A stretch of DNA of 64,000 nucleotides from a virus: the IMG/VR virus record IMGVR_UViG_3300045125_000058, positions 4,265-68,264 of that record. The stretch is one strand, 5' to 3'. Shown here piece by piece: positions 1 to 64,000 of the stretch. Under the pieces are notes generated by a model. The model was not told the origin of the DNA, did not search any database, and worked only from the letters and a program-made list of their open reading frames with translations. Positions within the stretch are counted from its first letter, which is position 1, and every line of letters begins with the position of its first letter. The position numbers were made by a program, and so were the translations under genes.

Positions 1-421
1 CCGGCTATTATTTTTCCGGTAAAGGATGGAATCCATAGTTTCGTCTCATGAACTAAATCATTTTTTGCAAATAACAAAAAGAAGCAAATATGTATTATGT
101 CCGCGTGGTTACGGTAATACAAGTTTTAGAATGTATGAAACCATGCAGTTGGGTGCTGTACCTGTATACATAAGTGATGATTTTTTTACTCCATGGGACG
201 ATGAATTAAATTGGAATGAATTTTGTGTTTTGATTCCTTCAGAGAGAATCTATGATATAGATAAAATATTAAAATCTATATCCGACGAAGATTATGAAAA
301 AATGCTTACTAAAATAAAAAAAATATATCCAAAATATTTTACTTTAGAAGAGTACTTACAACAATATTATACGGAAATTAAAAATGAAAAAAATATTATT
401 CGTGATAGCAAATTATTCTGA
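1..421 (+). CDS. Exostosin (GT47)-like glycosyltransferase, C-terminal part (5' truncated, frameshifted)
   Basis: Motif SKYVLCPRGYGNTSFRMYETMQLGAVPVYISD...ILKSISDEDYEKM is typical of the exostosin family C-terminus. Confidence 0.75.
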
Positions 422-1110
422 TTATAAGCAACAATTTTTTGAAGATAATTTTTCTCCAAGAAACAAAAAATTTGCTGATCAACACGAATTATCAATACAT
501 TGTGAGTAAAGGTGGTGAGATATTCAGAGAAATCCAACGTGGTGGAAATTTACTCTTGTTCGTGATATGTTGAATGATGGAACACTGCAAGATGGAGATG
601 AATTATTACACATGGATGCTGATATGCGAATAGACAAGTTTGATGAAGATTATCCATGTGATAAATCGTTTTCTGTTGCCATAGATAACGGCAATTCTTT
701 CTGCATGGGATCCTATAAATTAAAAGTAAACTCTTGGACGCGCTCATTAGTTGACAATATTTTAGATGAGTCATTATGGGAAAGAGAAAATATGATCCCC
801 ACTGGCTTTCTTTTAGAGAGCAAGCGCGTTTTACACTTTGTGTGGTATAGTTCCACACAGTTGGGTTTCATTCTTAACTTTACCCGACTATGGTTGGCAT
901 CAAAATAAGTCTGAAGACACAAAGTAGTTCTATTGAAGAATTACATGAACATATACAAATTTTAGGTCCAGAATGGAATACAACACTGCTGGATGAAGAA
1001 TCGTGGATCAATTGGACCAGAATTGATGCAATACAACATAACCAAATCTAAAAAAGAAGATACAATAATCCGGCATTTTGCTGGAGGACAGCAATGGAGT
1101 AAAGTTTTAA
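384..1110 (+). CDS. GT34 (galactosyl transferase GMA12/MNN10)-like glycosyltransferase, split by indels
   Basis: ATG at 384 (MKKILFVIANY), WWKFTLVRDML, DxD motif LHMDADM, late IRHFAGG; spans ORFs 567-908 and 993-1220. Confidence 0.55.
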
Positions 1111-2100
1111 TGCGAATATTATATATTACTACCGATGAAAATAGACATCTTCATGCGAGAGACAGATCGCAGGGAGATTACATGGAAAACTTAATTCTTC
1201 TAGGATTAGAAAGATATTAAAAGAAAACTGTGTTGAGTATCCACGTAAAAAAATATTATACCATGATTTTTCATCAGTACCCTGAAGACAGTCTTCATGG
1301 AAGAGGATTTTCCCTATACCATGAAAAGATGGAAGATATTCCCGGATCATTGTCGTGATTTAACAAATCAAACATTTGACGTAATACTATACGGTACTGC
1401 CTTTGCTTGGGGAATGCAAGACATACCAGAATTAGAAAAAAAATGTAAGATTAAATTCTATATTGATGGTCATGATTTATATGGTCATGCAACGGCTGGA
1501 AATTATATTAGATATAATGGTGAAATATTAATAGGTAATCAGGCAAAACCTTCATTTAAAGAACAATTGATATTTCAAGAACCATCATGTTTATCCCACC
1601 GGAGTAGGTTTGCCAGAAAGTAGAATACTTCCAATTGATTTGAATAAAAAGTGTCAGCTTATATCAAAAGCCTATCCTCGTATGGCTAATTTTGAAATAT
1701 CCGGATGAAGCCAATAGAAAACATCATATTTTTACAAATGAAGAAGATTATTACGAAGATATGTCCAAATCTTGGTTTGGTTTAACCTGTGTAGGCGTGG
1801 TGGTTGGGATGCAATGAGAAATTACGAAATAGTTGCAGCAGGATTCTGTGCTTCTTTTTAGGGATCATTATCTCAAACCAAGATATTGTTCTCAGGAGAT
1901 TTGCCAGCAATTTCTTATTCCACGCACAGAAGAACTTACACAATATAATGAACACTTTGATTGTTGATAACAAGCCCACAGATGCTTATATAAATAAGTT
2001 AGGAGCAAAGAGATTGGTTGATAAAGAATGCTACAACAGTAGCAAGAGCACAATATGTGTTGAATATCTTAAAAAAGTATGTGGATGAATATGATAAAAA
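1110..2100 (+). CDS. Putative GT-B-type glycosyltransferase, split by indels
   Basis: MRILYIT start; across frames reads FYIDGHD...YYEDMSKSWFGLTC..GGWDAMRNYEIVAAGSVLLF, resembling the Glyco_trans_1-like C-terminal motif. Confidence 0.55.
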
Positions 2101-2830
2101 TAAATGAATTTACAATCTGTTTGCACTGTGGTTGTAATCAAAATATTGTTGATAAACAAATTGCTACATTAAAACCACTAGAGCAAAAGTATAAAATACA
2201 TTGGAATAACCGTATAGACCGTTATCCACATATGTATCCAACATATTCACAGTTGATCAATCACTCAATTGTTACCTCACCAAGTGAATGGGTTATTTTA
2301 ATCAATGATAGGTGTTCTCCTACCCCAGATGAAATTGAAAAAATGATTCATCTACTAGAAAATGGATTTGGATGTGTATTGTTTTATGGTGTAGGTTTTA
2401 TGGGTTTTTCTAAAGAACTTATTAGACAAATAGGGTGGTGGGATGAAAGATTTATACAGGGATGGGAGGATAGAGATTGGGTTTGGAGATTACAACTAAA
2501 TGATATTGCTTTATATGAAAGTTGCGAATCACAATATGATTATAGTTGGCGTTCGCCATTGAACCACCCTCCGGGAAGAAGATATAACAGACCATCTTCT
2601 TGCAAAATATGATTTTAGTAACCATGAAATAGTTTATAAAAAATTACCAGAAGAAACATACCAACATTGGAATTTATTTATTAGGCGATTTAAATCCAAA
2701 AATTAAAAATTCATGGATGAAATGGAGTAATTCTTTATTAAATTTGGAATATAATAAATTAGGTGGTGGTCAATCAGCATCTTCTTTAATAGGAAATAGA
2801 AAGATAATAACAAATTATGAAAATGATTAA
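2085..2830 (+). CDS. GT2-family glycosyltransferase (3' end frameshifted)
   Basis: WVILINDR and GWWDERFIQGWEDRDWVWRL match the GT2 / galactosyltransferase C-terminal motif. Confidence 0.7.
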
Positions 2831-3439
2831 AATAACTAATGAATTAACTATGGTTGATGAAAATCATCTAGGTGGTTTTATTATTGAAAATGATCCAGCA
2901 ACATTTACACCCACATTGTGGGAATATATATGTAAAAATTATAATATTAAAAAAGTAATTGATGTTGGATGTGGTATGGGATATGCTCTTAAAGAATTTT
3001 TAAAATATTCTGAAGATGTTATTGGCATAGATGGTTCAGAATATGTAAAAATAATAGTTCAATGAAACAAAATATTATATTTCATGATTTTACAAAAGAA
3101 AAATTTATTTCAAATAAAATATATGATTTGGTATGGTCATCTGAGTTTTTAGAACACGTAGAGGAAAAATATATGGATAATTATTTTTCCATTTTTTTAA
3201 AATCAAAGTATTGTGCGGTTACTTATGCTGATAAAGGTCAATCCGGTCATAATCATGTAAATTGCCAAGATAAAAATTATTGGTTAGATAAATTTAAAAA
3301 TTATGGATTTAAATTTTTAGAAAATGACACAAAAATTTTAAAAGATAAAGCATACGAGGATGCTTTAATTTATAATCCACTATACAAAGATAATCATTTT
3401 TATAACCGAGGTTTATTTTTTAAGAATGAAAATCTATGA
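2817..3439 (+). CDS. Class I SAM-dependent methyltransferase (frameshift near 3060)
   Basis: VIDVGCGMG motif I, GIDGS, DLVWSSEFLEHV, GHNHVNCQ across ORFs 2817-3065 and 3062-3439. Confidence 0.8.
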
Positions 3440-4411
3440 ATAATAATAAAAATATACTTATAACAGGTGGTTTAGGATTCATTGGTGCGCATTGTATTGA
3501 AAAATGGAAAAAAGAGGGTGGTCTATAACAATTATAGACAATCTTTCTTCAAACGCTATTGAAACAAGCCATCCCTTACAGATGATACTAAACTAATAAT
3601 TCAAGATATTACTAAAGTTGATTGGAGAAATCTTCCTAAATTTGATTTGATACTGCATTTAGCTTCCCTGTTGGACCACTAGGAGTATTAAAGCACAGTG
3701 GTACCATGGGAAGACTCATAATGGATGATATCTATTCTGTAATTCATGGTGCAAACTACAATAATTGTCCACTCATATTTATTTCTACATCAGAAATTTA
3801 TGGTTACAGAGATCATAAGAGTTATTTGCAAGAAAATGATGACAAAGTTTTGCATGGAGATTTCACAGTTAGAAACGAATATGCCATAGCAAAATTGCTT
3901 TCAGAAATTGATATTGTCAAATCATGCAAAAATTAATTCCAATTTTAAATATCAAATTATCAGACCATTTAATGTAACTGGACAATACCAGCTACCAGAT
4001 GGTGGGTTTGTATTACCAAGATTCGTTGATCAAGCATTAAAAAATCAAGACATAACCGTATATTATTCTGGTCAGCAGTTAAGAGCGTTTACTTGGGTGA
4101 AAGACATTGTAGACGGCATCTATTTGACTTCGACTGTCCATGAGAGTCAATGGAATCAGGAGTGGAACATAGGCAACGAGTTAAATGAACAAACAATTTT
4201 GTATTTAGCCCAAAAAGTAAAAAAACTCACCAACAGCAAATCTAAAATTATTCACGTAGATCCAAAAGAATTGCATGGATCCTTGTTTGCTGAGGCACCA
4301 GAAAAAATACCAAATAGTGAAAAAATAAAAAATCAACTTGGTTGGAAGCCAACAAAATTTGTAGATGAAGTTATATTAGAAGTTATAGAATTTTATAAAG
4401 GAAAAAAATAA
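3436..4411 (+). CDS. NAD-dependent epimerase/dehydratase (SDR), split by indels
   Basis: ILITGGLGFIG at 3436, FISTSEIYG, YAIAK (YxxxK), IIRPFNVTG, RAFTWVKDIVDG. Confidence 0.85.
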
Positions 4412-5022
4412 TGTGTTCATTACATCAGATATTATCTAATTTAAATCCTGGCACTTTTTTTGAAGCAGGTGCAAACGACGGTGTTACTGAAAGCAACACA
4501 CGATTTTTGGAAGATTTAGGTTGGACTGGAATTTTAGTAGAACCTCATCCTGAACAATGTCACCTTTGTCAAAAAACAAGAAAAGGAAAAACAATTCATG
4601 GTGCACTTGTTTCCTCTGATTATAAAAAACCATTTATTGCTGGTAATTTTTTAAATGGAAAAGGGCACAGTTCATTAATGTGTGCAATTTTTGACGTTCC
4701 AAATTATTTTAGTGATCATCAAAAAAATGAAATTAATGAAAAAATAAATGAAGGATCTATAGAGGTTCCTGCATTCACAATACAAGAGATATTAGACAAA
4801 GAAAACATAAATGATCTTACATTTTTATCTCTAGATCTTGAAGGTTATGAACTAGCAGCCTTAACAGGATTAAATTTTAATAAAATAAAACCAACATACA
4901 TTTTAATTGAAACAGCAAATAACTCAGTATATCAAAATAAAGTAAAAGAATATCTTCAAAATATTGGATATGACTATTATTGTAAAATATCAGGAAATGA
5001 TGATCTTTTTAAATTAGGATAA
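4411..5022 (+). CDS. FkbM-family methyltransferase
   Basis: FFEAGANDG, GILVEP, LSLDLEGYELAAL. Confidence 0.85.
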   Translation: MCSLHQILSNLNPGTFFEAGANDGVTESNTRFLEDLGWTGILVEPHPEQCHLCQKTRKGKTIHGALVSSDYKKPFIAGNFLNGKGHSSLMCAIFDVPNYFSDHQKNEINEKINEGSIEVPAFTIQEILDKENINDLTFLSLDLEGYELAALTGLNFNKIKPTYILIETANNSVYQNKVKEYLQNIGYDYYCKISGNDDLFKLG

Positions 5023-5026
5023 CTTT

Positions 5027-5733
5027 ATGAAAATAATATCACCACTTTTTACACAAAACAAACACTGTTGTTTTCCTTTACAAGAAACATTAAATAAATA
5101 TTCTCCACAAAATAAAAATGATTTAATTTTTTATACTGATGGCACAACAACGGCAGATTTTTATCATACAAAAATGTTTCATGCATCCCAAACAATGAAA
5201 CAATTGAATGATGAAATTATTGTTTTGGTTGACGCATTTGATGTTTTAGTAAATAAATCTTTAGATAATCTTGTTGAAGATTTTAAAAACAAAACTGCAA
5301 ATTATTAATTTCAGTCTGAAGCAAATTGTTTTCCATTTAAAGAATATGAAGAATTTTTAGCTTCCAAATCTAAAACAAAATTAAAATTTCCATGTGCTGG
5401 TTCTTGGATTGGTTATAGAGAATATATGATTGAATTATTTGACGGACCATTATCGGTACAAAACCATATGCATTGGAGGCGATTTACCGATCAAGGATTT
5501 ATGGAAACAATTTATGTTAAGTCATTTGAGGATCCATATTTTTCTGTCAAAATAGATACAGAAGCTAAAATTTTTGTAAATACTTTTTATTAGAAAATAA
5601 TAAAGATATTTTTATTGAAGAAAAAACAAAACAATTAACTTATAAAGAAACAGAATCTGTACCGTATTTTATACATTTTAATGGTGATGGAAAATGCCAC
5701 ATGCCATTATTTGGTTATGAATATTGTAAATAA
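5027..5733 (+). CDS. PLOD/procollagen glycosyltransferase-like GT-A domain protein, split by indels
   Basis: IVLVDAFDVL, then in other frames QSEANCFP, KFPCAGSWIGY, TDQG, IDTEAKIF, HFNGDGK, which resemble the PLOD GT domain. Confidence 0.6.
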
Positions 5734-5774
5734 TAATATTTGATTTTTTAAAAAAATAGTTTATAATTATAAAT

Positions 5775-8351
5775 ATGAAAATAGTTATTACTGGTGGTCT
5801 TGGATATATTGGTTCAGAACTTTGCAAACTATATTCTGGTGAATCTAGGTTTAAAAATATTGTTGTTCTTGACAATAGATTTGTATCAGAACGCGTGAAA
5901 CAACTAAGAGACTGGGGTATTGACTTTCATCAAGTCTCAATCCTAGACAAAGATAATCTAGAAAAACATCTGTTTGATGCAGATGTTGTAATTCATTTGG
6001 CTGGAGTAACAGATGTCGCTTATGTTAAAACAGAAGCAGATCCAGAAAAAGATCGGCTTATTACACAGACAGGCTGTAGAAGGTACTAGAAAATGTTATC
6101 CACAGCGTCAAGTCAACATGCAAAGTTATATTCCCATCAACACATGTTGTGTATGAAGGCTTTCAAGAAACACGGCTTGATATACCAGAAACAGAGCCAC
6201 CATGTCCCGTATTGACCTATTCTATTGGCAAAGTTCAATCGGAAGAAGATTTTAAAAATTCAACTTTAAATTATGTTATTTTGCGATTGGCATCAGTTTA
6301 TGGCTATTCCACCGATACAATGCGAATTGGAATTATGCCAAACTTGTTTTCCAAGATTGCCTCGCAGAATGGAACAGTCAAGTTATTCTCTGGGGGTTCA
6401 GGTAAAGAGTCTAGTACCTTTGCAAGATGTTGTTCGTTGCATTAAGTTTATGGCTGAAAATGAATCCGTTAAGCGAGAAATTTTTCACCTATCTAAAGAA
6501 AGTTGCACGGTAAAAGAAGTTGCTGAAATTTGCAAAAAGATAAATCCAACTCTTGAAATTGTTGAGACACAAGATGAAATTCCAAACTTGGGATACACAA
6601 TTTCAAACCAAAAACTTCTGAATACCGGATTTAAATTTTTATATTCATTGGAACAATCTATCAAAGAAATGATTGATAATTGGTCCAAAAAAAATATTAA
6701 TCCAGCACTGGAGTACATTGATCGTGGTGGAAAAGAGTTTGTTGACGAACGCGGTAAAATTTTAAACTATGAACTTACAGAACCTATTAATTTGATTGGT
6801 TACATTGAATCAAAGAAAGGCTCTGTGCGGGCAAATCACTACCACCCAATACAAGAACAAAAATGTTTGCTTATTAAAGGTCAATATATAAGTGTTATCA
6901 AGGATTTGGCCATCCCCGATGCTCCTGTTGAAACAAAGATCATCAATCCGGGTGATATCGCTATTATCAAGCCAAACGTAGCACACACCATGGTTTTCAC
7001 CGAGGATTCTATTTTCCTGAATCTGGTTAGAGGTGAAAGAGAACATCAAAATTATGGAATAACACATACAATACCTTACATTTTGGTGAATGAAGAAATG
7101 AGAGACAATTTGCTAGCGGCACACAAGTTTACCAAAACATCATGTAGGTCTTGTGGAAACAAAGAATTAAAATGCGTAATTTCTCTTGGAAATTCTCCGC
7201 TTGCCAATAACTTAAAAAATGACGAATTTGAAAAGGAAGAAATGTATCCTTTACAAATGAATTATTGCCCAACATGTCATAATTGCCAGTTATCAGTTTC
7301 TGTTCCACCAGAAAAAATGTTTGACAATTACTTGTATGTTTCATCAACTGCATCATCGTTTAGAAAACATTTTGAAGATGCTGCGGAAGACTATGTAAAA
7401 GAATTTGGTTTAAACAGATATACTTTGGTAGTTGATATAGGAAGCAATGATGGTATTGCCTTAAGACCATTGAAAGAAAAAATTATACCAGTTATTGGCA
7501 TTGAACCAGCAAAAAACATCGCAGAGCTGGCAAACAATAATGGTATTCGAACCATCAATAGTTATTTTGATGATTTTGCTGTAAATGAAGTTTTAAAACA
7601 TGGAAAAGCAAAACTCGTCACAGCATCAAACATGTTTGCTCATTCAGATCATTTACCTGAAATTGCACAAAATGTATTTAAAATTTTAACGGATGATGGA
7701 ACTTTTGTTATTGAAGTTCAATATTTAAAGAACACACTAACAGATTTAACTTTTGATAATATCTATCATGAACACTATAATTACTGGAGTGTTACTTCAT
7801 TAAACAATTTTTTCAATAATTTGGGTTTCAAAGTTTATAAAGTCAAACACGTTAATACACATGGTGGATCTATAAGAGTTTATATTTCCAAAAACCCAAC
7901 CACAATCGATGATAGTGTAAACCAATTTATTCAAGATGAAAATAATTTTGGTCTTACACAATTTGAAACTTATGAAAAATTTGCTAAACAAGTTCAAGAA
8001 ATCAAAAGAAACGTAAGAAACAATATTCAAAAACTTAAAGACCAACATGGAACAGTTTGTGCATATGGGTCTCCAGCAAAGGCAACAACTGCCCTTAACT
8101 ATTTTGGTGTTAGTAATCAAGATATTGGTTATACAGTTGATGATAATCCAATGAAAAACGGTAAATACATTCCAGGTGTAAACATTCCAATCCAAAACCG
8201 GGAATATTTTAAGACAAATTTACCAAAAGCAGTTATTGTTCTTGCTTGGAACTTTTTTGAACAAATTGTTCAAAATAATCAAGAATTTGTAGATCTTGGT
8301 GTTAAATTCTATAACATTAAAGATTTAGAAAAAGAATGCTTTGTCGTATGA
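5775..8351 (+). CDS. Fusion of SDR epimerase, cupin (sugar isomerase/epimerase-like) and NDP-hexose C-methyltransferase (~860 aa, frameshifted in the N-terminal part)
   Basis: TGGLGYIG and YSIGK; VRANHYHP...PNVAHTMVF cupin; CRSCG...YCPTCHNCQL Zn site; VVDIGSNDG, GIEPA, FDNIYHEH, HGGSIR, YGSPAKAT, VDDNPMKNGKYIPG. Confidence 0.85.
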
Positions 8352-8352
8352 A

Positions 8353-9238
8353 ATGTTGTTTTATAATATTTGTTTATTGAAAATAAAAATGCAAGCAGAA
8401 GAATCTTTTGACTATATTAAACAAGTTTTTGATAAAAAAGAACCGCATCTTTTTTTTAGATTGGGTTTAACTGAAGCCAAATATATGGATGCATGGTTAG
8501 AACCAAAAAATGTATCTTTGTTAGATGATATAATGAATTTTTCTGAAAAACACTGGCTTCAATGCACTGGGTTTTTTCCACCTGAGAAAAAAGAAGTTGA
8601 AAAATTTTAAATTATTATGAACAACTTATTTTAAATATTTTAAAAGAGTCTCAAAAAATAACGTATATACCTACAAAACATTCCGAGAAACTATTAAGTA
8701 TTTTTACTCAAAATAATTGTAATGTGAAGGAATTGGGCTTCAATCCATTTTATAATTTTCCTAATTTTCAACCACTGTTAAAAGATAAAAAAATATGTAT
8801 AGTTTCTTGTTTTCCAAAAACCTTTTAAATCAGTGCAACAAGTTGGAGCATCTTTTTACAGAAAAGCGGTTGTCCAATCTCAATCCACAAAACATCACAT
8901 TTGTAAAATGCCCACCACATAAATTTATATGTTTTGACAATGAAAATCCATATTCTTCTTGGTTTGAAGCAATCGATGATTTACTGGAAGATATCACATA
9001 CACTGATTACGATATACTGCTAACCAGTTGTGGTGCATTTTCTTTGCCTCTATGTCACCATGCCTTCAAATCAAATAAAATAGCAATTAATCTAGGTGGT
9101 GATTTACAAATTTTATTTGGGGTTAAAGGAAAAAGATGGGATGACCCCTTTTACAAGTACAATGATTATTGGATTCATCCATTACCAGAAGAAACTCCCG
9201 GTGGTGTTTTTAAAGTAGAGAATGGTTGTTATTGGTAA
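8353..9238 (+). CDS. GT-D-fold-like / polysaccharide biosynthesis protein, split by indels
   Basis: FFRLGLTEA; DILLTSCGAFSLPLC...AINLGGDLQILFGVKGKRWD...WIHP...VENGCYW. Confidence 0.6.
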
Positions 9239-9245
9239 TCAGTAT

Positions 9246-9273
9246 TTGATTTTTTCAAATAACATGCTATATT
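9246..9273 (+). promoter_or_regulatory. Candidate sigma70-type promoter upstream of gp55
   Basis: TTGATT (9246-9251), 16 bp spacer, TG-n-TATATT (9268-9273). Confidence 0.4.
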
Positions 9274-9279
9274 ATACTT

Positions 9280-9847
9280 GTGAAAAAGACTAAAAGAAAA
9301 AAGCCAAACCATCAGATGCTGATTATGTTGACAATCAGCAACTTTATGATGCTTTGGTTGAATATAAAAAGAAGTGCAAAGATGCAGACAACTCTGGAAG
9401 AAAAAAGCCAAAGTTACCCGACTATATTGGTGAGTGTGTGTTAAAGATAGCAACAAGACTGTCTTACAGACCAAACTTTGCAAACTATCCATACAGAGAT
9501 GAGATGGTATCCGACGCGGTGTTAAACTGCATAACTTACATTGATAACTTTGATCCAAAAAATCAACCAGCCCATTTGGATATCTAACCCAAATATGCTG
9601 GTTTTCTTTTGTTCGTATCATAAACAAAGAAAAGAAAGAAAAGTATGTTCAATACAAGTTTGCTGAACAACAGAATAACAAAGACTTCCAAAACTGGTTC
9701 AATGAAACTTATGCTGGTATGGACATAGGAAGACGAGACTTCTTTGGTCTGACCGATTCCGACATGGAACGGTTTGACGAGATGTGTCAGCCGAAGAAAA
9801 CAAAAAGAAAAAAGCGAAAACCAAAGCCTGACCCATTTGATCTATGA
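9280..9847 (+). CDS. gp55: T4 gp55-like late-transcription sigma factor (frameshifted)
   Basis: YVDNQQLYDALVEYK...LPDYIGECVLKIATRLSYRPNFANYPYRDEMVSDAVLNCITYIDNFDP; sits immediately before gp47-gp46. Confidence 0.92.
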
Positions 9848-10890
9848 AAGCAGTAATTCTTAACGATACCCACTTTGGGTTCAAGAATGATTCGTGCATA
9901 GTTCTTGATTATTTCCTTGATTTTTTCACGGAACAGTTGTTTCCATACATGAAGGAAAACAACATCAAGACCATTTTTCATCTTGGTGATCTGTTTGACA
10001 GGAGAAAATATGTCAATTTTAAGACGCTTCACAGAGTTCAAAAAGAGTTTTTTGACCCACTACTTGAGATGGGCATCAAAGTCCACATCATCTGTGGAAA
10101 CCACGATACCTATTATCGTAATACCAATAACATCAATTCCTTGCAGGAACTCGCTGGACATTATTCGAATTGGTCAGTATATTCAGAGCCGACAAATGTT
10201 CATCTTTCCTGCGGTTGTGTCGCGTTACTCCCATGGATAAACCCAGAGAATGAAGATCAAGCAGCCAAGTTTCTTTCAGACAACACTTGTTCCGTATTGC
10301 TTGGTCATCTTGAACTTTTTGGCTTTCAAAGCATTCGTGGTGTCTTTATAGAGCAAGGATATGATCCCAAGCATTTCGATAAGTTTGAGTACGTTCTTAC
10401 TGGCCATTATCATATTAAGTCTAGCCGTGATAATATTCATTATCTCGGAACGCAATACCAGATGGGCTTTTCAGACGTTTGGGAAGACAAGGGCTTCCAT
10501 GTCTTTGATTTCCAGAATCGTACTCTTGAATTTGTTAAAAATCCAAAGAAGTTATTCTATACGCTTGATTATAACGAAGACGACAAAGAAAAACTAGACT
10601 ATCAACAATTCAAGGATTGTCATGTTAAAATCTTCATTAAGAACAAGACTAAACAAAATTTGTTTGAGCGTTATTTAGACAAGTTCTATGAAGCTGGAGT
10701 TGCTGAACTCGTTGTGGCAGAGGAAGTCTCTGCAAACCCGGAACTTGTTGCAGTTGACATTCATAAAGACACTCTGCAACTCCTCCATGAAGAGATTGAG
10801 ACAATCACAGAGAATTCCATTCAAAAGCCTTTGCTTGCAGAAATCATAAATGCAGCATATAATAGTGCATTGTCTAAGGATGAAGAATGA
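9844..10890 (+). CDS. gp47: Recombination endonuclease subunit (Mre11/SbcD-like)
   Basis: LNDTHFG, HLGDLFDRR, GNHD, GHLE, GHYH metallophosphoesterase motifs. Confidence 0.95.
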   Translation: MKAVILNDTHFGFKNDSCIVLDYFLDFFTEQLFPYMKENNIKTIFHLGDLFDRRKYVNFKTLHRVQKEFFDPLLEMGIKVHIICGNHDTYYRNTNNINSLQELAGHYSNWSVYSEPTNVHLSCGCVALLPWINPENEDQAAKFLSDNTCSVLLGHLELFGFQSIRGVFIEQGYDPKHFDKFEYVLTGHYHIKSSRDNIHYLGTQYQMGFSDVWEDKGFHVFDFQNRTLEFVKNPKKLFYTLDYNEDDKEKLDYQQFKDCHVKIFIKNKTKQNLFERYLDKFYEAGVAELVVAEEVSANPELVAVDIHKDTLQLLHEEIETITENSIQKPLLAEIINAAYNSALSKDEE

Positions 10891-12609
10891 TTGAATTTGT
10901 ATCTGTAAAGTTTAAAAACTTTGGATCATTCGGAAACAACTATTCCGAAATAAAATTAAATACGAACAAGACAACTTTGGTGACCGGAACAAACGGTCAC
11001 GGAAAGTCTTTTGCTCTTCTTGATTCGTTATGCTTTGGTTTGTTTGGAAAGCCATTTCGACCGATCAACATTCCTCAGTTGGTAAACTCAATCAACAACC
11101 GGCATTGCATGGTTGAGATTGAATTCAAAAGATCTGGTTCCACATACTTGGTCAAGCGTGGATTAAGTCCCAAAATCTTTGAGATCTACAAAGATGGGGA
11201 AATGCTGGATCAACACGCAAAGTCCAAGGATTATCAAGAACACTTTGAGGAACAAATTCTTGGATTTGACTATGCAAGCTTTCAAGCAAGTTGTAATTCT
11301 TGGAAAGTCAAACTTTATACCATTTATGCAGTTGACACCCAATGAGAGACGCAAGATTATCGAAGGTCTTTTGGATCTTGATATTCTTGCAGACATGAGT
11401 GTATATGTCAGGGGTGAATTGTCCAAACTAAAAACTGAAATATCAGAAGGAGAAAGTTTTGTAAAGATTAGCCATGAAAAGATAAAATCTTTGAATGAAC
11501 TTAAAACTCAACTGGACAATACAAAAATTTTGGAATTGAAAGAATGCCAAGATAAAATTGTTGAACTTAAAAAATTTGCTAAAATTGAAGAAAGTTTTAT
11601 TGAAAATACACTAGCAAATCTTTCAAAGTTAGAAAAAACAAAGAAAGAACTGAATTCTAAAATCAATTCTATGGCAGGGGTTCCAACAATGCACTCCAAG
11701 GCATTGGAACTCCAAGAAACGCTTATAGAGCAGATAAACACTCTAGAAACCGATCCAAAATGCACCTGCTGTGGTCAAACTTTGCCAGAAGAGGCCAGAG
11801 AGAAGCATTTGGAGGAAAAAAGACAAAAATTGGCAACTTGTAAAAAATCTTTACAAGTTGGAGATAAAAAATTAAAAGAACTAGAAACTTTAAAAAACGA
11901 ACTAGAAATTTTGAGTAAACAGATATTAGATACCACAGTTCTTTGTGCTCAAGCAGATATTCGTAAAAACAATATCAATGCTGAAATGAACACACTTACT
12001 GAAAAAGTTTCTAAAATAAAGAAGACTACCAGTGAATCCGAAATCAATACAAAGATCGAAGAAGCGATTGCAGATAAGGACAAACATGCAAAGGCTTTGG
12101 AAAATGCAATCAGCAAGCAAATTCACCATGATGTTGTGTATGACATTCTCAAGGATGGTGGGCTCAAGAGCCGCATTATCAAACATTATGTTCCCATTAT
12201 CAATGGACTCGTCAACAAATTCCTCGGAAAACTTAATCTCTATGTTGACTTCACCATCGATGAGGAGTTCAAGGAAACAATCAAGTCACGATACAGAGAT
12301 GCATTTTCATATTCCTCTTTCTCTGAGGGAGAGAAACAGCGTATCGATCTGGCCATTCTCCTGACTTGGCGTGAGATTGCAAAGATGAAGAATAGCCTAA
12401 ATTGTAATCTATTGATCTTTGACGAGATTCTTGATTCCTCCTTGGATTCAACAGGAACAGAATCTTTCTTGAAACTGTTGAACAAGATGAAGGCCAAGTG
12501 TTCCATATTCATCATCAGCCACAAGTCTGATCAGTTGGCAGACAAGTTTGACCAGCAGATGCAGTTTGAGAAGAAGAACAACTTCTCAAGAATTAAGTCA
12601 CAAGTATAA
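10887..12609 (+). CDS. gp46: Recombination endonuclease ATPase subunit (Rad50/SbcC-like), one frameshift near 11280
   Basis: GTNGHGKS Walker A, CTCCG Zn hook, FSEGEKQRIDLA signature, LIFDEILD. Confidence 0.95.
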
Positions 12610-12612
12610 ATA
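12605..12612 (+). promoter_or_regulatory. T4 late promoter consensus TATAAATA
   Basis: Exact TATAAATA just before ORF 12616. Confidence 0.65.
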
Positions 12613-12615
12613 TTA

Positions 12616-12903
12616 TTGAATGTTCAAGGAAACTTTCAACTAAAGAACGCTTCTGGAAAACCCATTACATATTCAAATGGGGATGTAGTGATATATCAAG
12701 GAAAGATGTATCAGTGCAGGGTTGAAACACAGAAAACACCATTCCAAGCACCAATGAGTTGGTCCTATACCGGAGCAACAGAAATGGTTCAATCAATTGA
12801 TCCACCATTGAATCCAAAGAATGGTCAAATTTGGGGAGCATCAAATGGAAAATTTTATGCTTGGTATGAGGATAAAGATGGTTCTCAATGGATTGAAACT
12901 TGA
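12616..12903 (+). CDS. Small late protein, possible carbohydrate-binding (CBM5/12-like) module
   Basis: YSNGDVVIYQGKMYQC...W pattern; upstream TATAAATA. Confidence 0.4.
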   Translation: MNVQGNFQLKNASGKPITYSNGDVVIYQGKMYQCRVETQKTPFQAPMSWSYTGATEMVQSIDPPLNPKNGQIWGASNGKFYAWYEDKDGSQWIET

Positions 12904-12933
12904 TTTAAAAAAAACCGGAGTTATAATATCACC

Positions 12934-13085
12934 ATGAATGAAGAGAGTTTTGAAAAGTTTACTAATCGCCGCAAGAACAAAAAGACCGGCCTTAGCCGCA
13001 AGCAAGAAAAAGAGAGAAGCGGGGAAACCGCCATGAGAGCAAGCAGCAAGTTAATGATATGATGTATCGTCGTGACCAAGACTAA
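12934..13085 (+). CDS. Small basic hypothetical protein (frameshifted)
   Basis: ATG 12934 MNEESFEKFTNRRKNKK...; ends MMYRRDQD* in another frame. Confidence 0.4.
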
Positions 13086-13102
13086 CCTACAAAAGGATCT
13101 AT

Positions 13103-13774
13103 ATGAGTACTGTGACAAAAATGCGTTTGAGTAAAGAAACATTTAATATTCTTAAAAATTTTTCCTCCATCAATTCAAACATTCTCATCAAGCCAGGGAA
13201 TGTCTTGAAGACTCGTTCGGCAGGAAGCAACATCTATGTAAAGGCCAAGGTTCAAGAGGATTTTGATACTGAGGTAGCCATTTGGGACTTGAACAAGTTC
13301 CTTGGAGTAATCAGCATGTTCAACAATCCTGACTTGGAGTTCCACGATACCCATGTGGATATTTCCAACGGTCGTTCCAGCGTAAAGTATTATTATGCCG
13401 AGAAGTCTCTGTTGACTGTCCCAACCAAGGATATCAACATGCCCGATGTTCTCTTCACCTTCACGCTTGATGAGCAGGACTTGAACGAGATCATGAAGGC
13501 TGCAAGCATTCTTCAGGTCAATGATTTAAAAATTATTGCAGGTGACGGCAAGATTCGTCTGACTGTGGATGATTCATCCAACAGCACATCAGACAGTTTT
13601 GAGATTATCGTTGAGGAAAACTATGATGGACCAAATTATGAAGGACAGATCACGATTGGTGAGATCAAGTTTCTTTCCGGTTCATACAACGTTGATGTAA
13701 CTGATACTGTTGTGTCACGTTTTACACACACTTCTCAAGACATTACATACTTCATCGCAATCAACAAGGGATAA
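13103..13774 (+). CDS. gp45: DNA polymerase sliding clamp
   Basis: MRLSKETFNILKNFSSINSNILIKPGN, AIWDLNKFLGV; synteny with gp44/62. Confidence 0.95.
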   Translation: MSTVTKMRLSKETFNILKNFSSINSNILIKPGNVLKTRSAGSNIYVKAKVQEDFDTEVAIWDLNKFLGVISMFNNPDLEFHDTHVDISNGRSSVKYYYAEKSLLTVPTKDINMPDVLFTFTLDEQDLNEIMKAASILQVNDLKIIAGDGKIRLTVDDSSNSTSDSFEIIVEENYDGPNYEGQITIGEIKFLSGSYNVDVTDTVVSRFTHTSQDITYFIAINKG

Positions 13775-13776
13775 AC

Positions 13777-14721
13777 GTGTCTGACATAAACAACATGCTT
13801 TGGGTTGAAAAGTATCGACCCAAAACACTGTCTGATTGCATTCTCCCGATTGATCTCAAGAAGATCTTTGAAGGGGTTGCCAAAGAGGGTTCTGTTCCGA
13901 ACATGCTGTTGTATGGAAAGGCAGGCACGGGCAAAACTACGGTTGCCCGTGCTTTGGCAAAGGATGTTGGCTCGGAATACATCCTCATCAACTGCTCTGA
14001 AGAAAATGGAATCGACACACTGCGAACCAAGATTCGCCAGTATGCGTCCACCGTTTCTTTGAATGGAAACCACAAGATCGTCATTCTTGACGAGTTTGAT
14101 TATGCAAACCCACAGTCAATTCAGCCAGCATTACGTGGTGCAATTGAAGAGTTTCATAAAAACTGCAGATTCATACTGACTTGCAATTATAAAAATCGTG
14201 TTATTGAACCTTTGCATTCTAGATGCACTGGAATTGATTTTACGATTCCCAATGCAGAAAAAGCACAAATTGCATCTGCCATGCTTGGTCGGGTGGAACA
14301 CATTCTTACTACGGAAAAAATTCCATATGACAAGGCAGTTACTGTCAATCTTGTCAAGAAACACTTTCCTGACATGCGAAGAATCATCAATGAACTTCAG
14401 AAGTATTCAAGTTCTGGAAAAATTGATGTTGGTATTCTTGCACAAGGAAGCAGTGAATCCTACAAGGAACTCATTGGATTCATGAAGAATAAAGACTTTA
14501 CTTCATGTAGAAAGTGGGTTGTGCAAAATCTTGATTTAAATACAACAGAGTTTTTCAAGCGTCTTTATACTGAACTATATACAGCTTTAAAGCCAAATTC
14601 TGTTCCACAGGCAATTTTGATAATTGCAGAGTACCAATACAAGGCTGCATTTGCGTCAGACCAAGAGATCAATACAATGGCATTGATTGTGCAAATAATG
14701 ATGGACTGCGAGTTCAACTGA
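13777..14721 (+). CDS. gp44: Clamp loader large subunit (AAA+)
   Basis: LWVEKYRPK, GKAGTGKTT, ILDEFD, SRC. Confidence 0.97.
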   Translation: MSDINNMLWVEKYRPKTLSDCILPIDLKKIFEGVAKEGSVPNMLLYGKAGTGKTTVARALAKDVGSEYILINCSEENGIDTLRTKIRQYASTVSLNGNHKIVILDEFDYANPQSIQPALRGAIEEFHKNCRFILTCNYKNRVIEPLHSRCTGIDFTIPNAEKAQIASAMLGRVEHILTTEKIPYDKAVTVNLVKKHFPDMRRIINELQKYSSSGKIDVGILAQGSSESYKELIGFMKNKDFTSCRKWVVQNLDLNTTEFFKRLYTELYTALKPNSVPQAILIIAEYQYKAAFASDQEINTMALIVQIMMDCEFN

Positions 14722-15103
14722 TGAAATTAAAAGACTTTTGAACAGCATAAATCACGACAAGAAGCCTCTGCTGGACAAAGATGAAAAGGATATTCGTCTA
14801 TATCCAGCTTTTGTCGTAAATAAATGTTTATCATATTTTGCAGATACCCTTTTTCACGCTAATGAAATGAATTGTCATCCATGGTTGGACGGCAAATCAC
14901 AATTTGATTTTTATAGATTTTCTGTTAGAAAGAAGAAAAGATTTTCACCTTGGCTTAAAAAGGAGTCAGAAGAAAATATATCTGTAATTAAAGAGGTTTT
15001 TGGATACAGTGATATGAAGGCCAGAGAAGTACTAAATATCCTTAGTACAGAAGATATAGACAATTTAAAAGCATATCTTAACAAAGGTGGAACTGGTAAT
15101 TAG
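14721..15103 (+). CDS. gp62: Clamp loader small subunit (indel near start)
   Basis: YPAFVVNKCLSYFADTLFHANEMN...RKKKRFSPW; lies between gp44 and regA. Confidence 0.9.
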
Positions 15104-15115
15104 AGTGAGGTAGTT

Positions 15116-15541
15116 ATGTCAGATGTATCCAATAAAATTTTCAATAATGTAGGCGTTCATATTAATTTATTTGATCCAGATGATTTCATGGTTGTCCGTG
15201 AAACCCTGTCAAGAATTGGTGTATCGCCAAAAGGCAAAAAAGTACTTTATCAATCTTGCCATTTAATTCACAAAAATGAATGCTACATTGTAGCACATTT
15301 TAAAGAATTGTTTGCTTTAGATGGTCTTCCTTCAAATATTTCTGAAGAAGACATCAAACGAAGAAACGCCATCATAAAGTTGCTTGAAGAATGGGAACTT
15401 CTTGAAATTGTTGACAAAGAAAAGGTAAAAGAGGCAATGCCTTTATCCGGATTGAAGATAATTAAATATACAGAGAAAGAACAGTGGGAATTAATTCCTA
15501 AGTTCAATCCTGGATCTCTTCGTAAGTTTTTTAATACATAA
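15116..15541 (+). CDS. regA: Translational repressor RegA
   Basis: DDFMVVRETLSRIGV...LYQSCHLIHK...YIVAHFKELFALDG...RRNAIIKLLEEWELL. Confidence 0.95.
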   Translation: MSDVSNKIFNNVGVHINLFDPDDFMVVRETLSRIGVSPKGKKVLYQSCHLIHKNECYIVAHFKELFALDGLPSNISEEDIKRRNAIIKLLEEWELLEIVDKEKVKEAMPLSGLKIIKYTEKEQWELIPKFNPGSLRKFFNT

Positions 15542-15543
15542 GG

Positions 15544-16767
15544 ATGAATATGCACAAGTTGACTTTGAGTATGATCGTAAAGGACGAAGCTTCAATTATT
15601 GAACGTTGCTTGGCTTCATGCGCACCCTTCATTGATTACTATGTAATCTGTGATACCGGATCAACGGATAACACCAAAGAAATCATCAAGAAGTTTTTTG
15701 ATGAAAAAGGTATTCCCGGAGAGATTCATGACCATGAATGGTCAGACTTCGGAACCAATCGCTCAAAGGCACTTGAACTTTGCATGGGCAAGACAAAATG
15801 GGCTTTGATGATTGATGCAGATGATTTTATTACAGGCACACTCCCTGTTGATAAATTTGATGACAATCTTGATGGATATGTTGTTCAAATCAAACGTGGT
15901 GAATTTAAATGGCTTCGTGCACAAATTTTTAATTTAGCAAAGAAAAAGTGGTGGTATGAAGAACCATTGCATGAATACGCCATTTGTGAACAACCAATGA
16001 ATATTGGTAAACTTGAAGGTGATTATGCATGGGAAGTCAGAACTGAAGGTTGTCGTTCACGTTCTGTCGCAAATGATATTGAAAAATACACCAAAGACTA
16101 TCATATTCTGAAAGGTTATTTGGATAAGGATCCAAAACAGCCACGCAAACAGTTTTATGCTGCTCAATCTGCTTTTGATGCAAGAATGTTTGAAATTGCA
16201 GAACAAGAATATATCAAAAGAATCGAACAGGGTGGATGGCATGAAGAAGTCTTTTTCTCTTGGATGCGCGTTGGTATGTGCAGAGAATTTCAAGGAAAGC
16301 CTGTTGAACAAATCGCAGATGCATTTATGATGGCATTTGAAACGGCACCCAATCGTGTAGAACCTCTATACCATCTTTCTTGCATTTATAGAAAATATAA
16401 TCGTCCCAAAAATGCTTTCTTAATTTCTCATTTAGGTGCTCATATTCCCGTCCCACAAAATGATATTTTGTTCGTTGACAATGCAAATTATCTGTGGGGA
16501 ATTTTTGATGAGATAGCAACCACTGCTTTCTATGCAGGAATGCCTCAACTGGGAATGCAATGCTGTCAAAAACTTTTAAATGAACCTTATTTGCCAGCAG
16601 AGCATCGGGAAAGAGTTCAAAATAACATGAACATCTATATGCAGGCATTTAAACAATTTCAGATGAAAGTAGAACAACAGCAAAAAGAGTTAACTGAAAA
16701 AGTTGCAAAAGAGTCTAATAAAACTACTTTAAAGGTTAATCCAAAGGCTGCAACTGTTAAATTATAA
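15544..16767 (+). CDS. GT2 glycosyltransferase with TPR-like C-terminus
   Basis: LSMIVKDEA, ICDTGSTDNT, WSDFGTNRSKAL, IDADD, PLHEY, followed by helical TPR-like repeats (FYAAQS, RVEPLYHLS). Confidence 0.85.
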   Translation: MNMHKLTLSMIVKDEASIIERCLASCAPFIDYYVICDTGSTDNTKEIIKKFFDEKGIPGEIHDHEWSDFGTNRSKALELCMGKTKWALMIDADDFITGTLPVDKFDDNLDGYVVQIKRGEFKWLRAQIFNLAKKKWWYEEPLHEYAICEQPMNIGKLEGDYAWEVRTEGCRSRSVANDIEKYTKDYHILKGYLDKDPKQPRKQFYAAQSAFDARMFEIAEQEYIKRIEQGGWHEEVFFSWMRVGMCREFQGKPVEQIADAFMMAFETAPNRVEPLYHLSCIYRKYNRPKNAFLISHLGAHIPVPQNDILFVDNANYLWGIFDEIATTAFYAGMPQLGMQCCQKLLNEPYLPAEHRERVQNNMNIYMQAFKQFQMKVEQQQKELTEKVAKESNKTTLKVNPKAATVKL

Positions 16768-16793
16768 GTTTTTGTCTGACTAAATAATAAGGA

Positions 16794-17186
16794 ATGGTAG
16801 AACCTTACGATTTAAATGCTATCATAGGCGATACGCTTCGCTGGAGTGCTTCCTTTACAAATTCTGCGGGAAACAGTTATAATTTAACTGGATCCACTCT
16901 AAGTCTAGAAATTCGTAATGGATACAATCCAAGTAAACTTTTTGTAACATACACATTTGGTGTTACTTCTGGTTCTACTTTATCACAAGCCAATGGCATT
17001 CTGGGTGGAATTTCAACAACTGCTTCTGGTGGTGTGGCCAATATCTGCATTGGTTCAACATATACAAGTAAATTTCCACCATATACAAACGTTTTTTATG
17101 ATTTACAAGCAAAGAATGTATCAAATGGAGATACAATAACTCTTGCCCGTGGTGCAATAAAACCCATACCTAATGTAACTACTTAA
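16794..17186 (+). CDS. Virion structural protein, BppU N-terminal-like Ig fold
   Basis: GDTLRWSASFTNSAGNSYNLTGST...YDLQ pattern; CTAAATA at 16780. Confidence 0.5.
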   Translation: MVEPYDLNAIIGDTLRWSASFTNSAGNSYNLTGSTLSLEIRNGYNPSKLFVTYTFGVTSGSTLSQANGILGGISTTASGGVANICIGSTYTSKFPPYTNVFYDLQAKNVSNGDTITLARGAIKPIPNVTT

Positions 17187-17187
17187 A

Positions 17188-19188
17188 ATGTTCTTCGGAA
17201 AGAACAAAACATCCTTAAGACTTTCAAGACCACACCCAATACTTGTGGAAGGTTGTGAATATCATGTTATCGATTCTTCACGAAATCCCACCAAAGTAAC
17301 TGTCGGTGTCGGTATTACTAAAAGTATTTTTGAGAGATAAAGATGGTCAAGAATTTGTTGTAGAAGGAAATTCTTCAAAAATTAAAGAACTTTTAATTCC
17401 TGTATATGTTTTTGAAAATGTTGAAGGACCTTCGTTTCGTTTAAAACTGCCTGTTGGATCTCTGCAAAAGAATACCCTTTTAAAGGAGACCAATTCAGTA
17501 CACCCAGATGAAAAAATTTATTTGGGACACGGGGTATCAGAGAGATATTTTATTCAATCTAAGACAAATAAGATAATAAAATTTATTGGTAATCCATCTC
17601 AAATTAAAAATATTGTTGAAGAGGTTGTAGAAACACCAAAAAATATTTCTCAACCAGTTAGTCCACCACCAGTTCAACTAATTGAAAAAACAATTGTAAG
17701 AGAAATAGTTCCGCAATTTGGTGCTCAGGGTGTTCAAGGAGAACTTGGTCCTGTTGGACCAAGAGGCGAAAGAGGTCCTGCGGGCCCACAAGGTCCTGTT
17801 GGCCCTAGAGGTCCGATTGGTCCAAATGGAGAAATGGGCCCACAAGGTCCTGTTGGACCACAGGGAGAAAAGGGAGATCAGGGAGAAGAAGGACCAGTTG
17901 GTGCTATTGGTCCCCGTGGTTTAAAAGGCTCACAGGGACCAAAAGGTGATCGCGGAGAAAAAGGTGATCGTGGTGATATTGGTACTCAAGGGCCTATAGG
18001 ACCACAAGGACCAAAGGGTGATAAAGGAGATAAGGGAGATCGTGGAGATCGTGGACCTATTGGACAGCAAGGACCAATAGGTCCAAAGGGACCACAGGGT
18101 CCTGCTGGATTACAGGGTCCCATTGGTGCAAAGGTGATCCGGGAATTGTAGAAGCACAATTTCCACTAATATTAGAAGATGGGGTTCTTTCATTCAATTC
18201 AGAACATGTGTCTTCTATTCTTGATAAATTAAAAAATGATGATGTTCAAAAAGCAATTAATCAAATTGCTTTGGCAACTCCCGGTGGAGGAGGGGCGGTT
18301 GATGTTGCACTAAATGGTGACAAAATAATTCGTTCAGTTGATACGATGAATTTTATTGGTTCTGGAATAACAATAACCAGAAGAAGAAAAAATGTAGATA
18401 TTGATTTGAGTGGATTATGTGGGGGTGGAGGTCCAGTAGGTTCTTGTGCGGGTGTTCAAAAAATTATTGCTGGTTCTGGTATTAAAATATCTCCTTCCGG
18501 TGGCACTGGCAATGTTACGATAACAACAGCAGCCACTGTAAAAGGAGCACAATATTCAGTTCAATTTACATCAACAACTGACAATCAAGATTTACAAGCA
18601 TTATCAAGTTTTAGACTAACTGATACTACACTTGATTTATTGGTTCCACAAGGTTTAATTCTTTCAAATACTGGTTATATAGAATTTACAGACGGAACTA
18701 CATTAGGATCTCGTCCTAATATTTTTATAGAAGGTGCAACAACTCCAAATGTATCAGTGACTTTGGCTGGCGATAGGTGGTTTAACACTACTCAAGGTAA
18801 ATTATATACAGCCATCACAGATCCAGGAAGTACATATCCCATATGGGTTGAATTTGGTATAGGTGTTGGTGCTGGTGTTACTTCATCAGGAACAATTTCT
18901 ACTTGTGTAAATGTTACAGGTGCAACCTATTCTGCAAATCAGTATGATTATTATATTGGTGTGAGTTACGCTGGTTCAGTTACAATAACCTTACCATCTA
19001 ATCCCGAAACAGGTAGAGAGATGGTCGTAAAGGATGAATCTGGTAGAGCAGGAGATGGAGTAACAAGACAAATAACGATTATTGGGGCAACAACTTCCCA
19101 AAAAATTGACAATCAAGATTCTGCAATACTTAATATAAACAATGGGGGCTTGCATTTCATTTATAGAAATGGATGGAGAATAATATGA
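17188..19188 (+). CDS. Collagen-like fibre/tail protein (charged GPQ/GEK/GDR triplets); ORFs 17306 and 18208 probably one gene
   Basis: About 45 Gly-X-Y triplets at ~17720-18140; the frame shifts at GAK(G)DP and reads on into SSILDKLK; fibre-type C-terminus. Confidence 0.75.
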
Positions 19189-20418
19189 GCTCATCTTTTT
19201 AACAACCAAACAGGATTTATTCCAACAGCAAAAGATTCTTTTGCGAGATTACGCACATCGGACCCGTTTACTCTTTTTGACTCCTCTCACCGTTATCGTG
19301 ATAATGGGCTATGGTCTACCGGAGCAACTGGTGGGGCTACTGCGGCTTTTAATGCAAACGGTGGATTCATGGAGCTGAGTGTAGGAACTGCAGCTGGTAG
19401 CGAACTAATAAGAGAAACTGAAAGAGTATTCCCATATCAACCCGGCAAATCGTTGTTAAACATTAATACGTTCACAATGAATCCATCAAAGTCTGGTTTA
19501 CGTCAGAGAGTGGGATATTTTGGTGCAAATAATGGATTGTTTGTTGAACTGGAAGGCGCAACGCTTTCTTTTGTAAAACGCAGCAGAGTAAGCGGATCTA
19601 TTGTTGAAACCAAAGTAACTCAAGGTAATTGGAATATAGATCCCCTAGATGGAAATGGGCCGTCTGGGATTTCACTGGATATCAGTAAAAGTCAAATTTG
19701 GTGGACAGATATCGAATGGCTTGGAGCAGGGACTGCCAGACTTGGATTTATTATCGACGGCAATCTTATTCATTGCCATTCTTTTCAGCACGCCAATGGA
19801 ATAACCGGAACTTATTTTACAACAGCAACACTTCCAATAAGATATGAAATAACAAATACAACAGCACAAGCATCTGGCAGTACAATGTATCAAATATGTT
19901 CTACCGTTCTTTCTGAAGGCGGTTATGAACTAAATGGCACACAACAATCAATTTCAACGCCCTTTTCCGCTGAATACAATTTGCCTGTTGCCGATACCTA
20001 CTATCCTGTTGCTGCTCTTCGATTAAAAACTGACAATCTTGATGCTTGTGTTATCTTCAGTGCATTGAGCATCATACCTTCAACTTCTGGAGAAAACTAT
20101 AATTACCGAATTATTAATGGCTCTGGTGTGGGTGTCAGTGGAGGTTCATGGATTTCTGCTGGGGCTAACAGTTCAGTAGAATATAATCTTACTGGAACTT
20201 CCATAACAGGAACTGGAAAAATTTTGGCAAGTGGATATTTTAGTTCCAAGACAAATATTGGTGGTGTTATAAATTTGGACAAATCACAAGTTTTAAATAC
20301 ACAACTTTCAAGAAATACATTGACCAATACTCCACATCAGTTGATTTTAGCGATTACCGCATCACAAAATAATAGCAAAGTATTTGCATCCGTAGACTGG
20401 GAAGAGATAAGCAGATAA
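19185..20418 (+). CDS. Putative virion structural protein (indel near start)
   Basis: DSFARLRTSDPFTLFDSSHRY, FPYQPGKS, IEWLGAG, LPIRYEI; recurring phage structural-protein pattern. Confidence 0.6.
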
Positions 20419-20467
20419 AATATGGTTTTAAGATTAGTACAAGCAGACTTCTCATGGTTTGAAATCA

Positions 20468-20475
20468 TATAAATA
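20468..20475 (+). promoter_or_regulatory. T4 late promoter TATAAATA
   Basis: Exact consensus 10 nt before ATG 20485. Confidence 0.7.
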
Positions 20476-20484
20476 TTTTTATAA

Positions 20485-22017
20485 ATGCCCATTGACTTTC
20501 CAAGTTCCCCTGCAACTGGTGTAACATATACATTTAATTCCATAACATGGCAATTTGATGGGCTTGCTTGGAATAAGATAGTAAGTGGTGGAAGTGGTGG
20601 AATTGGACCACAAGGGAACACAGGAGCCACTGGTGCTACTGGTCCCCAAGGCATCCAAGGCATTCAGGGAAACACAGGAGCCACTGGTGCCACTGGTCCC
20701 ACTGGAGCCACTGGTGCCACTGGTCCTCAAGGCATTCAGGGAAACACAGGAGCCACTGGATCTACTGGTCCCCAAGGCATTCAGGGTCCCACTGGTGCCA
20801 CTGGTCCCCAAGGCATCCAAGGCATTCAGGGAAACACAGGAGCCACTGGTGCCACTGGTGCCACTGGTGCCACTGGTCCCCAAGGCATTCAGGGTCCCAC
20901 TGGAGCCACTGGTCCCCAAGGCATCCAAGGCATTCAGGGTCCCACTGGAGCCACTGGTGCCACTGGTCCTCAAGGCATTCAGGGAAACACAGGAGCCACT
21001 GGATCTACTGGTCCCCAAGGCATTCACAGGAGAGTCCCACTGGTGCCACTGGTCCCCAAGGCATCCAAGGCATTCAGGGAAACACAGGAGCCACTGGATG
21101 CCACTGGTCCTCAAGGCATTCAGGGAAACACAGGAGCCACTGGATCTACTGGTCCCCAAGGCATTCAGGGTCCCACTGGAGCCACTGGTCCCCAAGGCAT
21201 CCAAGGCATTCAGGGAAACACAGGAGCCACTGGTGCCACTGGTCCTCAAGGCATTCAGGGAAACACAGGAGCCACTGGATCTACTGGTCCCCAAGGCATT
21301 CAGGGTCCCACTGGTGCCACTGGTCCCCAAGGCATCCAAGGCATTCAGGGAAACACAGGAGCCACTGGTGCCACTGGTCCCACTGGAGCCACTGGTGCCA
21401 CTGGTCCTCAAGGCATTCAGGGAAACACAGGAGCCACTGGATCTACTGGTCCCCAAGGCATTCAGGGTCCCACTGGTGCCACTGGTCCCCAAGGCATCCA
21501 AGGCATTCAGGGAAACACAGGAGCCACTGGATCTACTGGTCCCCAAGGCATCCAAGGCATTCAGGGAAACACAGGAGCCACTGGATCTACTGGTCCCCAA
21601 GGCATTCAGGGAAACACAGGAGCCACAGGAGCAACTGGTCCACAAGGAAATACGGGTGCAACTGGTCCTGTTGGTAATTATGTAATATCTCTCAATGGTC
21701 TAACTGGAGGTGTTACATTATATGCTGGTTCTAATATTACGCTAACTGTAGCAACAGCAGGAATAACGATTGCTTCAACCGCTTCTGGATCAGGCACACC
21801 TGCTGGAGTTACTGGTTCAGTTCAATTTAATACTGGAACAGCATTTGGTGGTTCTACAGGTTTTATTTGGGATAACACAAATCGAAGACTCGGAATTGGA
21901 TTAACTGCACCATCAATAGCACTTGATGTAATTGGCGATGGTGAATTTACTGGAGATGTCTATGTTACCACTAATTTTATCAAGGTAACAAACAACGCTA
22001 GACATTGGTTCTTATGA
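20485..22017 (+). CDS. Collagen-like (G-X-T/G-X-Q) fibre protein
   Basis: [21 protein letters not shown]-terminal module, >100 Gly-X-Y triplets, tail-fibre-type C-terminus. Confidence 0.88.
20612..21670 (+). repeat. Near-perfect tandem array of 9-nt collagen codon blocks
   Basis: Recurring ggaaacaca, ggagccact, ggtgccact, ggatctact, ggtccccaa, ggcatccaa, ggcattcag, ggtcccact in shuffled higher-order units. Confidence 0.95.
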
Positions 22018-23805
22018 AATTTTCAAAAAGCAGAAGTAACAATGGATATATTGGTTTAGATTATAGAACACCTTGGGGTGAAGGAAGACTTTCTCCAAGT
22101 AAACATTATCAATCGGTAATGGATCCGTATAAAATAAATCCAGAAGAAGGATCACAATATACACCCCCCGTTGAATGGAGATCTCTGCCTACTATAGTGG
22201 CAGGAAATCAAAGATTTGCTGGAGTTTATGCAGTATATAATGATACTAATCTAGCATCTCTGAATGCAACCGTTTCTTCGGGAAATTACATAGTAGATTG
22301 GGGTGACGGTACAACTGGATCGTTTGCTTCAAACACACAAGCAAACAAAATTTATACACCAGCAATATATGCTGGATTAACATCCGATGTGTTTAGAAAT
22401 TATAAAACTGTGGTTATTACAGTTACTCCCGCAACAGCAAATCTGACATCTGTCAGCTTTAAACACAAATTACAATCAGTTAGTAACTGGAAGAAGTTTA
22501 CCTTCAAATAGATCTAGACCATGGTTAAACATTAGAGTTGCTGGTGCAAACATAACCTCCATGAATTACCAATATTGTTATGATTTGGAGCAAATAGAAT
22601 TTGTTGGCACGAATAGCATGACTTCTGGTTACGCTCATTTTAATGATTTGAGATCACTGCGAAGAATTGTCAGTTATTATACTGGAAGAATGAATAGATT
22701 TGATTTGTGTTTTAACGGAACTTATAATCTGAGAACAATTCCACAGTTTGATTTATCTGGTCTTTCGGGAAGTGCATTTGGAATGAATCAAATGTTTTAT
22801 GGAGCGTTTGGACTACAATACATTCCGTGGATGGATACTTCAAGAGTAACTAGTTTTAATCAAGTTTTTTATCAATGTGTGTCATTAAGAACTATTCCAC
22901 CATTAGATTTATCTAATTCTACAGATTGTTCAGGAATGTTTGTTACCTGTAATGCTTTGGAATACGTTCCATATTTGAATACAAGAAATTGTACAAATTT
23001 TTCAAATATGTTTCAGTCCTGCGTATCATTGCGTACTGCACCAAAATTAAATACATCAAATGGAACAAATTTTAATAGAATGTTTTATGATGCAAATTTT
23101 TCCAGAGTGTCCACAATATGATTTTTCTAAAGGTACAAATTTTAACGAAACATTTTATAGAATAGAAAATTTAAATAAAGTTCCACCACTAGACGTTTCT
23201 TCCGGAATAACTTTTAGTTCAATGTTTATTGCTTGTCCAGCATTAACTAGTATAGATTTAACAGGTCTTACTGGTGCTTCTTCTACAGCAAATGGACGAT
23301 CATTTGATTATATGTTCCAAGCATGTTCATCCTTGAGAATTATAAAAGGTTTATGTCTTGCAAATGCAATAAATTTACAGCAATGCTTTAATAGCACAGC
23401 GTTAGATTATATTCCTGCTGACCTTCCAGCGGGAATGACAACTGGACTTCCTTCATCAGCATTTTCTACCGTGTTTGCATTTATGAACTATTTAAAAACT
23501 ATTGGTAATTTTAATATGAGTGGTTTTACAGGAGCTACTTATGCTCACAATGTATTCAGGACTTTTCTCTTGGCTGCAATAGTTTAATGAGTATGGGATT
23601 AACAGGATTGCAACATAATTTTAGCATATCAAGTTCTCAATTTGGTGGAACTGCTTTAAATGATCTATATACCAGTTTAGCAGTTGTGGGTGCATCTGGT
23701 GCTGGTGCAAAAACAGTTACAGTAACTGGAAACTGGGGAGCAACAGCAGCATATGGGCATAACCCAGTAATTGCAATAGCAAAGGGTTGGAGTGTAGCAA
23801 ACTAA
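22014..23805 (+). CDS. DUF285/BspA-like repeat surface protein, split into ~4 ORFs by indels
   Basis: ~23-aa repeats such as [22 protein letters not shown] / [22 protein letters not shown] / [22 protein letters not shown]. Confidence 0.7.
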
Positions 23806-23814
23806 ATAATTTAT

Positions 23815-24006
23815 ATGAATACGGATAGAGGACCAGGATTTTACAAATATGATAGTGAAGAACTACTTTATGCACAAAATTATGTTTTGTCAGGAGATTA
23901 TAATCTCTATACAGAACAAAAGATACGTATCAATACCCAGTTGGAGGATGGTATTGGTTTGATACCGAAGCCGAAGCAAGACAATTTTTTAATCTTCCTC
24001 CACTAG
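23815..24006 (+). CDS. Small late protein (tail-fibre-associated type)
   Basis: GFYKYDSEELLYAQNYV; CTAAATA at 23802. Confidence 0.5.
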   Translation: MNTDRGPGFYKYDSEELLYAQNYVLSGDYNLYTEQKIRINTQLEDGIGLIPKPKQDNFLIFLH

Positions 24007-24030
24007 AAATAAATGAAAATGGAATTTTAA

Positions 24031-24351
24031 ATACCAGAAACATATAAAAGTTTTGGAACAATTTTAGGAACAACAGCAGCAACAACAATTTACTCTGGTG
24101 TCACAGGCACAGCAATAGTTAACAGTATAAATTGTACAAACGGAAGTACATTGGCTGGTAATCCGGTAACTTTAGAAGTAGTTAAAGGATCCACGGCATA
24201 TTTAATTTTATATCAAGTACCAATTCCAATTAATACTACCTTACAAGGTTTAGATACCTCTATAGTTTTAGAATCTAACAATAGTTTAAGATTGACACCG
24301 GGACTTGCATATCCAATGCATGTTTTTGTTTCCGTACTTGAAATTACATAA
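24031..24351 (+). CDS. Small beta-rich structural protein
   Basis: Open frame PETYKSFG...SVLEIT*; start codon uncertain. Confidence 0.5.
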   Translation: MPETYKSFGTILGTTAATTIYSGVTGTAIVNSINCTNGSTLAGNPVTLEVVKGSTAYLILYQVPIPINTTLQGLDTSIVLESNNSLRLTPGLAYPMHVFVSVLEIT

Positions 24352-24395
24352 TTTTGCTAATTTTTATAACCTAAAAATGGTCTAAATATTAGTAA

Positions 24396-25334
24396 ATGTC
24401 CATCAATTTTCCCACAAATCCAATAGTAGGACAACAATATTCCTACAACGGAATAACTTGGGAATATACTGGATTTGGTTGGTCTATTGTCCCACCAGGC
24501 TCCATCTGGTATATCCAGGAACTATGTAATCTCAGTTGATGGTGATACTGGGATTGTATTTCTTCCTGCGTGGACAAATACAGATCCGGATATTTCAAAT
24601 GGAATTGCAAGTGGTATAACATTTACAGTTGGTTCAAATGCAATTCAGGTTTTAGAACAATTGATATACCCATATCAACCAGTTTCATTTACTGCATTTT
24701 CTATTGGTTTGGGAAGTTCTCCTTTTGATCTTGGAAGAACTTTTGGTGCTGGTACATATACATCTACATGGAGCACATCAGGTCCTGCAGCAAACTGGAC
24801 AGCAGGTTCTTTGGTCATTAGAAATACCACAAATTCAACATTGATAATTTCCGGGTTAAATTATAATAGTTCACCACAAGGTATAAGTTTGGGTTTGTGT
24901 GGTTATGCTAATTCCAAGTCAACATGTATTTGGAATTACAGGTCAACAACTATCAGGAAACGTTGTTTCTAGAAATGATACTTATTCTTGGTTGCATCGA
25001 ATTCGTTGGGGTAAAAGCGCATCTGCATCTCCAACATGCTATTGCAAATTTAACAACTGGTGCTAATAGTAGATTTACAAGTTCAACTACTGCTCTTGGT
25101 ACTTACACATACACGTTCCCGGCATCTGGCAGTGCAGAATATTGCTATGTTATTGTTCCAACTGCCCCTGGATCACCGGGAACGTATACGACATGGAAAG
25201 ATTCCAATAACTTAACATTTACACCAGTTTCTGGAACTTTCACCGAAGCAAATTCTTATGGCGTATCAATTTCTTGGACTTGGTATCAAGTAAGTAACCC
25301 AACTACCGCAACTTTCTCGGCAACAGCATCATAA
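24396..25334 (+). CDS. Putative tail/structural protein (frameshifted)
   Basis: CTAAATA at 24382, ATG 24396; Thr/Ser/Gly-rich beta-protein in ORFs 24475 and 24924. Confidence 0.5.
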
Positions 25335-25335
25335 T

Positions 25336-25913
25336 ATGGCAATTACAGGATATATTTCAGTTGGTTTACCAATAGGACCTGGTTCGGTAAACGATCCATA
25401 TTATGTAACTGATCCAAAATTTGGTCTTGGTGGACTTAGAACTGTAACTGATATTACAGAAAGAAATTCTATAATCAGCCAGCGTCGTGAAGTTGGTATG
25501 ATGGTTTATGTTCAAGGTGATAACAAATATTATTATTTGTCTGGTGGAACAGGAAATTCTTATTGGATAGAATTTACTGGAGGAAGTGGAGGAGGGGGAA
25601 CAGGTGCTGTAAGTTCTATAATAGGCACCACAAATGAAATAGAAGTAAGTTCTCCTACAGGAAATGTCACAATTGGCCTTCCAAATGATGTAAAAATTGC
25701 ATCAACTCTTAACATTGGTGGAATAACTATTGGAGTAACAGGTGGAAATTCTTTAGTAATTTACGGTGGATTGGACATAATTGGTAATATAAATACTTCA
25801 GGTACACTAATTGTAGATGGTTTAATAATAACTAAAACAGCATTTCAGGGATTTACAGGAAACGATATATCAGAACCAATTGAAAATGTAACCCTTGATG
25901 GGGAGAATTTTAA
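25336..25913 (+). CDS. Putative tail fibre component
   Basis: GGLRTV..ITERNSI...REVGMMVYV motif; ends LDGGEF* after indel correction. Confidence 0.6.
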
Positions 25914-25922
25914 GGAACAATT

Positions 25923-28073
25923 ATGGCAACAATTAAATTTAGAAGAGGATCAGGACAACCAACAGGTTTAACTGCATATGAACCAGCTTGGGACACAACA
26001 AACAATCGTTTCTTTGTAAATAATGGCGCAACCGCTCTTTGGGTTGGTGCCAAAATAGAAAATGATTCCGCTTTAGGTGGTGCTGGTTCTTCAGCATTCG
26101 TTGTTCCCACTCAATTAGCAGTAAAAACTTACGTAGATAACCAAGTTGCTGGCGGTGCTGTCACTTCTGTAAATGGAACAACAGGTGCTGTAAGTATATT
26201 TTCTGGCAATAGCGGTATTCTTGTAGCTGGCAACTTGGAAAAGGTATTACAGTATCAAATATTGGTGTTTTGTCATTCAACGGAAATACTGGTGCTGTTC
26301 AAGGAGTATCTGCAGCAGTTGCGGGAACTGGTATTTCAGTATCTGGTGCAACAGGTTCTGTTACTTTTACAAACACAGGTGTACTGAGTAATGCTGCTGG
26401 ATCTGGTATCTCGGTTTCAGCAGGCACAGGTAACGTAACAATTACAAATATTGGTGTTACCAGTATTGATGGTTCAACTGGTGCAGTAAATAACATTGCC
26501 AGAACAAATACTACAAATTCTTTTTCACAATTACAAACATTTACAAATGGTGTTTCAATTACTTCTGGTGCAACATTATCAGATGTATTGAGAATTCGTG
26601 GTTCTTTGACTGATCCGGTGGTAGAATTGAACTTTGGGATGAAAATAATGCGTTTAACGCAGCCCTTCAATTGGAAACACCGATGGCAAAAAATGCCACT
26701 TTTCAATTTGGTGGATCTGATGGATTTGTAGTTGGTGTAAATAGCGATGGTGCAACAGCAAACTGGATTGTAAAAGCCTGCAGGTGCTGGTTTACCAAAT
26801 ACTTGGGTTGACGCTTCAGATGCAACAACCGGTATAACTTCATTTAAATCTTTAAGAAGTGATAGACTGTTTACTCAAGCAACAACTACAGGAACGTATC
26901 AAGTTGCTCTTTCTGGTGGAAAAACAGGATATCAAGATTATTATACTGAAGATCAACTTACTTGGAATAATACTACACAAGTATTTACAGTTTCAAATCT
27001 TAATATTACTGGTGGTATTACTGCTCCAAATAACGTAAATAGAATTATTGCTGGAACAGGAATTCAAGTAAGTGGTGCTACTGGTAACGTAACAATTACA
27101 AATATTGGTGTACAATCACTTTCTGGAACTGCAAATCAAATAACAGTTTCTGCTGGAACTACTGGTGCTCTAACATTAAGTTTACCATCAGCAATAACTG
27201 CTCCCGGATCCCTTACAGTAACAGGTGATTTGACTGTCAACGGAACAACAACAACAGTAAATTCAAACTCACTTACTATTCAAGATCCAATTATAAACAT
27301 TGGTGGTCTTACAAACGGAGCACCACCTGTTGCTGGCGATGTAAAAGATCGTGGTATTGCTTTCCAATATCACACAGGATCAACAAGTGCTACTGGTTAT
27401 TTTGGATACGATCAAAGCAAAGCAAGATTTGTTTATACACAATTAGCCACTATTGCGAGCGAAGTTGTAACAGGAAATGCAGGAAATGCTGATTTTGCTG
27501 GAATTTTTGCTCCACAAGGAACATTAACACTTAGAGGTGAATGCACAGCAAACGCAAGTATCACTGTAAGTGGTGCTGCAACTGCCGCAGCCACATCAAT
27601 AAGCAATACTGCATTTGAAACATTGTTAACTTCTTCTACAGGCATTGGAAGATTGGCAATTCAAGGTGATGCTTTGGACCCCTCATTAAAGGGAACAATA
27701 ACCACAAAACGCATTTACTGCTGCTAGAACATTTACTTTGCCTGACATTACAGGCACACTTCCAGTTGCTACAACTGGTGGTGCAACAAGTGGTTGGGTT
27801 CTCAGAGGTCAGGGAGCATCTACAGTAAATACATGGATAGATCCAACTGCATCAGGATTTACGGCATTTGCAGCCACAAACTCTGTTTTGCAACTTGTTC
27901 AAGGAACCAAGACTGGTGGAACATACGGTGTTCTTTTTGCTCTTGGTACAGGTTATAGAGATGTTTTCCTAGATTCTGCAAATGATATTGTCTGGAATAC
28001 AGTTAACAATACTTTAACTGTAGGAAATGGGAATGGAAGATTTGAGGGTATTGTTGATGGTGGTGGATTCTAA
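25923..28073 (+). CDS. Long tail fibre with Mtd_N-like N-terminus, split by indels
   Basis: MATIKFRRGS...AYEPAWDT; GVTS/IIAGTGI repeats; TVNGTTTTVNS..IQDPII; ends DGGGF*. Confidence 0.75.
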
Positions 28074-28095
28074 TATTTAAAAGGAGATTTGTGAT

Positions 28096-28305
28096 ATGGC
28101 GTTTGAAAAGAAAATGATGGAGTTTTTATATAAGAAGTATTTTGAGATAGCACAACAAAATGTTTTACATGAACTTAATCTTGTAGCCGAACAATTTAAA
28201 AATTTGGAATTACAAGAAAAAATTGACGAATTGAATAAGAAATTGGAGACTTATTCAAAAAGGAAGAAAAAAGAAGAACCACAACTAGATGGTGAAACCT
28301 TCTAA
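28096..28305 (+). CDS. Small coiled-coil protein
   Basis: AAGGAG SD, 69-aa helical ORF ending LDGETF. Confidence 0.6.
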   Translation: MAFEKKMMEFLYKKYFEIAQQNVLHELNLVAEQFKNLELQEKIDELNKKLETYSKRKKKEEPQLDGETF

Positions 28306-28355
28306 ATAGTAATGTAGTTATTAAGATTTAATAATCACTAGGAGTTTCACCGAGA

Positions 28356-29588
28356 ATGGCAATTCTTCGATTTAAACGCGGATCTGGAATCCCCGCAGGA
28401 CTATCACTGGGGGAACCAGCATACGATTTTACAAACAATAGATTATATATTGGTATTACAGGTGGAGCCTGCTTTGGTGGGTGCTTCTGGTGCTATTGGT
28501 GTTGCTTCTTTTAATGGATTGACTGGCGATGTGACTGGTGTAACAACTGGTAATGCCAATACATTTGGTCCACTTCAAAGTTTTACAACTGGAATCAGTT
28601 CTAGCAGTGGAACATTCAGCAACCAATTAAATGTTCAAAATTTAAGAATGTTGACAGTTGGTGGCGATGAAGGTGGTCAGATTGATTTTGGGTTGCCTGC
28701 TACAAACACAAGTTTAACTGGTGGTGTTTCAATTGACATATATCAAAATAGAGTTCGTATTTTTGAAAGTGGTGGAACTAATCGCGGAGTTTTTATTGAT
28801 TTATCAGGTGTAAGTGCAGCGGTTGGAACAAATCTTATTGGTGGTGGGGGAGGTGGTGCTGTTTCCTCAGTTTCGGGTTCAGGTAATGGTATTTTAATAT
28901 CACCGACTACAGGTTCTGTTATAGTTCAAAATACAGGTGTTCATAGTTTTAATGGTTTAACGGGTGCTGTTTTTGGTGTTACAAACAGCGTAGCAAATGT
29001 ATTTGGACCTCTTCAAGAATTTACAAATGGTATAAGTAGCGCAGGTGGAACTTTTAGTGCACTTACAAGATTTACTACGGGAATAAGTTCTTTGGTGGAA
29101 CTTTTAGTGCTCAAACAAGATTTTTGGCTGGTGTTTCTGGATCTGGTGGTGCAACCTTTTACGGTCAACTAATAGGACAAGCAGCAGCTTTTAGTGGTCT
29201 TATAATTTCTACTGCCGGATTCTCTGGAACCGGAATTACACTTAGCGGAAACCTGAGTGCTGCAACCAAGTCCTTCTTGATTCCCCATCCAGTTAAGCCC
29301 GAGAAAAAACTTCAGTACGCTTGCCTAGAAGGTCCAGAAAATGGAGTTTATGTTAGAGGAAGATTGGAAGGTTCAAATATTATCGAACTTCCAGATTATT
29401 GGACCGCCCTCGTACACGCAGAATCTATCACAGTGCAACTTACAGGCTTTGGTGAATATAAGAATTACTTTGTGAAGTCTATTGAAGGAAACAAAGTAAC
29501 TATTGGTCCAAGAAGCAAGGATACAGATTGCTTCTATTTGGTGCAAGCAGAGCGTAAGGATGTCCCAAGACTAACAGTGGAGTATTGA
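28356..29588 (+). CDS. Tail fibre with Mtd_N-like N-terminus and SFLIPHP...LEGPE C-terminal domain (frameshifted)
   Basis: MAILRFKRGSG...GEPAYD; C-terminal KSFLIPHPVKPEKKLQYACLEGPENGVYVRG...ELPDYW, seen in T4-like fibres. Confidence 0.75.
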
Positions 29589-29589
29589 T

Positions 29590-30289
29590 ATGGCAGTTCA
29601 ATATAATCCCGGAATAATTACAGATGGATTGGTATTGTATCTAGATGCTGCGAATAGAAAGAGTTATCCGGGAAGTGGGATAACTTGGACGGACATGAGT
29701 AATATTACAAATAGCGGAACTCTTACTAACTGGACCAACCTACAACAGTGCTAATGGTGGTTCCATAGTTTTTGACGCTGTAGATGATTTTGTTTCAACA
29801 TCAACTGCTACTGCAATAGGGATAAATGATGTCACTAAAAATTTCACTATAAGCATATGGTTTAGGCAGATAATAGTGCAAACGAGATGCCTATCTTTGA
29901 TAATTACAACGGTGGCACAGATGTAAGCATCCGTATAAGAAACAGAAGTGGAGAATTTTTTTACAAAGTTCAAACGCACAGTCAATGTTTCTTCAGAACA
30001 TGGGAACAGGATTTGGAAACGCAACATGGAACAATTTTACTTTTACATGGAATGGAACAAGCAAAACAGCAATTCTATATGGAAACACCGTGAATATAGG
30101 TTCATCGACAAATACATCCATGAGTGGGTCTTTTGATTCTGGAGCAGTATTTACATTGGAAGCCGCCCACTAAATGCAGGCGCAAAATTTGCAGGAAGAG
30201 TCGCTTGTGTTTCTGTTTACAATAAATTGTTATCTGACTCAGAAATCCAACAAAACTTCAACGCCCTCAGAGGAAGGTTTGGCATCTAA
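29590..30289 (+). CDS. LamG/ConA-like lectin domain virion protein 1 (frameshifted)
   Basis: TDGLVLYLDAANRKSYPGSG.TWTDMS...FDAVDDFV...EIQQNFNALRGRFGI. Confidence 0.75.
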
Positions 30290-31131
30290 TGGCCCTTTCA
30301 CATTCACCTCAAATAGTCTTGGATGGATTGATTCTGTATTTGGATCAATTTAATCCAAAATCATATCCAGGTTCTGGAATTACACTTTATGATTTGAGTG
30401 GAAACAATCGTGACTATACTCTTGAATGGAGGAACATTTGTTCAAGATCCAATTTTTAATTATACTAATTCACCAACCTCAAGAGGTTATGCTCCCGGTT
30501 ATCGTCAGTCTACTGGAATTTGGATGGATGGAAGTGAAAATTATATAGGGTCAACATTTTATTCTGCTATTTCTGGATTAACACAAATAACAGTTGAACT
30601 TTGTTTTGGTGTCAGGCAATATCCGTCAAATAGAGTTTTGGCTTCTACTTATGGAAATCAAACAGGAAATGATGGATTCGGTTTATTGATTGGTGGTCTT
30701 GCAACAACTCAGCCAATAACAATAGAATTTAGAAAAGGAAGTACTACACGAAGTTTTAATTATTCTCCGAATGGTGGAGGATCATTAGATAGAACTGAAC
30801 CAATGTATACACATGATGTTCAGTTAGCCATGTATGGTTTTAACTCAGTTACTGCAAGAATGTGGGGTGCAGGAGGAACAGTTTTTGCAGATATATCTGT
30901 AAATGGATCAACATTGACTTCTACACAAAGTGCTGCATTGAGTGGTATAACATCAAATAATCCTTTTTGGATTTTTAGAAATCCACTAGGAACAACTGCT
31001 GGTGCAGCAAGACCTTTGGAAATGCCGATGCAGGAACTTTTGCATTCTGCAGAGTTTATAACAGACTTTTAAGTGAAGCAGAAATAAAACAAAATTACGC
31101 CGCGATGAAAGGACGGTATAAAACATCATAA
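30289..31131 (+). CDS. LamG/ConA-like lectin domain virion protein 2 (frameshifted)
   Basis: GLILYLDQFNPKSYPGSG.TLYDLSGN...EIKQNYAAMKGRY. Confidence 0.7.
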
Positions 31132-31872
31132 TGGCTATTAGCGCAGGACCACCAAACATCATCAAATGGTTTGATTTATTCCATTGATCCGGGAAACAGT
31201 AGAAGTTATGACATAAATGGAGGTGCAGTATCTTTTAGAAATTCAGTTCCAGGATTATCTGGAAATGGAAATTTAAGAGTAGGGGCATCAATCGGAAGAA
31301 GATATGGTGGTGTAATATCTTTGGATGGTTTAAATGACTATGTAACTTTGCCTCTTATGGCAAATTGGTGTCCTCAAAATATTTATGGTTATTCATCAAT
31401 ATCTTTTGAATTTTGGGTTAACTTAGAAGATTCAAATGAATCAACTTTTTTAAGTAGATATTATAATAGTGGTATTGGTAGAACGGCAATTGGTTTAAAT
31501 AAAGGTGGATACATACTTATAAATGCAAAAACATCTTATAGTAACACAATTACAACAAATTGGTCTTTTACAAATGGAATATGGTATAACATTGTAATTA
31601 CTGTTTCACCAACAGAAATTAGAGCATACAAAGATGCAACGTTATCTTTCTCGGCAAATCATGGTATTACTGCTGCATATGATGCAGGCTTTGACAGCAT
31701 GAATAATGAAGGAATTGGAATAGGTTGTGCAGTTTTATATAACTATGCCCCATATACAGAGGCTTCGGCATTACAAGGTTATGTGGGATTAATTAATGTT
31801 TACAACAAAATTCTTACACCAGAAGATATTGAAATAAATTATAAAAGCATGAGGGCAAGATACAATGTTTGA
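31131..31872 (+). CDS. LamG/ConA-like lectin domain virion protein 3
   Basis: GLIYSIDPGNSRSY...LDGLNDYV...NVYNKILTPEDIEINYKSMRARY. Confidence 0.7.
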
Positions 31873-32116
31873 AAATAGAAGATATGTAATTTTTAATGTA
31901 TCGGAACTTCCATTAGTTGATTTTTCTAAAGTTTTAGAGGAATCTCCTGAAAGAACTATTAGGTCTTTAGATTTAACAAAAACAGTTGTAAAATGGGATG
32001 GAGATACACCTGAATTTGTTGAAAATTTAACAACTAAAGAAGGTATATATACACTTGAAGAAATTTGGCCAATTGTCAAAGGTCCTGAGTGGACCAATCC
32101 AAATCCCACACCCTAA
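31865..32116 (+). CDS. Small conserved phage protein
   Basis: RYVIFNVSEL..VDFSKVLEESPERTIRSLDLTKTVVKW. Confidence 0.6.
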   Translation: MFENRRYVIFNVSELPLVDFSKVLEESPERTIRSLDLTKTVVKWDGDTPEFVENLTTKEGIYTLEEIWPIVKGPEWTNPNPTP

Positions 32117-32128
32117 ATATTATAAACC

Positions 32129-32839
32129 ATGGCTGACTCAGATAAAAATATTGTAATAACACCATTTGTTGGAGCAACAAGCCAACCAAGAATAGTATTT
32201 ACTGGCCAAGGAAATGATCCAATTACTGTTCGCGTTCTTGATGGTGCCACAGGGACAGGATTGACTGCTGGTGGCGCTTTGTCATTTGAGGGGTCTGCAG
32301 GCCAATTGTTCAGCGTTGTAAATCGTTTAGGAACCGGGAGTATATTCAGCGTAAATGACATTTCTGGTATTCCCAGTATGGATATAGATGCATCTGGTAG
32401 AATCCATATGGCTGCATTCACTGGATTTATTGGAATTGGATTAACTGCACCAGCTGATAAATTAGATGTTTTAGGAAATGTAAGAATTAGTGGTGGATTA
32501 TGTGCTGCTGGAATATCTGCGGGATCATATATATTAACCTCAGCAGGAATAAAAGGACTTACAGGAACAACCTATACATTCTTGTCTACAGATAATGGAG
32601 ATGTGTTGACACACGATAATGCATCTGGTTGCACTATGACAATACCCACAGGACTTCCTGTCGGATTCAGTACAACTATAATAAGATTGAATGCAACTGG
32701 AAGAGTAGGATTTACAGCAGCATCAGGAGTAACTTTGAATATTTATAATGGTTTTACAGGACTGGCTGGACAACATGCCGCAGCATCCTTGATTTCTTAT
32801 GCAAGCAATATTTATAATTTATCTGGTACATTGGCATGA
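32129..32839 (+). CDS. Tail-fibre-like protein
   Basis: SFEGSAGQLFSV...IFSVNDISGIPS; CTAAATA at 32113. Confidence 0.65.
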   Translation: MADSDKNIVITPFVGATSQPRIVFTGQGNDPITVRVLDGATGTGLTAGGALSFEGSAGQLFSVVNRLGTGSIFSVNDISGIPSMDIDASGRIHMAAFTGFIGIGLTAPADKLDVLGNVRISGGLCAAGISAGSYILTSAGIKGLTGTTYTFLSTDNGDVLTHDNASGCTMTIPTGLPVGFSTTIIRLNATGRVGFTAASGVTLNIYNGFTGLAGQHAAASLISYASNIYNLSGTLA

Positions 32840-33297
32840 GGCATTTACCACAATTACAAGGATTTTCTAGAAGTATAAGAGATTTGATTCCAGGATTGAG
32901 TGGATCCTGTGCAGGAATAAATTCCGCGTTGGGTGCTACAACTAGTAATTGGTTTCGTGGAGGATATGATGATGTTGCTGGTGTGTATGCTTATACTAGC
33001 AGAAGAATAGTAGATATTAATGAATCAATAATTTTAGGTGTAAGTTATGCATCCGGTTCTTATAATTTATATTATGCTAAAAATCTTGGAGTAAATAATG
33101 GTGGTGATTATTCGACTTTTAGAGATCCAATAAACCGTGGATTGGCATTGATAGCTAATGGTGGAACATTTTCTGTATCTAATTTAGATTATGTAGATTT
33201 TGGAGCTGAAGGAAGTTTTGGTGGATTTGCTTTTATTCTTAATAGATCTGAAAATAATAGAATTGTTGGATCAGTAGATGTTAGAATTACTTTTTAA
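32836..33297 (+). CDS. Hypothetical structural protein
   Basis: 153-aa ORF overlapping the previous stop (ATGA). Confidence 0.5.
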   Translation: MRHLPQLQGFSRSIRDLIPGLSGSCAGINSALGATTSNWFRGGYDDVAGVYAYTSRRIVDINESIILGVSYASGSYNLYYAKNLGVNNGGDYSTFRDPINRGLALIANGGTFSVSNLDYVDFGAEGSFGGFAFILNRSENNRIVGSVDVRITF

Positions 33298-33337
33298 TAA
33301 TTATTGACTATACTATAATTTGTGATATGTTATTAAA

Positions 33338-33853
33338 ATGCTTAAAGTATATAAATTAGAATCGGATGCTCGTATTCCAAATTATGAAACTCGTAAAGCT
33401 GCATGTTTTGATTTAGCAGCGTATATTCCAGCAAACTCAAAGGTCAATATTTGGGCTGGAAAGACGCAAAGAGAATTTGATGTTCAGCATGATGGTTCAA
33501 ATGGTAAGTCATATATAACGATTGCTCCAACAGAAAGAGCAATGATTCGCACAGGATTAATCTTTGATCTTCCTGAAGGGTATTCAATGAGAATCCATCC
33601 AAGATCAGGCATGGCTTTGAAGTATGGATTGATTATGGCCAACTGTGAGGGTGTCATTGACGAGGATTATGTTTATGAAACTCAGTTGATTGTATTGAAT
33701 ACATCTGACGAAATCATGAAAATTTACCACGGAGATAGAATTGCTCAAGGCGAACTAGTTCGCTATGAGCAAGTTTACATTGAAGAGACTTGGGAACAGC
33801 CTACGCAGAAATCAAATCGTGTGGGTGGGTTTGGAAGTACCGGGAAGAATTAA
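33338..33853 (+). CDS. dut: Trimeric dUTPase
   Basis: ACFDL, IHPRSG, GVIDEDY, RIAQG, RVGGFGSTG motifs. Confidence 0.95.
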   Translation: MLKVYKLESDARIPNYETRKAACFDLAAYIPANSKVNIWAGKTQREFDVQHDGSNGKSYITIAPTERAMIRTGLIFDLPEGYSMRIHPRSGMALKYGLIMANCEGVIDEDYVYETQLIVLNTSDEIMKIYHGDRIAQGELVRYEQVYIEETWEQPTQKSNRVGGFGSTGKN

Positions 33854-33856
33854 TAA

Positions 33857-34541
33857 TTATAATCCTGGTCCACGTGTCAATGCGTAATTATACTGTAACC
33901 GAGTAATCGAAGCCAAAATGTTATTGTTGTCACTTAGATTTGTAAGAGCTGTAATATAGCCATTGAGCGTGCATCCAACATTGGCTCCATCAGTGATGAG
34001 ATCTTATACCAAGTCTATACAGTTTGATTATTTCCTACAGTAAATCCAGAAGTGGATGAAATTGATACAGGATGCACCATCATTAATGCTGTAATAATAT
34101 GTTGTAAACGTATTTGTTAGTGCCTTGTGTGACTGTAGCTATACAGGTTTGACTGTAATAAATGATGTGATTATCACTGAATGCAACTGTAGAACCGCTG
34201 AGAGCAGTTCGTTGTGGACCATTTATGCTGTGCCCAATAAATTGTATTTTGACCAGTAAATCCAATTAGGTTTCCAAAACTATTTAGTTAAATATTGGCA
34301 CAACGTCAGTAGCATTGCCATTATCACCACTAGAAGTTTCATATCCCATTGCCATCATGTCTTGCAAGGATATATTACTCATTACCATGCCATTGTTTAC
34401 GTTTTCCCAAAGTTGGTGCATATCATTCCATTTAAATGGACCCATTGGGGTATTTACAATTTTGGAAGAATAACCAGAATCAACCATGTTTCCTTGCATG
34501 GCTTCAAAGAAAATTTTCATTGTTTGTTTATCTATTGACAT
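33857..34541 (-). CDS. Hypothetical protein, probably one frameshifted gene (N-terminal GPFKWN module plus Thr/Ser-rich C-terminus)
   Basis: ORF 34284-34541, with coding-like frames continuing to TAA at 33857. Confidence 0.4.
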
Positions 34542-34552
34542 GACTTAATTAT

Positions 34553-34792
34553 TTATCTTCTGATTTGGGTGGTGATTTTGACTAAAATTTTTCTAACTTC
34601 TTTCCAAATAATCCAAAGTGCAATCATGCAAATTATTACATACCAAAATGACCATTCAGATGCCTGACTTGGACTCCCAAAGAATGGTTCTTTTAAAACG
34701 CTGTGAATAGGATTTCCCTTCTTGTCCAAAGGAGAAATAATTTGAGGAGTAGTGCATGAAGCGAGTAATAATAGCAGTAGAATATATTTCAT
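34553..34792 (-). CDS. Lipoprotein with C-terminal TM helix (unimolecular-spanin-like architecture)
   Basis: MKYILLLLLLASC lipobox; WSFWYVIICMIALWIIW TM followed by basic KEVRK tail. Confidence 0.55.
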   Translation of the reverse strand: MKYILLLLLLASCTTPQIISPLDKKGNPIHSVLKEPFFGSPSQASEWSFWYVIICMIALWIIWKEVRKILVKITTQIRR

Positions 34793-35225
34793 GACTTATT
34801 TGCTCCTGCAGCAGTTCCAAAGTAAAAACCTACGACTGCCAATAGAACTTGACGATTCTCTTCTGCAAACAAATAACCTGGAATTTCTACAAAGTACTTT
34901 TTGGTTGTCTCAGGAATCATTCCAAAGAAACTTGAAGGTTGTGTTTGTGTAAATTCTGCAAAGGTAGAAATTCCAAAGAATGGTAGGACAAATGGTGCGG
35001 CTACTACAGCAAACAAGCAGGCCAAGCACAATCAAACTGTCTAACATTTTTGCCCATATCAAGTGGAACTCTTTGAACTGCTTTGTCTTGATTGTCTGTG
35101 GTTTGTTTATTGGCTCCCATAGCCATTTCAAACATTTCTTTGCGATCTTGGGCTTGTTGTGCCCAATAACGGAATAGGAATCCAGTGACTCCTCCACCCA
35201 ATAATGATATTAATTCTGTTGGCAT
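34789..35225 (-). CDS. Multi-TM membrane protein, holin-like (frameshifted)
   Basis: ISLLGGGVTGFLF TM1, ACLFAVVAAPFVLPFF TM2, VLLAVVGFYFG TM3. Confidence 0.55.
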
Positions 35226-35232
35226 AAATTCC

Positions 35233-35848
35233 TCAATTCTTTTGTTGTGAAAGTTGCATTTCTATAGAATCACGAATATGATTCAAAATTATTCATGGCA
35301 TTCTTCTTGAGCTTCACTTGGTATTTCAAAATCATGATGCCATTGAAGCAGCATAAAACCAACATTGGCTCCCTTATTTTTTAATGGCAAACAAGCATAT
35401 TGAGATACATTTTCATCCTCAAAAAATCCCTTTGACATAACTGTGTGTGAAGCAAGTTGGTATGATGAATGGTGCTCTTGTTTTCAATCACCTTTGTCAA
35501 TAAGGGAATATACATTGAACAGAGAGTTTCCTTGAGTTTCATTACCTGTGATGTATATCCCTTTGTATGTCGATTCGTGAGTTACGGAGAATTTACGCAT
35601 TGAAATTCCATCCATTGTATACTTCACCATTATGAAACTGAATTATGCTGGCCCTCATTGACTTTGCGATAACTCTAAGTTCTGTCAAGAAGTTCATGAA
35701 TTTCCGTATGTATTTCAATAAAGTTGTCATCTTTTTTCTTTGATTTCCAAAATTTTATTATTCCCCAAATGATGCCTAGGGTTCCCGCGACTACTAAAGC
35801 TGTGGCTTCAAGAAATTTTGTTGGATCTATTTGGGAAATTAGGTACAT
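35233..35848 (-). CDS. Single-TM protein with soluble GAF-like domain (frameshifted)
   Basis: MYLISQ...TALVVAGTLGIIWGII-KFWKSKKK, then IIQFHNG, RKFSVTHE, YACLPL...VGFMLLQW; GGAG SD. Confidence 0.5.
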
Positions 35849-35874
35849 CTTAATGAAACTCCGGGTGACTTTAA

Positions 35875-35882
35875 TATTTATA
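35875..35882 (-). promoter_or_regulatory. T4 late promoter TATAAATA driving the minus-strand membrane cassette
   Basis: Forward tatttata at 35875-35882 is TATAAATA on the minus strand. Confidence 0.7.
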
Positions 35883-35885
35883 TTC

Positions 35886-35913
35886 TTGACACCACACCTA
35901 GTGGTGCTATACT
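35886..35913 (+). promoter_or_regulatory. Strong sigma70-type promoter upstream of the DUF1599-like gene and gp43
   Basis: TTGACA (35886-91), 16 bp spacer, TG-c-TATACT (35908-13). Confidence 0.75.
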
Positions 35914-35920
35914 AATGCAT

Positions 35921-36245
35921 ATGACAAGAGACGAATTATTCAAATTACACGAAGAAATTTGCACCAGTGCCAAAGAATTAATGAAGAAAAAGAATGCAGA
36001 TTATGCCTGCAGCACTGATCCCTTCATGAATTTTAGGCGAGCCTGAATTTTTGGGTTTCAGCACTGCTGAAATGGGAGTTTTGATCCGAATGACGGATAA
36101 GATGTCCCGAATTTCCACATTCTTGAACCGTGGTCAACTTTCATTGGAAAACGAGAGTGTTTATGACGCAATTGTTGACATGATTAACTATAGTGTCATA
36201 CTTGCTGGACTGCTCAAGGATAGGGAAACAAACAAACCACAATGA
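35921..36245 (+). CDS. DUF1599 / nucleotide-modification-associated domain protein (frameshifted)
   Basis: ELMKKKNADYA...DPFMNF...GVLIRMTDKMSRI...ESVYDAIVDMINYSVI. Confidence 0.7.
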
Positions 36246-38753
36246 AGTTTTATACTGCCTGCGCTATCAAGGGAAACAAGATTCTTGTAAGGGGATATAA
36301 GGACGGAGTTCGGTTTACCGACTCCGTTTCCTTTAAACCATCGCTATTTATTAGATCCGATAAGGAAACCAAAGTACAAGACTCTTAATGGAATTGGTGT
36401 CAAAAGAATGTTCTTTGACACCCTCTATGACTGCAGGGAGTTCCTGAAACAATACGAGGATCTGAATGATTCGCCAATTTATGGAAACACTGATTTCGTC
36501 ACTCAATATCTCTTGGAGACTTATGAGAGTGAGATACTATACGATCTTTCCCAAATCAAGATAGCATACTTTGACTTGGAATGTGAAACTGAAGGTGGAT
36601 TCCCGGATCTTCGCAATCCAAACGAGAAGATCAACATCATCGGTGTTCGCATCTGCTGGTATCAATTATGCCATCACAGAGAAGCAAATATCCATTCCAA
36701 ACTGCAAACTTATTCTTGTTTCGTCCGAGAAAGAACTTATTCAAAAGTTTTTTGAGTTGCTTGCGCAAGGAAGACATTGATGTAATTACCGGGTGGAACG
36801 TCAAACTGTTCGATATTCCCTACATCATTGGCAGAGCCTAGATTGTTCTTTGATGACAAGGAGATTCAATCGTGGCTTCCTTTCAACTTGATGAAGGAGC
36901 GAGAGACAAACATTGGTGGCACAGACTATAGATTGTTTGAGTTTCCCGGATACACGATCCTTGATTACATGGATCTGTATAAGAAGTTCTCAGGTACAAG
37001 CCAAGAGAGTTATGCGCTAAACTTCATCGCCAAGGCAGAGTTGGATGAACAAAAACTAGACTATGCGGAATATGGTTCTTTGCGTGAGTTCTATACAAAG
37101 GACTTCCAGCGATTTGCGGAGTATAACATTCAGGATGTTGAACTGGTTGAGAAACTAGACAATAAACTTCGTCTGATTGACTTGGCAGTCTCTATTGCGT
37201 ATGAAGCCAAGATTCCCTTTGATGTCGTGTTCTTTGCAACAAGAATCTGGGGAACCATCTGCTGTGATTACCTTCTTCGCAAAGACATCATTCCACCCAT
37301 TCAAACTTCGTATGCAAAGGATGACCAATTTGTGGGTGCATATGTAAAGGATGTTACTCCAGGTTTGTACAAGAATGTTGTTAGTTTTGACGCTACAAGT
37401 CTGTATCCAAGCATCATAATGGGATGGAATATTTCTCCAGAGACATGCATCAAGAAAGATGCCTCTTTGAGTGCAGATGATTTCTTGAGAAGCAAAAGAA
37501 AAGATATTCCAGATTTGGTCAATGAAGCATCTGATCATAATGCTTGTTTGGCCTGCAATGGATCTATGTTTACAAATGACATTCGTGGATTCATTCCTAT
37601 TCTCATTGAGCGGACATTCAATCAAAGAAAGGAAGCCAAGAATAAGATGTTGGAATTGGAGAAGGAATATGAACATTCCAAAGATTCCAATCTTCTTCCA
37701 AGAATTGCTGCATTGAAGATTCGTCAGTCAGTCAAGAAGATTTTGGCAAACAGTCTTTATGGTTGCTTGGGCAATCCAGCATTCATCTATTCGTCTCCTG
37801 AGTTGGCAACAGCCGTCACAGTCACAGGTCAAGTTATCATTCGTACTGCAGAAAACTGCATGAATGGTTATATTCGTCATCTCACAAAGGATAATGACAA
37901 AGATTATGTTCTTGCTGTCGATACAGATTCAGTATATCTGAATCTTGATGACATCATTACACAGATTCGGCAAAAGACAAAGATTACTGATATTACTGAG
38001 TTTGTTGACAAGATCTGTGAACAAAAGATTCAACCTGAACTGAAGAAAGAAATGGATCTTCTGACCAAGTCGTTGAACTGCATGGAAAACAAGATCTTCT
38101 TCAAGCGTGAAGCAATTGCATCAGCAGGAATGTTCATTGCCAAGAAGCGATATGCTTTGCTTGTTCAAGATCTTGAAGGTAGTTCGATTTGAGGAGCCTA
38201 AACTCAAGATCATGGGTCTTGGAGACTGCACGAAGCAGCACACCAGCAATTGTTCAGAAAGAAGTTGAAAGACTGCATTAAGATTATCTTGACCAAAACT
38301 CCAGAGGAGCTGCGACAATATGTGAATGAATTCTATGATGAATTTATGGTGCTTCCTATATCTGATGTCGCAGCTCCTCGGGGAGTCAAGGGAATAAACA
38401 AGTATTCTGACAATACAAAGATATACCAAACTGGAACTCCTATTGCAACCAAGGCAGCATTGCTTTACAATAGTTACAGCAAGAAGATTGGGATTGACAA
38501 GCAGTATGCAGCAATCAAGGAAAACGACAAGATGAAGTTTGTGTTTGTCAAGATTCCAAATCCTTACGGTATGGCTGGCAAGGATGCTGTCATGGGATTC
38601 ATCAATAGTCCACCCAAGGAATTGGATCTTGAGAAGTACATTGATCGTAAGAAGCAGTTTGACAAAACTTTTGGTGAACCTTTGGACAATATTCTTCAAG
38701 CAATAAACTGGAAACTAAATGCACAAGTATCACTTGAATCCTTCTTCGTATGA
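36242..38753 (+). CDS. gp43: Family B DNA polymerase (split by several indels)
   Basis: YFDLEC exo I, TGWNV..FDIPY exo II, YNIQDV exo III, SFDATSLYPS, KILANSLYG, DTDS, KKRYA. Confidence 0.96.
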
Positions 38754-38772
38754 TGTAAAATATAAAACAGAT

Positions 38773-39003
38773 ATGACAAATATTTACAAAAAATATCAAG
38801 TACCAAAGATGAACAAATTAAAAACCAAAGAGGATTTCTATAATAATCCTTTTCATGTTCCTGCACGACCAACTTCTGTAATTCCTCAAGAGATCAAGGA
38901 TTCTTTAAAGCAGAAAGATGAAAAGATTGCTGAGTTGACTGAGGAGATGGAAGAACTCAAAAAAGAACTGGAAACTATGCGTGCCATGATGGAGGAATGT
39001 TAA
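38773..39003 (+). CDS. Hypothetical coiled-coil protein
   Basis: Open frame with a heptad-like C-terminus. Confidence 0.5.
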   Translation: MTNIYKKYQVPKMNKLKTKEDFYNNPFHVPARPTSVIPQEIKDSLKQKDEKIAELTEEMEELKKELETMRAMMEEC

Positions 39004-39006
39004 GAT

Positions 39007-39303
39007 ATGGTAAAGAAAATCAAATCTAGATATGGTGATGAAAGAATTATCACACTTCTTGAAGACGGATCTTACAAAGTCGAAGGCAGGTCAATGTATT
39101 CTCGCTTTGGCGATGGCTTATTCGATTTTGAGGGTGGGCCATGCTTTATCGTTGGTGACCGACTACTTGATGTTAAAGATGATGTAATAATCAAAGACAT
39201 CAAGATTATTCATGACACTCCGGAAGGTGTCGCTGGTTGTATTTTGTATGTAAAGGAAAACAATGTCAAAGTATCTAAAAAGTCTAATCGGAAAAATAAA
39301 TAA
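39007..39303 (+). CDS. Hypothetical protein
   Basis: 98-aa ORF between gp43 and uvsX. Confidence 0.55.
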   Translation: MVKKIKSRYGDERIITLLEDGSYKVEGRSMYSRFGDGLFDFEGGPCFIVGDRLLDVKDDVIIKDIKIIHDTPEGVAGCILYVKENNVKVSKKSNRKNK

Positions 39304-40286
39304 CCCGGACGCAAAGATTGTTGAAGAAGGACTGGAGGGATCTGATGTCACTGGCTTCATTGACACCGGATCTTATGTGCTTAATGCACTCCTTTCAGGC
39401 AGCATCTATGGTGGTCTTCCAAACAATAAGATCTCTTGCTTGGCGGGTGATCCAGCAACCGGAAAGACATTTTATGCGATTGGAATTGCTTCTCAGTTTC
39501 TAAAAGACAACAAGGATGGTGTAGTTGTCTACTTCGACACGGAACAAGCTATTACTAGTGATATGTTCAAGCAACGTGGTATTGATACTGGAAAGAGTTG
39601 CAGTAGTTCCCGTTGCTACCATTGAAGAATTCAAAACACAATCTTTAAAAATTGTCAATGATATAATTGAACAACCTGAACAAGATAGAAAGCCTGTTTT
39701 GTTTATTCTTGATTCTTTGGGTATGTTGTCAACAGAAAAGGAAATGAACGATTCTGCTGAAGGCAAAAATGTTCGGGATATGACAAAGGCGCAGCAGACC
39801 AAAGCAACATTTCGTGTGTTGACTCTGAAACTTGGTAAAGCAAAGATTCCCATGCTCATGACCAACCACACATATCAAGTAATCGGTTCATATGTTCCAA
39901 CTAAGGAACTAGGTGGTGGTGTTGGATTAAAATATGCAGCAAGCAATATTTTGACGTTATCCAAGAGCAAAGATAAGACTGATGAAGGTGTAGTTGGAAT
40001 TTTTATCAAGTGCACAAATTACAAAAACAGATTTGTCAAAGAGAACATGAATGTTGAAACTCGCCTTAACTACACTTCAGGACTTAGCCGTTACTATGGT
40101 CTTACAGAACTTGCCATAAAGTACGGAATTTTCAAGAAGGTTTCCACAAGAATTGAACTACCTGATGGAACCAAGGTATTTGAAAAAAACATTGATGACG
40201 AGCCTGAGAAGTACTACACCAAAGATATCCTAGATAAGTTGGACGTAGAGATTCAAAAGGATTTCAAGTATGGACAAAGCACCTAA
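39263..40286 (+). CDS. uvsX: RecA-like recombinase (frameshift near 39590)
   Basis: [54 protein letters not shown]. Confidence 0.94.
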
Positions 40287-40579
40287 GTTCAAGTATGTCC
40301 CAGAAGCATCATCTGATGTTGGAGCAAATTGTCCCATTCAGATAATGGAAGGACAATACAAAAATATTATCTATCGGTATGGAAAAAATTTCATTAAAAG
40401 AAACAGAAAACGAAGAGATCAGTGTCACCATGGAAATTGATGTATTAAAAGCACCGGATGATTTTAATCAACAGCAAGAAAAATTTACAAAAGCAGTTGG
40501 ACAAATATTTACACAGATTGTCGAAGAAGGAATTGAACAAGAACCCGTGGATCTTGAGGATGATGTCCATCAAGATTAA
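40270..40579 (+). CDS. gp40-like protein (by position; frameshifted)
   Basis: Lies between uvsX and gp41 as T4 gp40 does; IIYRYGK motif. Confidence 0.45.
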
Positions 40580-40582
40580 TGG

Positions 40583-40611
40583 TGGACTTTCACTTATCCA
40601 AAGAGTATAAT
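40583..40611 (+). promoter_or_regulatory. Sigma70-type promoter upstream of gp41
   Basis: TGGACT (40583-88), 17 bp spacer, TATAAT (40606-11). Confidence 0.6.
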
Positions 40612-40617
40612 TAAAAC

Positions 40618-42031
40618 ATGGAATCAGTAATTCTAAAGAACTTGGTCCTCAATGAGGACTACGCTCATAAAGTTGTTCCGTTCCTTCAAGAGGAATACTT
40701 TCACGACAAGTCAGAGAAGATAATCTTTGGTATTGTCGGAAAGTTTATTTTAAAGTACAATAACATTCCAACAAAGGATGCTATTTTAATCTCACTTGGA
40801 GATGAAAAGACTCTCAGTGAAGTTGAGTTCAAAAAGTGTACATCGATAACAGATGAGATGTACAAAGAGGGAGAGAAGTCTGATACTGTTTGGCTAGTTG
40901 AACAGACAGAAAAGTTTTGCAAGGAAAAGGCAATCTACAATGGTATCATGGCATCCATCGGCATTATTGAAGGAAAAGACAAGGAAAAACTCAAAATGCT
41001 TATTCCTGATATCATGTCAAAAGCTCTTTCTGTTTCTTTTGATACTAGAGTTGGCCATGACTTTTTGGAAGATGTTGACGAGCGATATGAATATTATCAC
41101 AGAATAGAAGAGAAGGTTCCCTTTGACCTTGAGATGTTCAACAAGATTACACGGGGTGGAACCAGAAGAAGACTCTGAATGTAGTAATGGCTGCATCCGG
41201 TGTTGGTAAGAGTGCATTCCTATGCCATCATGCAGCAGCATGTTTGTCTCAAAATCTTAATGTTCTCTACATCACTTTGGAGATGGCAGAAGAAGAGATT
41301 GCAAAGCGCATTGATGCAAATCTTTTGGATAGTGACATGCATATTCTTGAGCAGATGCCATTGGCTCAGTACGAATCAAAGGTTGAGAATCTAAAGAAGA
41401 CATGCAAGGGAAAACTCATTATCAAGGAGTATCCCACCGCTGCTGCAAATGTCACCCACTTCCGTAATCTTCTTGAAGAACTTAAGATCAAGAAGAAGTT
41501 TACACCGATGTAATTTTTGTTGACTATTTGAATATCTGCTCATGTGCCAGGTTCAAACTTGGAAATGGTATGAACAGTTATACATATGTCAAAGGTATTG
41601 CAGAAGAACTTCGTGGTATGGCAAAGCAATTCAACATTCCTCTTTGGACTGCAACACAGGTTAATCGTGAAGGTGCCAAGAGCAGCGACATGGAGATGAC
41701 AGACACATCCGAGAGTTTCGGTCTTCCACAGACTGCGGATTTCTTCTTTGCCTTGATTGAGAACGAGGAACTTGCAGAAGCAGGTCAACTCATGGTGAAG
41801 CAATTGAAGAATCGTGGAAACGATACTACCAAGAACAGAAAGTTCTTGGTGGGTGTAAACAAGTCCAAAATGAAATTCTATGATGTGGACAATGCAAATT
41901 CAAATTTGGTGAATTCCAATCAGACTGAAGAAGAGGGTTTTGGATCAGGTTCAGACGGCCAAGGTTTTAATCCAAAATTTGGAAAGAAGCGCAACAAGGC
42001 AATCAACTGGACTTTTGAAGAAGCCAAATGA
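40618..42031 (+). CDS. gp41: Replicative DnaB-like helicase (frameshifted)
   Basis: EQTEKFCKEKAIYN, AASGVGKS, ITLEMAE, KEYPT, WTATQVNR, SESFGLPQTAD, QLKNR. Confidence 0.95.
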
Positions 42032-43016
42032 CACTATATATTGATAAGAAGTTTGTCAATCTGGTATCAGGTTCACTTGAAAAGTTCAAGTGGAAGAAAG
42101 ATACACTAGCCACATGCAGGTGTTTCAAGTGTGGCGACTCACAGAAGAATAAGTCCAAGACAAGGGGATACTTCTTTGAGCACAAAGGCCATTATGTTTA
42201 CAAATGCCACAATTGCGGTTTTTCTTGCAATGTATATTCTGTACTTGAAAATAATCAGCCCAACGCTCGCAAAAGAATATGCATTTGAAAAATTTAAAGA
42301 CTCGCATCCGAGAGAAACTGAACCGAAACAGGAAGTTGCCCGCCAACCAGGTGTTTACTGATCTCGGAACAAGGCTTGACCTACTCAATGCTGACCACAA
42401 GGCGATAAAATATGTTAAGTCCCGTGAAATCCCCAAGGAAAAGTATTGCAACTTTTATTATTGCACTGACTTTGCAAAAGTCATGCGATCCTTTGACCGC
42501 GACGGAACCAAGGAAGATAGACTCATCATACCATTCTATAATGACCTTGGGGAGCTTATCGGAGTTCAAGGCCGCTCTCTTGACCCAACTGGCCAAGCGA
42601 TTCGTTATATCACTCTGAAACGTGAAGGCGAAGAACGCCTGTGGTACAACCTAGATAAGATAGAGCCACGGGATACTGTATATGTAACTGAAGGTCCCAT
42701 CGACTCCATGTTTATTCCAAACGGAGTCGCAATGCAGGGTGCTGGTTGGTTGGCGGAAATGCCTGATAAACTGAAGAAGTCAAAGGTAGTGTTTATCTTT
42801 GATAATGAACCAAGAAATTTTGAAATAGTTGCTTTGATAGGAAAGTACGTAGAGGCTGGACGAAATGTAGTAATCTGGCCAGAAGAAATAGATAAAAAAG
42901 ATGTCAATGACATGGTATTGGCTTATGGCGTAAACACGACCATGAAACTGATAATCAACAATGTCTATTCTGGACTTGTCGCAAAAATGAAGTATACTTA
43001 TTGGAAGAAGGTTTAA
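42028..43016 (+). CDS. gp61: DNA primase (frameshifted)
   Basis: CRCFKCGDSQK..KTRG...CHNCG Zn finger, LIIPF, VQGR, VTEGPIDSMF, DNEPRN, KDVNDM. Confidence 0.94.
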
Positions 43017-43256
43017 ATGAAAGACGATAACGACGAAATGACAGAGGAAGAAATTCTCAAGGCTAGCGAAGCATATCTCATGTTTGTACAGAGATTTGGA
43101 GAATATGTTAAGGAAATGAATCCTGAACTTTGGTCAAAGGCGCGAGAATATGCCGCAGACTTTACCAAGATTCCCGGTGTTAGCGTTGAACTTGTAGATA
43201 ATGATGAGGATGAGAATGACACAGACAACACAAAGCGTGCGTCCGAGCTGATATAA
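43017..43256 (+). CDS. Small acidic hypothetical protein
   Basis: 79-aa ORF following primase. Confidence 0.5.
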   Translation: MKDDNDEMTEEEILKASEAYLMFVQRFGEYVKEMNPELWSKAREYAADFTKIPGVSVELVDNDEDENDTDNTKRASELI

Positions 43257-43942
43257 AGGTTCTTGATTGTGGACATGTTCAGTTGATTGATTGGATGGGT
43301 TCAGATCTTAGCATCGTGAACGCAGCAAGAGTCTCCTTCAACAAGGAAAGTTCTTGGGAATATGCTGACAGCCATGTTCCTTCTCAATCTTTATCTGAGC
43401 GAGATGCAAAATTAATTAAGTATCTTGCCAAGCACAATCACTTCACTCCATTTTGTCATGCTACAATTTCTATTCGTGTGAAGTGTCCAATATTTGTTCG
43501 TGCCCAACTTGGCAAGCATCAGATAGGTCTGACAATGAATGAGGTCAGCCGTCGATATGTTACATTTGATCCTGAAGTCTATGTTCCTCTTTGGAGATCT
43601 GCTCCAACTGACGGAGCAAAGCAGGGAAGCAGCGGAAGAATTGAAGATATGGATCTCTGCATTCGCATGAGACAAGAATATGAAGGTGTTGCCAAAGATT
43701 GCATCAAACTTTACAACGATCTTCTTGCAGACGGTGTTGCACCAGAACAAGCCCGTTCCATATTGCCACAAGGCACGTATACGGAATTTGTTTGGACTGG
43801 ATCGCTATATGCATTTGCTCGTATTTATAATCTAAGAATTGATGCACATGCACAATGGGAAATTCAAGAATATGCAAAAGCAATTGACAAAATAATTGCT
43901 CCACTTTTCCCAGTTTCGTGGCAAACTCTAACAACTAAATAA
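43216..43942 (+). CDS. thyX: Flavin-dependent thymidylate synthase (true start probably upstream of 43283)
   Basis: VLDCGHVQLIDWMGSD..IVNAARVS, HFTPF, NEVSRRY, EQARSILP, HAQWEI. Confidence 0.93.
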
Positions 43943-43967
43943 AGACACCAATAAAGAAAGGCCAATT

Positions 43968-45856
43968 ATGCCAGAAGTTTTATCACCATTTCAATCGTTT
44001 ATTTTTATCTCGCGCTACTCACGATGGCTTCCATCAGAAAATCGTAGAGAAACATGGGATGAATGTGTCGATAGATGGTGGAATTACTTCACTGACAAAG
44101 TTCCAGCATTGGCAGAACGACCAGACATCAAAAAGCAATTTTGAATCTTGAAGTTCTTCCATCCATGCGCAGTCTAATGACTGCTGGACCTGCATTGAAT
44201 CATGACAATACTTGCTTGTACAATTGCTCGTACTTGCCTATTGATTCCATTGATTCATTCGCTGAGTTGTTTGTAATTCTCATGAATGGAACTGGTGTTG
44301 GCTACAGTGTAGAACGACAGTACACTGATAAACTTCCTGCTGTCGCAAATAAAATAGAAAAGGATTTTAATGTTATCGTCAAAGTTGAAGACTCTAAAGA
44401 AGGTTGGGGAAACGCTCTCAAGGAAGTTCTACGACATCTGTATTCGGGTCGTCACGTTAAATGGGATGTTTCCGGGATCCGACCCGCTGGAGCCTAGACT
44501 TAAGACTTTTGGGGGTAGGGCTAGTGGGCCTGCTCCTCTTGATAATCTCTTTAAGTTAATTGTAAAGGTATTCTATGCAGCACAAGGAAGAAGACTTACT
44601 GCTTTGGAATGTCACGATATTTGCTGTGCTATTGCTAATGCTGTTATCGTAGGTGGTGTTCGTCGTTCTGCGATGATTTCACTCAGCGATCTTTCTGATC
44701 GTGAAATGGCATTGTGCAAGAGCGGAGCATGGTGGGAGCAAGCAGGATATCGTTCATACGCAAACAATTCTGCGGTCTATCGTGGTCGTCCACCAATGGG
44801 CCAATTCCTTGAGGAATGGACTTCACTATACAACAGCCATAGCGGTGAGCGTGGTATGATCAATCGTAAGGCTTTGCAAGAGCAAGCAGCCAAATGGGGT
44901 CGTGATCTTGATTGTGAGTATGGAACGAATCCATGCTCAGAGATCATTCTTAAGCCATTTGAGTTTTGCAATCTTTCAACGGTTGTTGTTCGTCCTGATG
45001 ATACAGCAGCAACACTCAAAAGAAGATTGAAATGGCTACAATCATTGGTACTGTTCAATCCACCTTCACAAACTTCCCATATCTTCGTCCTGAGTGGAAG
45101 AAGAACTGCGAGGATGAAAGACTTCTTGGTGTCAGCATGACTGGCATCTATGACAACAAACTCACCAGTGGTCTTGAAGGCAAGCCAAAGTTGATTCGTT
45201 TGCTTGAATCTCTAAGAGATCATGCAACTGCCACCAATCTTCACTGGGCAGAGAAGTTGGGAATCAATCCAAGCAAGTCGATCACTTGCGTCAAGCCAGA
45301 GGGCACAACTTCGTGCTTGGTAGATTCTGCATCTGGTCTTCATCCAAGATATGCAGATTATTATTATCGTAGAATTCGCATTGACAAGAAGGATCCAATC
45401 TACAATCTCATGAAAGACCAAGGTGTTCCTTGTGAGGATGATGTCATCAATCCAAACAATACTGCAGTCTTCACATTTGCAATGAAGGCTCCCCGTGGAA
45501 CAATCACCACAGAAGATCTTCGTGCATTGGATCATTTGGATCTTTGGAAGACATATCAAGAGCACTATTGCCAACACAAGCCTTCTGTGACGGTAAACTA
45601 TCGTGACAGCGAATTCCTTGAAGTTGGAAATTGGTTGTGGGAAAATTTTGATGTTGCAACCGGAATTTCATTTCTTCCGGGTGGTGACAATCACACATAT
45701 GCTCAGGCTCCGTTTGAGCAGATTGATGCGGCAACTTATGGCGAACATCCAAAGATTAAAGTGAACTTTAAAGAACTTTCAAAGTATGAATCACAGGACA
45801 ACACAGAGGCAGCAAAGGAATTTGCATGTTCTGCAGGAGGTTGTCAGATAGTGTAA
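43968..45856 (+). CDS. nrdJ: Class II (adenosylcobalamin-dependent) monomeric ribonucleotide reductase (frameshifted)
   Basis: SRYSRW...RRETW, PSMR, YNCSY, GTGVG, GGVRRSA, GTNPCSEI, CNLS, CVKPEGT, HKPSVTV, FLP, ACSAGGCQI. Confidence 0.92.
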
Positions 45857-45862
45857 CATTGA

Positions 45863-45935
45863 TGGAGTGTAGCACTAACGGAAGTGCAATCCGCTGTTAA
45901 CGGATCGGTTACAGGTTCGAATCCTGTCACTCCAG
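45863..45935 (+). tRNA. tRNA-Asn(GTT)
   Basis: Acceptor TGGAGTG/CACTCCA, anticodon arm ATCCG-CTGTTAA-CGGAT, T arm ACAGG-TTCGAAT-CCTGT. Confidence 0.92.
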
Positions 45936-45943
45936 TTCAAAAT

Positions 45944-46016
45944 GCCACTTTAGGCTCAATGGTAGAGCCTTGCTTTTGTAAAGCAGAGGTTGCGGGTTCG
46001 AATCCCACAGGTGGCT
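45944..46016 (+). tRNA. tRNA-Thr(TGT)
   Basis: Acceptor GCCACTT/AGGTGGC, D stem GGCTC/GAGCC, anticodon loop TTTGTAA, TTCGAAT T loop. Confidence 0.9.
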
Positions 46017-46097
46017 TGAGTATACTCAAGCGGTCAACGAGGGCACACTGTAAATGTGCTGGCATTGCCTACGAGGGTTCGAATCTCTCTGCTCGCA
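46016..46097 (+). tRNA. tRNA-Tyr(GTA), long variable arm
   Basis: Anticodon arm GCACA-CTGTAAA-TGTGC, variable hairpin GGCA-TT-GCC, T arm GAGGG-TTCGAAT-CTCTC; position 1 mismatched (T instead of G). Confidence 0.85.
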
Positions 46098-46104
46098 CTA
46101 AATA
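46098..46104 (+). promoter_or_regulatory. Late-promoter variant CTAAATA upstream of the tRNA-like element and tmRNA
   Basis: Same motif precedes many structural ORFs in this window; 7 nt before the element at 46112. Confidence 0.5.
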
Positions 46105-46111
46105 ATTGTAT

Positions 46112-46208
46112 GCGTAGTCCAGCAGCGAGATAATCGTCCGGCTGATAGGATCTTTGATCTAGAACAGAGATCTGATAAGCAATAGAGGTGCAAGTCCTCC
46201 ACTACGCT
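46112..46208 (+). ncRNA. Atypical 97-nt tRNA-like element (CUA in an 8-nt loop)
   Basis: Perfect acceptor GCGTAGT/ACTACGC, T-like arm GAGG-TGCAAGT-CCTC, 9-bp stem GGATCTTTG/CAGAGATCT around ATCTAGAA, non-canonical D arm. Confidence 0.65.
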
Positions 46209-46445
46209 TTGGTATTGTTGATATCAGATAGAAATGTGTATGACACGGGAGTTCGAATCTCCCCGGATCCACTATACGGGTCCGACAGGCATCGATCAGC
46301 GCAAAGTATTAAAGAAGGAGATACCCGACACGGGTAACAAGTGTCGTAAATAAACAGTTGCAACAACAAAAGCCGCACCATTGCGGATGGCTGCTTAAAG
46401 CAGTGGGGTTTCCCGGTTTTCCCGCGACTGAAAAACCGGGATTTT
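46209..46445 (+). ncRNA. ssrA: Circularly permuted (two-piece) tmRNA
   Basis: T arm GGGAG-TTCGAAT-CTCCC and 3' acceptor CGGATCC-A (46247-46271) come before the 5' strand GGGTCCG (46278), giving G3:U70 and A73; pseudoknot TACCC/GGGTA + CGACAC/GTGTCG; tag GCA..TAA 46360-46398 = ATTKAAPLRMAA*. Confidence 0.88.
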
Positions 46446-46447
46446 TT
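46411..46447 (+). terminator. Intrinsic terminator ending the tmRNA coding piece
   Basis: TCCCGGTTTT/AAAACCGGGA stem followed by TTTTTT. Confidence 0.8.
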
Positions 46448-46467
46448 ATTGGCATAAATAATTTTGC

Positions 46468-46545
46468 CAAAGGATGTTGGATACCGCATTTTCTCTTGAG
46501 TCTTCGAAGTACCACCCAACAGAAAATTTAGGTCCACATCCTTTG
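46468..46545 (+). ncRNA. Candidate rod-like hairpin RNA
   Basis: CAAAGGATGT(T)GGA/TCCACATCCTTTG outer stem, ATTTTCT/AGAAAAT inner stem; non-coding gap; CATAAATA at 46453-46460. Confidence 0.45.
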
Positions 46546-46552
46546 AGCGAGG

Positions 46553-46560
46553 TATAAATA
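46553..46560 (+). promoter_or_regulatory. T4 late promoter TATAAATA
   Basis: Exact consensus before ATG 46564/46573. Confidence 0.65.
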
Positions 46561-46572
46561 CCTATGTTCTAT

Positions 46573-47111
46573 ATGCTTGTAGGTGTTGACTACTCAATAA
46601 CTTGTCCGTGCTTGTGTCTGTTTGACGAGCGCAAAGACTTTAAATTTTCAAACTGTTTTTTTATTATCTGACAAATACTAAAAAATTTGCAGATAAAATT
46701 TTACCAAATATTACTGGAGAAAGTTTTCAGGAATATGTGGCCGATGTAGATCGGTTTGACAGCATATCTGATTGGGCATCAAATTTATGCATAGGGGCTT
46801 CTGACGTAGCCATTGAAGGGTATTCTTATGGCAGCAAAGGCAAAGTTTTTAATCTTGCCGAGAACATGGGTATCTTTAAGCATAAGCTCTATAAGGCCGG
46901 GGTTCCCGTGACCATCATAGAGCCGTCCAAGGCAAAGAAACTCGCCACAGGCAAAGGTAACGCTGATAAAGTGGCAATGTACAAAGCCTTCTCCGAAGAG
47001 ACGGATACAAATTTAGTGTTCACTTTTAATCAAAAATCTTTGACAAATCCGGTGACGGATATTGTGGACAGTTACTATATTTTAAAATCTTTGCTGGCTA
47101 CCAAAAATTAA
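46573..47111 (+). CDS. RuvC-like Holliday junction resolvase/RNase H-fold nuclease (frameshifted)
   Basis: MLVGVDYSITCP, VAIEGYSYG, LAENMG, KKLATGKGNADK, DIVDSY. Confidence 0.8.
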
Positions 47112-47413
47112 CGAACGTAGCGAACAGCAGATCCCTTGCCAGCATTGTCAAGTCGGTCATGGAATCTCTTTGGAACTTGACCAGATCCCTTGATTCTTGA
47201 GATCACTTCATTCCATGCACTTCCACAAACTTTAGTGGGAGTTAAAGTTGAATCGAAGGCAATGGAATTTCTTTGAGCACCCCAATTTTTGGCAACTTTC
47301 TTTTTCCCACAGTTTGGACACTTTTCCTTGGTGGGTTGGTCGTTCTCGCTCATCTTGAGGAAAACTTCAAATTCATGTTTACAGGCACCACATTCGAATG
47401 AATAATTAGGCAT
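47108..47413 (-). CDS. FmdB-family zinc-ribbon protein
   Basis: MPNYSFECGACKHEFE...CPNCG. Confidence 0.75.
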   Translation of the reverse strand: MPNYSFECGACKHEFEVFLKMSENDQPTKEKCPNCGKKKVAKNWGAQRNSIAFDSTLTPTKVCGSAWNEVISRIKGSGQVPKRFHDRLDNAGKGSAVRYVR

Positions 47414-47903
47414 TGTTTTTCTTCCTAAAAGTAATTAGCATGTGGTCAAACAGGAATCCATAGGCAGGTTCCTTTGGTTTGTTTTTGAGTTCCATCTTTG
47501 CTTCCTTTGGTGTTCTGTTTCCTTTGGTCGTATTGCAATCTTTGCATGAAGTTACCATATTGACCCAAGTGGATCCACCACCTTTTGATCTTGGAACAAC
47601 ATGGTCTACCGTGGCTGTCTTTTCACACAGATCAATTCCACAATATTGACAGACATAACTGTCTCGTCGGAAGATATTCTTGCGATTTGCAACAACCTTC
47701 TTGAAAGGCAATTTTACATAATATTTAAGAATCAAAATTTTTGGAATCTTGACAATTTTGCTGACAGAGACAACTTCATAGTATTCGGGGGATCCTTCAT
47801 CGATCCACACCTTGTCCTTTGACATCAACTTGAATGCTTTTCCAACGGTAATGATATTCAGCGGTGTATTATCTTGGTTGAGCAAGAGAACCTGCTTAGT
47901 CAT
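47406..47903 (-). CDS. HNH endonuclease (McrA/HNH_5-like)
   Basis: VLLLNQD, RKNIFRRDSYVCQYCG, TVDHVVPRSKGG, SCKDCNTTKGNRTP; ATG at 47903. Confidence 0.9.
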   Translation of the reverse strand: MTKQVLLLNQDNTPLNIITVGKAFKLMSKDKVWIDEGSPEYYEVVSVSKIVKIPKILILKYYVKLPFKKVVANRKNIFRRDSYVCQYCGIDLCEKTATVDHVVPRSKGGGSTWVNMVTSCKDCNTTKGNRTPKEAKMELKNKPKEPAYGFLFDHMLITFRKKNNA

Positions 47904-47943
47904 ACCTTTTAAGTATTTATGAAAATCTAAATATTTTACAGCC

Positions 47944-49392
47944 ATGGATAATAATAAAGATAGAAAATTTTATTGGGAAGTCAAGGATTTCATGAACAAA
48001 AAGCATGAGCCAAAGCCTTCAACTCCTTCGTCAAGTCTAAAGGATAGCATAAAAAACGTACTAGAGCAAAATAATTCTTATGTACAAAAGACATTTGACC
48101 AAAATTCACAGGCTGTCAATATTGGTTCAAACTTCATTTCTCAAAATGCAACTGTTCAAAAAGGTTACAACACAAATTGTGTAGCATACACAAAGAACAA
48201 AAATATCAACGATTTTAGCGTTGGTAAGATGATAAACGAACAAGCAACTTCTTTTGGACAATCAAATAGAGGTGGTGGTTCTGTTGGTGGTCCCGGTGGG
48301 GCTGGCGTAATGGGTGGTGGCGGTGGTGGCGGTGGATCATGGCGTGAAAGAAATCCAGAAGCATATGCCAGAAATGTTGCTGCTCAACAAGAACTAGAAG
48401 CAAAAAGAGCACAAAATGTAACCGCAAGTCGCAGACGTAGAGCAGAAGATGAGGCTGCAGATTATAACACCACTCAACCACAAGGACCAACTCCAACTGG
48501 AGGAAATATCGGAAGTGAACTTGAAATGGATCCAAACGATCCAACTATCCCATTGGACAATCCAGCAAATAGAGCAAAACTAAGAGATTTTAGACAAGGT
48601 AAACAAGCGGATTACATGGCAAAAAGAATGGCCGAAATATCAAATCGCAATCCATCAGCATCTGATGTAGCAGAGTTAAGTTTATTTAAATCAATGACAC
48701 AAGGAAAAGAAGCAAGCGTTGGTTTAGGATCTAAACTTACACAAAGAGTAGGACAAGAAGGTGCATGGGCAATGGATGTAATGAAAAATGATACTCAAGA
48801 TAATTTGGCATTTGTTTCTAGTCAATTAGGAAGAAAAGAAGCAGAAGCCAAAGCAGCAGAACAAAAAGCATACGATGATCAACTTGCTGGCGAACGATAT
48901 GCAAAAATGCAAGATCAAATTATTCAAGGCACAAACATGACGTATGGACAATTCAAGGCTCAATACGGACGAGATTATGATGCAAGAAATCCAGAAGATT
49001 CTGCAATGCTTGTCCGTGCTGCAAGTAACCGTTCTGCATTCCGCGTTTCACCAACAGCACGTGCATTAAATCAAACTACCGTAGATTTCAATAGATCCTA
49101 CAGAGACATCAATGCAGCCAACGCATCCCGTCAAGGAGAACTTGATCGTAGAGTAGATACTGCTCAAAGAGATTTGGATCAATTCAATGCTGATCGCAGG
49201 GGAACTGTTCAAGAGAAATTCAAGCAATTCAAACACCTGCATTTATTCAAGGTGTTGCTCAAGATATGGCTCGCGCTGTTGGTGGTCAAATTAGAAGAAC
49301 AAATATGATTCCTCCAACTCCTCCACAAAGACAAACAGCAGCCAGACCTTCTTCGGCATCTCAAACAGCACCAAAAACCTACAGGATCTAAT
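47944..49392 (+). CDS. Large late hypothetical protein (Gly-rich linker, helical; 3' end frameshifted)
   Basis: 454-aa ORF; CTAAATA at 47927. Confidence 0.6.
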
Positions 49393-51820
49393 ATGGATCA
49401 TCTGACAAATCTCTATCGTAATAGAGCAATTCAATTACAGAACAAAGTTCAGTTGCTTGAGCAACTTCTTTCTGAAAAGGAAGACAAGGAACCGAATGTG
49501 TACAGACAATCCGAGGCTTCTGCTGCTATGCAACAACCATGGAGAGTTGCTGCAGGACAAGAAGCATCTGTCCCTGAAAAACAAATGGCAGAACTTCAGG
49601 CAAGATTTGAAAAAGAACTAAAGAAAGAAACTCTCTTAAGAAAAGCACAAGAGGAAAAAATCTTGCTGCTATGCCACCTGAAATGCGCAAAGAATATTTA
49701 AAAGGCGCTGATAAAATAACAGATGAAATGGTAAGAGATCAGGCTTTAAAGGCTGTTGTATTCAAGCATCCAGAACTTTCTGATGTTCTCCCCGAACAAG
49801 ATTATGAAAGATTGGCTGGAAGTTTGACAAGTCCTCTTGTTGTTAGCAAGAGAGGAACTTTCTATGAACATCAACCAAATCTTTCCTCTGAAGCATTGGA
49901 GGGGTTAGTTGCCGCACAACAAGCAGCACAAGGTCCCACCGAAGATGGTGGAAATAGAGTTGGTTTCCAAATCGTAACACCAGCACATAAATCTTTCAAA
50001 GATGCTGGTTCTTGGGAAAAATTTGTAACAAAAACAATTGAAGCCTCTAAAGATCCTGAAAATATTAAATCAGCTATTGCGATGGGAATTCCAGTTGGTA
50101 TTGCTAGAAAAGGCGGACAATTACTTCTTAAACCTGTTGTTGGTGCAATAGAAAGAGCTGGAGCAAAAACAGCCGCCAAAGCAGTATCTGCAATACCTGA
50201 TGTTGCTTTAGGAACAGCATTGGTTGCGGGAACTGCAATTGATGTCGCACAAGAAAGAGAAAGAGCCGCCAAAGGACTTTCAAGTACTACTTGGCAAGAA
50301 ACTCTTGGAAGATTGGTTCCATCACTTGCATATGGTGCCCCCGGCTTTGCCACAGGGCAGGGTGTATTTGGAACTGTTGGTGCGGCTGGACGATCCAGAA
50401 TTTCTTCTGGCATGGTTCCTTCTGCACGCGGTGAAATATCTGTAAAACCAGAACCAGCAAGAGCAGCAGGACCAAAACTACCTGAAACAAAATTTGAAGT
50501 TCCAGCACAAGAACCATTTGCTCCAAAAATGGAGCCAATGACCGATGTAAAACCAAGAGTAAGAATGGTCCGTGGAAAATATGGTGAAATTACATTTGAA
50601 TTGGTTGGTGAAAGAGGACAAGTACAAGTTCCCGGTGGCCAAAGAATTTCAGGCAAACCAGAAGGAATCAATCTTCGTGGTATGGAAGGACGAAGACCAA
50701 GTGAACCAAAACCATCTCTACCTCTTCCAAGTGAAACCGCAGTACCAAAAGCACAACAAACACAAGCATCAGTTGTTTCAGACATTGCAAACATGATTAT
50801 TAATCCGCTTCAATTTTCACTAGATAAAATTAGAGCGGAAAGAATGTCTCCAAAACCAATACAAGTTGGCGTAGAACCTGCTAGATTGCCGACTCCAACT
50901 ACACCTAAACAAATAAAAGCATATTTTGATGAACCATATGCTTGGCGAAAAGCTTATGCTGATGCTGCAGCCAAAGCAGAACCAACTTTCTTCAGCTAAA
51001 CCAACAGAACCACCATCTGCAGGAAGAGTTGCAGCCACAGTTATGGGAATTCCTGGAGCAATTTCAGCCGCAGAAGCACCAATTACACCAAGAGGACTTC
51101 CACCAGTTGCAGCAGAAGTTTCAAGAATGCCTGCACGAACTGAAACTGCTCCAAGAATTGTTGTAGAGCACTGGAGTAAGCGCACCATCAGCAAGACCTA
51201 GCGGAGTTTCTGTTTCTCCAGAAGTTTCTCCTGCTCGTACTCCAACAAAATTAAGTTTATTGGACTTGGTAATGCCCAAGCAAATTGGAGATACCGTAAA
51301 ACAAGCAGCAAAAGCACAAGAAACCGCTAAAGAAGCAGAGAAGGCACCTGAAGCAGCAAAAGCACAAGAAACCGCTAAAGAAGCAGAAAAAGCACCAGAA
51401 GCAGCAAAAGAAGCAGAAAAAACTGAAGATGCTGCTAAAGATATTGCAAAAGAAACTCAAAAAGCAACAGAAGATGCAACTCAAAAAGCAACAGAACGTG
51501 CAGAAGATACTAGCAAAGAAACTTCAAGTTCAACTGTAAGCGCTTTGGCTACTTCTCTGTCAACTGCAGCCACATCGGTTGTGAATACATTTAATCAATG
51601 GGGACAAAGCAGAGTAAACTATCCACCAGATAAACCTCCTGTTGCACCTCAAAGACGAGGTCGTGGTAACGAAGGTGGTGGATTGACACCTGGAATTCCA
51701 TCAAATAAAGGTGGTATGGGTACAGGTGGAAAGGGTGCTCAAGAAAAATTGGGTATTGATTTGACGGCAGATTCTTGGGGTGGAAAATATTCAAGATATT
51801 TAAAAATTGCACCTTCGTAA
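49393..51820 (+). CDS. Large Pro/Ala/Glu-rich hypothetical protein (~800 aa if ORFs 49393, 49671, ~51000 and 51260 are joined)
   Basis: Consecutive plus-strand frames with the same composition and no intergenic signals. Confidence 0.5.
51300..51430 (+). repeat. Tandem 48-bp repeat encoding AKAQETAKEAEKAPEA
   Basis: gcaaaagcacaagaaaccgctaaagaagcaga occurs twice, plus a partial third copy. Confidence 0.8.
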
Positions 51821-51852
51821 TTTAGTGTTATAATTACATAAAGTCGTACTAA

Positions 51853-52527
51853 GTGAATATAAAAACATTTACACATAAACCTATTGAAATTTCTTGGAAA
51901 CTTGAAGAAGTAACTCAAAACGGATCGCGTTTCTACAAGACTCCTGCTGGCATTTTTCCAAGTGTCACCACGGTTGTTGGTTGGGAAAAACAAAAATTTT
52001 TCAGTGATTGGCGAGCAAAGAATCCTGAAGAAAGCAAGCGAGTCACTTCACGGGGAACAAAGTTTCACACATTGCTTGAAAATTATCTGAATAATGAAAC
52101 TTTAGATTATGACAATATTCTTTCCACACAGAAATCTCTCTTCTCTCTCATAAAACCAGAAATAGACAAGATTGACAATATCATTGCTTTGGAAACTCCT
52201 CTGTTTTCAAAGACAATAGGACTTGCTGGTAGAGTTGATTGCATTGCCGAATATGATGGAAAACTTTCCATCATTGATTTCAAGGCAAGCACAAAAGAAA
52301 AGCGTGAATCCGACATCGATAATTACTTTGCCCAAGCAACTGCTTATGCATTGATGTTCCAAGAAAGAACGGGAATAAGAATAGATAATTTTGCAATTTT
52401 AATTGCTTGTGAAGATGGTCTTCGTCAAGTCTTCTCCGGACAACCGCTTAAATATGTTAGGCATCTGTCTAATTTAATAAAGCGATACAAGGAGGCTAAC
52501 GATGTACCAAGAGCAGAAGACAATTGA
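51853..52527 (+). CDS. PD-(D/E)XK (Cas4/RecB-like) phage exonuclease
   Basis: RFYKTP, PSVTTV, RGTKFH, AGRVDCIA, IIDFKAS, YFAQATAYA. Confidence 0.9.
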   Translation: MNIKTFTHKPIEISWKLEEVTQNGSRFYKTPAGIFPSVTTVVGWEKQKFFSDWRAKNPEESKRVTSRGTKFHTLLENYLNNETLDYDNILSTQKSLFSLIKPEIDKIDNIIALETPLFSKTIGLAGRVDCIAEYDGKLSIIDFKASTKEKRESDIDNYFAQATAYALMFQERTGIRIDNFAILIACEDGLRQVFSGQPLKYVRHLSNLIKRYKEANDVPRAEDN

Positions 52528-53060
52528 AGATCAAGTAAACACCAAAGGAACCAAACTTTGGATGCAGATGAATGATAACTCCAAGGCCGCAAAATTGCGA
52601 GCCTTGTTTGTTCAACAGCACGGTGGCTTCTTCCTGCAAGACGGAAGATACTGGATTTGGAAAAGTCCAATCGAACAAGAAAATGGTTATTGGCTGAAAC
52701 GTGCTGATACGGGAGAAAAAGTCTTCTTTACAAGCATGACTGAGTTTGGTGCAAAGCATGGACTTTCTTGCGTAAAAATTTGTGAGTTGATGAACGGCAA
52801 AAGAAAGACTTATAAAGGCTGGACAGCCGTTGAACTTCGCCCCGTTCAAAAACAAGAAGGTGCAAAGAAAAAGGCAAAGAAACCAAAGAAGAAAAAGATT
52901 CAAATAACTATGTCTGCAACTTTTGTGGACACAAGAACAAATCAACAAATTCAGGTTTCAAGTATTTCCCAGTTTGCCAAAGAAAATAATCTAGACTATG
53001 CCAATCTTAGAAAATTGGCAATTGGCAAAAGCAAAAACCTATAAACATCTTAAATTATAC
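52502..53060 (+). CDS. Protein with two NUMOD/IENR1-like DNA-binding repeats and no evident nuclease domain
   Basis: FTSMTEFGAKHGLS...ICELMNGKRKTYKGW and VSSISQFAKENNLD...LRKLAIGKSK. Confidence 0.55.
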
Positions 53061-53109
53061 AATCCATTTGAGATTCCCGGCGAATCTACGGAAGGCTAAA
53101 TAATTTGAG

Positions 53110-55470
53110 ATGAACTTCATTACTCTTTTACAAAAATTACAAGAAGCAGCCACACCCAAAACAGGGCAATCTATGCAAAAGGATCGCTCCAAGGGCACTG
53201 GTACCGATGCAAAGGCCAAGGATGCTGCCAGAAAGCGTGCAGAAAGATCACGCCAAGTTCCCCGTGACCGAAAGCCAAAGCAGGAATTGGTCAAGGAAGT
53301 CATTGCTGTAAAGACCAGAGATGGTCGAATCCAATTAATCTTCAAAGATTCATTTAATGAATCAGTCCACGAAAGAGTCAGCAAGGAGACAATGACTCTT
53401 GAAGAAGCCCAACAAATTTCAAAAGATCCAAAATTTGAGCAAACACGAGCTTCTAAACTTCTTTTTGGAGATGTAAAGGACAAGGAACCCGCTGAAAAAA
53501 GGGTGGCAAAAAAGAAGAAAAGAAAGAGGGTGGAAAACCTTCTGCAAAAGGCAAGGAAGAAAAAAGGAAGACGGCAAACCAAAAGCAAAAAGACTTTCCA
53601 AAGAACAAATCTTCCAAGCCATGAGCCAAATGAGTGCTGATCAATTGGCAACTATGCCTCTTGACATGCGCCAAGATTATTTCAAGATGATGCGTAAACC
53701 TCCAACGAACGTTGATTTTGACAATGTTTCATTTGAGGCTTTATCGGTTAAATACGCAATCAGCCCAATTTCAAGTTTGCCATATAATCAGCAAGTATTG
53801 AACGCATTGATGTTCTTGGCCAAGATCAAGGCAGGTGCATCTGACCAAGAGATGCAGACATACAGTGCAGTTGCACCAAGTGCAACAGAGTTTACAAGAA
53901 CAGCCTTCAACACCGCAAGAAAGATTCTTTCACAGATTGGTGAAGAGTGCATTCAAAATTTAGTTTCTACAGTAGAAACTGGTGGACAGCCGGTTAATGC
54001 AGAAGGTTCAGTTGACATGGAATGTGGAAACTATAAGTTCAAGGTTTCTGCTGGTGGTGAAATGTCTTTGTCAACTACACAGTTTGATCAATCAAACAAG
54101 TCCTTCAGAGGGCTTATTGGCAATGCATTGATGCAAGCATTGTCAAATCCAAAATCAATTCAATCAGATCCACGCCTTGCAGAACTGATGCAAACAGGTT
54201 CTCAGGAATCACAAAATTTTCAACAACCTTGATTCCTGATGACATGGTTCAACAATTAATGCAAGATCCAGATATGGCAAAACAACTTCAATCCTTGAAG
54301 TTGAAGGATGCAACTGGAAAGGACATTGGCCCTGTCATCGATGAAGAAGGAAACTTGAATCCACTTGCATCATTGAGCAACTACCAAAATCTTTGGCTTG
54401 ATCGAAGCAAGAGCATACTGGCAGGAAACAAATCTTCCGCCAAGTCTCCATTCCGAGCCCTTGTTGCTTCCAGCATCTTAAAGAATTATCTTCGGGGTGA
54501 TGGAATTGTTGATCCCAAGATGGCTCCAAACCACTTGGTCACGGTCAATGGTGTGTTTCCAATGACAGATCAATATTTTGATGCAATTTCAACCCAAGCA
54601 GACATTGATGTAAAGCCCGCGAAGGATGTAATCAATTCATCAAACATCGGATCCTTGAAAGCATCTTCAGCCGAAGCAATGAAGAAATACCGTGTGGTTG
54701 TTGAAGCAAAGGAAGAAAAGGAAGCCAGAAGCCATCTCTCAAGCAGGCTTTGGTCAACATCAAGGACATCGATCCGGTGCAATTGATGGTATCCAATATA
54801 GTGGATAACAGGGATTTCTTATTCAATGTAAGTCTGTTGCCAGGATTCAGTCCAAAAGATTTGAATGCAGTTGAATACAACTATGTGACAATTGGAAAGA
54901 AAACAATAAAGATTCCTGTAATTACTCATGAAAAAGTAGCACAACAAATGGTGCAGGAATCTGCATTGTTGCTCAACGATTGTCTTATTGAAGCCTTGAC
55001 AAATAATTTTGTTCTTCGTGCCTTCAGAAATGTTGAACTTTTGACTGATTCAGAGCAAGCACTGTTTGAAACAAACCCAGCAGTCTTGCTTGAGTCATAT
55101 GAAGATATCACTCCTTTGAAAGAGATTTACAGATCAATAATGGAAAAGATTCAAATGAATCCTTCAATTCTTGAGGCATTCATTCTTCAACTTGAAGAAG
55201 CCGAAAGAGACTATAAGAAGGAATACAAGAATTATCATGGTAAGGCGAAGCAAAGAAAAGAAAGAGCAGCCAGAACTGCTGCCCGCGAATTGATGATCAA
55301 AGAAGGGTAGAGCAAAACGTGGTGATGGCAAGGACATTGATCACAAGAAGCCTCTGCGCAGCGGTGGTTCCAAAGGCATAAATAATCTACGCGTCAGAGA
55401 TAAATCTTCCAATAGATCTGACAATGGCCACAAAAAAGGTGAAAAACAAAACAAAGGTAGCTGGAAATGA
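53110..55470 (+). CDS. Large late protein (~780 aa joined) ending in an HNH-like domain
   Basis: CTAAATA at 53096; ORFs 53110/53621/54229/54750 abut; the end reads RDYKKEY...GDGKDIDHKKPLRSGGS...NLRVRDKSSNRSDNG*. Confidence 0.6.
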
Positions 55471-56617
55471 TCTCCAATCACATAAAGTTGATAACTGAAA
55501 AGTTTATTCAGATTCCGGTTTGGGAAAATGGTTCAACAAGGAATCTGCTGGTGGTGGACCTGGTTGGGATCGTTACAATACCAAGGGTGAAAGAGTCGGC
55601 AAATGTGGTGATGCCAAGGAAGGAGAAGCCTATGCTGCATGCCTGAGTCGTCAAAAGGCAGATAAACTTGGAAAGAAAAAGATTGGAAGTTTTGTACGCA
55701 GAAAGCGTGCAGCACAAAACAAGGCAGGAAGAGGCAAGAAGGGCGAAGGAAAGAGCGGAAAGAAGCCAATCTTTGTAAAGACGGGGGTGACTGAAGTAAA
55801 GGAATGTTTTGATTCTTTCTTGGTTGAAAATTCAAATCATGTCATTCCATTAAAATTTGCAAGCATTGAAGCACAGGAACTTCTTCCATTTGATTTGATC
55901 ATCAATGAAAATGGTGATTTCCTGAATGTAGACATGATTGAAATTACAGAAGATGGGAAGTATGAAGTAACCTTCACAGATGAATTTGGCTGCGAATTGA
56001 AAGAGTCTTTCAGTCCAGATACAACTATGGGATTTGTTGATGTAACTGAAGGTGGAGAATACAATGACTTTGATGAAATGCTGGAACTTCACGAAGAAGA
56101 AAAGAAAAAAGTCAAACTCAACAAGATCATGCGTGGTGATGTCAAAAAGTACAAAGTTTATGTAAAGAATGATAAAGGAAATGTCGTCAAGGTAAACTTT
56201 GGTGATCCTAACATGGAAATCAAGCGTGATGATCCTGCACGAAGAAAGAACTTCCGTGCCCGTCATAACTGCGACAATCCCGGTCCTCGTTGGAAAGCTC
56301 GTTATTGGGCTTGTAAGACTTGGAGTGCAAAGCCAGTTTCTGCCATGTTGAAGGAATCAGAAATTCTTGATGAAGCCAATAACAAACCAAAGAATCCAAA
56401 AAAATGGTCATCCTGCATTGCACAAGCAAAACAAAAATTTGATGTGTATCCATCTGCATATGCAAACGCTTGGGCTGCAAAATGCTACAAAGGCAAAGGT
56501 GGAAAGTGGAAAAAATTGACAGAAGAGATCGCAGAATATGCTCTTAACAGCATGAAGAACAAAATTTATAATCCAGATCTTTTTGGATTGATAAAGAATA
56601 GAAACGGTAAAAATTAA
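55467..56617 (+). CDS. Modular basic protein with conserved phage motifs (frameshift near start)
   Basis: LGKWFNKE...KCG...ACL; KKYKVYV...VNFGDPNM...RKNFRARHNC...ARYWAC; AKQKFDVYPSAYANAWAAKCYK..GGKW. Confidence 0.65.
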
Positions 56618-56636
56618 TCTAAATAGAAGAGAAGCC

Positions 56637-57190
56637 ATGAAATTTAAACAATTACTTTCAAAAATCAACACATTGGTCGAAAATGCTCCTGAGCAAACTT
56701 TCGGTGGTGGTCTTTACATCGGAGATCCCCAAGGAGCAGGAAAAGTTTCAGCTCTTTCCGACAAAGGAACTTTTAATCTAAAACTTCCTCGTTCGATTGA
56801 TGCAATCAATGCATTGCTTCATACCTTTTCAAACAGAGATTACATCGATCCAGATGGTCTGACAGGCATCGTAAAGCAGAAGTTGAATCACTTTGGCCTT
56901 GACTTCTCTTGCAGTGGCAAGGTTGGCGATGGCGAGAATGTATATGAACTTGTTCAATACGGAAGCCCACAACTGGGTGTATATGGACAAAATCCTTATG
57001 ATGATGTTAATAAGACAGGCTTTAAGCAAGGTGATGGAATCAAGGAAAAACTAGGCCACTCCCTAAATTTGGTAGTATCTGTTCAAAGAATGCCAAATGG
57101 TCTTCGTAAAAGTCGGAATGATGATTGTTCCAGCCAATTCTTCTTCATACAACAGTGACATGGCAGGTTCTGATTGTGGATGCCAGCATT
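56637..57190 (+). CDS. Late hypothetical protein
   Basis: CTAAATA at 56619; 173-aa ORF, 3' end probably frameshifted. Confidence 0.55.
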
Positions 57191-57199
57191 AATCTATTG

Positions 57200-57598
57200 A
57201 TGCAAGAAAAAATAAATTCTCTGACAGAAGAAAACTTTGTTGAATTCTGTCAGAGATATTATTTTAATCCAGAGTGTTCTGGAAAGAATGAGTTCGTGGA
57301 TGACCTCAAGCGTGTAAAATACATAAAAAGATTATTGCAAAAAATCCATAAGCACAAGACTCTAAAGTCAATTCGTGAACGATTAATAATAAACCATCTG
57401 ATAATTTTAAGAAATGTATTCGGGGACCAAAATTGTTCCCGAATTTTGTTTTTCAAGTTAGAACCTCGACTACACTCATATCTCAAATCTTTCACCGTAT
57501 TCTTGGAATTTGAGATAAAAAATTCACCAGAAGTAAGATACTCAGAATTGAATACTGATCCCAGAGTGGATCGAAAACTCTCTCTGACAGAAAACTAA
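57200..57598 (+). CDS. Conserved T4-like phage hypothetical protein
   Basis: LTEENF...YFNP...EFVDDLKRVKYIKRL...RERLIINHLIILRNVFG..LFFK. Confidence 0.7.
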   Translation: MQEKINSLTEENFVEFCQRYYFNPECSGKNEFVDDLKRVKYIKRLLQKIHKHKTLKSIRERLIINHLIILRNVFGDQNCSRILFFKLEPRLHSYLKSFTVFLEFEIKNSPEVRYSELNTDPRVDRKLSLTEN

Positions 57599-57607
57599 AT
57601 ATTTTAG

Positions 57608-59346
57608 ATGCGTCCCGGAAACTTGGTTCCATCCTTTTACTTCTATAAGTTGGCTGATGCTCTCAGCAGCCCTTATACGTCTTTGACGGCCTATTCCGCT
57701 GGATTGATCGACGCACAGGGAAATGTCTTAAAGCCAGAAAGCAGCATCGATCCTTTTGAATATCTTGTCATAAAATTGAAAAAGATCTTCGATCAATTGC
57801 CTTATGGAATGACAAGAGCCAGACTTGGAAATTATCTATCAACTCTTCAATTGTTTTCTGAAGAAGTAGAACAGTTTGACATTACTCAAGAACAATTTCA
57901 TTGTTTGGTTGAAGGGCTTGTAACTCAGTACTCAAATGGAGAATTGAGTTATTTGGAGTTGCTTGAAGACATGTCAACAGGTGGTGGAGCTGGTGCTTTG
58001 GGAGTTCCTGCACAAGGTGGAAATATCAATCAAGGTGGTATAGCCGGATTTGATCCACGACTTGGAATGCCTCTTCAAAGAAGAAAGACTCCAAAGTACT
58101 TTGACAACTGTGAAATATTTGAAGTGTGTCCAGAAGAATTTTTGCAATTAAAGGCAGCAAGAACTTGGAAAGAAGTTCCCGAAGGTGATACAAAAAATTA
58201 TCTGCAACGATTTCAACGAAGAAACAAGGGTGGAAAGATTGCTGTCAAGTCTTTGAACCCATTGAACGCGGAGCATGAATTGCATTGGATCAATTATCCT
58301 GCCAAAAACTTTATGGAAGATATTGACTTGTCTTTTTTTCTGAATTGTTAACTGAAACAAATGATGACAATCCAGATAGATTTGATGGTCCTGATGGAGG
58401 ATCACAAGCAGATTCATCAGAGGTTGCATTGGGTCAAGTTTCAAAACAAATTGCAGATGTTGCAAAAGCAAGAGAACAAAAAAGGGGACACACTCCACCA
58501 AGAAGTTTTCCAGACGATCCACATAAAGAATTTGTGGCACATATGAAGCATCTTATGTTTCAATATTCAGACCCCAATGTATCTAAAGGAAGAAAAACAG
58601 AAATTGAAGGCAGAATGTTATTTCATGCCAAAGCATACAATATGCTAAAAGACAATCACGAAGAATTGTCAAAATATATTGCACGTGCACATCCAATGAT
58701 TCATTCAAGCACAAGTGCTAATGATAGTGAAATAAGAAAAGAGGGTGATTCTTTGTTTGTTCAACATGGAAAAGATGGTGTTGTCACACACCCATTAGAA
58801 ATAAAAGGCAAAGGTGGCAACATAAAGGACAGCATTACAAATGAACAAAAAGATCACCTGATAAAACATTATGGTCACTTAATGCCAACATGGGTTCAAG
58901 GAGCATCAGCACATCCAGTTGCTGGCCAAAGATTTATGTTTCAAACTCATCATGGCAAAAAATTAGAGGAAGAATTTAAAGCAGCCTTGGATGCCGAAGA
59001 AGCTGATGCCATAAAAGATCAAAGAGTCTCAATGAGACACCAGATTCTTTCTAGTTTAAAAGCACAACCTTCACATTTGGTTAGAAAAATAGGAAAACGA
59101 TTCTATTATTTTGGAAATCCGACCACATCAGAACCTAAACTCAGATTAGGTTGGTCTGGAAAAGAACGAGGCCAAGAAGTTCCAGAAAGAAGAACTTCCC
59201 TTAGAATCGAACGAAATTTAGGACAAAATAAAAAATTTAATGGTGAATTGGTAAGAATAACCCAAGATGAATATTCACCTTGGGTTTCTTCTCTTGATGA
59301 AGTCTCAAAAACTCAATTTGAGACACTTTTCAAACAACATCATTAA
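57608..59346 (+). CDS. Late protein; ORFs 57608-58351 and 58345-59346 probably one gene
   Basis: CTAAATA at 57595; AGLIDAQGNVLK motif; an indel in a T-run joins the two frames as FSELLTETNDD. Confidence 0.55.
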
Positions 59347-59564
59347 TCCTGAATAAAGTTTTTCTTCTTACAGCATTTGGGTTTTATGCAAGAGTTTCTT
59401 TCTCGGGCTTCATTGATTATTTTTGTATCCGCATCTTCCCAACCAGTTTTGTATTCCTTCCAATAAGGATCCATTCCAAAAACTGCTTGATTTGGAAGTT
59501 CACCACCATTCATACGACAATTAAAACCCTTATCATAACCTTCACCTGGCTTGTATAGACTCAT
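59343..59564 (-). CDS. Hypothetical protein
   Basis: 73-aa ORF in a tightly packed minus-strand operon. Confidence 0.55.
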   Translation of the reverse strand: MSLYKPGEGYDKGFNCRMNGGELPNQAVFGMDPYWKEYKTGWEDADTKIINEARERNSCIKPKCCKKKNFIQD

Positions 59565-59566
59565 AA

Positions 59567-59986
59567 TTAATCCTTTTGTCTAGGGGGCATTGGAATCATT
59601 TGAATTTGATTGAGAACTTTATCCAAAGCCTTCACGTGAGCATACTGTTCAGTGATCGCTAGATATCCACGAATCTCAATCAACTTCATGTATTCATCTT
59701 GAGTAAAGTTTACCACAGTAGACTTTCTTGAATTTTTGCGAGATGGCTTTCTGTGATTCTGTTGCTGCGAATGTTCCCTGAGAATATCATTGATATTCAG
59801 ATAATTTGCAAGATCTTCCATTCCGTTACCCTTATTCATATTTTCCCACATCTTTCGAAATGCTTCAGATGACTTGGAATTGTATGGAAGTTTCCAATAA
59901 TTGAATGGAGGATAATTGTTTGGATTGTTACCGTTTTCATCTCCATTTTGCCATTGATCAAAATCGTTATAGTCAGAGTTATTCAT
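59567..59986 (-). CDS. Hypothetical Asn-rich protein
   Basis: AAAGGA SD; 139-aa ORF. Confidence 0.6.
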   Translation of the reverse strand: MNNSDYNDFDQWQNGDENGNNPNNYPPFNYWKLPYNSKSSEAFRKMWENMNKGNGMEDLANYLNINDILREHSQQQNHRKPSRKNSRKSTVVNFTQDEYMKLIEIRGYLAITEQYAHVKALDKVLNQIQMIPMPPRQKD

Positions 59987-59995
59987 AGTTTCCTT

Positions 59996-60292
59996 TCAGT
60001 TGACATCAAAGAATTGCTCGTACAAAACTTTTCCATGATTGTCTGTCACGGAAAGATAACGTACATGACGAGTGAGTGCGTCATTAATATTTAGACCATC
60101 CTTTGAACCAAAGGACAGGTTCTTAATCCAAGCCGCACAGCCACCCAAGGAAATTCTGACTTCATTACCATTCACATCAGAACCGTAAAAATCAAAGGTA
60201 GCCTTCTCACCATCATAATAGGTAAAGAAACACTCAATCTTATCAAACTTTTTGCGAATGTCCTCAATGGACATCTGTGTAGAATTAGCCAT
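59996..60292 (-). CDS. Hypothetical protein
   Basis: ATG at 60292 (MANSTQMSIEDIRKKF...) overlapping the upstream stop. Confidence 0.6.
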   Translation of the reverse strand: MANSTQMSIEDIRKKFDKIECFFTYYDGEKATFDFYGSDVNGNEVRISLGGCAAWIKNLSFGSKDGLNINDALTRHVRYLSVTDNHGKVLYEQFFDVN

Positions 60293-60459
60293 TTGGCAAT
60301 CTCTCTTGCTTGACTGACTTAGGAAGTTGGTTAATCCGGTCAAGGCTCTCGGAGTGTTCCAACCTTGGCGTTCATCAGGCTAGCAGCCCTCTGACGCTTA
60401 CGACGTTCATGGCTTCGCTTATGCTTACGATTAGTGATGCGTTGCTTTGAATTAGGCAT
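60285..60459 (-). CDS. Small highly basic protein (~58 aa, one indel)
   Basis: MPNSKQRITNRKHKRSHERRKRQRAASLMNAKVGTLRE(L)DRINQLPKSVKQERLPNG*. Confidence 0.5.
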
Positions 60460-60465
60460 GGTAAA

Positions 60466-60494
60466 AGTATATCACTTGGTCTTGCGTTTGTCAA
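60466..60494 (-). promoter_or_regulatory. Near-consensus sigma70 promoter (minus strand)
   Basis: TTGACA (60494-89), 17 bp spacer, TATACT (60471-66). Confidence 0.8.
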
Positions 60495-60744
60495 GTTTTT
60501 TCTTGAGTTCCATGTTTTCTGCAGCAAGTTTGCCAGCAGAAACTGTGATCTCTCGGTTCAATTTTTGGAGTTCTTGGATCTTTTCTTGGAGTTTTTTGAT
60601 TTGGTCTTCTTTTGACATCCAAAAATTTTCTCCCAATTTTCACAGTAAATTTTATAGTTTACTGGCCTGATAAGAATCACCTTTGCCTGCACTCATGACA
60701 ATAGTATATATCAAGCCAACAAAATGTCAAATCTAAATAATTTT

Positions 60745-61560
60745 ATGAAGAACAATAAAGGTTATTATAGTTGGATTCACTCCCTTAAGCAAGCCGCAAT
60801 GCAGTCTCACACAAAGGGTGCTGAAATGCTTTCTGAAGCAAGAAAAAGAGTAGAGCAAGGCCCTGATCTTGCTGCAAAGGCTGCAATTGATGCTGAAATT
60901 TTGGCAAGAGGTGAGCGTAAGAGCATTGAGTGCAAGAGAATTGGCTGCTGCTGGTGATGCAAATGATGTTGCAGCAGAGGCACAGAATGATGAAGATGAG
61001 GATCACATTCCAGACATTGCGGATCCAGATACAGCTCCTCGAACCTTCAATGTGCCTATGACTCCAACGACAACAGAACACCCAGAGCCTTGGTACAAGA
61101 CTCCAGAGGAAGCAAACCGTGCTGCAAGAGAAATGGGTGCGTACTACAGAGGTGAAACGGCTCCAGAAGAAGAAGACTTCGTTCCCCCTCATGAAGAAAA
61201 AGCCCGCAGCAGCGGGTGGTGCTTGGTCAAAACCAGCAACATTCAGAGAGAGCGTGAACAAGAAGATCAAAAAGATTATTTCTGAAATGCGTGGTGATAG
61301 AACCTGTAAGAGATTTGCCGGTTAGAGGTGAAAGAGGAACAATGAAAACTGGCCAATCTGGAGAATCTGCAGGACTTTTGGGTCAAAGACTTCCAACGGA
61401 TTTACTCAATAACATTCGATCCAACACAAAGAAATCCACAAGGAATAATCAAACATTTAATTCAAGTTGTTGAAAATCCTGAACAACATCCACCACATCA
61501 TTATAAAATTGCAAATCAAATATTAAGCACAATGGGTGAAGTTTATAGAGGAAATCGTTA
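60745..61560 (+). CDS. Late acidic hypothetical protein, split by indels
   Basis: CTAAATA at 60733, ATG 60745; overlapping plus-strand ORFs. Confidence 0.4.
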
Positions 61561-61764
61561 AACGTCAGGGAATCCAATTTCCCTAGTCCATTCCCACTCT
61601 TCCCAAATTATTTGAGCAAAATCGTCGCCCCTGTTATGGCGACGATTTTCTATTTCAGCCATTCCGGAAGCCGAGATAGGTGCTTCAAGTTCCCATGAAT
61701 ACCAATACCACTCTCCGGAATCTAATGTCCTGTTGGTAACAAGACACCGGATTTCTCTAGACAT
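61558..61764 (-). CDS. Hypothetical Trp-rich protein
   Basis: 68-aa ORF MSREIRCLVT... Confidence 0.55.
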   Translation of the reverse strand: MSREIRCLVTNRTLDSGEWYWYSWELEAPISASGMAEIENRRHNRGDDFAQIIWEEWEWTREIGFPDV

Positions 61765-62063
61765 GTTATTAGTTAAGAATAGTAACCAAGTTCCCGTTAA
61801 TGACGTAACGACGATATGCTTGTATTAGGCAAAACATTTAGTGTATTTTGAAGCCAAAACTGTATTCAGATGTAAACCCTACGGCAAGTGTTACACTCGC
61901 AGCCGCATCATGAGAAGTAATTCATAGAAGGTAATAGAACCACTGGCTGCGGAACTTAATAATAAAATTCCTTTATGGTTTGGGAGGATTTCATTTAATG
62001 TAAATGAGTTATTGCAGAATTTGAATTATATTTGTCGTACATGATAAAAATATTTAGACTGAC

Positions 62064-62367
62064 TTAATGGTCACATCTTTTCATTGCCAATGAAGTCCAG
62101 AAACGGTTGCTAAATGTTCTGGGGCTGTGGCAAATCCAACCATCCAAATACATCTTTGGACTTGGCCAATTTCTTCATTCACACCAACATGATAGGATGC
62201 ATCTTGGTCTCATATTGGTCTACTTTTGACTTTGAAAGGGAGTCTTTGATTTCCACTTCCTGAACAAATGAATTTTGAATATATTCAGGATAGACAGGTG
62301 TTTCAATTTTAACAGGCTTCTTTGGCTTACGCTTTGGTTGTGATGATGTTTTTCTAATTCTTGGCAT
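62064..62367 (-). CDS. Hypothetical protein (frameshifted)
   Basis: MPRIRKTSSQPKRK..., continues DASYHVG...MKRCDH* in a second frame. Confidence 0.45.
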
Positions 62368-62461
62368 AAATGCGTCTGCAGGGATTTGAACTCTCATACG
62401 GCCAGAATGGAAATCTGGCATGCTGACCGTTACATCATATAGCCGCGTACTAAATATTTAC

Positions 62462-62656
62462 ATGAAAAAACTAAAAGAGGGCAATCTTTACAATGTCGAA
62501 CAGTCTGTAACTCCGAGTACAGGAGCAAATGCCAGCAAAGTTGGTTTGGCTGCGTGGAACCGTGAAATGCGAAAACAATTGATGCAAAAATTGAAGCATT
62601 ATGCTCCCGACCAAGTTGAAAAAATTATAAATGCCACCTTCGGGGACAACATTTAA
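62462..62656 (+). CDS. Small late protein
   Basis: CTAAATA at 62450, ATG 62462. Confidence 0.5.
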   Translation: MKKLKEGNLYNVEQSVTPSTGANASKVGLAAWNREMRKQLMQKLKHYAPDQVEKIINATFGDNI

Positions 62657-62847
62657 ACTCCAAGCATCTTTCGAACTTTGGAATCTCCCTTAAAATACGA
62701 ATCCAATCTAGAAATGATCTTTTCCTTTTCGGAAAGCAGTTTGTTGTATTCCTTGGTGCTTGACTTGTCATTGGTTTCACAGCGACCAATGTGCTTCATA
62801 GTCTCACCATACTCATAAATCAACTCTTCAAGTTCCTTGTTGTTCAT
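62653..62847 (-). CDS. Small hypothetical protein under a sigma70 promoter
   Basis: 64-aa ORF; TTGACA-16-TGcTATACT at 62884-62857. Confidence 0.55.
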   Translation of the reverse strand: MNNKELEELIYEYGETMKHIGRCETNDKSSTKEYNKLLSEKEKIISRLDSYFKGDSKVRKMLGV

Positions 62848-62891
62848 GGTCTAAATAGTATAGCAGCAAATGTAGATTTGTCAAGCAACAT

Positions 62892-64000
62892 ATGAAACAC
62901 CCAAATCAATCATTTATTGACAGTTTTAATAGACCTAATACGGAAATACAAGGACTTTCTACGTATCGATATACTCAAAAATTTATAGAAACAAAAAGAA
63001 AACAAAAATTTGATTATTTTGTTGAGTCTTTGAATAACCCCAAACCAAAGACTAATAATCTAGCACAAGAAATTAATAGAATCTTTTCTTACAATACTCT
63101 GTCAAAAAATACCAATAGAACTTTATTGGAAACAAAACAAAGTATTGGTTCATTACCACAACAGTTTAATTACAATGGTTTGCTTTATGCGTTCAATCAA
63201 GAATTGAATATGTATGTCAATCAACATGGACATGCAATTTCAATTGAACAAGCCACTGCATTTATGGATATGGCTCAACTTGAAGAAGTTGGTTCATTTT
63301 CATCAGAATCAGATACAGATGGTGGAGCCATTGCTCTGCCTTCAGTAATTCCGGAGCCACCAGAGGCACCTACTGGATTGACCGCAACAAACATTGGAAT
63401 AGATGGTGTAACTCTATCTTGGCAGGATAATTCTACTACTGAAACAGAATTCAAAATTTACTATAGAAACTAAGAATAATGCCAAACCTAGATCCAATTA
63501 CATCTGATCAAATTTACATTGATGGAAATACCTTCACTTTAGGTGCAACACTTCCGGGAACTATTTCTATTGGTCAAGTTGTTACAAATATTACAAACTT
63601 AAACCCAGGTATTAGTTATTATTTTTCTGTAGTTGCTTTTAACGATTTGTCCGGTTATTCTGGGTGGGCAGGTCCGATTGTTGTTTATATTCAACCAGAA
63701 ATTAGAACAGTCATAAATGCATATTCATGGACTTGGCCACATTCGCCACTTTATACAACTGCATTTGGTGGAGATCCATTCACACCAATAAGCCTATTCT
63801 CCAACACTCAAGATAACTTATTCTATCTCAGTAATAATAGTTATGTAACACCTGTTTGGAGTCCTGTTAATTTTAATTCATCAAATTCTAGTTTAAGTAA
63901 ATTTACTGGAATCACAGCACCATTTCCAAATGCAAATGTTACAGCAATAAATATCAAGCAATCTGGATATTTTAATTTAAATCAAAAAATTGATAATCTT
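62892..64000 (+). CDS. Late virion-type protein with a fibronectin type III domain (frameshift near 63470; runs off the window)
   Basis: PEAPTGLTATNIGIDGVTLSWQDNS..ETEFKIYY...ITNLNPGISYYFSVVAFN. Confidence 0.7.

Follow-up and report, generated by a model that had tools for sequence, protein, structure and literature searches.

Permuted tmRNAs in bacteria and phages

Two-piece tmRNAs are already known from cultured phages, and spacers of 5-6 nt between the two pieces are known from cultured phages and Prochlorococcus. The Prochlorococcus tmRNA appears as two molecules on a Northern blot (PMC1242208), and 53 distinct permuted tmRNAs, 50 of them aquatic, have been described in phage isolates (Buchholz et al. 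2022, PMC9004378). A preliminary description of the locus studied here, which lies in a 64,000-nt stretch of viral DNA (the window), suggested that a two-piece tmRNA would be unusual for a phage, a view overtaken by these published genes. What the locus adds is a corrected tag, two pseudoknots backed by covariation and a sizeable, unannotated family of freshwater phage tmRNAs with a comparative structure model.

Among cultured phages, the T4-like cyanophages S-CAM1 (NC_020837), S-CAM3 and Sf-FS3 carry a tmRNA gene that, like the window gene, is permuted, lies in a tRNA cluster and does not encode CCA. The spacer of S-CAM1 and Sf-FS3 is 5 nt long (CUCAU) and that of the window gene 6 nt (CUAUAC), and the permuted tmRNAs of cyanophages and other phage isolates are presumed to depend on host SmpB, as is the window gene. 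Sequence similarity between the cyanophage tmRNAs and the window gene does not extend beyond the tRNA-like domain, however, and the cyanophage tags are 21-23 residues long and cyanobacteria-like (…NNIVAFSR…), whereas the predicted tag of the window gene has 8 residues and ends in MAA. The OM43 phage Melnitz, among the phages with permuted tmRNAs in PMC9004378, differs in having a riboswitch, which the window gene lacks. In the public records the permuted tmRNAs of S-CAM1 (L358, NC_020837.1 108369-109200) and Sf-FS3 (L359, PV340856.1 20518-21400) are unannotated, the stretch being either blank or overlapped by a "hypothetical protein".

In bacteria, the two-piece tmRNAs of Prochlorococcus and marine Synechococcus (cyano_tmRNA, RF01851) also have a 6-nt spacer and no encoded CCA, the spacer reading CUAUUU in many Prochlorococcus genomes. 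These are the cell's own ssrA, and their tag and mRNA-like domain are unrelated to those of the window gene. The best-scoring subtype model, matched over its full length, was that of the betaproteobacterial genes of Rhodocyclales and some Burkholderiales (beta_tmRNA, RF01850), with 34.2 bits for the window and 56.5 bits for relative L262; with relatives at 25-56 bits, all scores fall below the gathering score of 84, and the window gene is not a member of that family. The betaproteobacterial tmRNA shares the layout after the tag, namely a stop hairpin, GGGG and a hairpin that doubles as terminator, but its genes encode CCA, its tags are different and some of its spacers are 7 nt long (CCACUGC). 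When a nhmmer profile of the window gene's family was compared with 120 bacterial permuted-tmRNA loci, it matched the tRNA-like domain only, at 17 bits or less. Because the bacterial similarity is limited to this domain, no donor lineage can be named.

The source phage and its tRNA cluster

The window belongs to an IMG/VR record of 88 kb with a CheckV completeness of ~42%. The record is that of an uncultured T4-like freshwater phage. Its T4-type genes include those for DNA polymerase, an SbcC-like nuclease, ribonucleotide reductase and collagen-like tail fibres, and among cultured phages the polymerase is closest to those of T4-like Synechococcus phages, with an amino-acid identity of only 41-43%. 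The stretch is present mostly in metagenomes from lakes and other fresh waters, together with one freshwater sediment and one soil sample.

All RNA features described here lie on the + strand and are numbered by their position in the window. An array of three tRNA genes, Asn-GUU, Thr-UGU and Tyr-GUA, occupies 45863-46098 and was identified by ARAGORN, Rfam and sequence. None of the three encodes CCA; the gaps between them are 0-8 nt, and the Thr and Tyr genes share one base in the ARAGORN call. As the array begins 6 nt past the stop codon of the ribonucleotide reductase gene, it probably forms one transcript with the tmRNA, and no sigma-70-like promoter was found upstream of the tmRNA on the + strand between it and the array. 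A T4-type late promoter motif, TATAAATA, is present at 46553-46560, directly 3' of the tmRNA terminator.

An unclassified tRNA-like RNA at 46112-46199 adjoins the acceptor piece directly on its 5' side. Its acceptor stem is 7 bp long and its T-arm-like hairpin reads GAGG-UGCAAGU-CCUC, and it drew no call from ARAGORN or Rfam. It occurs among the relatives in two sequence variants, whose acceptor stems differ by compensatory changes, and it is found at the matching relative position in 26 of the 89 family loci, beside tmRNAs with short and with long spacers. A conserved CUA anticodon in this RNA was considered and is unsupported, the loop of the long central hairpin differing between the variants. 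The RNA is a feature separate from the tmRNA and possibly serves as a processing handle.

The permuted tmRNA and its tRNA-like domain

A circularly permuted tmRNA was called at 46211-46447 both by ARAGORN and by the permuted model of Rfam. The latter (tmRNA_permuted, RF04321) matched positions 46211-46398 over its full length (model positions 1-213) with 52.2 bits (E 2.5e-7, whole window), compared with a gathering score of 47 bits. These calls agree with the preliminary description, which had reported a permuted tmRNA with all of its hallmarks. The positions it assigned to the T arm, the acceptor strands, the spacer, the D-loop-like stretch, P2, the stop hairpin and the terminator all match the sequence, and its sizes for the two pieces (~65 nt and ~165 nt) are right, the predicted values being ~64 nt with CCA and ~170 nt. 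The gene order is permuted in that the acceptor piece, which ends with 46264-71, is followed by the 6 nt CUAUAC and only then by the coding piece, which starts with 46278-84.

The acceptor piece (46211-46271) is 61 nt long, or 64 nt with CCA added, and is delimited by the Rfam alignment, conservation and covariation; conservation among relatives starts precisely at 46211. It comprises the 5' strand of the closing helix (46211-16), the 5' strand of P2 (46235-43), the T arm GGGAG-UUCGAAU-CUCCC (46247-46263), the acceptor 3' strand CGGAUCC (46264-70) and the discriminator A (46271). The intervening segment CUAUAC (46272-46277), placed by sequence and alignment, is predicted to be removed at maturation. 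The 5' part of the coding piece (46278-46325) begins with the acceptor 5' strand GGGUCCG (46278-84), whose G3 pairs with U70, and continues with a D-loop analogue containing GG (46285-95). P2 is formed by UGUGU-A-UGA (46235-43) with UCA-GCGCA (46296-46303), and the closing helix by 46211-16 with 46320-25. In this part of the molecule the G:U pair is invariant, and both P2 and the closing helix show compensatory changes. A middle helix of 46224-26 with 46310-12, suggested by Rfam and RNAalifold, is weak and poorly supported.

The tRNA-like domain is complete in its 7-bp acceptor stem, its T arm with a UUCGAAU loop and its D-loop analogue. The alanine identity elements G3:U70 and A73 are present in the window, where CCA is not encoded, and they are invariant both in the aligned relatives (10/10) and in the family loci called by ARAGORN (66/66).

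A freshwater phage family maintained by selection

Sixteen viral contigs carry an exact 25-mer of the T arm and acceptor strand; they are near-identical, and ARAGORN calls a permuted tmRNA in all of them. A scan for the stop-hairpin signature found the family on at least 119 uncultured viral contigs. Of the 92 distinct family loci, 66 are called as permuted tmRNAs by ARAGORN, all with a 5' GGG and all with U70-C71-C72-A73, and the relatives score 63-85 bits with RF04321. Over 50,697 phage records a blastn search with the region matched the tRNAs only, so that cultured phages lack the family, and a scan of 185,579 bacterial and archaeal species representatives for the 3' signature gave one match, on a 9.5-kb contig. 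Among the matches listed, the family is confined to freshwater phage contigs, and this large freshwater family joins the known marine phage tmRNAs. The single match among the species representatives (L357, JBEGUW010000083.1) was placed in a river-water MAG of the Bacteroidota; the contig is probably phage DNA in the wrong bin.

When ten distinct sequences were aligned, 98% of cells were paired over the closing helix, P2, T arm, acceptor stem and 46326-46 hairpin, compared with 35-47% in slid-register controls. Twelve base pairs had changed on both sides, and none of 500 shuffles reached the observed covariation. Compensatory changes were seen in the closing helix, P2, the T arm, the acceptor stem and stem 1 of the pseudoknot PK1. 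The gene is far beyond chance, and its elements are maintained by selection across a large phage family.

Pseudoknot PK1 and the tag reading frame

The coding piece continues with PK1 (46326-46361), which covaries among 64 distinct relatives. Its stem 1 pairs CGACAC (46326-31) with GUGUCG (46341-46), and its stem 2 pairs GUAAC (46334-38), in the loop of the 46326-46 hairpin, with GUUGC (46357-61), so that the predicted fold is a classical H-type pseudoknot. Across the 64 relatives, 99% of cells are paired, five of nine pairs have changed on both sides and 0/500 shuffles score as high. Stem 2 taken by itself is likewise 99% paired; in three of its five pairs both bases have changed, and matched insertions occur (GUCAAC with GUUGGC). 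An H-type pseudoknot just before the resume codon had been proposed in the preliminary description and is borne out by this covariation, provided that translation resumes at GCC 46372 rather than at GCA 46360. A different PK1, also put forward earlier, in which CCC 46324-26 pairs with GGG 46332-34, was rejected; its Cs belong to the covarying closing helix and stem 1, and the pairing is also broken in relatives L042 and L087.

Between PK1 and the tag lies a single-stranded, A-rich stretch of 10 nt (46362-46371). Its length varies in the relatives, the distance from PK1 to the GCY codon being 10 nt in 29 of the 64 distinct sequences and 11 nt in the other 35, and because of this one-base variation the stretch is not read as codons. 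The E. coli tmRNA has a spacer of ~10-11 nt before the resume codon and an A at position -4, an arrangement that the window would fit.

The tag frame runs from GCC to UAA (46372-46398, with the stop at 46396-98) and encodes AAPLRMAA. Its GCY start is constant in register, and the frame is kept in 64/64 relatives. Read from GCC or GCU, every member has exactly eight residues ending in MAA, where the canonical ending is LAA. The commonest tags are AAPMRMAA, ANQLAMAA, ANELAMAA, AAPMAMAA and ANYMAMAA, and many begin with the usual AN. By eye, the tag-coding sequence can form a hairpin at 46373-46386 (CCGCA with UGCGG), which begins at the second base of the resume codon. That the proposed resume codon lies in a covarying hairpin counts against the model. 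Hairpins at the same place in relatives pair UUGCUAA with UUAGCAA or UUGCCAA with UUGGCAA, in a register that differs between clades.

The stop hairpin, the 3' pseudoknot and the terminator

The stop codon UAA lies in the loop of a hairpin, GCUGCU/AGCAGU (46390-46404), read from the sequence. Since this hairpin does not vary among family members, and since the search pattern included it, it offers no covariation to use. It is followed at 46405-46447 by a structure that contains the terminator and that is predicted to be a second pseudoknot. In stem 1, which is invariant, GGGG (46405-08) pairs with UCCC (46420-23); in stem 2, which covaries, CCCGGUUU (46412-19), located in the loop between the stem-1 strands, pairs with AAACCGGG (46433-40). 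A conserved single strand, GCGACUGAA (46424-32), separates the two stems on the 3' side, and a U run closes the gene at 46442-47.

More than 20 covarying versions of stem 2 occur in the family, among them GGUC/GACC, GAUUC/GAAUC, GGUUC/GAACC, GAUCC/GGAUC and CUGG/CCAG. The mean helix length is 5.8, compared with 4.6 when the partners are dealt among the sequences. In the clade of the window, stem 2 and the U run double as the predicted terminator, whereas other clades of the family have a separate terminator hairpin.

Proposed function and alternative readings

From these features we consider it likely that the locus is a functional two-piece tmRNA gene, the last of a tRNA-cluster transcript, whose RNA is matured by host enzymes and directs resumption at GCC 46372. 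After transcription at the end of the phage tRNA cluster, host RNase P would cut 5' of G46278, freeing the coding piece and opening the loop of 7 nt at the end of the acceptor stem. RNase Z or exonucleases would trim the 6-nt trailer from the acceptor piece, to which the host CCA-adding enzyme would then add CCA. Host CCA addition would be needed in any case, since the three phage tRNAs also lack an encoded CCA; no CCA-adding enzyme was found in the 88-kb, ~42% complete record. T4 tRNA precursors are likewise tightly packed and dependent on host CCA addition. The two pieces would be held together by the acceptor stem, P2 and the closing helix, and host AlaRS would charge the molecule via G3:U70 and A73. 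The tmRNA would enter stalled ribosomes together with SmpB, which is presumably that of the host: the absence of smpB noted in the preliminary description extends to the whole of the ~42% complete record, which gave no PF01668 match. Translation would then resume at GCC 46372, adding Ala and AAPLRMAA, with the likely benefit that ribosomes are kept free during phage breakdown of host mRNA.

The choice of resume codon bears directly on the tag. ARAGORN places it at GCA 46360, which gives the 12-residue tag ATTKAAPLRMAA, also reported in a companion to the preliminary description; on such a reading the GUUGC pairing of PK1 would be fortuitous or transient. GCA 46360 matches the ARAGORN resume consensus, lies 13 nt past the PK1 hairpin and is in frame in the window and its closest relatives, where a common variant, ANIKAAPMRMAA, begins with the usual AN. 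In 35 of the 64 relatives, however, the conserved stop is not in frame with GCA, the stretch from GCA to GCY varying by one base, and the GC of GCA 46360 sits in the covarying stem 2 of PK1. For 40 of the 66 relatives that it calls, ARAGORN itself gives a tag of 8 residues. We regard resumption at GCA as unlikely; the resume codon is probably GCC 46372 with the tag AAPLRMAA, and the ARAGORN start and the 12-residue tag are probably wrong, the latter by four residues too many. Automatic tag calls can thus begin four codons early when a GCA falls inside the pseudoknot.

Two further readings would deny the gene a tagging function altogether. The RNA might be a tRNA-like decoy, sequestering the SmpB of the host or blocking trans-translation there, a role that has been proposed for the tmRNA of mycobacteriophage DS6A, which consists of the tRNA domain only. 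Phage tmRNA-like RNAs that inhibit the host tmRNA have been discussed (PMC4131195, PMC11915505), and the lack of smpB in the record would suit such a role, but a decoy would need neither a tag frame of 8 codons that always ends in MAA nor a stop hairpin or PK1, all of which are kept family-wide, and we consider it very unlikely. It is more improbable still, to the point of being hardly credible, that the gene is a decaying passenger, a host ssrA copy acquired by the phage and now out of use. Phages do acquire host tRNA and tmRNA genes, and the best subtype model is a betaproteobacterial one. The 3' signature nevertheless occurs only once among the bacterial and archaeal representatives, and then on a phage-like contig, and the compensatory changes and intact identity elements across more than 100 phage contigs indicate purifying selection in phages.

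Beyond the functional two-piece tmRNA favored here lies a broader interpretation that we hold to be rather doubtful. Rather than a passive copy of a host ssrA, this family seen only in phages could represent a rescue system that evolved there, with its own short tag (Ala plus AAPLRMAA in the window; ANQLAMAA and AAPMRMAA in relatives) that would meet a fate unlike that of the host tag. It could possibly constitute a permutation lineage besides the three bacterial ones. The 6-nt spacer of the window would be the most reduced form in a family whose other spacers carry conserved, unclassified structured RNA modules.

Spacer length and spacer modules

Spacers were surveyed with a pattern consisting of the T loop, an acceptor 3' strand ending in UCCA, 0-30 nt, and GGG with the D-loop analogue. 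The 120 bacterial loci returned include 34 with 6-nt spacers, mostly from Prochlorococcus (CUAUUU, without CCA), and 14 with 7-nt spacers, mostly from Accumulibacter and other Rhodocyclaceae (CCACUGC). Spacers of 4-8 nt make up 83 of the 133 viral matches and are distributed across dozens of distinct tRNA-like domains. In these scans the most frequent class, both in Prochlorococcus genes and in viral contigs, is a spacer of 5-7 nt with no encoded CCA, and with 5 nt in S-CAM1 and Sf-FS3 the 6-nt spacer is not the oddity that it was first taken for. The question of how so short a linker could be matured, also raised in the preliminary description, is not peculiar to this gene or new, because spacers in Prochlorococcus, S-CAM1 and Sf-FS3 are equally short, and those of Prochlorococcus are known to work.

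Within the family, spacers fall into classes of 5-6, 11-13, 71-99 and 122-167 nt, of which the window has the minimal form; its close relatives have CUUUAC or UUCAC, and the 16-contig set contains UUCAC, CUUUAC and CUAUAC. In four freshwater metatranscriptome runs only contigs of long-spacer relatives were present, at least one of them with the spacer retained, though such contigs show no RNA ends and may derive from DNA carry-over. No riboswitch or ribozyme was found by Rfam E-value search in the window gene or in the long spacers of relatives, and neither of the two modules present in those spacers matches any Rfam family. Both modules are conserved. Spacers of 122-167 nt (e.g., L275, L272) contain one of them, and spacers of 71-99 nt, found in some 30 or more relatives (L262:890-985, L269:6282-6352 and ~30 other loci), contain the other. 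In this structured module the loop CUGCAA of a covarying hairpin could base-pair with UUGCAG, which lies in another hairpin loop, and a long perfect hairpin often comes next.
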